Below are positions 1 to 47,085 of a stretch of DNA of 47,085 bases, piece by piece; the first letter of the stretch is position 1; each line of letters begins with the position of its first letter. The notes beneath the pieces are model-generated. The model had not been told where the DNA came from, searched no databases, and saw nothing but the letters and a program-made list of their open reading frames with translations. The stretch lies in sequence record SRR31156797_7717. One strand, given 5' to 3'. The position numbers were made by a program, and so were the translations under genes.

Positions 1-32
1 CGTCCTGAAATTAATTTCAGGACGGGTTTTTT
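1..32 (+). terminator. Intrinsic terminator (possibly bidirectional)
   Basis: Palindrome CGTCCTGAAATT/AATTTCAGGACG followed by GG-T6; lies just beyond the stop of the convergent 38..508 gene. Confidence 0.75.
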
Positions 33-37
33 GTTTT

Positions 38-508
38 TTACTCATTTTTTTTACTGTGTTCCTCGTAACTGGTCACTGTTTCCATGATTTCCCGGCAAGT
101 GTGTTCTCCTTGCCTGCGGACCAGTTCCGGAGCCGCGTTGCAGGCGATCAGCCTGTCCAATTCTACCTTTTCCGGATAGTCATCCAGGCATTCTTCTTCC
201 ACCGTTAGTTTGTCAGGGATGATTTCCAGCTGTTCTTCAATTCTGTATCCTATTGAGCCGCACAGATGGTTTAACGCTGCGATAACAAGTTCTTTTTCCC
301 CTTCTTCTTCAAGCTTGCTAAAGAGTAGGTGCAGCCTATCTAACGGGTTTCGTTGGTAGTCTTCATGTTGTGGTGATGAACAGTAGCGGTTGATCTGGCT
401 TTGGCCCCTTGAGAAAATTTTCTGCATACAGGTTGCACCAAGCACTTCACGGGAACATTGCATCATTTCCCATGTTTTTGTGGCTGTATTCGTTTTTTTG
501 GGTTTCAT
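38..508 (-). CDS. Phage regulatory CII-like helical protein
   Basis: 156-aa ORF; HTH-like segment followed by RNPLDRL motif reminiscent of phage CII-family regulators; family call from memory. Confidence 0.5.
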   Translation of the reverse strand: MKPKKTNTATKTWEMMQCSREVLGATCMQKIFSRGQSQINRYCSSPQHEDYQRNPLDRLHLLFSKLEEEGEKELVIAALNHLCGSIGYRIEEQLEIIPDKLTVEEECLDDYPEKVELDRLIACNAAPELVRRQGEHTCREIMETVTSYEEHSKKNE

Positions 509-1047
509 CTGGAAAAATCCCTTATTTTTAGGTGTTTAATCTGTTTTTTTAGTCCGAACGTTATTTATAATGAATGCGTGGGGTTTTTGGATTTATTTTT
601 CCCCTCGCTTTTGTCAACCAATGGTTTCATTATAAAAAACGTGGATAAATATTGTTTGTATGTGGTATACATAAAACAGGGTGTTTTTCAATATGGACAC
701 GTACAACCGGATCGAGTCAGCAGGAGGCGGTATGAAAAGAGATAAGTATAACTTTTGGGAATGTTTCTTTTTTTTTAAACATGTTTGACTCGCTAAGGCG
801 TTTACCGTATTATTTCAGGATTATCCTAAAAATAAATTCACGTGTACATGAAATTTGAACGCGAAAATTAAATTATGTTGCATAAGTCGTGTAATATAAT
901 ATAATTATTAATTAGAGTTATGTTAATTTAGGCTGATTCAACCATTTCCGGAGTCGGGATAAGGGTTGAGGATTTGTTTTATAGAAACTGTCCGGACATC
1001 GGGAATCGGGCAAAATGATGTAATCATACATTTTTAAGGAGAGTGAC

Positions 1048-1989
1048 ATGAGGAAACCAATACTGCTTCTCATCGCCATCGTCTGCTTTTTTGTAGCACC
1101 TTCCATGGCTTTGGCTACTGATTTGCCGAGGGTTATGATTGTCGGAGAGGATGCTGATCCAGATACTGTTCCCCGTAGCTCAAGGGTTTTTAAACGGGTG
1201 CTCAATGCTATTTCCAATGAGATGATCAATCTCGGTTTCGATGTTAAAGATGAAACTGCTCTGACCCACATGACCCATGTTCAGGGACGCACCAGGCGTA
1301 ATGATGCCGAGCTTATCCAGATCGCCAAGGATGCAGGTATTGATGTCCTTTGCATTTTCAGTATTTATCCCAATGCCAAAACCAACCAGAATAGCGTCAG
1401 AGTTACTGCCCGTGTTGAAGGTCGTCTCCTTTCCGTATGGGACGGTTCCAGAATGGGTAACTTTGAAGCAGAACCGCAGCAGTACCAGCTCGTACCCAGA
1501 CCGTACAGCCGTAATGATGTTCTTGAAGCAGTCGGTAAGCTGTCTAAAATCATCGGTTCCGATGTAGGTGCTGTACTTGCTGATCGTCTCGACCAGTATC
1601 ATCCCGAAGGCGGCAGCTATTCTGACGGTGGCGGCTCCGGTTCTGGTTCCGGTTCCGGCTCCGGTATCGGTTCCAGCGGACGTCTCCTTGAGTGGACCCT
1701 TATTTTTGATGGCTTCAGCGATGATGATATGCTTGACGTTGAAGATTACATCACCATCTTCACTGGTTACGACAGCCACAGACCCAAGAGCAACGCTCTG
1801 AACACTTCTTCTCATCACGAGCTGTGGTACAAGACCTCCATTGATTCCGCTCACCTGAAGCGCAATATGGTTCGCATGCTCAGAAAGCTGAACATGAAGG
1901 GACGTGTCTACATTTCCGGTAACGAAGTGAAGATCGTTAAGCAGCACCGCGTAAAGCAGCGTAGAAAGCAGAGCAACAGCGAATGGTAG
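1048..1989 (+). CDS. Secreted envelope protein, CsgG/TolB-N-like domain + Gly-Ser linker + C-terminal alpha/beta domain
   Basis: AAGGAG RBS, signal peptide ending ALA, GGGSGSGSGSGSG linker, codon usage typical of high expression. Confidence 0.7.
   Translation: MRKPILLLIAIVCFFVAPSMALATDLPRVMIVGEDADPDTVPRSSRVFKRVLNAISNEMINLGFDVKDETALTHMTHVQGRTRRNDAELIQIAKDAGIDVLCIFSIYPNAKTNQNSVRVTARVEGRLLSVWDGSRMGNFEAEPQQYQLVPRPYSRNDVLEAVGKLSKIIGSDVGAVLADRLDQYHPEGGSYSDGGGSGSGSGSGSGIGSSGRLLEWTLIFDGFSDDDMLDVEDYITIFTGYDSHRPKSNALNTSSHHELWYKTSIDSAHLKRNMVRMLRKLNMKGRVYISGNEVKIVKQHRVKQRRKQSNSEW
1627..1680 (+). repeat. Degenerate 6-bp coding tandem repeat (GGYTCY) encoding a Gly-Ser linker
   Basis: ggctccggttctggttccggttccggctccggt in frame. 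Confidence 0.8.
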
Positions 1990-2019
1990 GTTCTTCTGCC
2001 GTAAAAAGATGAGGTCTGT

Positions 2020-3126
2020 ATGTCCTTAGCAAAACTGTACTCTCAGGTGGTTGCCATTTCGCTTGCAATATTGCTGGCTGCCTCCACAGCGTTTGCTGTG
2101 GAGGCTACCGGCGAAGGAATTGACCGCCATCAGGCTCTCAATTCCGCTTTGCGCACTGCGGTTGAAATGCAGATCGGCACGGCTGTGGCCTCTGATTCTC
2201 TTGTTGAGTCCGGGGTACTGGTTCGTGACGAGATTGCCAGCCACTCGAAAGGGTATGTCTCTTCTTATAAGGTGTTGAAGGAAGGGGCTACTACTGACGG
2301 TTACATTATCACCATTGATGCTGTGGTCGACAGCAAGCTCATGTATTCCGATTACACCACCCTTGCCATCCTCCAGAAAATGTCTGGCCTGCCGCGACTT
2401 CTTATTTTCGGTTCCGGGGCCGGCTTTAATTCAGTTCCCCCACAGTCTATGAAGGAACTTGTGCACGCTGTTTCACGTACTTTCGGGAATAAATTCCAGT
2501 TCGAGGTCATCGACTGGCCTATGTCCCGTGCCAAGTATAGTGAAATTGAAGGTTCCATGAACCTCAAAAAGGCTGCCAAGTTTAATGGTCTGCTTAAGGC
2601 TGATTATGTTGTCACTGTCGAACTGGAGCTGCCACGGGATGCCAACCCGGTCATGCATCTGACCTGCGTTAGAATCTCTGACGGACTCAAGATAGGCGAA
2701 GTACGCAGGCCCATTGAAAAATATGTGAGCCTTTCCGGCAAGCCTGCTGAAGTCTACAGCCGCGCCGTGGATGCAGCCAAGCCTGAGGCCTACTGGGCCT
2801 CGGTAAGGATTGCCCGGGAACTTCTTGAACGCATGGAATCCGAGCTGGATCGGGGTAAGGGCTTTCGTTACACATTGACTTTTCTTGGTTTTCCCGAACT
2901 TTCTCATATCGGCTCTGCTCTTGAGGATGTGCCCGGATTTGTACGTAAGGAAGTTAAGCGTCAGAACGGTATGAATATGGAGATGACCTACTGGTCCACC
3001 TTGCGTGCTGAAAATCTGCTCAAGCGGGTTTCTACCGCACTGAAAAACGTGGGCGTGGAGAAGTTCCAGAGTAAAATGGATGGAAGGAATTTGAAATTCC
3101 GTTGGCAGAATCCCGAAGGATTCTAA
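2020..3126 (+). CDS. Secreted FlgT-N/LPP20-like domain protein
   Basis: Signal peptide (AFA); N-terminus VEATGEG..ALNSALRTAVE..G..V..DEI....GYV..YKVL matches the FlgT N-terminal pattern; CsgG-like middle domain. Confidence 0.65.
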   Translation: MSLAKLYSQVVAISLAILLAASTAFAVEATGEGIDRHQALNSALRTAVEMQIGTAVASDSLVESGVLVRDEIASHSKGYVSSYKVLKEGATTDGYIITIDAVVDSKLMYSDYTTLAILQKMSGLPRLLIFGSGAGFNSVPPQSMKELVHAVSRTFGNKFQFEVIDWPMSRAKYSEIEGSMNLKKAAKFNGLLKADYVVTVELELPRDANPVMHLTCVRISDGLKIGEVRRPIEKYVSLSGKPAEVYSRAVDAAKPEAYWASVRIARELLERMESELDRGKGFRYTLTFLGFPELSHIGSALEDVPGFVRKEVKRQNGMNMEMTYWSTLRAENLLKRVSTALKNVGVEKFQSKMDGRNLKFRWQNPEGF

Positions 3127-3137
3127 ATAACAATACA

Positions 3138-3176
3138 CGGGTGGGGGGTGAATGATGAAAATTTTCCCCTCGCCCG
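3138..3176 (+). other. GC-rich intergenic hairpin without U tract (mRNA stabiliser or partial terminator)
   Basis: CGGGTGGGGGGTGAAT...ATTTTCCCCTCGCCCG between genes 2 and 3 of the cluster. Confidence 0.45.
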
Positions 3177-3251
3177 AATAAAATGTTGATGTATCATGCA
3201 GGTAAATCATGATTGTCGGCGGAACGCATCCGCTGCAAGGAGGATAACCGG

Positions 3252-4457
3252 ATGAAAAGATATTTAATATGTCTAACGGGCCTGCTTTTGATTCTCTCCC
3301 TTGCGGGATGCGGAAAAAAAGTAAAACCCATGTCAATTGAAGACAACCCGGCCCATCATTATTTAATGGGGATGGAGCTTATCGATCAGGGCATGCCTGA
3401 AAAGGCGTTTGTCCGTTTTGAACGGGCTGTTGCCCTTGATGATGAATATGCACCTGCGATCGCAGGTAAGGCCCTTGTTTACTCTATGCGCGCTGAAACA
3501 GAGAGTGATGAAGAGTACAGTGCTGTTGATGCTGAAAGGGCCATTGATCAGCTTGATAAGGCTGTGCGCGAGGCAAGGCGTGACAGGTCACAGAAATTTA
3601 GTGTCTACGTGACCGGTATTCGGGTTTACAGCCATATTACCACCCGCGGTTGGCTGCAGAGAGCGGAAGATCTTTACGCCGATGCTAAGCTTATGCTCAA
3701 GTACGTGGTGGAAGAAGATCTTCCGTATTATCGTCAGACCGAGGCTGTTCATTATTTCATGGGCGAGGCCTACTTTAAAGGCGGAGAATTCCGCAAGGCC
3801 GAAGATGTGCTCGGCGTAGTTCTATCCGCTTCTCCGGGTAAGTGGCATGACAAGGCCAATGCTCTTTATAACCGTGCGCAGAAGATCCTGCGGGCCATGA
3901 GCAATTATACCTTGACTGATGTAGCCAAGCAGATTGCGGTTAAGGAAGAAGTCGACCGGGCTGATGTTGCCGCACTGCTGGTGGATGAACTCCATCTGGA
4001 TAGACTTTTTGCTGGGCGCATTCCTGTTCCAGGTAATGATAAAAAGGCTGAATTCACTCCCGCCGATGTCGTCGGCCATATGTTTGAGCCTGAAATTATG
4101 ACTGTCCTTAAATGGCATGTCCGGGGTCTTGAACCTACCTATGACGAGCAGACCCGTGCTTATCTTTTCCATCCCAAGAAGCCCATGACCCGCAAGGAGT
4201 TGGCTTTTGTGCTGGAAGATGTGCTCATCAAGCTGACCGGCGATGACTCTATGTCCACCCAGCACATGGGGCAGAAGAAGTCGCTCTATCCTGATGTGAA
4301 GGCCACCGATGCATGGTACAACGCCATTGTTACCGTGGTTAACCGCAACCTGATGGAAACCGATCTGTCCGGTGCCTTCCGTCCTGATGCCAATATGGAT
4401 GGTGCTGATCTCATCCTTTCCCTGATGCGTCTGCGTAACATTATGAATATTTACTAA
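3252..4457 (+). CDS. Lipoprotein with TPR repeats and C-terminal S-layer homology (SLH) domains
   Basis: AGGAGG RBS before ATG 3252; lipobox LAGC; TPR-like helices; SLH-like motifs FHPKKPMTRKELA and YPDVKATDAWY...GAFRPDANM. Confidence 0.8.
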   Translation: MKRYLICLTGLLLILSLAGCGKKVKPMSIEDNPAHHYLMGMELIDQGMPEKAFVRFERAVALDDEYAPAIAGKALVYSMRAETESDEEYSAVDAERAIDQLDKAVREARRDRSQKFSVYVTGIRVYSHITTRGWLQRAEDLYADAKLMLKYVVEEDLPYYRQTEAVHYFMGEAYFKGGEFRKAEDVLGVVLSASPGKWHDKANALYNRAQKILRAMSNYTLTDVAKQIAVKEEVDRADVAALLVDELHLDRLFAGRIPVPGNDKKAEFTPADVVGHMFEPEIMTVLKWHVRGLEPTYDEQTRAYLFHPKKPMTRKELAFVLEDVLIKLTGDDSMSTQHMGQKKSLYPDVKATDAWYNAIVTVVNRNLMETDLSGAFRPDANMDGADLILSLMRLRNIMNIY

Positions 4458-4471
4458 CAGTGGAGGATAAA

Positions 4472-5431
4472 GTGAAAAAAATATTGCTAGCCCTGACAGC
4501 GGTAGTGCTTTTTGCAGGCTCCGCTGTTGCCGGGGAAAAAATTGTCGAGGTCGTGAATGCAGATGAAGTATTCCAGAAGGGATACATTCAGGTAATAGGT
4601 GAATCCGAAGCCGGACAGAGTCGTTACCGGGCTAAACGAGCTGCCGAAGTGGTAGCCCAGAGAAGGATGCTTGAAATCTTTCAGGGCTTGCGTTTGAGTG
4701 GTAAAACCACCGTGCGTGATGGAATGCTTTCAAGTGAAAAGATCAAGACCACTGTTGATGGCACCTTGCGTGGTGCAGTTCCCTGCGGTGAGTCCTTTGA
4801 CCGTACCGAAGGGTATGCACGGGTTTGCCTGCGCTTGAACCTGCACGGTCATGATTCCGTGTACAGTGCTTTTGATGAAATAATTCTCAAGGAACCTAAG
4901 GAGCTTAAGATCCGCGAGATCCCGGCTTTCAAGCCTGAAACCCTCCCTGAAATTGTTGCTCCTGCGGTGGAAGAAAAGAAAGAAGAAGTTGTTGCAAAGG
5001 TAGAAGCTCCTTCTGAAGTTGTTGAAAAGGTGGAAGTTCCGGTACAGACCACTGAACCTGCATCCGAGAAGATTCAGGAAGCCGTGGCTACTCCGGTTGA
5101 CGGTATAATTGTTGATGTGCGTGACTTTGACTTTAAGCCTGCATTGGTCAACCGTATTCTGACCGACAAGAATGAAGTTCTTTTTGATCCTTCCAAGGTG
5201 CTTAATCAGGTTTTGATTGAAAGGGGCTGTGGTGGTTACACTACTGATCTGCAAAAGGCCCGTGCTCTGCTTGAATCATGGGGCAGCAAGTCTCCCATGG
5301 TGCTTAAAGGCAAGACCGTGCAGAACGTGACTGATGCTGTGGTAAGCGTTGAAGATGCGTCTACCGTATTTGCCTATGACCAGAAGTATAATCTGCTGGC
5401 ACAGGCAAGGGTAGTCTTCGTACTTAAGTAG
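4472..5431 (+). CDS. Secreted LPP20/FlgP-like domain protein
   Basis: GGAGG RBS before GTG 4472; signal peptide (AVA); AKRAAEVVAQRRMLE..GLRL...TTVRD...VDGTLRGA pattern; Glu/Val/Pro-rich linker. Confidence 0.65.
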   Translation: MKKILLALTAVVLFAGSAVAGEKIVEVVNADEVFQKGYIQVIGESEAGQSRYRAKRAAEVVAQRRMLEIFQGLRLSGKTTVRDGMLSSEKIKTTVDGTLRGAVPCGESFDRTEGYARVCLRLNLHGHDSVYSAFDEIILKEPKELKIREIPAFKPETLPEIVAPAVEEKKEEVVAKVEAPSEVVEKVEVPVQTTEPASEKIQEAVATPVDGIIVDVRDFDFKPALVNRILTDKNEVLFDPSKVLNQVLIERGCGGYTTDLQKARALLESWGSKSPMVLKGKTVQNVTDAVVSVEDASTVFAYDQKYNLLAQARVVFVLK

Positions 5432-5449
5432 TAAAAAGGCGGTGTTGCG

Positions 5450-7624
5450 GTGTTGCATAAGAAGGGACTCCTCATTGGCGGAATTATTGCGGCCGTGATC
5501 ATGGTCGGTTCCATGGTGCTGGTCAGGGTTCATTTTGTGGATGCCGCACAAAAGCTGCTTTCTGATATGACCAATATGGGGGTGGTAATGGAGGATATTG
5601 AACTCCATTACTCCCCCCTTCCTTCCTTGCGGGTTACCAACCTGCGTGTCCAGAGCGGTATGGATACGGTCCGTATTCCGCAACTGGAAATCTTTCCTGA
5701 TATTACCAGTCTACTCAGTGGAGAGGTCAAACTTCGTCATGTGGTCCTGCAAGACCCGGATGTGCAGGCTCTTGCTCATCGTGAGGGTGGGGCGGAAGCT
5801 TCCGGTGTGCTGGAACTCCCCGCTATATTTCCTGATAAAATTGATGTTGTCTCCGGCAAGGTGCAACTGACCAACAGCTATCAGGCTGTGCCGCTCACTG
5901 TTTCCGCCAGTGTTGAAAAGGAAAGTAGCGGTTTTGCTTTTAATGTGCGCAGTGCTTCTATAGCCGAGTTAGGGTTTAAGTTTTCCGGTCGTCTGGATAT
6001 GATTTCCACTTCACCGCTGAAGCTTAATCTTCAAGCCAGTGAGTGTTCCATTGATCCTGCTTCTTTTCTGGGATTTCTGACTGGTTTTGGTTATATGTCC
6101 AATTCCACCATTCCCGAGTTGGCTGAGGCCGGTAAGTTTGAAACTAATGATCTTGATTTCAGTTTGGACAATGCAGCCGGAACTATGAGTGTAAAGGCTG
6201 GGGGACTGGTGCTTGATTCCACCAGCGGTAAAGGGCTTTCTTTGCAAATGGGGCAGGGGGGAACTTTTAAGGTTGCTCTTGATGAGGCTCAGGTTGATGC
6301 CGGAGAACTTTATGCCATGGCTCAGAGGAGTGAGCGGGGCCGCAATGCCACCCGTTTCCTGTGTGAGTCGGCTAAGCTGAAATCAATCAAGCCGAAGGGA
6401 ACTCTGATTTTAAAAGCTGTTTCATTACACACCCCGCCCGGTAGTGTTGGAAATAAGGGACTTTCCGGCAAGATGACGGTAAGTGCCAAGGACCTTGTAC
6501 TGGTTCTGGAGTCCTTGGATGGCAAGAAGCAGGAATTAAGCATTTCCGAAATTGATGCTGATGTTGAACTTAAGGATGGCAAGCCTGTTGTTTCTGTGCG
6601 CAGTTTTAATGTTGCCTCTGCAACCGGGGGAATCTTTAACGCACAGGCATCATTATCTTTTCCGGTTGATATGAAGCAGGTCCGGTTCAAGGCTGAGGCC
6701 CTTGATTTTTCCCTTTTTGATTACATTATCACCTGCGAGGCTGAAAAAAAAAATCCTTTGCGGACAGTGTTTGATACTCAGTTGAGCTATAAGGAAACGC
6801 GAATTTCAGCTTCTGGGTATTTTAATACACCCCGCAATCATCAGGCAGGTTATGAGGCCCAGTTGAAATCCTTAAGTATTCGCATTCCTGAAAAGGATGA
6901 GAGCGTCACTTCTCCTGATGTGGCTGATGCAAAAGAGAAATTTAATTTTGAAAAGCTGCTCGGCCGGGATATCAGCGGCAAGGCTTCTATTCGTCGTTTT
7001 TATTATAATGATTGGCCCTTCAGTGATGTCGCCGTTTTTGTTCATTCCGGTAACGAACGTGCTTTGCTCAAGGCCAGCGGTAAACTTTTTCATCTCAACC
7101 TGAATGCTGATGTTGTGCTGGCGCAGGATCAGCTTGCTGCACAGTGCAATGTGAAAGGTCGCGGGACCAGTCTGCCTAGTTTGATCGCCTGTTTTGCAAA
7201 GGATCTTTCCGTTTCACTGCGCGGTAAAATTTATCTTAATGCTAATATGTTTATGCAGGGCGGTGATGCGGATGAGTTGGCTCAATCCGTGCGCGGAGAG
7301 GCATCCGCAAAGATTGATGGGCTGCATATTTTTAACCTTGCCGACCTTGATCCCCGGTTGGGATTTTTTATTGATCTGCTGGATGCTGTTTCTTTCAACC
7401 CCGAAGGTGGACAGGGGCTTAATTTCAGCACAGCGCGGATGCGTGTGGATTTAAGCGGCAGGAAGTTACTGATCAATTCTTTCAACCTTAGTGGTCGGCA
7501 GTTGCAGGCTTGGGGTGGAGGGGCGTATTCCATTGCTGATAAGCATCTGCAACTGGAGGGGAAGGTCCGTTCCGTGCTCGGTACGGTCAATTCCTTTAAC
7601 GTAGACAGGAAGTTGAAGTCATAG
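5450..7624 (+). CDS. AsmA-like membrane-anchored beta-strand-rich protein
   Basis: Single N-terminal TM, then LPSLRVTNLRV...SLLSGEVKL..VVLQDPDV typical of the AsmA N-terminus; beta-rich throughout with AsmA-like C-terminus. Confidence 0.7.
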   Translation: MLHKKGLLIGGIIAAVIMVGSMVLVRVHFVDAAQKLLSDMTNMGVVMEDIELHYSPLPSLRVTNLRVQSGMDTVRIPQLEIFPDITSLLSGEVKLRHVVLQDPDVQALAHREGGAEASGVLELPAIFPDKIDVVSGKVQLTNSYQAVPLTVSASVEKESSGFAFNVRSASIAELGFKFSGRLDMISTSPLKLNLQASECSIDPASFLGFLTGFGYMSNSTIPELAEAGKFETNDLDFSLDNAAGTMSVKAGGLVLDSTSGKGLSLQMGQGGTFKVALDEAQVDAGELYAMAQRSERGRNATRFLCESAKLKSIKPKGTLILKAVSLHTPPGSVGNKGLSGKMTVSAKDLVLVLESLDGKKQELSISEIDADVELKDGKPVVSVRSFNVASATGGIFNAQASLSFPVDMKQVRFKAEALDFSLFDYIITCEAEKKNPLRTVFDTQLSYKETRISASGYFNTPRNHQAGYEAQLKSLSIRIPEKDESVTSPDVADAKEKFNFEKLLGRDISGKASIRRFYYNDWPFSDVAVFVHSGNERALLKASGKLFHLNLNADVVLAQDQLAAQCNVKGRGTSLPSLIACFAKDLSVSLRGKIYLNANMFMQGGDADELAQSVRGEASAKIDGLHIFNLADLDPRLGFFIDLLDAVSFNPEGGQGLNFSTARMRVDLSGRKLLINSFNLSGRQLQAWGGGAYSIADKHLQLEGKVRSVLGTVNSFNVDRKLKS

Positions 7625-7626
7625 CC

Positions 7627-10017
7627 ATGATTAACAAGCATAGTTCCATAATTTTTCTGCTGTTGGCAGCACTCCTGCTGGGTGGCTGTTTTGCCAAGAA
7701 AACCACGCAGGCAGTGCAGTATACCGAGGAAGAGGCTATTCCGTATAAAATTGCGGTCCTTCCTGCGGAATACGTTAAGCATGCCGAGAATTCCACAGAG
7801 CATAAATCTGTACTGGTACTTGATGATGATCGCTTGTTTGTTGCGGATATTGCCCGTGCGGCGATCAGTAATCAGTTGGCCGGTAAGGGCTTCATGCCGT
7901 TGCAAAAGAATGTTGTGGATAACACCCTTGCTGAACTGGGGCGTGATGACGGCTGGCGCAAGATGAGTGATGTGGAACTTTGCAAGCTTTTGAATGCGGA
8001 CGGCATCGTTAAGACGGATATTTACAGCGCAGATATGATTAAGGCTTTGGCTTTTGATCTTTTCCAGCTTGATGCGGAAGTGATGATGTATAACGCTGCC
8101 GGGACTCTGGTTGGCAAATGGCGGGATAGTGCTTCTAAACGCAGGATTTCGGTTCCTACCGGTGTAATCGGTCTTGCCGGAACTCTTGTAGAGGAAGTCT
8201 TTTCCGACCCCATCAGGCGTCAGATGCGTATGGTTGTCTATGATTGGGCTTGGAATATGGCTCAGGTTTTGCCGGATTGCCCCAAGGGGCCGAAGCTTCC
8301 GGAGGTCATTGCTGTTGATACCAACGTGGATAACCTCCTTTTCGGTGTGGGGCAGAGGGTGGCAGTGCGCGTGGATGCTGAGCCTGGATTGAAGTGCTCC
8401 TTCAGTATCGGTGATTTTAAGAAAAATATACCTTTGCCCCAGACTTCACAGGGCGTTTACGAAGGATTTTATGTGGTTGCCGAGGGAGATAAGGCGATCA
8501 ATAAACCTTTAATGGTCAAGATGCGCAAGGCTAACGGGGTGGACAGGCTTTGGATTGAGTCCGGTTCGCTTATTTCAGTTGATGGTGAGTTACCTCCGGT
8601 TTTGGAAACAATCCAATATCAGGCCGGACGAGACGGCGTGCAGCTTTATTGGCAGGTACCATCAGCTACCGATCTTGAGGAATTTGTGGTTGAAAAGGGT
8701 AGTGATCCGGTGGGTGAATTTGAAACGGTAGCCCGGACTCGGAGCCCTGAATTTGTTGATCCTGATGTGATGCAGGGAACAACGGTATTTTACCGGGTAC
8801 GCATCAGGGATAAGGCTGGAAACCTTTCGCCTTTGAACGGAATTACCAGTGTGATCATGCCGCAGTTTGATGAGCGGGATCTTTTTGGTGAATTGAACGG
8901 GGTGTTGGTCAAGGGTAATTACCGTATAGGACTTCCAGTGACTGTTCCTGAAGGTTCGAAATTTACCATTCAGTCCGGGACAAAGATTCGTTTTGACGAC
9001 AAGGGCCGGATTGATGTTTTCGGAGAACTTGAATCCATCGGTGAGATCAGCGGACCGGTTCGGCTGGAATCTAATTCTACCGAGGGCATAAGAGTTTTGT
9101 CCGGGGGTAAGGTGTTATTTTCTCAGTGCGAATTCAATGGGTTCAGCAAGGCTGTTACTTCTGCCGGTGGTTATACTGAAATACGTTCGTCATCTTTTGG
9201 CGGTGGCGAATATGCAGTGGCGGTGACTGAAACAGGTAATTACGATTTTAAGGGATTGCGTATCTCCGGAGTACGCCAGGGGCTGGTTCTCAGTGCCGGG
9301 AACGGTTCCGTGGTCCGCTCAAGTCTTACTAATTGCACGCAGGGAATTGATTTCAAAGGCGGTAGTGTCGAAATTAAGGATAACAATATTTTTGATAATG
9401 AGCGCAATATCGTTGCAACAGCTAAGCTTGTGGTCAGCGATAACTATTTCGGCTCGGCTTCAGTTGAAAAATTGAAGTTGGATGGTGATATTCTGGTCAA
9501 ATCAATTCTTGATGCTCCGTATCCTCATGGGCGTAGGGTTGTGCTCATCGACGACAAGGAAATTACCCCGGAATTGCGTGAGAAGAAATTTGCCGAACTC
9601 AAAGAGTTGGGTGTGAATGCCTTTCACAGTCAGCATTACGGAGATGCTTATCAGGCTCTGAATCAGGCGGTAAAGATGAAGGATGATCGTGATATTTACC
9701 TTTATCTTTCCTATACCTTACTGGCTCTGGGAGATGACGTGGCTCTTTCCGAAATACTGGACGAAGGTATTTCAAAGTTCCCGTATGATGTCCGATTGCA
9801 CCAGCTCAATGTGCGCTACCTGCTGAATAAAGGTGATATCAAGCAAGCAAGGCAGGTCTTAGATAAGGCTCTGTTGCTCAGTCCAGCGGACAGCAATCTG
9901 CTTTATATGAAGGATTACCTTGATCATCTGGCGGTTCCGGCTGAGTCCTCACCGACCAATACTGATGAAGAAAAAGCGAGCGAAGAGAAAATAGAGGATA
10001 AGATAGATGAGAAATAA
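7627..10017 (+). CDS. Multidomain lipoprotein: DUF799/CsgG-like + FN3-like + right-handed beta-helix + TPR
   Basis: Lipobox LGGC; KIAVLP..AISNQLAGKGF..LNADGIV; FN3-like YRVRIRDKAGNLS; beta-helix repeats (IKDNNIFDNE); C-terminal TPRs. Confidence 0.7.
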   Translation: MINKHSSIIFLLLAALLLGGCFAKKTTQAVQYTEEEAIPYKIAVLPAEYVKHAENSTEHKSVLVLDDDRLFVADIARAAISNQLAGKGFMPLQKNVVDNTLAELGRDDGWRKMSDVELCKLLNADGIVKTDIYSADMIKALAFDLFQLDAEVMMYNAAGTLVGKWRDSASKRRISVPTGVIGLAGTLVEEVFSDPIRRQMRMVVYDWAWNMAQVLPDCPKGPKLPEVIAVDTNVDNLLFGVGQRVAVRVDAEPGLKCSFSIGDFKKNIPLPQTSQGVYEGFYVVAEGDKAINKPLMVKMRKANGVDRLWIESGSLISVDGELPPVLETIQYQAGRDGVQLYWQVPSATDLEEFVVEKGSDPVGEFETVARTRSPEFVDPDVMQGTTVFYRVRIRDKAGNLSPLNGITSVIMPQFDERDLFGELNGVLVKGNYRIGLPVTVPEGSKFTIQSGTKIRFDDKGRIDVFGELESIGEISGPVRLESNSTEGIRVLSGGKVLFSQCEFNGFSKAVTSAGGYTEIRSSSFGGGEYAVAVTETGNYDFKGLRISGVRQGLVLSAGNGSVVRSSLTNCTQGIDFKGGSVEIKDNNIFDNERNIVATAKLVVSDNYFGSASVEKLKLDGDILVKSILDAPYPHGRRVVLIDDKEITPELREKKFAELKELGVNAFHSQHYGDAYQALNQAVKMKDDRDIYLYLSYTLLALGDDVALSEILDEGISKFPYDVRLHQLNVRYLLNKGDIKQARQVLDKALLLSPADSNLLYMKDYLDHLAVPAESSPTNTDEEKASEEKIEDKIDEK

Positions 10018-11623
10018 ATTTAGTTTGCTGCAATATGTTTTTCTTCCGGTTCTGCTTTTGACGTTTTTGATTCCGGCAAGTGCACAGGCCCGTAAGTATT
10101 CCCCAATTGAGTTGGAGGATCAGGCTCAGGCCCAGTGGCATATTAATTACGCTAGCTATTTGATTGATATAGGTAAGTATTTTGAGGCTCTTGAGCAATA
10201 CGATACGGCTGTTGATTATTCTCCGGTGGTTAAGACTCGGGTAAATGCCATGTTCGGTAAGGCTATGGTCTTATCTACATTTTTGGATGCTCCGGAAAAG
10301 GCTGCTGATGTTTACCGCATGGTGGGCCGCAACTACCCGGATTATGCTGATACCGCGCTTTATCGGCTTGGATTCCTCTATTACCAGATGAACAGGTATG
10401 ACCGGGCTAAATCTGTGTTCAGGCAATATTTGCGTTATTTCCCCAAGGGTAAATTTAAGTATCAGGCTGAAGCGGTGATTTCTTCCATGCCGGCCAAGGA
10501 GGAGCAGAAGGTTGAGCAGAAACCGGAGCAAAAGCCTGACGAGAAGGCCGGTGAGAAAATACCGTCAAAGATCGATAAAGAGCCGACGCTTCGGGTTTGT
10601 TTGAGCCGCAAGGTAAAGTCCATGACCGTGACTACCGGATCGGGTAAGGATAAAATCTGCACCGATGAGCTTGGCTGTGGGAGAAAGTACAAAGTCGGTA
10701 TGTCCGGCAAGCGGCTGACTCTTGATGGCAAGGTTGTCAGTGCAACAAGGATCAAGTTCAAGTCCAATGGAGCGCTTAAAGTCAGTTATGGTTCTGAATC
10801 CAAGAAGGTTCGCGGGATTGTCGAGGTGAGTATCCGCAAGGGTAAATTGCTGATTCTTAACATTATCGAAATTGAAGATTATCTGCGTTCAGTGGTTCCG
10901 GCGGAGTCCTATGCTTCGTGGCCTGCAGAGACTTTGAAGGCTCAGGCCGTTGCTGCGCGGACCTATGCATATTACCAGAAGAAGCACCGCACCCATCTTT
11001 TTTATGATGTTTACGCCGATACCTATGACCAGATGTATGGCGGGGTGGGACGTGAAGATAAGCGCACTGATAAGGCGGTGAAACAGACTCGCGGTCAGGT
11101 GATGCTCTATAAGAAAAAGCCTATTCTTTCCCAGTACACTGCCAACAGTGGTGGCTTTACTGCTGATGCAAAAGCTATTTTCGGCGCAGGTAAGGATTAC
11201 CTCATAGCTCATAAGGACCCGGCCAGTTTGAAAGGTAAGATGGCCTCGTGGACCAAGAAGTACAGCAAGAAGGATATCGAAGCGAAGCTGAAGAAAATCG
11301 GTATTTCCGTTCCCGGCATTCGATCCATTAATGCCCTTGAGAAGGGACCTTCCGGCAGGATTGTCAAAGTGCGTATTAAGTACAAATCAGGTTATAGGGA
11401 TCTGCGGACTCGGACTACCCTTGGAAGTTCTCGTGTATTGAAATTGCCTGATATTCTCTTGCGGATTGACAAGAAGGGAGATTATTATACATTCAAAGGC
11501 CGTGGTTGGGGTCATGGTGTAGGCTATTCGCAGTGGGGAGCTGCGGAATTGGGTAAAACCAAAAAGTACGATCATATTTTGAAATTCTACTATCCGGGTA
11601 GCAACATTAAGCAGCTTTGGTAG
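10007..11623 (+). CDS. TPR + SpoIID/LytB-domain lytic transglycosylase
   Basis: Signal peptide; TPRs; SpoIID motifs EDYLRSVVPAE, LKAQAVAARTY, GRGWGHGVGYSQWGA, ILKFYYPG. Confidence 0.9.
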   Translation: MRNKFSLLQYVFLPVLLLTFLIPASAQARKYSPIELEDQAQAQWHINYASYLIDIGKYFEALEQYDTAVDYSPVVKTRVNAMFGKAMVLSTFLDAPEKAADVYRMVGRNYPDYADTALYRLGFLYYQMNRYDRAKSVFRQYLRYFPKGKFKYQAEAVISSMPAKEEQKVEQKPEQKPDEKAGEKIPSKIDKEPTLRVCLSRKVKSMTVTTGSGKDKICTDELGCGRKYKVGMSGKRLTLDGKVVSATRIKFKSNGALKVSYGSESKKVRGIVEVSIRKGKLLILNIIEIEDYLRSVVPAESYASWPAETLKAQAVAARTYAYYQKKHRTHLFYDVYADTYDQMYGGVGREDKRTDKAVKQTRGQVMLYKKKPILSQYTANSGGFTADAKAIFGAGKDYLIAHKDPASLKGKMASWTKKYSKKDIEAKLKKIGISVPGIRSINALEKGPSGRIVKVRIKYKSGYRDLRTRTTLGSSRVLKLPDILLRIDKKGDYYTFKGRGWGHGVGYSQWGAAELGKTKKYDHILKFYYPGSNIKQLW

Positions 11624-11661
11624 TGCTGTGTTTTTTCAGGTGTTGGTTAATAATGTTGTTT

Positions 11662-11689
11662 CTTAAAATAAATATGAATTTATTTTAAG
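11662..11689. repeat. Perfect 12-bp AT-rich inverted repeat
   Basis: CTTAAAATAAAT-ATGA-ATTTATTTTAAG. Confidence 0.7.
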
Positions 11690-11715
11690 GCTGCTCTGGT
11701 AGATAAAGGCCCTTA

Positions 11716-12459
11716 ATGAACAGAACAGAAAGAATTATTTGGCTGGTATGCGTTGTTTTGACCCTAACCGTGATGATCGGCATTATTGAGTGTCGTGCAG
11801 ATACGGCTTCACAGGTTGTCCTTGATTCAGAGGTTACCTGTGGCAGGATGGGGCAGGAACTGATTGACCGTGGAGACTATGAACTCGCGGTTTCCAGTCT
11901 TGAACAAAGTTTGAAGAAGCACCCCCGTTCGGACTGGCTGTACAGCCTGCTCGGGCGGGCTTATTTTAAGATGGGCGACCTTGAACAGGCTGAGGCTCAG
12001 TTTCGCAAGGCTTTGGATATCAATAAGAATAATCCGGCGGCCAAGCGTATGGTCCTTGAAATGCGCAAGACTCAGGACTTGCTTCGTGATCGCGATTTTT
12101 ATGAATGGATTAATATCGCCAAGGAAAGGGCCGCCGATCTGGTGACATTGGTTATCGGTGTTTGGCTGGGTACGCTTCTTTCCGGGATTTCCGGTCGTTT
12201 CTATTCCCATTTCGTGCGTACAAATTTCAGGAAAGCCCTTGCTAAGAAAGATTTTGATTACGTTACTGATATTCTGGAAGATTTACAGATAAAGCGAGAG
12301 AAAGCCCAATTACGCATGCGTTTACGCGAGCTTCTTCAGGAATACGACCTTGAAGATGCAAAAGAAATGATCATCGAATACGTGGATGACCGCGAGATCG
12401 AAGACAAACTGGTCCATTTTCTGGTCCAGATTCATAAGAAATCGCAGGTGAAGAGCTAG
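11716..12459 (+). CDS. Membrane-anchored TPR protein
   Basis: N-terminal hydrophobic segment, TPRs (LLGRAYFKMGDLEQAEAQFRKAL), second TM, charged C-terminal tail. Confidence 0.8.
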   Translation: MNRTERIIWLVCVVLTLTVMIGIIECRADTASQVVLDSEVTCGRMGQELIDRGDYELAVSSLEQSLKKHPRSDWLYSLLGRAYFKMGDLEQAEAQFRKALDINKNNPAAKRMVLEMRKTQDLLRDRDFYEWINIAKERAADLVTLVIGVWLGTLLSGISGRFYSHFVRTNFRKALAKKDFDYVTDILEDLQIKREKAQLRMRLRELLQEYDLEDAKEMIIEYVDDREIEDKLVHFLVQIHKKSQVKS

Positions 12460-12471
12460 ATTCAGTCTCTT

Positions 12472-14418
12472 CTATCCCAACCCAGAAATAAATCTAGCCG
12501 CTACCTGATCGGCGTTCTCGCCTTCTTCCACTACCGGATGATGGGTTCCGATATGGGCTATTAAATGTCCTGTTGTTGCCAGCAATTTCTGAATTTCCGG
12601 TTCCCTGCCTCCCTTAAATCTAGCTTCAATCATATCTCCTTGATGTTTCGTACTAAAGCCTTGTGACTTCAAGGTAGTATTAATGAATCTGATTCTTGCA
12701 ATGCGTTGTTCCGGGCTTCCGCTTCCGCCTTTGAAGCGGAAATGGATGTGGTTGGCCTGAGCATCGGGATCGCAGACAGCATCAACTTCAGTCAGGTCTT
12801 TTTCTGATTTCAGGGTGATGTTCATGTAGGTTCTGGAAAGGATTGCGTACCCTTCAATGCTGTTTTCTCCATCCCATCCTGTGCGGTCCGCGCCGAGTCC
12901 GAACCAGAGAGCCCACATAGGGGCTGATTTTATGTCGTCGGGTGAAATGTCCATTTTTCCGGCTGCGGTACTGAACAGGCCGTCTGCAAGGTTGAGCACT
13001 GTTACGGAAATGGGTTGGCGTGCTTTTAAGTGTTTGGCACCATCAATACCCAGTCCTTTTTTACTGACCAGCGAGAACATTTCCTCAATGCCTTTTTCAT
13101 TGGCAAAGCGCACCAGATCATACATGGAGCGGCTTTTCTCCGGGAGGAACATTTCCGTGTTGCGCGGGGAAATATTCAGGTTGGCTATGTAAGAAAGGGC
13201 CTGCTTGATACGAACAGTTTCTTTTTCCCCTTGGAATGGGTAGGAGCGTGCTGATGTGATCATGACCCGGTTGCGCAGATCGGTGATCCATTGGCATTTT
13301 TGCGGAGCATCGAACAATTCTTCTGCCTTTTTACCCAGAGCGGCAATTGTTTTTGCCGAGTGGGTGGATAAAGGCGATTTTTCCGGCCGGGAGATAATCC
13401 GTTGCTTCTCCCGTCTTGAGAGCAGAAAAGGAATTGTGGAATTGTAGCTGAAAATTGCAGAACAGCCGCTTTCCCTGTCTTTGGGTGGCAGATCAGATGA
13501 TTCGTGTAGAGTTTCGATAACTCCTGAATCATGGATATCCTTCATGGGTTGGATGATGACCGAAGCCGGGCTTTCGCGGTCTGCATAGCCGGACTCAATA
13601 CGGGCCTTGATGGATTCTGCAGAAAATTTACAGGTGACCGCTTTTTTCCACGCTTCAACAATATCCTGTGCCGGGACCGGGGATATGGTGCACCAGCTTT
13701 CGGGCAGTGCATAAAGGCTTCCTTCCGGAGTTGAGGATGCGGTCAGGCTCAGATTGCCGCTTCCACGCGAGGTTTCGAGGGCCGCAATTTCTATCTCAGT
13801 GGCTATTGTGTCAGGCATTACGCCTTGCATAAAGCGATCAATGATGGTCCGGGAAATGATATTAAGATCGGTTATTCCGGTTGTTACAGCTGATTCCAGA
13901 ATTTCATCAATGGCAATACGCAGGTTGTTGGCTTCGATGAAATAATTGTAGACATCGGAACCGATGACCATACCGTCCAGAACAGGAACTCCGGCCTGTT
14001 TCAGTCGTGCAAGATCAGCGGCACAGGCTCCGGCTTTGAATTCATAGTCAATGGCATCTTCTAGCGGAAAGGTGAACGGTTTTGAAATTTCGGGATCAGG
14101 TACGGTCACAGCCATGCGCACGTAGAAATTGATCTTGTTGTAGTAATCCATGATGTCCATGAAGCGCACAGGGTTCATGTCCTGCAGATGCTCGAGCATG
14201 GTCCGGATATTGATACCCAGATCTGCGGCCTGTTTTTCCACGTATGCCCAATCGGTGACGGTCTGCCCGAAACCGATATCTTCAATGTGCGAGATGGATT
14301 TGAGGCACTCTTCCTCAAGCTCCATGAGTTTCTTAAAAGAGTTGTACCTGCGTCTGAGTAACCGTCCGGGAGGGAAAGTCTCGTAAGTCCAATGGCTGAA
14401 AACGTGTCGAAATCTCAT
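12472..14418 (-). CDS. Degenerate PEP-synthase/PPDK N-terminal (PEP/pyruvate-binding) domain protein
   Basis: G..AADLARL...GVPVLDGMVI, VIIQPM, C-terminal HFRFKGG....RIARIRFI as in Desulfovibrio PEP-utiliser paralogues; no SHAAI phospho-His motif visible. Confidence 0.75.
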   Translation of the reverse strand: MRFRHVFSHWTYETFPPGRLLRRRYNSFKKLMELEEECLKSISHIEDIGFGQTVTDWAYVEKQAADLGINIRTMLEHLQDMNPVRFMDIMDYYNKINFYVRMAVTVPDPEISKPFTFPLEDAIDYEFKAGACAADLARLKQAGVPVLDGMVIGSDVYNYFIEANNLRIAIDEILESAVTTGITDLNIISRTIIDRFMQGVMPDTIATEIEIAALETSRGSGNLSLTASSTPEGSLYALPESWCTISPVPAQDIVEAWKKAVTCKFSAESIKARIESGYADRESPASVIIQPMKDIHDSGVIETLHESSDLPPKDRESGCSAIFSYNSTIPFLLSRREKQRIISRPEKSPLSTHSAKTIAALGKKAEELFDAPQKCQWITDLRNRVMITSARSYPFQGEKETVRIKQALSYIANLNISPRNTEMFLPEKSRSMYDLVRFANEKGIEEMFSLVSKKGLGIDGAKHLKARQPISVTVLNLADGLFSTAAGKMDISPDDIKSAPMWALWFGLGADRTGWDGENSIEGYAILSRTYMNITLKSEKDLTEVDAVCDPDAQANHIHFRFKGGSGSPEQRIARIRFINTTLKSQGFSTKHQGDMIEARFKGGREPEIQKLLATTGHLIAHIGTHHPVVEEGENADQVAARFISGLG

Positions 14419-14420
14419 AA

Positions 14421-14455
14421 TAGTGAATCATATCACAAGAGGTTATGTTTATAAA
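14421..14455 (-). promoter_or_regulatory. Internal sigma70 promoter overlapped by a Rex-like palindrome
   Basis: Minus strand TTTATA-N17-TATGAT with TGn extension; palindrome TAGTGAATCATATCACAA at 14421-14438. Confidence 0.5.
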
Positions 14456-14463
14456 ACCCTAAG

Positions 14464-16392
14464 TTACTCTTCAGAGAGCTCATCAAGGGGGACTGTCACT
14501 TCAAATAAGGTGCCGGGACCGGCGTTTTCGGGCAGGTCCAATTTACGCCGCAGAACCCGCGGTAGCGGGCTGACTGCTTTAATGCTTCCGCCATGGTCTT
14601 TAATGATCCCGAAAGAGACGGAAAGCCCAAGTCCAGTCCCTTTACCCACTGGTTTTGTGGAGTAGAAGGGGTCGAAAATGGCATTGATATTTTTAGGTTC
14701 CACTCCATGTCCGCTGTCAGCGAAGACTGCAGTAATGGTCATGGAATCTGTATCAAGTTTGGTTGAGATGTGGATGCGTCCTTTCTCATCAATTGCTTCA
14801 AGCGCGTTGGAAAGCAGGTTCAGCCATACTTGTTTCAGTTTTTCCGGGTCACCATGGATAATGGGGAAACGGTCATCAAGTTCAGTAGAAATTTCAACCT
14901 GTTCCAATTTGAAGGTGTGACTGACCAGTTGCACCACCTCCAAAATGGAGTTGTTGAAGCACATGGTAATTTTTTCACTTTCATTCTGGCGGGAGAATCC
15001 GAGCAGGTCGGCAACAATTTTGCGGCAGACACGGGCCTGTTTTTCTATGATTTCCAGATCCTTGGAAATCTGGTCATCAGGCTTGAAATCTTCCTGCAAC
15101 AGTTGGGCATAGCCGAGGATAATTCCCAGTGGAGTGTTGATCTCATGGGCTACGCCTCCGGCAAGTTTACCGATGGATTCCATCTTCTGGGATTGGATCA
15201 GCTGGGCCTGATAATTTTTGAGCTCGGTTATTTCACGGGAAGTGGAGAGTACACCAATAATATTGTTGCTTTGACCATGCACCGGAACACGGATGGTGTG
15301 AAACCAACGGGCCGGGAATTCGTCTGTCTCCGGTTCTCGCGTCTCTTTATTCACAATGCGTCCGGTTTCAAGGACCATACGTGCTTCTTCCATGCGCGCA
15401 GCAGCTATTTCGTCCGAATAGAATTCTTCGTCGGTCAGTCCTATTATTTCGTCTTCTGTATGTCCCAGATGTTCGGCATAGCTTTTGTTTATTGCGAGAT
15501 AGGTCAGTTGCGGTCCCAGCAGGGAAACAAAATCCGGTGAAACATTGATGATGGTTTTAAGCAGTTCTTTCTGCCGGGTCAGGTCTGCCTCGGTGATCTG
15601 CAGGTCTTCAATATGACAGGCAAGGCTCATGCCCATGGCATCGAAAGTGTCGGTTAATTCCTGAATTTCATCCCCTTTGGGGGCGTGTGTTATGGCCCGT
15701 TTGAATCTGTCTGTGAATGTTTCGTTTCTATTGTCTTCCTTACGGAGGCTGGGGCCAAGGTGGGTGGTAACTATATCTTCAGCGTGCTTTTGCAGTGAGC
15801 CGAGACGGAAGGTCAACTGTCGTGCGAACTGGGTCGAGATAAGTACCGCAAGTAGAAGGACTGCTCCGGTCAGGGCAAAAATCGCGAAAATCAGGTTTTG
15901 GACCACGGCATGGATTCCGCTCCGCGAAAGGCCGATACGCACTGTTCCCAGTTTTTTGTCGCTGAGAAAAATAGGAGCGGCAAAGTCGAAAATACGTTTT
16001 TTGCCTGTATCAATGGTCACTACGCTGATTTTATTGTTTTCGCCTTTATTGGCTTCCTTGAGCTGGACCGGAAAGCCATCACTGAATGTGTTGGCAAGGA
16101 CCCGGTTCTGGTCGTCCATGATGAATGCGTAGACGATTTCATCATCCGCTCTTTTCAGCTCGTTGACCATAGAACCAAGGTTGAGCAGATCCACTGAAAG
16201 CAAAGGGTTTTCCGCACGCATGGCCAGATTTCCGGCCAGAACTTCACCCCGTTTGCGGGATTGTTCAATGAGTGCGTCCGAGGACATGCGGATGACGAAA
16301 ATTGCAATAATCAGCGAGGTAAAAGCAACAATTAAGGTCAGTCCGAGATTGATCTTTGTCCGGAATTTAAGCCGGGAGAAAATTTCTGTCAT
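14464..16392 (-). CDS. Membrane sensor histidine kinase (periplasmic sensor, HAMP, PAS, HisKA, HATPase)
   Basis: GGAGG RBS before ATG 16392; two TMs; H-box GVAHEINTPL; N-box NLLSNA; DSGHG; GKGTGLGL. Confidence 0.92.
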   Translation of the reverse strand: MTEIFSRLKFRTKINLGLTLIVAFTSLIIAIFVIRMSSDALIEQSRKRGEVLAGNLAMRAENPLLSVDLLNLGSMVNELKRADDEIVYAFIMDDQNRVLANTFSDGFPVQLKEANKGENNKISVVTIDTGKKRIFDFAAPIFLSDKKLGTVRIGLSRSGIHAVVQNLIFAIFALTGAVLLLAVLISTQFARQLTFRLGSLQKHAEDIVTTHLGPSLRKEDNRNETFTDRFKRAITHAPKGDEIQELTDTFDAMGMSLACHIEDLQITEADLTRQKELLKTIINVSPDFVSLLGPQLTYLAINKSYAEHLGHTEDEIIGLTDEEFYSDEIAAARMEEARMVLETGRIVNKETREPETDEFPARWFHTIRVPVHGQSNNIIGVLSTSREITELKNYQAQLIQSQKMESIGKLAGGVAHEINTPLGIILGYAQLLQEDFKPDDQISKDLEIIEKQARVCRKIVADLLGFSRQNESEKITMCFNNSILEVVQLVSHTFKLEQVEISTELDDRFPIIHGDPEKLKQVWLNLLSNALEAIDEKGRIHISTKLDTDSMTITAVFADSGHGVEPKNINAIFDPFYSTKPVGKGTGLGLSVSFGIIKDHGGSIKAVSPLPRVLRRKLDLPENAGPGTLFEVTVPLDELSEE

Positions 16393-16402
16393 TTTAACCT
16401 CC

Positions 16403-17347
16403 CTATTGTCCGTAATCAATGTTCAGTCCTAATTCTTCTGTTAATTTTCTTACCGTATCGTAATCACTGTCCTGAGCAGGGATAATTCCTCTCATTCCTG
16501 CCTGATATAGAATAGCAGCTTGTTCCGGATCATCCATGGACATGCGGAACATGCAGTATTTAATTTTGTTGACGACTTTATCGGAAAGTCCTTTGCGTGC
16601 GGCGTAGACCCATCCCGGGAATGGTTTTGTTTCGGCAACAATTTTGATTTTGTCGATGTTGATCTTATCGCGGACCACGTTGAGCGTTCCTTCACGGATA
16701 GAGGCAAAATCATATTTCCCGGCGTATACAGCGAGGACTGCTTTTTCCTGTTTGCCGCCCGGACCGGGAGCAAAGGAGATTTCCTTGAAATCTGATTCCT
16801 TAATTCCATGCTTGAGGAAGAGACCTAGTGGAAAAAGGTATCCTCCTGCAGAAAGAGGGTCTACGGCGATCCATGTCTTGCCGATACAGTCTTTGAGTCT
16901 TGTGATGGCCCGGTTATCTTTGCGGGTAATAATTTGCCCCCTGAATGTGGGGCTGCCGGAAGGTTCGATGATCCGGGCAAAGGCCTGGGCACCGCTTTTG
17001 GCGATGCTGACATAGGTCATGGGGTTGGAGAAAGAAATATCAATTTCACCGTCTTTAACCATACGACGGTGTTCTTCAAAAGTATCCGGAAAGACCTGAC
17101 GGATTGTAAATCCAGATTCGCGGGAAAGGTAATCAATTAGTTTGCTGTGCCTTAAATATGAAACCCGATGTGAATATTGAGGTAGATAGGCATAAGTTAT
17201 GGCTGGACGTGGTTCCGGTACGCGCATTTCCTCACGAATAGACATGTCCACGCGCACAACTTTTTCTTCAGGTTGTGAACCGAAGAAATAGATTGCGGCT
17301 CCAGCCAGAAGGAGGATTGCCGGAAGAGTATATTTGAGCTTGAACAT
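16403..17347 (-). CDS. PhnD/SsuA-like periplasmic substrate-binding protein
   Basis: GGAG RBS before ATG 17347; VDPLSAGGYLFP, SNPMTYV, IIPAQDSDYD motifs of phosphate/phosphonate-binding proteins. Confidence 0.85.
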   Translation of the reverse strand: MFKLKYTLPAILLLAGAAIYFFGSQPEEKVVRVDMSIREEMRVPEPRPAITYAYLPQYSHRVSYLRHSKLIDYLSRESGFTIRQVFPDTFEEHRRMVKDGEIDISFSNPMTYVSIAKSGAQAFARIIEPSGSPTFRGQIITRKDNRAITRLKDCIGKTWIAVDPLSAGGYLFPLGLFLKHGIKESDFKEISFAPGPGGKQEKAVLAVYAGKYDFASIREGTLNVVRDKINIDKIKIVAETKPFPGWVYAARKGLSDKVVNKIKYCMFRMSMDDPEQAAILYQAGMRGIIPAQDSDYDTVRKLTEELGLNIDYGQ

Positions 17348-17399
17348 GAATTCTCCATCGAGAGAGGATTGTTTTCCCCGGTGAGAATCCTGTTCATGA

Positions 17400-18026
17400 T
17401 TAGGCCTTGCTCTCAAGACTGTTACCGTCTGCAGTTTCCTTGGTTTCTTCAGGAATCTGTGCAAGTTCGTCCCATGAAGTAAGTTCTCCGGCTTCTTTCG
17501 CGTCTTCCGCCCTCAAATCGTCAATCTTTTTAAGTACAGGTATAAATGGTCTTATCTTGGAGAAGCCATAGCGTACAATAATATAAGATAAAATAAAAAC
17601 AAAAGGATAGCCGAGGGAAAATTCGGTAAAGGGCACGGTGTGGATGTCGATGCCTGTGAACCTTGATTGCAGCCAAGCCATGGCAAAAGGTACGGGCCAG
17701 AGCGAAACCGCAAAAAGTGCGGCATGGGAAAAGAAAACTTTGCCGAAATATTCATTGGCCCATTTGTTGGCGGATTTGAAGGTGTCCTTCTGCTTATGGC
17801 GAATCGCTTCAATAGAAATATTGTTCATACGGGTCATTTCGCGGTTCAAGTCAGTGTAGTATTCCCTGTTCCAGATGTAGATCAGACTCATGGAGATTTC
17901 TCCGGCAATAGTACACCACAGGGCTATAACCGCAGTACCAAGCCAAAAAGCCGCAAGGGCAGGTAAACCAATGCGGTAAGGAGCTATAAGTAAGCTGTCT
18001 ATCATCGGATATATTGACTCAAACAT
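17400..18026 (-). CDS. Hypothetical membrane protein
   Basis: 208-aa ORF with several hydrophobic segments, co-oriented in the cluster. Confidence 0.75.
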   Translation of the reverse strand: MFESIYPMIDSLLIAPYRIGLPALAAFWLGTAVIALWCTIAGEISMSLIYIWNREYYTDLNREMTRMNNISIEAIRHKQKDTFKSANKWANEYFGKVFFSHAALFAVSLWPVPFAMAWLQSRFTGIDIHTVPFTEFSLGYPFVFILSYIIVRYGFSKIRPFIPVLKKIDDLRAEDAKEAGELTSWDELAQIPEETKETADGNSLESKA

Positions 18027-18055
18027 AAATTAAACCCCGTTTTGGATTACGAAGA

Positions 18056-18146
18056 GGCGAAGCCGAGTTAAAAAAGTTTGGAAGGGATGGGGTCTGGGGA
18101 AGGGAATTTTTTTCAAAAGTTTCCCTTCCCCAACCGCCGGAGGCAT
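18056..18146. repeat. REP-like intergenic palindromic element
   Basis: GGCGAAGCC mini-hairpin, GGGGTC, stem TGGGGAAGGGAA/TTCCCTTCCCCA, then CCGCCGGAGGCA; related copy near 35725-35795. Confidence 0.7.
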
Positions 18147-18150
18147 CAAT

Positions 18151-19311
18151 TTAGAACGGAGGCAGGAGGCTGTAGCCGAGGAATCCCTTGGACGAGTAAC
18201 GGATACCTACGTACAGAGCCAGTACGACGAAGAGTCGTTTGAGCCATACGTCCGGGATGTACTTGGAAGTACGGGGGCCGATGAAGGAACCCACGAGGAT
18301 ACCGAGCAGTTCTACGCCGATGAGGGGCCAGAATACGGGGGTATCTTTAACTACCATGTAGGTGAAGACGGAGGTGGTCATACCTACGAGTACTGCCAGA
18401 GCAGAGGTTCCTGCAACCAGATACATGGGCAGGCCGGCAACACTGGTCAGGAAAGGAACGAGCAGGAAGCCGCCGCCAACGCCGAGGAAGGAAGCGAGTG
18501 CTGCGATGATGAAACCACCAACAACGGGGATGAGGGGGTTGAAGGAGAACTCAACGCCGTAGAAGGTGAAGATACACTTGGTCGGAGCAAAGCTGACAAC
18601 CTTAACACCCATGGCTGCGGTATCAACTTTTCCGCCTTCTTTCTCTTCCTTGATGGAAGCTTCGAAAGCCTTTGCTGCTTCTTTAGCCTGCTTTTTGCCA
18701 GCCTGTCCTTTGGGAGTGGTTTCGTAGAACAGGTAGCAGCCCAGAGCGAGAACAAAGAGACCGAAGAATCCGATGTAGGATTTCAGGGAGATTTTACCGG
18801 CGGTAAGCCAGGGAACGAGATAGGAACCAGCAATGGAACCTGCGGCAAGGGAAAGACCCAGCGGCAGAACCAGACGGCCCATTTTATAGTAGTTGAAGGA
18901 GGACATTGCCGCGGAAGTACCAACCAGCCACTGGTTAGATACGCGGATTGAGTCGGTTACCAATTTGTTCATGACCGGAGAGGTCTTTTTGAAGGTAGAG
19001 GCGTAGTTACCGAAGCCGTAAATGGTGATGTGACCAACACCAGCCATGATGCCGCCGAATGCGCCAACGGTGGAGAAAATCCAACCTACCCAGATTGCCC
19101 ATACGAAGCCGATGACAAGGTTAACGCTGGGGCCGCCGGGGATTCCGAGGAAACCGGGAGCTAGTTCGGTGTTGATCTGGCCAGCGGCAGCTCCTTTGGG
19201 GGTTGCGCTGATGGCGTCTGCGAGGCGGTCTGCAAAGGCGGGCTGGATATAGGCCACCACTGCGAGTGCCGCGAGAGCCATGATCAAAAGGCTTTTGCGT
19301 GATTTAAACAT
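18151..19311 (-). CDS. Sulfite exporter TauE/SafE (TSUP) family protein
   Basis: AAGGAG RBS before ATG 19311; GAFGG and FLGVGGGFLLVP motifs, AGTS, multiple TMs. Confidence 0.9.
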   Translation of the reverse strand: MFKSRKSLLIMALAALAVVAYIQPAFADRLADAISATPKGAAAGQINTELAPGFLGIPGGPSVNLVIGFVWAIWVGWIFSTVGAFGGIMAGVGHITIYGFGNYASTFKKTSPVMNKLVTDSIRVSNQWLVGTSAAMSSFNYYKMGRLVLPLGLSLAAGSIAGSYLVPWLTAGKISLKSYIGFFGLFVLALGCYLFYETTPKGQAGKKQAKEAAKAFEASIKEEKEGGKVDTAAMGVKVVSFAPTKCIFTFYGVEFSFNPLIPVVGGFIIAALASFLGVGGGFLLVPFLTSVAGLPMYLVAGTSALAVLVGMTTSVFTYMVVKDTPVFWPLIGVELLGILVGSFIGPRTSKYIPDVWLKRLFVVLALYVGIRYSSKGFLGYSLLPPF

Positions 19312-19476
19312 AGTGTATCTCCTTGATCGAAAGTTGGTTTTGCTGTGTCTGTCTTCTGCTTCCTTACCGACTGTTGCAGCAGCCGGAGACCCTTTCAGAT
19401 TCAGATTGAACAGGAACAGCGCCTTCATTCCTATTTATGCGATCCCCGGACATTGCAGTGCCCGGGGATTGCTTTT

Positions 19477-20253
19477 TTATTTTTTTTCTTTCTTAAAAAT
19501 GATCAGCGGACAGTTTTTGCAGATGTCTTGACCGGGGAAGCCGTCGCCGGGTTTGGTGATAGCGGAGCTTGCCAGTTCAATACGGTCACAGAGTCTCTGT
19601 ACAACTTTTTTGAATTTCTTGCCGGGGATCATGACGTTGATTTCGCCACGCTCGGTTTTACCTGCGTTGTAGCTGCCGGAACATGCAGGAACCATGTTGA
19701 ATTCCTGCTCCATGTAAGAAAATACGTTACCTGCGCAGGCGGAGGAGTTCATGGTGATGTTCGGACGGAGGGGATGGGTGTCAGTAGCTGCTGCGTAATC
19801 AACTGCCAGGTGGTAGGCCTGCATGTTGTCGCAATAGAAGTGAACTGTGTCTGGTTCGAAAATACCGTCGATAGAACCGAGAGGAGCTACGGCAATGCCG
19901 AGCAGTCCTTCGGGGAGGCGGGGTTTGCTTTTTACGAATTTTTCTGCCTGCTCCATGTCTACAACATATTTAGCATGGCCCTTGATTTCGTTCTCATCCA
20001 GTTCCTTCCACGCAAAAGCGTAAACAGCGTTACCGCATCCAAGTCCATCACGATCGGAATATACGGTCTGGCCTTTCATGCGCGCAGCGATTTCCCACTG
20101 GCAGAAAGTCATGGCTTTAAGGGGAACGTGGAATTCCGCATTTTCCTTGAAGTGGTCAACTTCAGCCTGATCGAAGAAATATTTAACAGCTACAGGGTAA
20201 TGGTAAAGCCTCATTTCCTTCATCAGCAGTTCTTGAATCTCTTTGTAAGTCAT
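19477..20253 (-). CDS. DUF169 family Cys-rich protein
   Basis: GGAGG RBS; YPVAVK, FCQ..AAR..G, C..A..AF, SAC, C.GS pattern; C-terminal CKNC. Confidence 0.8.
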   Translation of the reverse strand: MTYKEIQELLMKEMRLYHYPVAVKYFFDQAEVDHFKENAEFHVPLKAMTFCQWEIAARMKGQTVYSDRDGLGCGNAVYAFAWKELDENEIKGHAKYVVDMEQAEKFVKSKPRLPEGLLGIAVAPLGSIDGIFEPDTVHFYCDNMQAYHLAVDYAAATDTHPLRPNITMNSSACAGNVFSYMEQEFNMVPACSGSYNAGKTERGEINVMIPGKKFKKVVQRLCDRIELASSAITKPGDGFPGQDICKNCPLIIFKKEKK

Positions 20254-20345
20254 GGTGACCTCCTCACTTCCTTCTTATCTAGGTTTAAATAATGATTGTG
20301 CTGTGATTGTTGGTTAGTTTTTCAACTTACACCCTTTTTATGGGT

Positions 20346-20458
20346 CTGTGAAAAAATAAACAAACTTTTTTGGAATAAAGAAAAAAGTAACATTTTTTCA
20401 CATTAAAAACACTTGATCTGCGCGTGTTCATTGGTGTTTTTTGTGAAAAAAATAACAA
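20346..20458. promoter_or_regulatory. Cluster of Rex-like boxes upstream of the DUF169-TauE operon
   Basis: CTGTGAAAAAATAAACAA (20346), AGTAACATTTTTTCACAT (20386), TTGTGAAAAAAATAACAA (20441) versus consensus TTGTGAANNNNTTCACAA. Confidence 0.5.
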
Positions 20459-20622
20459 TATATTTATTAAAGTCATTAATAATAGTAAGTTGATTGATTT
20501 GTGTGGGTAGAGATGTCTTTTGCTTAATTTGACTTTTGTTCATGGTCTATATGTTCTGATTTGCGGTTGTTCATATTCTCACCTTTTTAAAAGTGGGTTT
20601 TTGATGGGCTTGTGAAATTAAT

Positions 20623-20678
20623 TGGTTGACAAGGAAACCATTTTGGGGGATTTTTAATTATAGTTGACTAGGAAACTA
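20623..20678. promoter_or_regulatory. Tandem MarR-type operators
   Basis: Two 18-bp imperfect palindromes TGGTTGACAAGGAAACCA (20623) and TAGTTGACTAGGAAACTA (20661); the first contains TTGACA. Confidence 0.7.
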
Positions 20679-20690
20679 AATGGAGAAGTG

Positions 20691-21107
20691 ATGTCTAATG
20701 CAAATAGAATGGTGATTGAATTGCTCCGGCTAGGGGCTTATCTGCAGCGTGAGGGAGCACGTCTTACTCGCGAATTCGGGCTGGCACAGCAGCAGTTTGT
20801 GGTGCTGGTAGCTATTAAAGAACAAGGTCCTGTTTCGCAGAAAGCGATTCTTTCGGACCTCCTCTACGAGAAATCCAACGTGTCCAAGTCAATTTCCCGC
20901 CTTTCCTCTCTCGGATTGATTCAGACTTGCAGGTCTGAGAAGGACTCCCGTGTTGTTCTATGTGAGGTGACAGACGAAGGAAGGGAGGTTGTTGAGCAGT
21001 GCATGGTTAAAATGAAGGCTTCAAATGAAAAATGGCTGCAACATATTCCTGGCTATGAACTGGAGCGTGTGGTGAAGGTTTTAGCTTCCATCCGTCCCAT
21101 GGAGTAA
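20691..21107 (+). CDS. MarR family transcriptional regulator
   Basis: GGAG RBS; LAQQQFVVL, KSNVSKSISRL, DSRVVLCEVTDEG winged helix. Confidence 0.9.
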   Translation: MSNANRMVIELLRLGAYLQREGARLTREFGLAQQQFVVLVAIKEQGPVSQKAILSDLLYEKSNVSKSISRLSSLGLIQTCRSEKDSRVVLCEVTDEGREVVEQCMVKMKASNEKWLQHIPGYELERVVKVLASIRPME

Positions 21108-21117
21108 AGGAGGACTT

Positions 21118-21453
21118 ATGAAGTGGTTTCTTTTGGTGTGTCTGGTAATGTTTTCTGTAATCCCGGCATTTGGAGGAGATATGGATAAGAATTCAAAGAG
21201 AACTTTCGTCTACTATTATTTAATGGATGGTAACCCAGAGGCGATCGGCGAGGCTGTGCCTGCACATGTTGAATACTGGGAGTCCTGTAATCTGGATGGA
21301 TATCAGGGTGGTCCATTTGCGGATGGTTCCGGCGGTATGATTATCTTTGAGGCAGAAGGTGAAGATTTGGCAGGTAAAATTGTAGCCGCAGACCCTTTTG
21401 TGATCAAGGGGTTCATTTCTGATTCACGGTTAAAGGAATGGATACTGAAGTAA
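21118..21453 (+). CDS. YciI family protein with signal peptide
   Basis: AHVEYW, GGPFADGSGGMIIF, DPFV motifs. Confidence 0.8.
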   Translation: MKWFLLVCLVMFSVIPAFGGDMDKNSKRTFVYYYLMDGNPEAIGEAVPAHVEYWESCNLDGYQGGPFADGSGGMIIFEAEGEDLAGKIVAADPFVIKGFISDSRLKEWILK

Positions 21454-21526
21454 ATCGGTGCTATGTTGCAGCCATCATTAATATTTACAGCATCAGGCGG
21501 ATAGCTGTCCGGGTAAGGAGCTGATA

Positions 21527-22279
21527 ATGGCCAAATACAGAATTCACCCTATAGTTGTAGGCACAAAAAGATTCGACAAGGGTATGATGACCTACCAACA
21601 TGATTACGGTCAGCCGTATATAATTCCTATTTACAGCTGGTATCTGGAGGGTGGTGATAAGAAAATTCTTGTTGATACCGGCGAAATGCAGCCCATCATT
21701 TCTGAAGACCGCGAAGCCGATCTGGGTGGCAAGATTCATACTTTCGAAGATGGTCTGGCAAGATTCGGCCTGAAGCCCGAGGATATCGACATTGTTATCC
21801 ATACTCATCTACATAACGATCACTGCGAGAATGATTACAAGTGCGTGAATGCTAAATTTTACGTGCACCGCAAGGAGCTGGATCACGTACATGACCCGCA
21901 TCCGCTGGATTTTCGTTATCTGGAAGATTATGTGGAGGATGTGGAAGATGCCGGACAGGTAGTTGCTGTTGACGGTGATTACGAGGTGGTCCCCGGTATC
22001 CGGATGATGCATACTCCGGCCCATACTCCGGGCGGTATGACTATTTTGATCGACACCGAAGGCGGGCTGGCAGCTATTACCGGGTTCTGCGTGATTATGG
22101 AGAATTTCAATCCTCCGCCGGAAGTAAGGGGTATGGAAATGGATGTTATTCCTCCTGGAACTTCGGTTAATACTTATGATGCTTATGACATCATGCTTAA
22201 AGTCAAGGATATGGCTGACATTCTTATTCCGTTGCATGAGCCTGTTTTTGCCAAGGTTGATGTGGTGGAGGGGACTTAA
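21527..22279 (+). CDS. N-acyl homoserine lactonase-family metallo-beta-lactamase-fold hydrolase
   Basis: ILVDTG, THLHNDH (HxHxDH), TPAHTPG, IPLHE. Confidence 0.85.
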   Translation: MAKYRIHPIVVGTKRFDKGMMTYQHDYGQPYIIPIYSWYLEGGDKKILVDTGEMQPIISEDREADLGGKIHTFEDGLARFGLKPEDIDIVIHTHLHNDHCENDYKCVNAKFYVHRKELDHVHDPHPLDFRYLEDYVEDVEDAGQVVAVDGDYEVVPGIRMMHTPAHTPGGMTILIDTEGGLAAITGFCVIMENFNPPPEVRGMEMDVIPPGTSVNTYDAYDIMLKVKDMADILIPLHEPVFAKVDVVEGT

Positions 22280-22708
22280 AAGTCCGCTGTAATGATTCGC
22301 CAATTAAATTGAGCCCGTATAATTTACGGAAAAACGATTTTTGGTGACCTTGTTGCAGGTTAATCGCTAATCTTGCTGATGTTATTTTGAATCGTGAAAT
22401 TGCAAACAGTTGTGGTTACGGGATTTTTAAAAGGGAACTGGTAATTCATGCTGAAATAATTTAGGTATTAAAGTGCTAAAATTATTATGAGTGCCCACTG
22501 TTATCCCGAGGGGGCCGGATTCAGTATTCATTTTGTTACTTGGTTTTGTAGTCATCAAATATTTAATCTTATTTTTTGACAGACCAGTGGTAACGGGCGG
22601 GCTGGATTCGGAACGGGTTTAAAGACAGGGTATTTGTAAAGTGTGTGGTTGTGGAAAGATTTTGTGTCTTTCTGTTGTATTGGTTCTATTTTCTTTGGAG
22701 GTATTGAG

Positions 22709-24451
22709 GTGAACTCACTAGTTGTCGCCGGTCTTTGCTTTGTGGGGTATATTGTTGCGTATCATACGTACGGCAAATTTTTGGCAAAAAAAATTTTTCA
22801 GGTTGATGAGAACAAGGTTTGTCCCAGTTGTGAGCTTGAGGACGGAAAAGATTTTGTACCTACTAAAAAAGAAGTGCTTTTCGGGCATCATTTTACTTCT
22901 ATTGCCGGCCTCGGTCCCATCGTAGGTCCTGCAATTGCTATTATCTGGGGTTGGGTTCCCGCTGTTCTTTGGGTTTTCTTCGGGGCCATCTTCATGGGTG
23001 CTGTTCATGATTTTGGTTCCCTTGTGGTCAGTTTGCGTAATCAGGGCCGTTCTGTCGGTGATATCGCATCCGGGCTGCTCAACCATCGTGTGCGTTCCCT
23101 GTTCCTGATCATCATCTTTTTTGAGTTGTTGATCGTTATCGCCGTGTTCGCGTTGGTTATCGCAATCCTTTTTAATATGTACCCCGCAGCAGTTATTCCG
23201 GTCTGGAGTGAGGTGCCCATCGCCATCGGTCTTGGCTGGCTTATGTATAAAAAAGGTGCAAACCATACTATCTGGTCCATCCTTGCCCTGCTGGCAATGT
23301 ACGCATTTGTTGTGGTCGGTGTTTACCTGCCCTTCAAGATGCCCGCTATCGCAGGCATGAACCCCATCGTAGTCTGGACAGTGATTATGCTGGTTTACGC
23401 ATTTATCGCATCCATCCTTCCGGTTACCACCCTGTTGCAGCCCCGTGATTATATTAACGGTCACCAGCTCTTCGTAGCACTTATCCTGCTGGTAATCGGT
23501 GCTGTTGTGGCTCACCCCACATTTGTGGCTCCGGCTTTGGATCTTGCTCCGCAGGGTGCACCGCCGATGTTGCCCTTCCTGTTTGTTATCATCGCCTGCG
23601 GTGCAATTTCCGGTTTTCACTCGCTGGTAAGTTCCGGTACTTCTGCCAAGCAGTGCGAGACCGAGCGCGATTCACGCATGATTGGTTACGGTTCCATGCT
23701 TATGGAAGCAGCCCTGTCTATTCTCGTTATCGTTGCTGTTGGTGCCGGACTTGGACTTGGCAAGCATACTGCTGACGGTCAGCTCTTGACCGGAACCGCA
23801 GCCTTCACCAACCATTATGCATCATGGGCTTCCGCTGCCGGACTCGGCGCCAAGCTCGGCGCGTTTGTTGAAGGTTCCGCAAACCTTATGGCCAGTTACG
23901 GCATCCCTGCTAATATCGCTCTCGCAATCATGGGCGTATTTCTGGTCAGTTTTGCAGCCACTACCCTTGATAGTGCAACCCGTATTCAGCGTTACGTAGT
24001 TGGCGAATTGGCACAGGCATACAAGATGCCTGCCCTGTCAGGTGCAATTCCCGCAACTCTGATCGCAGTTGGTACTGCTGCTGTGCTTTGTTTTAACGGT
24101 GGCTTTTCCATCGGCGCACTTAAGCAGGGAGCACTGGCTCTCTGGCCTCTGTTCGGTACCGTAAATCAGCTGCTGGCCGCATTGGCTCTGCTGATCATCA
24201 CTGTCTACCTTGCCCGCAAGAAGGTTAAAGCAGTCTATACCGGTATTCCCATGGTATTCATGATTGCCATGACCGGTTGGGCTATGGTTTACAACCTTCA
24301 GAAATTCTACACAGGCGGTAAATGGCTGCTCTTCGTCGTCGGCCTGATCGTCTTCGTACTCGAAATCTGGATGATTGCTGAAACCTATCTGATTATGAAG
24401 AAGGTTTACGGCGGAGAAGACGATGCGTCTGGGGCTGCTGATAGCGCTTAG
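22709..24451 (+). CDS. cstA: Carbon starvation protein A (peptide/pyruvate transporter)
   Basis: GGAGG RBS before GTG 22709; DGKDFVP, GHHFTSIAG.GPIVGP, LLQPRDY, IACGAISGFH, WPLFGTVNQLLA. Confidence 0.95.
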   Translation: MNSLVVAGLCFVGYIVAYHTYGKFLAKKIFQVDENKVCPSCELEDGKDFVPTKKEVLFGHHFTSIAGLGPIVGPAIAIIWGWVPAVLWVFFGAIFMGAVHDFGSLVVSLRNQGRSVGDIASGLLNHRVRSLFLIIIFFELLIVIAVFALVIAILFNMYPAAVIPVWSEVPIAIGLGWLMYKKGANHTIWSILALLAMYAFVVVGVYLPFKMPAIAGMNPIVVWTVIMLVYAFIASILPVTTLLQPRDYINGHQLFVALILLVIGAVVAHPTFVAPALDLAPQGAPPMLPFLFVIIACGAISGFHSLVSSGTSAKQCETERDSRMIGYGSMLMEAALSILVIVAVGAGLGLGKHTADGQLLTGTAAFTNHYASWASAAGLGAKLGAFVEGSANLMASYGIPANIALAIMGVFLVSFAATTLDSATRIQRYVVGELAQAYKMPALSGAIPATLIAVGTAAVLCFNGGFSIGALKQGALALWPLFGTVNQLLAALALLIITVYLARKKVKAVYTGIPMVFMIAMTGWAMVYNLQKFYTGGKWLLFVVGLIVFVLEIWMIAETYLIMKKVYGGEDDASGAADSA

Positions 24452-24480
24452 CGTATCTTTCGTATATTAGGAATGAAGAA

Positions 24481-24514
24481 GCCCCCGGCAGCCTTTGGTT
24501 GTCGGGGGTGTTTT
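24481..24514 (+). terminator. Intrinsic terminator of cstA
   Basis: CCCCCGGCAGCC-TTT-GGTTGTCGGGGG then GTTTT. Confidence 0.7.
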
Positions 24515-24601
24515 CTGTTGATGGGTTGTATACATAATTTTTAAGAGAAGCTAAGATAGTAAGCGCAAGATTCCGACAACACATGTACAAGGACGGAAGT
24601 C

Positions 24602-25222
24602 ATGAAGCTCCAAGATAGGGTTACGGACATAATCATTAATGAATCAGGGATCATCTGGAACTGGAATGCCAAGCATATTCTTACGGATAAATTTCGGATG
24701 CTGGAGTTCGGTAAATTACTGTTGGCTGTATTGGTGATGTTTATCGTTTTGATGGTCAGTATCGTAGTTGCTGTTGATGGAGGGGTGAGGGAAATTCAGA
24801 CTGCACTGTATATTTCTATTGCGGCTATTGGGGGATTTGCGGTGCTGATTTTTGTGGCCCTTGCCTTGGTGGGACATGTCTTTAGTTACCAGTTTGGGAT
24901 ATCGGATAAGTCAGTTTATTCGAGGATGTTTACAGGAAAGATGAAAGATGCAGCAACAGCGATAACAGTTTTGGGGGCTATGATGGAAAATCCCCAAGCC
25001 ATGGGACAGGGGATGCTGGCTAAATCTGATGAGTATATTGAAATCAGTTTTGCAGAAATGAAGAAGATCAGTTGGTATCCTGATGACTATGTAATAAGAT
25101 TTAAGGGACCGTGGTACAGCAAGCCTTTTTTTATGGATTGTCCGCCGCATCTTTATGATAAAATCGAAGCAAAAATCCGGGTCGGACTTAAGGCTGCGCG
25201 CAATGAGAATTTTTCCGGTTAA
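24602..25222 (+). CDS. Hypothetical membrane protein
   Basis: 206-aa ORF with two TMs and a soluble C-terminal domain. Confidence 0.7.
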   Translation: MKLQDRVTDIIINESGIIWNWNAKHILTDKFRMLEFGKLLLAVLVMFIVLMVSIVVAVDGGVREIQTALYISIAAIGGFAVLIFVALALVGHVFSYQFGISDKSVYSRMFTGKMKDAATAITVLGAMMENPQAMGQGMLAKSDEYIEISFAEMKKISWYPDDYVIRFKGPWYSKPFFMDCPPHLYDKIEAKIRVGLKAARNENFSG

Positions 25223-25410
25223 TTAAATTGCGTAACATTTATTTACAATTCCAAACTTGACACAACCTCCGCCTTCATTCATTCCTGCAAACGGCAGGCA
25301 CGGCTTTTCGTAAATTTATTCCTGCTCGTATAAGTCCCTCTAAGGAAAGCCGAATAGGTCCAGTAAAATATTTCATTTAAGTACCTTACCAATAAACAAC
25401 CATTTATATC

Positions 25411-26403
25411 ATGACCGTAATGATCACCGGGGCAACCGGATTGATTGGGTCCCGTCTTGTTAAAATTCTTGCTGATAAGGGATTCCATATTAAGGCCCTT
25501 GTCCGCAATACGGACAGGGCGCAGCAGCTTATTAAAGAACCTGTAGAATTTGTAAGCGGAGATTTGAATAACGAGGCCGCGCTAGAAGAGGCTTTGCAGG
25601 GCTGTAAATATCTTTTTCATCTTGCGGCTGATTACCGTCTCTGGGTTCCGGACCCGGAAGCCATGACTCGTACTAATGTCGAAGGTACTCGTTTGCTCAT
25701 GCAGAAGGCTCTTGAAGCCGGGGTGGAGCGTATAGTTTATACTTCCAGCGTTTGTGTGCTGGGCTGTAATGCTGATGGAAGCCCTGCTAACGAGGATGCT
25801 GTATCAACAGTGGCAGATATGATTAGCCCGTACAAGAAATCTAAGTTTCTGGCTGAGAAAGTGGTCATGGACATGGTCCGAGACGAGGGGCTTCCGGCTG
25901 TAATTGTGAATCCATCAACTCCGGTAGGTCCGGGGGATTCGCGGCCTACTCCTACCGGAACCATGGTGCTCAATGCCGCCCGTGACGGCGGAATGTTTTA
26001 TGCTGATACCGGACTCAATGTGGCTCATGTGGATGATATTGCCTATGGCCATCTGCTGGCTTTGGAGAAGGGTAAGGTCGGGCGCAGGTACATCCTTGGT
26101 GGGGAGAATCTCAGTCTTAAAGATCTTTTTGCAATGACCGCGCAGATTACACACAAGCCCGGTCCGAGGTTTAAGGTCCCGCAGTTGGTTATGTATTTCG
26201 CTGGATTCACCGGGGAAGTCTTGGCAAGATTGGGCTTAATTAAAAATCCAGTGGCGACCATGGACAGTGTGCGCATGGCATCGAAAAAGATGTATTACAA
26301 TTCTGACCGGGCGGAGAAAGAATTGGGGTACACCCATCGTCCGGCTTTGGAAGCTGTTCAGGATGCGGTTTGCTGGTTTAAGGATCAGCAGATGTTGAAT
26401 TAG
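25411..26403 (+). CDS. hpnA: Hopanoid-associated sugar epimerase (extended SDR)
   Basis: TGATGLIG, HLAADYRLWVPDP, YKKSK, VNPSTPVGP.D..PTPTG, DTGLN.AHVDD. Confidence 0.85.
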   Translation: MTVMITGATGLIGSRLVKILADKGFHIKALVRNTDRAQQLIKEPVEFVSGDLNNEAALEEALQGCKYLFHLAADYRLWVPDPEAMTRTNVEGTRLLMQKALEAGVERIVYTSSVCVLGCNADGSPANEDAVSTVADMISPYKKSKFLAEKVVMDMVRDEGLPAVIVNPSTPVGPGDSRPTPTGTMVLNAARDGGMFYADTGLNVAHVDDIAYGHLLALEKGKVGRRYILGGENLSLKDLFAMTAQITHKPGPRFKVPQLVMYFAGFTGEVLARLGLIKNPVATMDSVRMASKKMYYNSDRAEKELGYTHRPALEAVQDAVCWFKDQQMLN

Positions 26404-26425
26404 GATATTTATTGCTTTTCAATTT

Positions 26426-26461
26426 AAAGCCCCTGGCAACCCAATGGTTGCCGGGGGCTTT
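26426..26461. terminator. Bidirectional terminator between hpnA and MCP
   Basis: AAAGCCCCTGGCAACC-CAAT-GGTTGCCGGGGGCTTT. Confidence 0.75.
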
Positions 26462-26479
26462 GTTTGTGGGTTTTTTGAA

Positions 26480-28900
26480 TTATTTGCCAGCTACATTGTC
26501 GAGTTCTTCTGCAAGCTTGATGATGCCATTGAGTGATTCAACTGAATCCTTAACTCTGTCAGCCACTGTGACTGCAAGCTGGTTTACTTCCGACATTGCT
26601 TTGTTGATTTGCTCCGAGCTGGCGGATTGTTCCTCTGCTGCTGTGGCGATGTTGCCAACGCTGGATGCTGAATCCTGAGCCAGATCAACGATTGATTGTA
26701 GAGATTTTCCGGATTTGTCTGCAAACTCGGCAGCTTTTTCAGCTAAGTTGTTAGTGTCTTCTGTTAACTGACGGGAGTTGCCTGCTTGGGTCTGGATTCC
26801 TACGATTACACTCTCAACTTCCTTGGTAGCTTCAACTGTTTTTTCGGCCAGTTTACGGACTTCATCGGCCACAACTGCAAAGCCTCTTCCTGCTTCCCCT
26901 GCTCTTGCGGCTTCAATGGCGGCATTGAGTGCCAGCAGGTTCGTCTGGTCGGCAATGTCGTTGATTACGTTCAGAACGGTGCCTATTTTTTCTGCTTGCT
27001 CTTCAAGTTCGTTCATACTTGCACGCATGGTTTCAGTTTGGTTTTGAACTGAATTAATAGCTGTGTATGCATCCATTACAATGCGTGCCCCTTCCGCGGC
27101 TTTATCATGTGTTTCCTGTGTTTTACCCGCTGCAAGGGAGGCGTTTTCTGCAATATCAAGAACGCTATCATTCATTTGTCCAAAAGCGGCTACGGTTTCG
27201 GAGAGAAGCCTTTGCTGACCAGTTGCTGCATTGTTTACATCATCTACTTCGCGGCCCATCTCTTCAGAGCGGTTGAAGATATTACTTGATGCTTCTCTAA
27301 CGGATTCGTGAACATCGTTGATTGTTTGCAGCTGTTTGTTGATGTCGTTTTCCTTGAGCACTAATTCTGTTACAGTACGGGCTACTTCGAAGTAGCCAAT
27401 GATTTTTCCATTTGAGTCTTTAATGCTGTCGGAAACGGGCTGAACATAAATAGTGTTTCCGTTTCTGTCTGTTAACTGAGTGGTTTTTGCGATTTCCCTT
27501 TTACCGCTTTTACGGGTCATTTCTATGGGGCATTTGCTCGTTTTGCAGATGTCCGATTTGAAAACGTCATAACATTTTGAGCCCTTCAGGCTGTGTTCTG
27601 TCATACCTGTGAAATCAATTACCGGCTTGTTGGCAAAGATTATATTGAAGTTTTTATCAGCTACAAAGATCGGGTCAGGGACTGAGTCGACCACGTCAAC
27701 ATAGATCTGCATTTCATTGACCATTTTTGATATTTTGCCCAACAGGGAGTTGAACTCTTCAGTCATGGTTCCGATCTCATCTTTGTATTTGATGTTCATA
27801 TGACTTGAGAGGTCTGCACGGTTTTCATTGATATCTTTGATTTTGTTCCTGATTTCTTCAACCGGTTTTACTACCTGTCCACGCAGAGTGAAGTAGATCA
27901 TGATAAGAGGAATGATGAGCATGGCTGCAACACATCCGAAAAGAACTTTGTTTGCTTTGCCGGAAAGGGCAGCCATTTCATTCAAGTCGATGATGCCTAC
28001 TAGAACACCTATTTGTTTCCCAAGATAATCACGAACGGGCAGGGTGGCGAGGGCTGAGTTTTCCATTTGGACTACAACTCGTTCATTGCGGCTTTTATCC
28101 AATAGATCTTTGGTTATGAGCGAGAAATCATTTCTGGAGTTCGTGCCGCTTACAAAGACATAGTTCTCACCGACGATTGGATGTTTTGAGGTGTTTTTCA
28201 GAGATGTTGCGGTGCTCAGCTTGTTTTTGTTCATGAAAAGCATGGCGGACATTCCGGCATCTTTTACACTTTTCAGAATCGGGGTGAAGCTTTTTAAAAC
28301 CTCTGCAGATCCAAGAATTTTACCCGAAGTGTCTTTCACCGGAACAAGCCCTCTGATGGCGAATCCTCCGCGCCCTAATTCAATACCGCCTAAAGGTTTT
28401 CCTTGTCTGTTTACATCCAGAACGGTTTGGCGGAAGCTTGAGATGTCGTCGGAAATGTCTACCCAAGTACCAGAACGTTTGGCCTGTTTGTCCCGCCAGA
28501 GACGAACCAAACTGCGGCCATTGGGCAGGTGAAAATGCAGTCGTAGTTTTTTGCCGCTGACCGCTTTGTAATTCTTGAGTTCGTGACTCATGAATTCCCG
28601 TATATGTTCCCGGGCAATCTGGGATTCTTCAGAGCGTTCATCATTTATATTGCCTGTGTGAGCAACTTTGAAAGCTTTAATTATTTCAGGTGATCCGGCA
28701 AAAAGAGCAGCTGTCTCCTGTGCGGTTTTTGCTGAACTTTCAACTTCATTCAATACTGATGAAAATGTACTGTCTACAACGGTTGCGATGTGCTTTTTTT
28801 TCATCGATTTAAATGAAGAGCTGATAATGAAAACACTCAGACATCCTAGAAAAATAATTGCAGCTGCTTGTGGCAGCAATATTTTGTGACTAATTTTCAT
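26480..28900 (-). CDS. Methyl-accepting chemotaxis protein (Cache-type sensor, HAMP, PAS, MCP signal)
   Basis: Two TMs; PAS ([17 protein letters not shown]); [38 protein letters not shown]. Confidence 0.95.
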
Positions 28901-29139
28901 GTAGGCCTCCGCGGTTGATGATAGGCATTTTTAGAATAATAGTGGCTAAATACTTTGTTTTAAATTTAAATCAATTTTACATTTTAAAGTTCAAGGGTTC
29001 ACAATCAATCGTAGGAACAAGTATATTTTATAAAATATGTGGCTTTAGTTTGATAAAAAAATCACATACTGTTGGTTGCGGAAGATTTTTAAATGACTTT
29101 TATGAGGATATTTCATTTAACTTAATTTTGAGAGGGGCT

Positions 29140-30105
29140 ATGCGTGCAATATATTTTGAGAATGGAAAAATAGATTTTGTTGATTGGGATAAACCACAGC
29201 TTGGAACAGGAGAAGCTCTGCTCAAAGTGCGGTTGGCCGGAATCTGCAATACGGATATTGAACTGCATAAGGGGTATTATGGGTTTGCTGGGGTGCCCGG
29301 ACACGAATTTGTGGCTGAAGTAGAAGAATGTCCTGAGAGGCCCGAACTGGTCGGTAAGCGTGTTGTGGCGGATATTAATTGTCCAGTGGGGCCGTTTAAG
29401 GGTGATCACCGTCATGCTCCAAATCGAACCGTCATCGGCATTGTTAATCATGACGGCGCCTTTGCCGAGTATTTGAAAGTACCAGCGGAAAACCTTTGCG
29501 TGGTTGCGGATAATGTTGAGGACTGTGCTGCAGTCTTTGCTGAGCCGCTTGCTGCTGGACTTGAAGTCAGTCAGCAGATTCATGTAACCGGGGACATGCG
29601 GGTGATGGTGTTGGGGGATGGTAAGCTGGGATTGCTGACCGCGTTGGCTCTGAAGCTTTACAATCCGCACGTGCTTCTTGTTGGCAAACATGAAGAGAAG
29701 CTTGCTATTGCCGGAAAGCAGGGCGTGAGTACCCATTGCATAAGTGCTCCAGAGGAACTGACTGCGTTGGCTGGGCAGCTGGATAAATTTGATTTGGTGG
29801 TGGAAGCCACAGGCAGCGAGCAGGGGATTAATTACGCTCTTGATTTTGTGCGTGCGGAAGGAACGATAGTAGCCAAGACGACTTCACATTTGCCCAGCTC
29901 TATTAATCTTGCCAAGCTGGTGGTGGATGAGATTTCCATTGTCGGTTCCCGTTGTGGTGACATCGGTCTAGCCATGAATGTGCTGGAACAGGGGATGATT
30001 GACGTGAACGGTTTGATTGAGGCCGAGTACGGTTTTGCAGATTTCAAAGATGCTTTTGACCGGGCCATGAGTAAGGGAGCCCTGAAAGTTCTGGTTAGGA
30101 TGTAA
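29140..30105 (+). CDS. Zn-dependent MDR alcohol dehydrogenase-like protein
   Basis: GAGG RBS before ATG 29140; GICNTD, GHEF, GAFAEY, EPLAA, GDGKLG, VGSRCG. Confidence 0.9.
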   Translation: MRAIYFENGKIDFVDWDKPQLGTGEALLKVRLAGICNTDIELHKGYYGFAGVPGHEFVAEVEECPERPELVGKRVVADINCPVGPFKGDHRHAPNRTVIGIVNHDGAFAEYLKVPAENLCVVADNVEDCAAVFAEPLAAGLEVSQQIHVTGDMRVMVLGDGKLGLLTALALKLYNPHVLLVGKHEEKLAIAGKQGVSTHCISAPEELTALAGQLDKFDLVVEATGSEQGINYALDFVRAEGTIVAKTTSHLPSSINLAKLVVDEISIVGSRCGDIGLAMNVLEQGMIDVNGLIEAEYGFADFKDAFDRAMSKGALKVLVRM

Positions 30106-30111
30106 ATAGTA

Positions 30112-30139
30112 GCCCGCAATACCATGAGATATTGCGGGC
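30112..30139. terminator. Hairpin between convergent genes
   Basis: GCCCGCAATA...TATTGCGGGC; weak T tracts. Confidence 0.55.
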
Positions 30140-30150
30140 CATTTTGTCAG

Positions 30151-31863
30151 TTATTTGGAAGCAGCCAGTTGTTGTACTACTGAGTTCAGTCTTTCGACAT
30201 TGTCACTGATTTCCTGCAAGGCATCAGCTGAAGTGTTCATTCCCTGCGCAGTTTCAGAGGCTACTGTGGAAATGTCTCCCAGTGCACGGTTTATTTCTTC
30301 AGATGTTGCAGATTGTTGTTCACTTGCAGCGGCAATAGATTGGATAAGGCCTGCTGTTTCATCAACGATATCAACAATTTCATCCATGAATTTTCTGGAT
30401 TCGGATGCAGCATCAGTACTTTCGGTAATGTCTTCATCAGCGAGTTCAACTGCACTGATGTTTTCTTTGGCATTTGTCTGAATGTTAGAAATGGCCTCAC
30501 CAACTTCTCTTGTTGCATCCATTGTTTTTTCAGCCAGTTTGCGGACTTCGTCGGCAACGACAGCAAAACCGCGTCCCGCTTCCCCTGCACGAGCCGCTTC
30601 AATTGCAGCATTCAAGGCTAACAGGTTAGTCTGGTCGGCGATGTCTGTGATTACGTCCATGATGTGGCCAATGCTGTCAGCTTGTTGACCTAGAGTATTC
30701 ATGGTTTCTTTTAAACCTGTGATACGGTTCTGGATCTGATGAATGGAGGAGACTGCTCTGGATACTCCTTGCGCCCCTGTTTGAGCATTTTTGCGTGATT
30801 GGTCTGCACTTTCGGCTGCGTTAGATGCGTTGTGAGCCACTTCAAGCACTGTGCTGTTCATTTCTTCCATGGCGGTCGCAGTTTCAGTAAGTCTGTCCCG
30901 CTGTACATCGACTCCTCTGTTGACCTGCTCAACCTGCGCGGCCAATTCTCCCAGTGATTCGAAAACCTCATTGGAAATGCTGCCTGCTTCTTCAGCTCCA
31001 CTTTCCATTGAGGACAGCAATTCTTCAACTTCCTTTTGTTTTTGCTGGACCTCAACGAGGGTTTGCTCTGCTTTGCGGGATGCTGCCTCAGCAAGTTCTC
31101 CCTTCTCTACAGCCTCAGCAATTGTCTTTGTTATTGTATTGACCATGTCACTAATTGCATTTTTCAATTCCAGTAGTTCTGATTCGTAATGTCCTGAAAT
31201 TTTGGCATCAAGTTTACCGCCAGCAACAGCCAGAGCGTAATTTTTCAAACGTTCCAGCGGGCCGGAAATTCTTTTGCGGAGCATAACTAACACAGCTAAT
31301 ACGCATATGATCGCCAGAATTGTAAACCCTACCTGCATCATGACCAGTACTCGGGTATTGTTTTCGGCATTCTTTTGCAGCATGACCACAGCTTTATTCA
31401 TTTCTTTCAGGAGGTTTAAACTCTTGGCGGAAAGGGTGTCAGGAGAAATTTGTTTTGATCCGTCAAGAATTTTGTCGACCATTACGGAGTAATCATTCCA
31501 TATGGAGTCTACTTTTCTAAGCTGAGTTGCTATTGTTGTTTCCGGTTCAGGAATTGAAGCCGTGGGGCCGTTTACATCTAGAGTCAGCGGGGCTTGTCCT
31601 GAATTTGCTAGTGCGGCTAGTGTTTTTGAAAACACTCGCTCTGTTTTGTGGACCATTTTTTTATGTTCCTCGCTGCTATCCAGCATATAAAGCATGACTT
31701 CCTTTGATATCTTTTGGGAAAGCATGCGCTGTCTGCCTGCGAGGTTTATTACAAGGCCGTCATCTTTTTGTTTGAAAGCAACATATGTAGTGCCGACAAA
31801 CATACATAAAATTATTGCAAACATGCCTATGACGGATAGCGTAAGACGAATTTTTAAGCTCAT
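30151..31863 (-). CDS. Methyl-accepting chemotaxis protein with PilJ/NarX-type sensor
   Basis: [13 protein letters not shown] after TM1; HAMP; canonical MCP hairpin motif. Confidence 0.93.
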
Positions 31864-32150
31864 TAGTTTTCCTTACCTTGTTTATTGGTATGAGAATCTT
31901 TGATAGTGCTTCTCATTCTTAATTTGGTTTGTGCCATAAATTATACCCAAATACTATGATAAAATACGAACATAGAGTTTTGCAGGACGAAAGAGGGCTA
32001 AGGAAGGCATTCAAATCCGGGTCATTAGGCAAGTGTAGTCATAGATATTTCGTAGTGTCTTTGAGCCTGATGTGTTACTGTTATGTATAGTTCAATTGTG
32101 TTTTGTGATTTGCAGTTCTCTTCAATTTTTTCATGAAGGGGGAGATTCTC

Positions 32151-33161
32151 ATGCGGCGTGTTTGTTTATTTTTATTTATTCTGCTGTTCTGGATAATTGA
32201 TTCATCTACGGCACATGCAGCTTTATTTGAAAATATAACCGGCACGGTTGAACTGCGCCGTTCCAATCAGGATTTTTTTGTTCAGGTCCAAGTTGGGCAG
32301 GAGGTTCAAGTCGGGGATGTTTTGCGTACCGGGACGGATGGCAAGGCGGTTCTACGTCTTGATGCCGGGTCCACCATGAGTTTTGGGGAGGACAGTGAGT
32401 TTATGCTCGGCGGAGAAATCAAGGGCGAGAAACAGACTCTTATCGGCACGTTATACCGGGGGGTGCTGAGGGCAATACTCAGTGAGCGCAAAGGATCGTT
32501 TATTGCCACTCCCCGTACAATGATCGGTATCCGGGGTACTGATATTTCTCTGACCCAGAAAGGTCATGCGGGATTTTATTTTCTGGATGAGGGTAGCGTT
32601 GGAGTGCGGGCAGAGCGTGCTACTGCCGTTCTTGATGCCGGACAGATGACTGCTACCTATGCGGGCCGTAAACCGTTGCCGGTTTTTGCATTCATCAAGT
32701 CGTCAGGATTATCTCAAGCAAGGGACAGGTTGTCCATGTTGACTTCTATTGAGATTCCCCCGTGCCTGAAAGGGCAGGCACAGCTAAATGAGATTCTTGC
32801 CCGCTGGATTATAAATTACGCCCATTATCTGGCTGACGCTGGAAAGCCAGAAGATGCTGAAACAGCGCTACTGATCGCTGAAGAACTCAGTTCACGTCAG
32901 AGCGTGAAGGGTGAAGTTCTGCTTCAGATCGGGGGATTGTATTTTTACCATCTGAAGGATGTGAACGGGGCATTGCGTTCTTACCGTAGAATTATCCGTG
33001 AATATCACCAAACACCGTATTACGAGAATGCCCTTTATGGTGCGATTCGTTGTTTCCTGCAACTTGATCAGCAGGATAAAGCTGCGGAATATGCGCGTCG
33101 TTATAAGGAAGTTTTCCCAGAAGGAAAACATGTGCAGGGGCTGGATAGCCTTGTGCGGTAG
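32151..33161 (+). CDS. Secreted FecR-domain + TPR protein
   Basis: GGAG RBS before ATG 32151; GDVLRTGTDGKAVL, TP...IGIRGT, LDEGSV FecR-like motifs; C-terminal TPRs. Confidence 0.8.
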   Translation: MRRVCLFLFILLFWIIDSSTAHAALFENITGTVELRRSNQDFFVQVQVGQEVQVGDVLRTGTDGKAVLRLDAGSTMSFGEDSEFMLGGEIKGEKQTLIGTLYRGVLRAILSERKGSFIATPRTMIGIRGTDISLTQKGHAGFYFLDEGSVGVRAERATAVLDAGQMTATYAGRKPLPVFAFIKSSGLSQARDRLSMLTSIEIPPCLKGQAQLNEILARWIINYAHYLADAGKPEDAETALLIAEELSSRQSVKGEVLLQIGGLYFYHLKDVNGALRSYRRIIREYHQTPYYENALYGAIRCFLQLDQQDKAAEYARRYKEVFPEGKHVQGLDSLVR

Positions 33162-33264
33162 ATTTGGGGAGTGTTTTTGTAATTTATATAGGTTGTAACA
33201 CAGTTTCCGTGGCATCTAGCTATTTCCTGTGGTGTTGTCCTTTGTCGAATAATTATTCATCTGC

Positions 33265-33327
33265 TTGACTTGTCTTTTACTTGGCAATATTACCAAATTC
33301 ATGTTTTGAAGTTGGCAATTTTGCCAA
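33265..33327 (+). promoter_or_regulatory. sigma70 promoter with two palindromic operators
   Basis: TTGACT-N17-TATTAC; palindromes TTGGCAATATTACCAA (33281) and TTGGCAATTTTGCCAA (33312). Confidence 0.7.
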
Positions 33328-33358
33328 ATAACCATATTCATACGGTTGGAGTCTGAAA

Positions 33359-33739
33359 ATGAAAGCTCTTGATGATGCTGTTGCTGAAATGAATTTTGAT
33401 TTTCTGAGTTCAGGTGAACATACCATGAGCGTAGATGGTATGCGCAAAATTCTCGGAAATGAGAATGCTGAAGTTGTATTTCTCGATGTGCGTTCAGATA
33501 AGGAACTGGAATATCTTGTACTTCCTTTTGCAAAGCATATTCCTTTGCATGAACTTCCGGCGCGGCTGGGTGAACTTCCAAAAGATAAGTTGGTTGTAGC
33601 ATATTGTTCCTCTGTTTTTCGTTCTGCTGTGGCATACACTCTGCTGCGTGCACACGGTTTCGATTTGGTTAAGGGGATGGCGGCTTCCATGGAAGATATT
33701 GTTAAGGCTTTCAAGCCCGGACCCTTGGGTAAAATGTAG
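33359..33739 (+). CDS. Rhodanese-like domain protein
   Basis: FLDVR..E, HIPL.EL, active-site loop YCSSVFRS. Confidence 0.88.
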   Translation: MKALDDAVAEMNFDFLSSGEHTMSVDGMRKILGNENAEVVFLDVRSDKELEYLVLPFAKHIPLHELPARLGELPKDKLVVAYCSSVFRSAVAYTLLRAHGFDLVKGMAASMEDIVKAFKPGPLGKM

Positions 33740-33741
33740 TC

Positions 33742-34497
33742 ATGGATATGTTGACTGTAGGCGTTACTGCTGTCTCATTTGTGCTGAGTTTCATTTTCGC
33801 GCTCGGCGGAGTGGGATCGGCAGTAGTGCTTATCCCCACGCTGACATGGATGGGAGTGCCTTTTAACCTTGCAAGGCCTACCGGCCTTTTTGTCAACGCT
33901 GTCAGCATGCTTGGAGCGACCTATTCTAATATTAAGGAAAAACGCCTTGATTTAAAATTGGGCATTCCTATTGTGCTGGCTTCTATCGTCATGGCTCCGG
34001 TAGGGGCTTGGATCGGTCATTTTTTGCCGCTGAAGTTTTTGATGATATTGTTTACTTGCTTCCTGTGTTTTTCCGGGACAATGATGCTGTTTTTTAAGGC
34101 ATCAAAGTATAAGGGCCAGTTTCGAGAGGACCGTCCGTTTGGTGGCCCTTTTCTGGTCGGCGTTTTGGCGGGATTAATTTCTGGCCTACTTGGAGTTGGC
34201 GGCGGGGGAGTTATTTCCCCGCTGATGATTATGCAGGGATTTAATCCTAAAAAGGTGGCAACTGTAACCGCTTTTGCAGTTCCTTTTTCATCCATCACCG
34301 CTTTTGCGGCTTATGCTATAATGGGGTCGGTTTCCATCAAGCTGTTGATTTTTGCCGGACTGGCTGCCTGGGGGGGCGGTTATCTCGGCACAAAGCTCAT
34401 GCATGCGCGGATGAAGCCTGCTACTGTTAAAAAAATTCTCGGCGGGGTGCTTATTCTGCTGAGTATAAAACTGTTGTGGTCTGTTGTTTTGAATTAA
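33742..34497 (+). CDS. Sulfite exporter TauE/SafE family protein
   Basis: GGVGSA..IP and SGLLGVGGGGVISP repeats; about 8 TMs. Confidence 0.9.
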   Translation: MDMLTVGVTAVSFVLSFIFALGGVGSAVVLIPTLTWMGVPFNLARPTGLFVNAVSMLGATYSNIKEKRLDLKLGIPIVLASIVMAPVGAWIGHFLPLKFLMILFTCFLCFSGTMMLFFKASKYKGQFREDRPFGGPFLVGVLAGLISGLLGVGGGGVISPLMIMQGFNPKKVATVTAFAVPFSSITAFAAYAIMGSVSIKLLIFAGLAAWGGGYLGTKLMHARMKPATVKKILGGVLILLSIKLLWSVVLN

Positions 34498-34530
34498 CAA
34501 TTTAAATATTAATTCTATAGTTTTTGTACT

Positions 34531-34564
34531 TCCTCCTCGATTTTGATCGGGGAGGATTTTTTTT
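34531..34564 (+). terminator. Intrinsic terminator
   Basis: TCCTCCTCGAT-TTTG-ATCGGGGAGGA-T8. Confidence 0.85.
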
Positions 34565-34588
34565 GTCTAAATTTCAGAAATGTCTCGT

Positions 34589-34622
34589 GGGCGGACTTGA
34601 GTCCTCTGATTCAGGTCCGCCC
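34589..34622 (+). promoter_or_regulatory. 15-bp leader hairpin upstream of the phage-like operon
   Basis: GGGCGGACTTGAGTC-CTCT-GATTCAGGTCCGCCC, two G.U pairs on the + strand, no U tract. Confidence 0.55.
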
Positions 34623-34657
34623 TGCCAACTATCTTATAGGTATAGGAGGACGAAATA

Positions 34658-34864
34658 ATGAAAGAAATCAAGGTCGAAATGCTCGCTGCGCTCTATCCGC
34701 TTGAGACGCGGCGAACTATCAAAAATTATGCAGCTTTTATTCAGGAACATCCTGACTGGCTGGAAACCGGAAACTCGCTTCTCGATTATAAGCGGCACAA
34801 GGTAAATCCTATTTACTCCGGTTCAGTCAGGGTCGGTAGAAGCGGAGTTGAGGTTGCGCAATGA
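34658..34864 (+). CDS. Small hypothetical protein, first gene of the phage-like operon
   Basis: AGGAGG RBS; ATGA overlap with the holin. Confidence 0.65.
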   Translation: MKEIKVEMLAALYPLETRRTIKNYAAFIQEHPDWLETGNSLLDYKRHKVNPIYSGSVRVGRSGVEVAQ

Positions 34865-35250
34865 TCGGTTCAATTCTCGATCTCGGGTCGACCATTATCG
34901 ACAAAATCTGGCCCGATGCCGGAGAACGCGAGAAAGCCAAGCTGCGGCTTATGGAAATGCAGAACCGGGGCGAGCTGGCTGATCTTGAAGCAAGGGTTAA
35001 GATTATGCTGGCGGAGATGTCCGGAAATTGGTTGCAGCGTTCATGGCGGCCGATCCTGATGCTGACCATCGTTGCTATCGTGGCTAACAACTACCTTTTT
35101 TATCCTTATCTTGCTTTGTTCTGGGCCAAGGCACCGCATTTGGAATTGCCTGTGCAACTTTGGTCGCTGATGGAATTGGGACTCGGGGGATACGTGGTTG
35201 GGCGCAGTGCTGAGAAGGTTGCGAAAACATGGAGGGGAAAAAATGGTTGA
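34861..35250 (+). CDS. 3TM holin (gene-transfer-release holin family)
   Basis: IIDKIWPD...KAKL.L, WLQRSWRP, LGLGGYVVGRSAEK motifs. Confidence 0.85.
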   Translation: MIGSILDLGSTIIDKIWPDAGEREKAKLRLMEMQNRGELADLEARVKIMLAEMSGNWLQRSWRPILMLTIVAIVANNYLFYPYLALFWAKAPHLELPVQLWSLMELGLGGYVVGRSAEKVAKTWRGKNG

Positions 35251-35452
35251 GGAAAGAAGTGAATTGCAGGATCTGCTTATCCGCATTGATGAACGGGTGA
35301 AGTCCATTCAGGAAGATATATCGGAAATTAATGGTGCACGTCGTTGCCATACCCACGCGGAGAAGTTCCGCAATCTTGAAAGGGCTGTCTGGGGGACCGC
35401 TGCAGTTGTGACGGGAGTCGCGGGCCGAGTCGCTTACGAGGCATTCAAATGA
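35243..35452 (+). CDS. Small coiled-coil protein with C-terminal hydrophobic segment (XhlA-like lysis accessory)
   Basis: GGAGG RBS before ATG 35243; LIRIDERVKSI coiled coil; ATGA overlap with next gene. Confidence 0.6.
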   Translation: MVEERSELQDLLIRIDERVKSIQEDISEINGARRCHTHAEKFRNLERAVWGTAAVVTGVAGRVAYEAFK

Positions 35453-35673
35453 TCGGGACGGTAATACTGACCGAGGTTTCGGCATGGATTGGTGGAATGT
35501 TTGACGGCGAACGCTGCGAGCGTTGCGGCCGCACGGATGTGCTGGAGCCATTTAAAATTGAAGTTTTCTTCGGTGGGCGAAAGATCGTTCGAGAAGCACA
35601 ACTTTGCCATAAGTGTATGAAAAGAGCGGAAGCGGAAATAGCCTGCATGCCGGAAAATAAACGGATTCACTAA
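35449..35673 (+). CDS. Small Zn-ribbon-like protein
   Basis: CERC and CHKC pairs; translational coupling. Confidence 0.55.
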   Translation: MIGTVILTEVSAWIGGMFDGERCERCGRTDVLEPFKIEVFFGGRKIVREAQLCHKCMKRAEAEIACMPENKRIH

Positions 35674-35724
35674 TAATGATCGTCTTTGCTCGGCTTGAAA
35701 AAGGGATTTCTATTTCAATAACAT

Positions 35725-35795
35725 GGGAGTCTAGAGGGTCGCGGGCCTTCTTGCCGCCGGAGGCGAAATCACCTGACAATAGCGCGAAGCGCATC
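35725..35795. repeat. REP-like element inside the phage-like operon
   Basis: GGGAGTCTAGAGGG..CCTTCT-TGCCGCCGGAGGC..GCGCGAAGCGC; same architecture as 18056-18146. Confidence 0.55.
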
Positions 35796-35818
35796 AACTA
35801 AATTTTTTGGAGAAAACA

Positions 35819-36097
35819 GTGACGAAAAATGAAGTCATTAAAAAGCAGAAAGAGGAGCTGGACCGGTTCCGGGAGGTATTCGCATTGGCGGTTGAGGGCG
35901 ATGATTCTGACATGGTCAAGGATTTGAAAACCAAGCTGGACATTATGCATAAGCGGCACGACATGGAACGCAAGGCTTGGGGCATCGGGGATGTGAAAAA
36001 GGAGGCAGCAGCAAAAGGCACGAAGAAGAGCCGCGCTATAAGCCCGCAATTGAGGGAGAAACTCGATGAAGTTTATGGATCTGGACAGTGCAAATAG
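35819..36097 (+). CDS. Putative short terminase small subunit
   Basis: GGAG RBS before GTG 35819; helical, ERKAWGI motif; overlaps the TerL start. Confidence 0.55.
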   Translation: MTKNEVIKKQKEELDRFREVFALAVEGDDSDMVKDLKTKLDIMHKRHDMERKAWGIGDVKKEAAAKGTKKSRAISPQLREKLDEVYGSGQCK

Positions 36098-37607
36098 ATG
36101 GTACGCCGAAATCCTGCGCGAAGCTGAACATCAGAAACAACCGCTGCTGGTCATGGCTGAACTGGGCCGGAACGACCTTTTTTTTCTGCTGACCAGATTG
36201 TTGGGCCGTGCCGACGCTAATAACGAATGGGTCTTTGAACGTTGCCGGGAAGTGCAAACAAACCCGGACGGACACCTCGATCTTTGGTCCCGTGAGCACT
36301 ACAAGTCGACCATCATTACCTTTGCCCTGACCGTGCAGGATATTTTGCGCGACCCGGAAGTTACTGTGGGAATTTTCAGCCACACTCGGCCTGTTGCTAA
36401 AGGGTTCCTGCGCCAGATCAAGCAGGAATTCGAGCGCAATGAGCTGCTTAAGCAATGCTATCCGGATGTGCTCTGGGCTAATCCCAAAAAGGATTCCCCC
36501 AAGTGGTCGGAAGAGGATGGGATTATTGTCAAACGCAAATCCAATCCCAAGGAAGCAACAGTGGAAGCATGGGGATTGGTGGATGGTCAGCCCACAGGTA
36601 AACATTTTTCCCGGCTTATCTATGATGATGTGGTGACTCGCGAGTCGGTTTCTTCGCCGGATATGATTTTCAAGACCACCGAGGCCTGGGCATTGTCTAT
36701 CAACTTAGGCACCCGCGAAGGCATCAAGCGTTATATCGGTACCCGCTATCATTTTAACGATACCTATCGGGAAATGATGAAGCGTGAGGCTGCGCTCCCC
36801 CGGATTTATCCGGCAACTGCGGATGGAACTATGGAAGGCCAGCCCGTACTGTTGACCAAGGAACAATTGCAGATCAAACGGCGGGAGATGGGACCTTATG
36901 TGTTCGGTTGCCAGATGATGCAGGATCCGCGTGCAGATGATGTGCAAGGCTTCCGTGAAGAATGGCTCAGTCGTTGGGACCCGCGTGACAGCAGTGGCAA
37001 AACGCGTTGGGAGCAGTTCAATCGCTATTTGCTGGTTGACCCGGCAAGCGAGAAAAAAACCGGCAGTGACTACACGGTCATGCTGGTTGTCGGGCTGGGT
37101 TCGGATCGCAATTACTATCTTATCGACGGTATCCGCGATCGACTTAATCTTACCGAGCGGGCACGGGCCTTGTTCCGGTTGCATCGGGCTTATTCACCGC
37201 TTGCTGTGGGATACGAGAAATACGGGCAGCAGGCCGATGTGGAGCACATGCAATATGTCATGAATGAGCAAAATTACCGCTTTTCTATTGATCCGCTGGG
37301 CGGGAATGTGCCCAAAACTGACCGTATTCGTAAGTTGGTCCCCCTATTTGAGCAATCCCGATTCTACCTGCCATGGCAGGCCAGGTTCATGGATCATCAA
37401 GGCCGTGAGCGCGACCTTGTGCGTGAATTTATCAATGATGAATATCTCGCTTTTCCCGTTTCTGCCCATGATGACATGCTAGATTGCATGGCCCGTATTT
37501 TGGACCCCGCACTGGGGACTGTCTTCCCTAAGCAGCAGCACGTGCTGGAGCAACAGGAAGAAATGCAGGGCCTTATGGATTATGACATTTTTACAGGAGC
37601 GGGCTGA
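36066..37607 (+). CDS. Phage terminase large subunit
   Basis: Walker-A-like REHYKST, GKHFSRLIYDD (Walker B), IGTRYH, nuclease LVDPA, GYE, AHDDMLD. Confidence 0.92.
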   Translation: MKFMDLDSANRWYAEILREAEHQKQPLLVMAELGRNDLFFLLTRLLGRADANNEWVFERCREVQTNPDGHLDLWSREHYKSTIITFALTVQDILRDPEVTVGIFSHTRPVAKGFLRQIKQEFERNELLKQCYPDVLWANPKKDSPKWSEEDGIIVKRKSNPKEATVEAWGLVDGQPTGKHFSRLIYDDVVTRESVSSPDMIFKTTEAWALSINLGTREGIKRYIGTRYHFNDTYREMMKREAALPRIYPATADGTMEGQPVLLTKEQLQIKRREMGPYVFGCQMMQDPRADDVQGFREEWLSRWDPRDSSGKTRWEQFNRYLLVDPASEKKTGSDYTVMLVVGLGSDRNYYLIDGIRDRLNLTERARALFRLHRAYSPLAVGYEKYGQQADVEHMQYVMNEQNYRFSIDPLGGNVPKTDRIRKLVPLFEQSRFYLPWQARFMDHQGRERDLVREFINDEYLAFPVSAHDDMLDCMARILDPALGTVFPKQQHVLEQQEEMQGLMDYDIFTGAG

Positions 37608-38194
37608 TGTACGGATTTGAAGTGAGTGGAGGTTTTACCTTCTATAAATTCAGGGATTTTGACGGCATAGAATCTCTGAGCGACGGACATATGCGTTGGG
37701 TTTGGGAGACTATGCGCAAGGCCGGACAGCTTCAGGTGATTTTTTATGACGGAACCGTGGAAGGTTTCAACGATTTTCAAAAGCTTGTGCGTCGTGAAGA
37801 TCAGCATTTCTTTTTCGGATTCAAGGATCAGCAGCCCGCTGGATTGTTCTGGTTGAACGCTTTTACCCCGAAATCATGCTTTGTGCATGTTGCTATCATG
37901 CCTAGATTTCACGGCAAGGGCACCTTGCAGATGGGGCGCGGAGTGTTGGGACATTTGTTGTCAGTCACTGACGTAGCAGGTGGGTATATATTTGATTGTA
38001 TAAAGGGAATGATACCGATGATTAATCCGCTGGCCTGCCGTATGGCGGAGCGGTCCGGTTTTAAAAAAGTGGGAATTCTTTCACAGGCTGCCTATCTGGC
38101 GGCTGAAGAGAAAAGTGTGGATGCCGCAATTTTTTGTGCGGTTAGGAATAAGGACAAGAAGTCCGCGATGATAATTTCTAAACAAGGAGAATGA
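37607..38194 (+). CDS. GNAT-fold phage protein
   Basis: AGLFWL...FVHVAIMPRFHGKG...N..A.RMAERSGF..VG GNAT pattern; TGATG coupling. Confidence 0.65.
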   Translation: MYGFEVSGGFTFYKFRDFDGIESLSDGHMRWVWETMRKAGQLQVIFYDGTVEGFNDFQKLVRREDQHFFFGFKDQQPAGLFWLNAFTPKSCFVHVAIMPRFHGKGTLQMGRGVLGHLLSVTDVAGGYIFDCIKGMIPMINPLACRMAERSGFKKVGILSQAAYLAAEEKSVDAAIFCAVRNKDKKSAMIISKQGE

Positions 38195-38457
38195 TTATGG
38201 GAGGCGGAGGAGGAAAAGGACCTACTTCACCAGTTTCACCGCCACCGGCACCCCCGGTGGCCCCGGCACCTGAACCACCCAAGATGGAAGCTGTCACCAA
38301 AAGTGAGCAGGAACTGAAAGCTAAGAAAATGCGCGAGATGGAGCGTATGAAAAAAGGACGTAGCTCTACCTTATTGACCAGTGGGCAGGGTGATACCGGG
38401 CAGTTGGCAACAGTGACGCAAAATTTACAGGCTCAGAAGACCAAGCTCGGTCAGTAG
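38191..38457 (+). CDS. Small Pro-rich virion-type protein
   Basis: AGGAG RBS; MGGGGG-Pro-rich N-terminus; GRSSTLLT..G...KTKLGQ as in podoviral pre-portal proteins. Confidence 0.65.
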   Translation: MIMGGGGGKGPTSPVSPPPAPPVAPAPEPPKMEAVTKSEQELKAKKMREMERMKKGRSSTLLTSGQGDTGQLATVTQNLQAQKTKLGQ

Positions 38458-38467
38458 GGGGGAGCTC

Positions 38468-38947
38468 ATGCCTAACTATTACAGGCCCGATCTGCCTGCA
38501 GCAAAGGATGGTCAATCCAACGTCTGGTTTAACAACGGGTCACCCGGTTTTAATGGTTACTACAAGTGGCACCGCTACACATACGGCACCAATCCTTCTT
38601 CAAATAACGAAGGTCTTAATGCTCCGGCTGATTGGCGTGTGCCAGCTGATTGGAGTTTCTCGGAGAAGACCGGGCATTGGTACACCCCCGGAGAAATGCA
38701 GAATGCCGGGTACAGCAAAATAGACGATGAATGGCTACATCCAAACGATATCCGTCAGCGAGAAGTAGATCGTCAGAATGCTGAATTTAAAGCCAAGGTT
38801 GCTCTTCGCAAGGAAACCGACGGGCGTATGCGCAAGGTGCATGCCCTCGGGCGTAAAAAGACCATCCTGACCGGACCGGACGGGGTAGCAGGTAAGGCTA
38901 AAGTCAGTAAGGAAATTTTAACCCGTTCCAAAGGAGTAATGAAATGA
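38468..38947 (+). CDS. Hypothetical phage protein, Trp/Asn-rich N-terminus and GRKKTILT C-terminal motif
   Basis: GGAG RBS; shares its C-terminal motif with the preceding gene. Confidence 0.65.
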   Translation: MPNYYRPDLPAAKDGQSNVWFNNGSPGFNGYYKWHRYTYGTNPSSNNEGLNAPADWRVPADWSFSEKTGHWYTPGEMQNAGYSKIDDEWLHPNDIRQREVDRQNAEFKAKVALRKETDGRMRKVHALGRKKTILTGPDGVAGKAKVSKEILTRSKGVMK

Positions 38948-39060
38948 GTGAGCACCGTTGTCCAGTCTGCCGCAGGCTTTTGATGAAAGGTAAAGTAATT
39001 GAAGTGCAAGTTAAGTGTCCTAAATGCAAAAAACTTGTGAGGATTGTTGGAGATAATTAA
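38944..39060 (+). CDS. 38-aa Mu Com-like zinc-finger protein (absent from ORF track)
   Basis: Manual translation MSEHRCPVCRRLLMKGKVIEVQVKCPKCKKLVRIVGDN; AGGAG RBS, ATGA overlap; exactly fills the gap before the portal. Confidence 0.8.
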   Translation: MSEHRCPVCRRLLMKGKVIEVQVKCPKCKKLVRIVGDN

Positions 39061-39063
39061 AAC

Positions 39064-40731
39064 ATGAGACAGATTGAAAATAATAAATATCTTAGCCGAT
39101 TGCAGAGTCTGCGTCAGGAGCGCAACAGCTGGGAATCGCATTGGCAGGAGATCAGCGATTATATCCTGCCCCGTAAGGGAGTTTATGACGGACATCGTCC
39201 TAATGACGGGCGTATAAAGTCTGGCAAGATTATTGATTCCACGGCAACAAGGGCATTACGCATTCTTGCGGCGGGCTTACAGGGCGGATTGACTTCCCCG
39301 GCAAGACCGTGGTTCAGGTTGGGTATTTCAGACCGCGAGCTTGCACGGCATAAATCCGTGCGCGAGTGGATTTCCAAGGTGGAAAATACCATGTATCGCG
39401 CGCTGGCCCGCAGTAATTTTTATTCCTGTATCCATTCTCTTTATACGGAACTGGCCGGGTTCGGTACAGGGATTCTTTATTGCGAACCGGATGATGAACG
39501 TGGAATTCGTTTCCGCACCCTTACTGCCGGGGAATATAGTCTTGCCACGGACGCACAAGGGCGGGTGGATACGGTCTATCGTGAATTCAAGATGACCGCC
39601 CGTCAGTTGGAAAAACGATTTGGCAAGCAGAACCTTCCGTCTACAGTGCATACCAGCCTTAACGTTAACCGTGATCATTGGTTTGATGTGCTGCATGTAG
39701 TCCAGCCGCGTGATGAGTTTAATGTGGAGTGTATGGATGCCATGAACATGCCTTTTGAGTCGGTTTTTCTGCTCAATGGCAGGGGGGGGCATGTGCTTTC
39801 CGAAAGCGGATTTATGGAAAATCCGTACATGGCTCCACGCTGGGATACTTCCGCAATGGATGTTTACGGGCGTTCTCCGGCTATGGATGTGTTGGCTGAC
39901 GTGAAGATGCTTATGGAGATGAGTAAAAGCCAGATTCAGGCCGTGCATTTGACCTTGCGTCCGCCCATGAAGGTGCCTTCCATGTATTCAAGGCGATTGA
40001 ATCTGCTGCCCGGTGGACAGAACCCGGTGGAGCAGAACCAGCAGGATTCGGTATCCCCGCTCTATCAGGTCCGTCCCGATCTGGCCGGGGTTAGTAACAA
40101 GATTCAGGATGTGCGAACTGCGGTCAGGGAAGGTTTTTATAACGATATTTTCATGATGATGGCCGGGACCAATCGTAGGACCATCACTGCAGCTGAAGTT
40201 GCCGAACGGCACGAGGAAAAACTTATTCAGCTTGGTCCGGTTATCGAGCGCCAGCACACGGAACTTCTTGATCCGCTAATTGACAGGGTCTTCGGGATAT
40301 TGATGCGTTTCGGACAACTGCCGGAAGCTCCGTCGATTCTTGAGGGGGCGGATATCAAGATTGATTATATTTCCGTGCTGGCACAGGCCCAGAAAATGGT
40401 AGGTACCCAGTCTATTCAGTCGTTGGCTCAGTTTGTAGGTAGTCTGGCACAGATTAATCCCGAAGTGTTGGATAAGGTGGACATGGACCGGGCTGTGGAT
40501 GATTATGCGGAGCTGATCGGGGTTCCAAACGGCATCGTCCGTTCCGGGGATGAAGTGGAGAAGTTCAGGAATATGCGTAAGGATATGTTAATGAAGCAGC
40601 AGCAATTGCAGCAGAATTTACAGGCTGCATCCATGGGGGCGGGCATAGTTAAAGACCTTTCACATTCCGGATTGAATTCGGTCCAGATGCAGGGCGTGGT
40701 CAGTCAGGCGGGGCAGATGATGCAACAATAG
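39064..40731 (+). CDS. Podovirus-type portal (head-to-tail connector) protein
   Basis: WQEISDYILP, IDSTA..A...LAAGL..GLTSPARPWF, PRW....VYGRSP, TA.EVAER.EEKL..LGPV.ER. Confidence 0.93.
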   Translation: MRQIENNKYLSRLQSLRQERNSWESHWQEISDYILPRKGVYDGHRPNDGRIKSGKIIDSTATRALRILAAGLQGGLTSPARPWFRLGISDRELARHKSVREWISKVENTMYRALARSNFYSCIHSLYTELAGFGTGILYCEPDDERGIRFRTLTAGEYSLATDAQGRVDTVYREFKMTARQLEKRFGKQNLPSTVHTSLNVNRDHWFDVLHVVQPRDEFNVECMDAMNMPFESVFLLNGRGGHVLSESGFMENPYMAPRWDTSAMDVYGRSPAMDVLADVKMLMEMSKSQIQAVHLTLRPPMKVPSMYSRRLNLLPGGQNPVEQNQQDSVSPLYQVRPDLAGVSNKIQDVRTAVREGFYNDIFMMMAGTNRRTITAAEVAERHEEKLIQLGPVIERQHTELLDPLIDRVFGILMRFGQLPEAPSILEGADIKIDYISVLAQAQKMVGTQSIQSLAQFVGSLAQINPEVLDKVDMDRAVDDYAELIGVPNGIVRSGDEVEKFRNMRKDMLMKQQQLQQNLQAASMGAGIVKDLSHSGLNSVQMQGVVSQAGQMMQQ

Positions 40732-40736
40732 TTTTT

Positions 40737-40767
40737 AAAAGCGGAGTCATTATGACTCCGCTTTTTT
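40737..40767 (+). terminator. Intrinsic terminator ending the phage-like operon
   Basis: AAAAGCGGAGTCAT-T-ATGACTCCGC-T6. Confidence 0.9.
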
Positions 40768-40910
40768 ATTGCATCATGATTTAGACGTTATAATGAACAT
40801 GTTTTATTGTTCTTCAGATGTTGATGTGCTTGACTTTTTTTGATTATTTGTGCTTTCTATGCTTGAGCGAGGGTGTCTGTTCTTATTTTTTGAGATAAAG
40901 GATTTTTTAC

Positions 40911-41597
40911 ATGCTGGTTTTGACTGATTTAACGCGATTTAATGATAGCGATAATGTTTGTATGGCCTTGCTGGATGAGGATGACTGCACTTGTTATCGT
41001 CCCTTGCCTTATGAAAATCTGGATTTTGTCGAGTTCAGGAACATCCGCCCGGGAATAATTGTCTCTGCTGATGTTGTTCCTCATGAAAGCGCCAATTGTC
41101 CTCATGTGGAGGATTGTACTTTTGAAAATGATGTATGGCTTGATTGCGTTGATGAGGACACATTCAAGGAATTGCTGGAACGCAGTGCTGTAGATTCAAT
41201 GGAAGAAGCCTTTGAAGGAATTGTTACACCCAAGAATAGGTGTGTGCCTGCTGAATCTCCCTGTGCTCATTCTATCAGAACTATTAGGATTGATCCCAAA
41301 TCCGTAAGCGTCTCAGTGGTTAATTCCGGTGAAAATGTAAAGCTGCGGCTCGGTTTTATAGACAAGGCTGGTGAAAAGTTCCGCCATACCCCCATTGCGG
41401 ATTTGTGTTTTCATCGTATGGCAATGGAATATGTGCAACAGGGCAGGCTGGATGAATTGGAAGCCCTGCTCGCCGGAGGGGAGGAAGTGTACATCCGTGC
41501 GGGACTCAGCAGGTTGTACAAAAGCAAAAATGGCAAACAGGGCTTCTGGATGCAGGCTAATGGGGTGTATATTTTCCCCGGTTACTATCAGGGCTAG
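40911..41597 (+). CDS. Dual OB-fold-like protein
   Basis: LTDLTRF..VCMA..RP..PHVED..LRL.F..PIAD..YIRAGLSR..W.Q.NGV pattern recalled for dual-OB proteins. Confidence 0.6.
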   Translation: MLVLTDLTRFNDSDNVCMALLDEDDCTCYRPLPYENLDFVEFRNIRPGIIVSADVVPHESANCPHVEDCTFENDVWLDCVDEDTFKELLERSAVDSMEEAFEGIVTPKNRCVPAESPCAHSIRTIRIDPKSVSVSVVNSGENVKLRLGFIDKAGEKFRHTPIADLCFHRMAMEYVQQGRLDELEALLAGGEEVYIRAGLSRLYKSKNGKQGFWMQANGVYIFPGYYQG

Positions 41598-42088
41598 CTA
41601 TCAGCCTTTTTTCTCGCCGTAGCCTTTTGCCTTGCCCGGAGGTAAGATGCAGCAAGACAAAGGTTGAAAATCAGGCTGATTCCCAGCAGGGCCCTGATTT
41701 TAATGGATCCCTGCAATGGGGCTTCTTTTTCATGGGCTGCAAGTTCCTTTTTATCCGATCCGGCAACTTCCACATCAAAAATAAGTTTGTGGCCTAGTCC
41801 ACCGTCAACTTCCACTTTCCATATTCCGGGACGGTCAGGCAGGAAAGAGAACACGCCATTCCTGTCGGTCCGTCCGTTCTGGAATTCTATTTCAGCATTG
41901 TCTGGTGCGTAGATGAGCACTTGTCCGTAGGCAATGGGGTCCCCGGATGAAAAACCGGATTTGAATGTCACAGCCGGTGAGGTTTCGACCATTTCATAAG
42001 CTACCCCATGGGCCCACGCGATGTTGCTGAGGTATAAAATTCCGGCCGCAACGAGTGTTACGACCGGAAGAATCTTTAATAATCTCAT
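41594..42088 (-). CDS. Membrane-anchored Ni/Co transport accessory-like protein (CbiL/NikL-like)
   Basis: Signal peptide AWA-HGV; FQNGRTDRNGVFSF.PD.PG.W; GH motif; C-terminal TM. Confidence 0.7.
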   Translation of the reverse strand: MRLLKILPVVTLVAAGILYLSNIAWAHGVAYEMVETSPAVTFKSGFSSGDPIAYGQVLIYAPDNAEIEFQNGRTDRNGVFSFLPDRPGIWKVEVDGGLGHKLIFDVEVAGSDKKELAAHEKEAPLQGSIKIRALLGISLIFNLCLAASYLRARQKATARKKADS

Positions 42089-42868
42089 TTACTTCACTTC
42101 AAATACCAGCACTGCACGCATGACATGGCTGTCGTAGTCGGCGGTGGGGTTGTCGTTTTTATACTGCGCACGGACCATCCATGTTCCGGGAGCACTGATT
42201 TTTACTTTTGCAAGGCCGTTTCCGTAAGGCTCGGTAAAGTAGGCATATGTGTTGGGAGTCATGCTGAATCCGTCATAGGTGGCGGTCATGCTTTCGATAG
42301 AAACAGGCTTACCGTCCAGCAGGGTCTGAAATTCGATTTCTTCACCTACTTTAGCCTGAGTGGGGTCGCTCATGGGTATGATTTCAAGCTTATGGCCAAC
42401 TGTTTTTTTGTAGCTATCGTCAGCTTTGCCAACAGTGATCAGAGTTTTGCAGAATTTTTCGTATTTCCCGCTTCTGATAACTCCCTTCAAACCTTTCTTG
42501 GACTGCTGTTTCCAGCCCTGAGTGGTCTGGGTCCAGATCATACCGTTACGGTGTCCGGCAATGATGGCGGTACCTTCAGCTTTAGGGGTGATCTGACCGT
42601 CCAAAGTCATAAGCATTTTATTCTCAGCAAGTTTCAAGGGAGTCGTTTTGCCGTCCAAAATAAGTTTGGCTTCAACTTCATTGATAGGTTCCATCTCTTC
42701 ACTGATCATGAATACATGAGCAGATACTACGCTGAAGGGCACAACATGGTCTTTTTCAGCGGTCAACTGCACAGGTTTAATGATGAATTCATGGGCGAAT
42801 GCGGTTGAGCAGCACAGAACCGCGAGCAGACAGGACAGCACTAGTGTGGTTGGTTTTATGAATTTCAT
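42089..42868 (-). CDS. DUF4198 periplasmic protein (putative Ni/Co binding)
   Basis: Signal peptide AFA-HEF; KFCKT, LEIIP..DP, G.W.VRA motifs. Confidence 0.8.
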   Translation of the reverse strand: MKFIKPTTLVLSCLLAVLCCSTAFAHEFIIKPVQLTAEKDHVVPFSVVSAHVFMISEEMEPINEVEAKLILDGKTTPLKLAENKMLMTLDGQITPKAEGTAIIAGHRNGMIWTQTTQGWKQQSKKGLKGVIRSGKYEKFCKTLITVGKADDSYKKTVGHKLEIIPMSDPTQAKVGEEIEFQTLLDGKPVSIESMTATYDGFSMTPNTYAYFTEPYGNGLAKVKISAPGTWMVRAQYKNDNPTADYDSHVMRAVLVFEVK

Positions 42869-42977
42869 TACAAACTCCAGTTAAAAATTATAAATTGATT
42901 GTGTTTATGTGCTACGTATTTTAAAAAAATATGTCAATATTGAAATTAAATTTGGGTTGATGTTGGGTGATGGGCGT

Positions 42978-43004
42978 AAAAAAGCCCTCACTGGGTGAGG
43001 GCTT
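42978..43004 (-). terminator. Intrinsic terminator of the ABC efflux operon
   Basis: Minus strand AAGCCCTCAC-CCA-GTGAGGGC-T6. Confidence 0.85.
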
Positions 43005-43024
43005 GATACGAAAACAATGACTTA

Positions 43025-44164
43025 CTAATCCAAAGTCTGCCGATATCTCTTCAATCCGACAATAATCACAATCAGCCAGAAAACTGCGATAGGCCAGAGG
43101 TGGTGCAGGGATTCTTCCCAGCCTGTTCCTTTGAGCAGGACCCCGCGTACTAGGCGCAGGTAGTGGGTCAGCGGTAGGATTGATCCTAGGTTTTGTGCCC
43201 AGTCGGGCATGCCCCGGAAGGGGAACATGAAGCCGGATAGCAGTAGTGAGGGCAGGAAGAAGAATATGGACATCTGCACGGCCTGCAACTGATTGCGGGC
43301 TACAGTTGAGATGGTTACCCCTACGGTCAGGTTGGCGGCAATGAAGATGGCTGAATAGGTGAACACAATCAGCGGGTTGCCGTTGATGGGCACGTGAAAA
43401 AGAAATATTGATGCCGCCATGATCAGCATCATCTGTATGTAGCCGACCATAACGTAGGGGATAATCTTACCCATCATTACTTCCAGCGGGCGGACCGGGG
43501 TGGTTAGTAGATTTTCCATGGTTCCGCGTTCTGTCTCGCGGGTGATTGCCAGTGATGTGATCATGACCAGTGTCAGGGTCAGGATTACCCCCATCAGGCC
43601 GGGGACGATGTTGTATTGGCTGATGGCTTCGGGGTTGTAATCGGCATGGATGCGCAGGTCTACGGCGCTTTCCTCGGGTAGTAAATAACTGAGTGATCCC
43701 TTGAGGTCTCGCGCCAAGGCTCGATTTATGATTTCACGCATGGAATTTACTGCATTGCCCGTAGCCATTGGATCGGTGGCATCAGCTTCTAGAAGTAGTA
43801 CCGGGCGTTCTCCACGTTCAATATCGAGCCCGAATTGTTGGGGGATGGTTAGCACGAACTGCACTTCGCCCAGTTCCAGCAGCCGTTTGGCCTCGGCCCG
43901 TGAATTGATGAAGCGGTCTACATCGAAATAGGTGCTGGCCTGCATTCCTGCCACGATTGAGCGTGAATAACGGGAATTATCCCCGGAAAGAACGGCAAGG
44001 GGTAGGTGGCGCGGATCGGAGTTGATGGCAAAGCCGAAAAGTATGATCTGGATCAGCGGAATGCCGATCATCATGGCAAAGGTCAATCGGTCCCGGCGCA
44101 TCTGGATGAATTCTTTCCCGGCCATAGCCATGAATCGTCTGAATGAGAATAAGCGTAAACTCAT
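43025..44164 (-). CDS. ABC-2 transporter permease (YbhR/S-like)
   Basis: KEFIQMRRD, RETERGTMENLL.TP, LLSGFMFP..GMP, PLTHY. Confidence 0.92.
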   Translation of the reverse strand: MSLRLFSFRRFMAMAGKEFIQMRRDRLTFAMMIGIPLIQIILFGFAINSDPRHLPLAVLSGDNSRYSRSIVAGMQASTYFDVDRFINSRAEAKRLLELGEVQFVLTIPQQFGLDIERGERPVLLLEADATDPMATGNAVNSMREIINRALARDLKGSLSYLLPEESAVDLRIHADYNPEAISQYNIVPGLMGVILTLTLVMITSLAITRETERGTMENLLTTPVRPLEVMMGKIIPYVMVGYIQMMLIMAASIFLFHVPINGNPLIVFTYSAIFIAANLTVGVTISTVARNQLQAVQMSIFFFLPSLLLSGFMFPFRGMPDWAQNLGSILPLTHYLRLVRGVLLKGTGWEESLHHLWPIAVFWLIVIIVGLKRYRQTLD

Positions 44165-45075
44165 GGATTCATCCCCCGCATGAGGTCGATGAAGACTTCC
44201 TCTAGACTCGTTTCACAGGGTTCAAATTTGTTCTCGGCACCTGCGTGAGTGTGGATTCCCTTTTCAATCAAAGCGTTATCACGTCCGCTGATATGCAGGG
44301 TGTTACCGAAAGCAACTACCTGATCAATGCCTTCACTTGTGCGTAGTTTCGGGGTTAGTTCATTCAGGTTTGGACCATTGAGGGTCCATGTGTGTAGCCC
44401 GGAATTGCTGACCAGTTCATCAAGAGTTCCTTTTGCCAGCAAATCCCCGTATGCAATGTATGCCAGACGATGGCAGCGTTCGGCCTCATCCATATAATGA
44501 GTGGAGATAAGCGCGGTGATACCTTGGGCTGCTAGATTGTGCACTTCGTCCCAGAAGTCACGGCGTGCAGAAGGGTCCACCCCGGCGGTAGGTTCATCGA
44601 GGAGTAACAGTTGCGGATTGTGCAAGGTGCATCCGGTCAGGGCCAGACGCTGCTTCCAGCCCCCGGAGAGCGATCCGGCAAGCTGGTTGGTGAATCTGCC
44701 CATATTCATGCGTTCTATGGCTTCATCGACAAGCTTTCGGCGGTCGGGCAATTGGTAGGCACGGGCAAGGAAATCAAGATTTTCTTTGACGGTCAGGTCG
44801 CCGTAAAGGCTGAACTTCTGGGCCATGTAACCTACCTTGGGTTTGATGAATTCAGCTTCATTAATAATGTCATAGCCAAGGCAGGTGCCGGAACCGGAGT
44901 CCGGGCGCAGCAACCCGCAGAGCATGCGTATAAAGGTGGTCTTTCCGGAACCGTTGGGGCCGAGGAATCCGAATATTTCACCCTTGCGGACCTGCATATC
45001 CAGACCCTTAACTACTGTTTTCGGGCCGAAGGATTTGGTCACACCGGATACATCTATGACAGTCTGTTCAGACAT
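44161..45075 (-). CDS. ABC transporter ATP-binding protein
   Basis: GGAG RBS before ATG 45075; GPNGSGKT, LSGGW, LLDEPT, STH. Confidence 0.95.
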   Translation of the reverse strand: MSEQTVIDVSGVTKSFGPKTVVKGLDMQVRKGEIFGFLGPNGSGKTTFIRMLCGLLRPDSGSGTCLGYDIINEAEFIKPKVGYMAQKFSLYGDLTVKENLDFLARAYQLPDRRKLVDEAIERMNMGRFTNQLAGSLSGGWKQRLALTGCTLHNPQLLLLDEPTAGVDPSARRDFWDEVHNLAAQGITALISTHYMDEAERCHRLAYIAYGDLLAKGTLDELVSNSGLHTWTLNGPNLNELTPKLRTSEGIDQVVAFGNTLHISGRDNALIEKGIHTHAGAENKFEPCETSLEEVFIDLMRGMNP

Positions 45076-46102
45076 CGTTGCTCCGGAAGTAATTTTTGAT
45101 GCGGGTGAAGAATCCGTTTTCAATTTCAAATCCGTCCGTTGTCCTGCTTACATCTACAGGTTGTCCGGGCTTGAACAGCAAGGCTTTGTCGGCTAACGGA
45201 ACAGCTTCGAGCATGAAGACCAGTTTGGCACGGCTCTGGCTAGAGTAGATGACCGGGGGCGTGTATTCAGCCTGTGGAGAAATATAGCTCAGGGTTATCG
45301 GGATCGGTTGTGCCAGCCCGTCAAAATTGACCAGCAGTTTTTCGCCGACTTTGAAGCCTCCAACAATTTGCTCCGGCACGTAAAAGCGGATCTTGCGGTT
45401 TTCAGGTGGCAGGATGGATATTACCGGCTTTCCAGCTGCTACCCATTCGCCTAGGTAGCGGATGGTATCGAATACTAGCCCCGAGCGGGGGGCGGATTGT
45501 GCTTTCTGGTCATAATTCCAGCGGGCTTGTTCGAGTTTGGCTTGTGCTGCTCTTACCGAAGATTCTGCTGCACTGATTTCATCGCTACGAGAACCGAGGG
45601 TTGCTGTTTTGAGTTCGGATTTGATCTCCTTCACCAGTTGAATGGCCTGTTCGTAATCAGTGCGGGCTTGGTCCCGTTCTTCTTCGGAGATAGTTCTGGA
45701 ACTGTAAAGGTCAGCCCTGCGTTTGTATTCTGTTGCCGCAAGTTTTTCTGCTGCCACGGCTTTTCTAAGTCTGGCTTTGATGGAGGCTATTTCAGAAGGT
45801 CTTCTTCCTTTACGTTTGTCTGCAAGGTCGCTGATAATTTTATCCAGATTTTCTTCTGCTTCATCTACTCCCGCCTTTTCAAATTCTCGTTCAAGGGTGA
45901 AAAGAGGCTGTCCGGCAACAACGGTCTGCCCTTTGCGCACGCTTACTTCGTCCAGTTGTCCACCAAGCGGTGAGGATACATATATGAATTCTCCTTCTAC
46001 GTAGCCCTGCCAAAGTCTGGATTCTGTCTCATTGCATCCGCAGATCAGGGTGGAGAGCAGTATTGCCACTATGGTATATGAGAATTTTAGGCTGGATTTC
46101 AT
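45068..46102 (-). CDS. HlyD family efflux membrane-fusion protein (YbhG-like)
   Basis: Lipobox-like ICGC; GYVEGE, coiled coil, ISPQAEYTPP, PGQPVDV. Confidence 0.9.
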   Translation of the reverse strand: MKSSLKFSYTIVAILLSTLICGCNETESRLWQGYVEGEFIYVSSPLGGQLDEVSVRKGQTVVAGQPLFTLEREFEKAGVDEAEENLDKIISDLADKRKGRRPSEIASIKARLRKAVAAEKLAATEYKRRADLYSSRTISEEERDQARTDYEQAIQLVKEIKSELKTATLGSRSDEISAAESSVRAAQAKLEQARWNYDQKAQSAPRSGLVFDTIRYLGEWVAAGKPVISILPPENRKIRFYVPEQIVGGFKVGEKLLVNFDGLAQPIPITLSYISPQAEYTPPVIYSSQSRAKLVFMLEAVPLADKALLFKPGQPVDVSRTTDGFEIENGFFTRIKNYFRSNDV

Positions 46103-46104
46103 AG

Positions 46105-46707
46105 TCAGTTCTCCTTTTTTACGGCAACGGCATCTTCAAATAGTTTTAGGTTGCGGCTGACCTGTTTACGGGGATCGAATTCCCCGCTTGAAATATGAAA
46201 CAAAAAGGATGGAGGAACTACGGTCCCAAGCAGCATGAAAGCGACATCTTCCGGGTCGATTTCTTTACGTATCTGGCCCAGCTTCTGTCCTTTGGCTGCG
46301 ATTTCAGCGGCTGCAGCGCGATATTCAGTGAGTAGGGAATAGAGAGCTTTGCGGCGGATGGAATTCTTTTCCAGTGCAGCTTCGGAAAAGAGCAGGCGCG
46401 GGATGCCCGGATGCTTGTGCAGCAGGTCCGCGTGGCGCAGGGCTAGTTGTTTTAGCACATCAAGCGGTGTCTCGCCCTCATCCATAGCTGTTTGGGCGTT
46501 GTCGATGAGTTTCTTGCGGATCAGTTCCCGCACACCATCGAAAATTGCGTCTTTATTTTTGTAATGACGGTAAAGGGCTGCAGGTACAATGCCGCAAGCC
46601 TTGGCAACATTGCTCACCGTAATGGCGGAAACCCCCTTAGCAGCAAGTTTGAGGGCTTCTTCAGCGATCTGTTCGCGTCTGGATAGGCTGTCCATTCTTT
46701 TGCTCAA
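46105..46707 (-). CDS. TetR/AcrR family regulator
   Basis: GGAG RBS before TTG 46707; ITVSNVAKACGI..AALYRHYKNK HTH. Confidence 0.9.
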   Translation of the reverse strand: MSKRMDSLSRREQIAEEALKLAAKGVSAITVSNVAKACGIVPAALYRHYKNKDAIFDGVRELIRKKLIDNAQTAMDEGETPLDVLKQLALRHADLLHKHPGIPRLLFSEAALEKNSIRRKALYSLLTEYRAAAAEIAAKGQKLGQIRKEIDPEDVAFMLLGTVVPPSFLFHISSGEFDPRKQVSRNLKLFEDAVAVKKEN

Positions 46708-46724
46708 TTTGGTTCTCCAAGTTT

Positions 46725-46768
46725 GTGAATGTGAATTCACTTTAACTTTATAAAAAAGATTACGTCAA
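46725..46768 (-). promoter_or_regulatory. Promoter and TetR-type operator
   Basis: Palindrome GTGAAT-GTGA-ATTCAC (46725-46740); minus strand TTGACG-N18-TAAAGT abutting it. Confidence 0.7.
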
Positions 46769-46777
46769 TGGAAAAAC

Positions 46778-46819
46778 AAAAATCCCTCCCACCGAATCAA
46801 ATCGGAGGGAGGGATTTTT
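46778..46819 (-). terminator. Intrinsic terminator
   Basis: AAAAATCCCTCCC...GGGAGGGATTTTT. Confidence 0.8.
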
Positions 46820-46841
46820 AATTACTTATATGCTGATTCGA

Positions 46842-47085
46842 TTAGTTCGAAACAGGCTTACCCAGGAATCTTACTGTTGCCAGTACAGCAAGGACTCCGA
46901 TGGGCAGTACCATCAGTACGGGCATTCCAAGTCCTGCGGGGATGTAACCGAACAGGATGGAGATGATAGCTACCGGGATCGCGTAGAACAGCTGTGTTCT
47001 GGTGTGGTCGATGTGGTCACATGCGGAACCCATGGAGGACAGGATTGTGGTGTCCGAGATGGGGGAGCAGTGGTCGCCGAAGATG
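46842..47085 (-). CDS. Na+/H+ antiporter NhaC family protein, 3' end (truncated by window)
   Basis: Frame reads [35 protein letters not shown]. Confidence 0.9.

Follow-up and report, generated by a model that had tools for sequence, protein, structure and literature searches.

The 47,085-nt stretch of DNA analysed here (the window) carries a compact block of phage-type packaging and lysis genes on its plus strand, at positions 34658-40731, and relatives of its source organism keep the corresponding capsid and tail genes at separate chromosomal loci preceded by the same palindrome. In its evolutionary and structural part this is a host-owned, selected and split phage-derived gene set, which we state with high confidence. 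The block probably represents the packaging and lysis part of a gene set that descends from a BPP-1/epsilon15-like podovirus, is owned by the host and spans several loci; this set would act as a GTA-like "viriform" of Maridesulfovibrio, gene transfer included, and the formation of particles, the non-specific packaging and the transfer itself are the predicted parts of this reading. The closest protein and locus matches of the window carry Maridesulfovibrio names, by which its organism is a member of this genus and not D. desulfuricans.

The packaging block and its borders

The block unites a holin, a TerS-like protein, TerL, a GNAT-fold protein, two small phage-type ORFs, a Zn-ribbon ORF and a portal, and the features in and around it are the following, all on the plus strand:

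34531-34556, +: hairpin terminator of the host TauE gene (33742-34497), left border of the module
34590-34621, +: palindrome of 32 nt, GGCGGACyTGAGT-N6-AyTCAGGTCCGCC, 37 nt 5' of the first ORF
34658-34864, +: orf68 (68 aa), first gene of the operon
34861-35250, +: three-TM holin of the GTA_holin_3TM family (PF11351, E 1.2e-28; phrog_3427, E 3.2e-34)
35198-35452, +: orf84 (84 aa), coiled coil and hydrophobic C-terminal segment
35449-35673, +: Zn-ribbon-like ORF (74 aa, CxxC...CxxC; phrog_3447, E 4e-5)
35807-36097, +: TerS-like protein by position (96 aa; about 93 aa in relatives)
36066-37607, +: TerL, large terminase (phrog_38, E 1.6e-57)
37607-38194, +: GNAT-fold protein (195 aa, RimL-like), at the position of BPP-1 bbp24
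38191-38457, +: orf88, small phage-type protein (phrog_831, E 7.8e-9)
38468-38947, +: orf159, phage-type protein (phrog_831, E 1.4e-5), at the position of BPP-1 bbp22
39064-40731, +: portal of the T7 gp8 / BPP-1 bbp21 type (PF12236, E 1.7e-196)
40737-40765, +: hairpin terminator with a 13-bp stem and a following T-run, end of the module
40911-41597, +: orf228, directly 3' of the portal gene in 7/7 orthologous loci

An earlier sequence-only reading had described an intact and mostly coupled block between two clean terminators, with host-type genes on both sides, and this description holds. The ORFs were confirmed on the plus strand, and as the coordinates of orf68/holin (4 nt), orf84/Zn-ribbon (4 nt), TerS-like/TerL (32 nt), TerL/GNAT (1 nt) and GNAT/orf88 (4 nt) overlap, these gene pairs appear translationally coupled; larger gaps lie 5' of the TerS-like gene (133 nt) and 5' of the portal gene (116 nt). 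Both hairpins are strong, the left one, which a scan of the sequence picked up too, with a dG of -17.9 kcal/mol (z -4.98) and a T-run after it, the right one with a dG of -19.2 (z -7.38), and neither was matched in stability by any of 200 shuffles. The remaining scanned ORFs of the window are host-type (chemoreceptors, TauE, rhodanese, ABC transporter, DUF4198, CstA and others). Integrase, replication, capsid and tail genes, which the same reading had not seen, were not found in the window, where a search for tRNAs was also negative, and no att-like direct repeats flank the block. Two of its details need amendment: the Zn finger is present, but it lies 5' of the TerS-like gene and not after the virion-type genes, and the two genes named "virion-type" exist, but that label goes back only to a PHROG family of unknown function.

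Genes of the block

At the 5' end of the block, orf68 (dN/dS 0.03-0.13) is kept in 7/7 orthologous loci and gave no match in Pfam and PHROG searches, and the holin has a dN/dS of 0.02-0.06. The likewise fully conserved orf84 (7/7 loci, dN/dS 0.03-0.15), for which the Pfam search returned only sub-threshold matches, may be a lysis accessory, and its true start probably lies 3' of the listed TTG. The Zn-ribbon ORF is a variable accessory gene, being present in four of the seven orthologous loci at 39-77% identity (it is missing from L006, L008 and L055) with a dN/dS of up to 0.35. The loci of the gene set yielded no endolysin; the match of a bbp11-like protein to the phrog_1044 profile, 900 positions long, is confined to positions 57-156.

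The TerS-like protein matched no family in Pfam and PHROG searches, and its alignment contains 35 invariant columns among 22 sequences. Its predicted complex with TerL scores 0.70, while the best control scored 0.00; among solved complexes 51 of 78 attain this mark, among mismatched pairs 2 of 108. In this model, with a contact agreement between runs of at least 68% and a partner pLDDT of at least 65 (66-68), the C-terminal helix 76-90 of the TerS-like protein is placed on TerL residues 1-37. TerL itself is single-copy in the five genomes G001-G005 (dN/dS 0.03-0.04), and a search of 50,697 phage records gave a best match of 23-25% identity.

The GNAT-fold protein was recognized mainly by structure (AlphaFold model pLDDT 89.9; best Foldseek match 1z9u_B, E 3.7e-11, TM 0.73/0.81), its sequence matches being weak (Acetyltransf_1, E 0.065; phrog_651, E 9e-4), and BLAST detected no similarity to bbp24. 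Of the two phrog_831 genes, orf88 is kept in 7/7 orthologous loci (dN/dS 0.03-0.19), and orf159 (dN/dS 0.05-0.13) has a short motif in common with bbp22 (E 0.002). The portal (dN/dS 0.03-0.05) is about 40% identical to those of BPP-1, phiV10 and the epsilon15 group; with this value and that of TerL as the best phage matches, a close identity to intact prophages, named beforehand as evidence against domestication, is not seen. It is uncertain whether orf228 (dN/dS 0.05-0.07) is part of the element: Pfam and PHROG searches gave no match, the ESM Atlas offers DuOB (PF22557, score 0.97) as a lead, and AlphaFold gave a poor model (pLDDT 53.7).

Capsid and tail loci elsewhere on the chromosome

The prediction that capsid and tail modules lie elsewhere was borne out in all 10 genus genomes examined, which carry single-copy MCP and tail genes, and in which capsid, tail, tail-fibre and internal-virion genes are found 8 kb to 1.1 Mb away. 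The distance between portal and MCP is 8.5, 10, 10.6, 10.7, 14, 18 and 276 kb in seven genomes and 1.0, 1.1 and 1.14 Mb in the remaining three, and in G005 the tail locus is another 104 kb off. The capsid locus consists of a small protein, a scaffold/protease, the major capsid protein and a bbp16-like protein; the tail locus encodes a tail fibre along with two tail-tube/nozzle and two internal virion proteins, and there is a separate internal-virion-protein locus. Between and around these loci are host genes (GGDEF, Usp, histidine kinase, ThiC, antiporter and others), among which no integrase was found. As the loci are up to about 1 Mb apart in the closest relatives, no podoviral head could hold the whole set.

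For the window's own organism, the layout is deduced from these relatives and from the contigs of one run, X1 (depth about 230), the probable source sample, which may be the window's own source. Its contigs cover the capsid module of the locus in G001, the closest complete genome (4.7 Mb), over 2,594 nt with 348 differences, and tail A over 1,012 nt with 128 differences.

A palindrome common to the loci

A palindrome shared by the modules is the new finding of the present analysis. Its pattern matches once in the window and in none of 100 shuffles, and G001 contains four exact palindromes, all directly 5' of packaging, capsid, tail and fibre genes, and no site for the reversed-pattern control genome-wide. 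With up to two core substitutions allowed, palindromes precede every checked module in G002, G003, G005 and G197, and under this relaxed pattern also the internal-virion-protein gene; none was found in 1.16 Mb of loci scanned from other genera. The palindrome is a candidate operator of the regulon, to which a protein would bind. The centres of its half-sites vary independently and G005 shows a concerted asymmetric change, which argue for a DNA site, whereas G002 has one symmetric double change that is compatible with a hairpin as well.

The putative regulon appears wider than the particle kit, because the palindrome also precedes two RHS/YD-repeat genes in G001, one in G004, and the gene of a CII/CP76-type regulator. 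The RHS genes, together with the holin as second gene of the packaging operon, would fit a domesticated phage-derived particle system with a purpose other than gene transfer, for example killing or toxin delivery, or lysis and DNA release; the RHS-repeat proteins would be carried by such particles or accompany them. However, selection on the genes of TerL, the TerS-like protein and the portal is as strong as on the capsid genes, so that DNA packaging, for which tailocin-like killers have no need, has apparently been kept, and the position of the RHS loci is not conserved between G001/G004 and G003/G005, so that we consider a particle of this kind rather unlikely.

Vertical inheritance and selection

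Six further Maridesulfovibrio genomes carry the block at the corresponding chromosomal position, where its nucleotide identity of 75-85% resembles that of its flanks, and the seven orthologous loci keep all block genes except the Zn-ribbon ORF. Nor is its presence patchy, since the portal occurs in 7/7 sampled genomes whose RpoB is at least 87% identical to that of the nearest relative, and three more portal-bearing genomes came through the locus search. Pairwise dN/dS of the conserved genes is about 0.02-0.16 (up to 0.19 for orf88), compared with 0.02-0.14 for 11 flanking host genes, and dS is about 0.5-1.5 in most of the closer comparisons, much as in the flanking genes, and saturated against more distant genomes; this indicates purifying selection and no neutral decay.

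Portal and RpoB trees of 13 genomes have an identical topology, and an MCP tree of 10 genomes is congruent. The extension to 33 genomes took those with the best portal matches, a choice in favour of congruence; here the two trees have 20 of 30 splits in common (label shuffles: mean 0.3, maximum 5), the Mantel rho is 0.62, a value that none of 2000 permutations attained, and the deep nodes disagree. Beyond the genus the picture is mixed: a portal match exists in 128 of 201 family genomes, but in 50 of these the portals are only 24-37% identical and probably belong to ordinary prophages, and the block's TerL query found no TerL in G073 and G061. True prophages of related type differ from the block, as illustrated by a podoviral prophage of G002 with three copies of identical match scores and a portal only 33% identical to that of the block.

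That the block is a decaying BPP-1-like prophage remnant, which lost its capsid and tail genes and has no present function, might be suspected from its gene order, which equals that of the BPP-1 morphogenesis cluster at its left end and breaks off after the portal, from the window devoid of capsid and tail genes, and from the variable, at times lost Zn-ribbon ORF. Selection and co-divergence already contradict this view, as all other genes are intact in 7/7 orthologous loci with low dN/dS at a dS of about 1 and the portal tree has the topology of RpoB; moreover, capsid and tail genes are intact and single-copy elsewhere in 10/10 genomes, and the common palindrome precedes all loci, which makes a remnant highly improbable. 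An origin as a PICI or capsid-forming PICI-like phage satellite, or as a prophage that repeatedly integrates at one specific site in related hosts, is hardly conceivable, since, although the block is small with its own terminase and portal genes as in capsid-forming satellites, and podoviral clusters are common in the family, integrase, primase/replication gene and att repeat are all absent, dS is much like that of the flanking host genes, the copy is single with a congruent phylogeny, and tail genes of the set are present behind the same palindrome.

Proposed working of the gene set

The claim of a domesticated packaging and lysis module is largely supported by the synteny, the dN/dS values, the congruence with RpoB and the separate single-copy capsid and tail loci. 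If the host-owned set works as a gene transfer agent, a regulator would bind the common palindrome 5' of each locus and switch the loci on together. Procapsids would then form on the portal, the TerS-like protein would bring in TerL via its C-terminal helix, and host DNA would be packaged by headful. Tails would join, the holin would aid the release of the particles, and these could inject their DNA into neighbouring cells.

Comparison with known systems

Among phages, BPP-1 (Rauchvirus) and phiV10/epsilon15 (Uetakevirus) are nearest, with identities of about 40% for the portal, 49-53% for the MCP and 30-42% for tail proteins, and with the same order of TerS, TerL, GNAT, two small genes, portal, small gene, protease/scaffold, MCP, bbp16, tail A, tail B and internal virion proteins. 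The block reproduces the BPP-1 order TerS-TerL-GNAT-bbp23-bbp22-portal and ends there, although its TerL is unrelated to that of BPP-1. Unlike these temperate podoviruses, the set has no integrase, repressor, replication or tropism-switching genes, is interrupted by host genes over up to 1.1 Mb, and is inherited with the host.

A GTA outside the Alphaproteobacteria, VSH-1 of Brachyspira (Brachygtaviriformidae), reportedly has its genes at more than one locus. It would resemble the present set in this dispersal, while host phylum and phage ancestry are unrelated. VSH-1 is inducible by DNA damage (PMC11409702).

Within the same bacterial family, though in another genus, Desulfovibrio desulfuricans has the short-tailed particle Dd1, reportedly described as its gene transfer agent by Rapp and Wall in 1987; we liken it to the present set through published descriptions. 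No D. desulfuricans protein appeared by name among the matches. The sequence-only reading did not know the Dd1 genes to have been mapped, but by now an island of 24 genes in one block, Ddes_0702-0725, has been put forward (PMC5701242), and the predicted TerS Ddes_0720, of 125 aa and directly 5' of TerL, is reported to have no DNA-binding domain (PMC6854486, PMC11841831). The TerS-like protein here is similarly small (about 93 aa), matches no DNA-binding family and overlaps TerL, whereas the described Dd1 island is a single block and the Maridesulfovibrio set is split over four or more loci.

RcGTA of Rhodobacter capsulatus has a multi-locus genome too, in which the genes for tail fibres, for head spikes and for lysis occupy ectopic sites (PMC6854486). 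Like the present set, RcGTA (Rhodogtaviriformidae) is phage-derived, vertically inherited and under purifying selection, and has a holin of the same family, PF11351; its TerS is small and binds TerL by the C-terminal part, as is predicted for the TerS-like protein here. It is siphovirus-like and descended from an unrelated phage, with a single 15-kb cluster for its head-tail genes, whereas in the present set even the core genes for head, packaging and tail lie dispersed. RcGTA is regulated by CtrA and GafA, of which no counterpart was identified in the present set, where one palindrome marks every locus.

A bounded packaging and lysis block

The packaging and lysis genes of the window form a compact block of ten ORFs on the + strand, in which neighbouring ORFs overlap by 1-4 nt in most cases.

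Features of the packaging block and its immediate surroundings in the window (all ORFs on the + strand)
34531-34556, left hairpin with T-run (z -5.0)
34658-40731, +, the ten ORFs, among them:
three-TM holin (PF11351 GTA_holin_3TM, E 1.2e-28)
35449-35673, +, 74-aa Zn-ribbon ORF with two CxxC pairs (phrog_3447)
96-aa TerS-like ORF, overlapping the TerL start by 32 nt (no family match)
large terminase TerL (phrog_38, E 1.6e-57)
195-aa protein 3' of TerL (GNAT fold by model)
two small ORFs 5' of the portal (both phrog_831, a family without assigned function)
T7/BPP-1-type portal (PF12236 Head-tail_con, T7 gp8-type, E 1.7e-196)
40737-40765, right hairpin with T-run (z -7.4)
40911-41597, +, orf228, 228 aa, directly after the portal terminator and conserved in all seven orthologous loci

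The sequence-only reading had described a bounded packaging and lysis block among host genes, and this observation proved correct. Elsewhere the 47 kb carry ordinary host genes, no tRNA was found in the window, and no att-like direct repeats flank the block, the search yielding just two short internal chance repeats. Both the holin and the portal match their families over the full length: the holin scores 100.5 bits (cut-off 24.8), its residues 3-116 aligning to positions 1-123 of the 123-position profile, and the portal scores 653.8 bits (cut-off 27), its residues 8-492 aligning to positions 3-489 of 489. For the 195-aa protein no significant sequence family was found, the Acetyltransf_1 match staying below threshold (E 0.065); its AlphaFold model (pLDDT 89.9) led in Foldseek to the RimL-type GNAT 1z9u_B (E 3.7e-11, TM 0.73/0.81). 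The AlphaFold model of orf228 is poor (pLDDT 53.7) and too weak for a fold search, and an ESM Atlas lead to the dual-OB family DuOB (PF22557) came without Pfam support.

Likeness to BPP-1-type podoviruses

At about 40% identity, the portal resembles those of BPP-1, phiV10 and the epsilon15 group, all temperate podoviruses. In BPP-1, the genes follow the order TerS, TerL, GNAT, bbp23, bbp22, portal, two small genes, protease/scaffold, MCP, bbp16, two tail proteins and internal virion proteins, and the window holds the first half of this order, ending after the portal. At the TerL and GNAT positions the correspondence is one of order and fold only: BLAST found no similarity between TerL and the BPP-1 TerL, nor between the GNAT-fold protein and bbp24, and among 50,697 phage records TerL has no relative above 25% identity.

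The TerS-like protein is 89-96 aa long with 35 invariant columns among 22 sequences, and profile searches of Pfam and PHROG gave no match to any TerS family. Its upstream position and the overlap with TerL are as in small terminases, and the assignment is putative. The predicted complex with TerL has a score of 0.70, the best of three controls having 0.00; this mark was attained by 51 out of 78 solved complexes and by 2 out of 108 mismatched pairs. At least 68% of the contacts agree between runs, and the pLDDT of the partner is 66-68. In the predicted complex, the invariant C-terminal helix (residues 76-90) rests on TerL residues 1-37. This model supports, short of proof, a binding of the TerS-like protein to TerL.

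Inheritance with the host and purifying selection

Portal homologues form a graded series across named Maridesulfovibrio species, from 94% identity down to 69%; Halodesulfovibrio and other genera come next, at about 45-53%. In G001, the closest complete genome, the portal is 94% identical to that of the window. When species-representative genomes were scanned, six Maridesulfovibrio loci had the block in the same neighbourhood, and across these the block has 75-85% nucleotide identity, equal to that of its flanks. All block genes are kept apart from the Zn-ribbon ORF, which is absent from three of the seven orthologous loci (the more distant G197 included) and is the sole fast-evolving, dispensable gene of the block (39-77% identity in four loci, dN/dS up to 0.35). 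Every conserved block gene has a pairwise Nei-Gojobori dN/dS of 0.02-0.16. The dS values are mostly about 0.5-1.5 where unsaturated, and 11 flanking host genes are much alike in dS, with dN/dS of 0.02-0.14. As ten reading frames are still open at such divergence, a decayed prophage is unlikely.

The phylogenies were compared with that of RpoB. Of 201 family genomes sampled, seven have an RpoB identity of at least 87% to the nearest relative, and the portal is present in all seven. Portal and RpoB trees have the same topology over 13 genomes, and a capsid-protein tree of 10 genomes agrees. In a wider set of 33 genomes from several genera, which were chosen by best portal matches, the two trees have 20 of 30 splits in common (label shuffles: mean 0.3, maximum 5) and the distance matrices correlate with rho 0.62, a value reached in none of 2000 permutations; leaving out the Maridesulfovibrio rows gives rho 0.65, again with 0/2000 permutations as high. 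At the deepest nodes, the portal tree differs from the RpoB tree. A portal of at least 38% identity was found in 78 of the 201 genomes by hand count, and the other 50 of the 128 portal-positive genomes have distant portals only (24-37% identity), probably those of ordinary prophages. The earlier proposal of domestication is supported by conservation of place and rate in the relatives and by agreement of the portal tree with the RpoB tree.

Dispersed partner loci

In other genera, the portal is directly followed by the protease/scaffold, capsid and tail genes. All ten Maridesulfovibrio genomes checked contain one capsid gene and one tail-nozzle gene at varying distance from the portal.

Portal-to-capsid distances in Maridesulfovibrio genomes
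8.5-18 kb: G013, G126, G158, G197, G081, G005
276 kb: G003
1.0-1.14 Mb: G001, G002, G004

Partner loci and interposed genes
G001 capsid locus: small phrog_528 protein, protease/scaffold (phrog_458), MCP, bbp16-like protein
G001 tail locus, after the Usp and histidine-kinase genes: tail A, tail B, two internal virion proteins, 899-aa tail fibre, then host genes
G197, 10 kb between portal and capsid: binding protein, histidine kinase, orf228, antiporter, ThiC, HlyIII, hydroxylase

In G001, the capsid locus is flanked by a GGDEF gene upstream and by the Usp and histidine-kinase genes downstream; in G005, another 104 kb lie before the tail locus, and in G197, orf228 has kept its place between portal and capsid module. 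An internal-virion-type gene of 470-524 aa, whose N-terminal part matches phrog_1044 (BPP-1 bbp11-type), is also present as a single copy in all ten genomes. None of the loci scanned showed an integrase, replication or repressor gene. The unlinked capsid and tail clusters that the sequence-only reading had placed elsewhere on the chromosome were recovered, as single copies 8.5 kb-1.14 Mb away in ten of ten genomes of the genus.

As to the window's own organism, the capsid and tail modules are absent from the 34 kb upstream and 6 kb downstream of the packaging block. The contigs of the sole run that contains the full window sequence match the G001 locus over its capsid module and tail A, with about 87% identity and equal depth (~230); as this run may be the window's own source, the match tells of the organism's own gene content and adds no independent support, and the gaps in the coverage of this locus, at the Usp gene and within the histidine kinase gene, are no evidence of absence. 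Since the contigs cover both modules, these appear to lie on other contigs of the window's organism. Judging from podoviral head sizes, the complete gene set, scattered as it is, would exceed the capacity of a podoviral head.

Break-up of the cluster by host genes extends beyond Maridesulfovibrio, as seen from a sodium:alanine symporter between TerL-GNAT and portal in G173 (L056 6032-7399) and from a TerL 42-44 kb away from the portal in G064, G115 and G149. A different podoviral prophage occurs in G002 in three copies with identical match scores (C1:2743768-2745270, C2:133612-135114 and C2:394769-396271); its portal and tail protein are 33% and 36% identical to those of the element, and its three copies contrast with the single-copy domesticated set.

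A palindrome shared by the loci

Comparison of the upstream regions of three G001 loci with the window revealed a 32-nt palindrome, GGCGGACyTGAGT-N6-AyTCAGGTCCGCC. It occurs once in the window (34590-34621), 37 nt 5' of the first ORF, and none of 100 shuffles matched. The exact palindrome has four sites in the 4.7-Mb G001 genome, 40-100 nt 5' of the packaging, capsid, tail and tail-fibre modules, with 0 sites for a reversed-pattern control. Copies fitting a relaxed pattern or having at most two core substitutions precede every module examined in G002, G003, G004, G005, G158 and G197, and the palindrome is also found 5' of the phrog_1044-type internal-virion gene. The loci scanned from other genera contained no copy. 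This common putative control element extends the earlier interpretation of a split module and is new with respect to the literature searched.

The palindrome could act at the level of RNA, as a hairpin, and one symmetric double change in G002 is compatible with this. However, the central bases of the half-sites vary independently, which results in mismatched "stems" in many copies, and the three G005 sites (L008:5628, L069:15532 and L071:10218) have one derived, asymmetric right arm in common, so that separate sites of a single genome have changed in concert. Because of these two observations, an RNA hairpin is less likely, and the pattern better fits a protein-bound DNA site that would co-evolve with its regulator.

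Further copies of the palindrome in G001 and G004 lie near RHS/YD-repeat genes and a regulator gene.

Genes near further palindrome copies
G001, L117:4119-5591, +, RHS/YD-repeat gene (Pfam RHS_repeat, TEN_YD-shell)
G001, L122:508-2382, -, RHS/YD-repeat gene (Pfam RHS_repeat, TEN_YD-shell)
G004, L120:4109-5563, +, RHS/YD-repeat gene (Pfam RHS_repeat, TEN_YD-shell)
G001, L121:1383-1850, -, phage CII/CP76-family regulator gene (PF06892, E 2.3e-17), with a palindrome copy at L121:2501-2530

Each of the three RHS genes begins about 60-100 nt 3' of a palindrome copy, an arrangement that suggests their co-regulation with the element. The CII/CP76-family gene is a candidate regulator, as a lead only. 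A role as master regulator was considered and set aside, as a close ortholog is found in just five of ten genus genomes, with one partial copy besides; a paralog of about 42% identity occurs in all ten, 10-65 kb from the internal-virion-protein locus.

A proposed host-owned particle and its possible function

The element genes are single-copy, under selection, inherited with the host, scattered and provided with a common cis element. Most likely, a BPP-1/epsilon15-like podovirus gave rise to a host-owned set of several loci, of which this block is the one for packaging and lysis. The selection, the co-divergence and the dispersed single-copy partner loci support the view, first taken from the window, of a domesticated split module. 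Measured by the criteria that Lang et al. and Kogay et al. apply to GTAs (gene transfer agents) and viriforms, the element consists of phage-derived genes for head, tail and packaging in a cellular genome, which are inherited vertically in co-divergence with the host and are under purifying selection. With loci 8 kb-1.14 Mb apart, it would, judging from podoviral head sizes, be unable to transmit its full set, and no integrase or replication module was found at the loci scanned.

A gene transfer agent function is plausible but unproven on such genomic grounds. The palindrome-marked loci would be induced together, their products would assemble into DNA-filled short-tailed particles, and these would carry host DNA between cells. 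The main remaining rival is a domesticated particle that serves another use, a reading favoured by the presence of RHS genes among the members of the putative regulon. A virus, satellite or decaying remnant is very unlikely, given the single copies, selection, host inheritance, scatter and common cis element and the lack of integrase, replication and repressor genes at the loci scanned. An intact BPP-1/epsilon15-like prophage was rejected, as the window and the partner loci contain only structural, packaging and lysis genes, with host genes interposed, and no att repeats flank the block. A phage satellite (PICI or capsid-forming PICI) fails for want of an integrase, replication/primase genes and att repeats, and the tail genes of the element are present elsewhere.

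Comparison with known gene transfer agents

To our knowledge, Dd1 (1987), the gene transfer agent of D. desulfuricans, was never experimentally tied to genes. In the part of PMC11409702 concerned, it is counted as one of five recognised, genetically distinct GTA types, and reviews, PMC11841831 and PMC6854486 among them, state that non-alphaproteobacterial GTAs have been studied only cursorily and that GTAs are hard to distinguish from dead prophages. An excerpt of a D. piger study describes a prophage group with few tail genes that is present in all strains. For the putative Dd1 island, Ddes_0702-0725, the relevant passages give locus tags only (PMC6854486, PMC5701242), and named D. desulfuricans entries are not among the matches listed for the portal, the TerS-like protein and a gut-Desulfovibrio TerL. 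In the literature searched, we found no description of the split element, its co-divergence in Desulfovibrionaceae or the palindrome; the supplements of PMC5701242, PMC6006170 and PMC12724379 may list related loci.

We tentatively propose, at somewhat less than even chances, that an ancient, vertically inherited podovirus-type GTA extends across the Desulfovibrionaceae and is the genetic basis of Dd1-like particles, and that in Maridesulfovibrio it has become a regulon scattered over at least five loci, joined only by a genus-specific 32-nt palindromic operator that also recruited RHS-repeat proteins and a CII-like regulator. If true, the palindrome would be a genome-wide address label for every component of the agent, including parts beyond the reach of homology search, and would offer a simple means of listing all components of the system. 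The element would be a clean GTA-like case that goes beyond gene content and builds on comparative evidence, namely host-like rates, a phylogeny matching RpoB, scattered partners and the palindrome. In cultivable marine sulfate reducers, the genes of the particle, the inducing signal and regulator at the palindrome and a role of the TerS-like protein in non-specific packaging are all testable, and a further question is how far transfer shapes sulfate-reducer genomes in sediments, at corrosion sites and in guts. The relevant sections of PMC6854486 and PMC11841831 describe GTA small terminases, the predicted one of Dd1 included, as small and without a DNA-binding domain, and published findings on the RcGTA small terminase, in the portion of that work concerned, agree with the TerL binding predicted here for the TerS-like protein.
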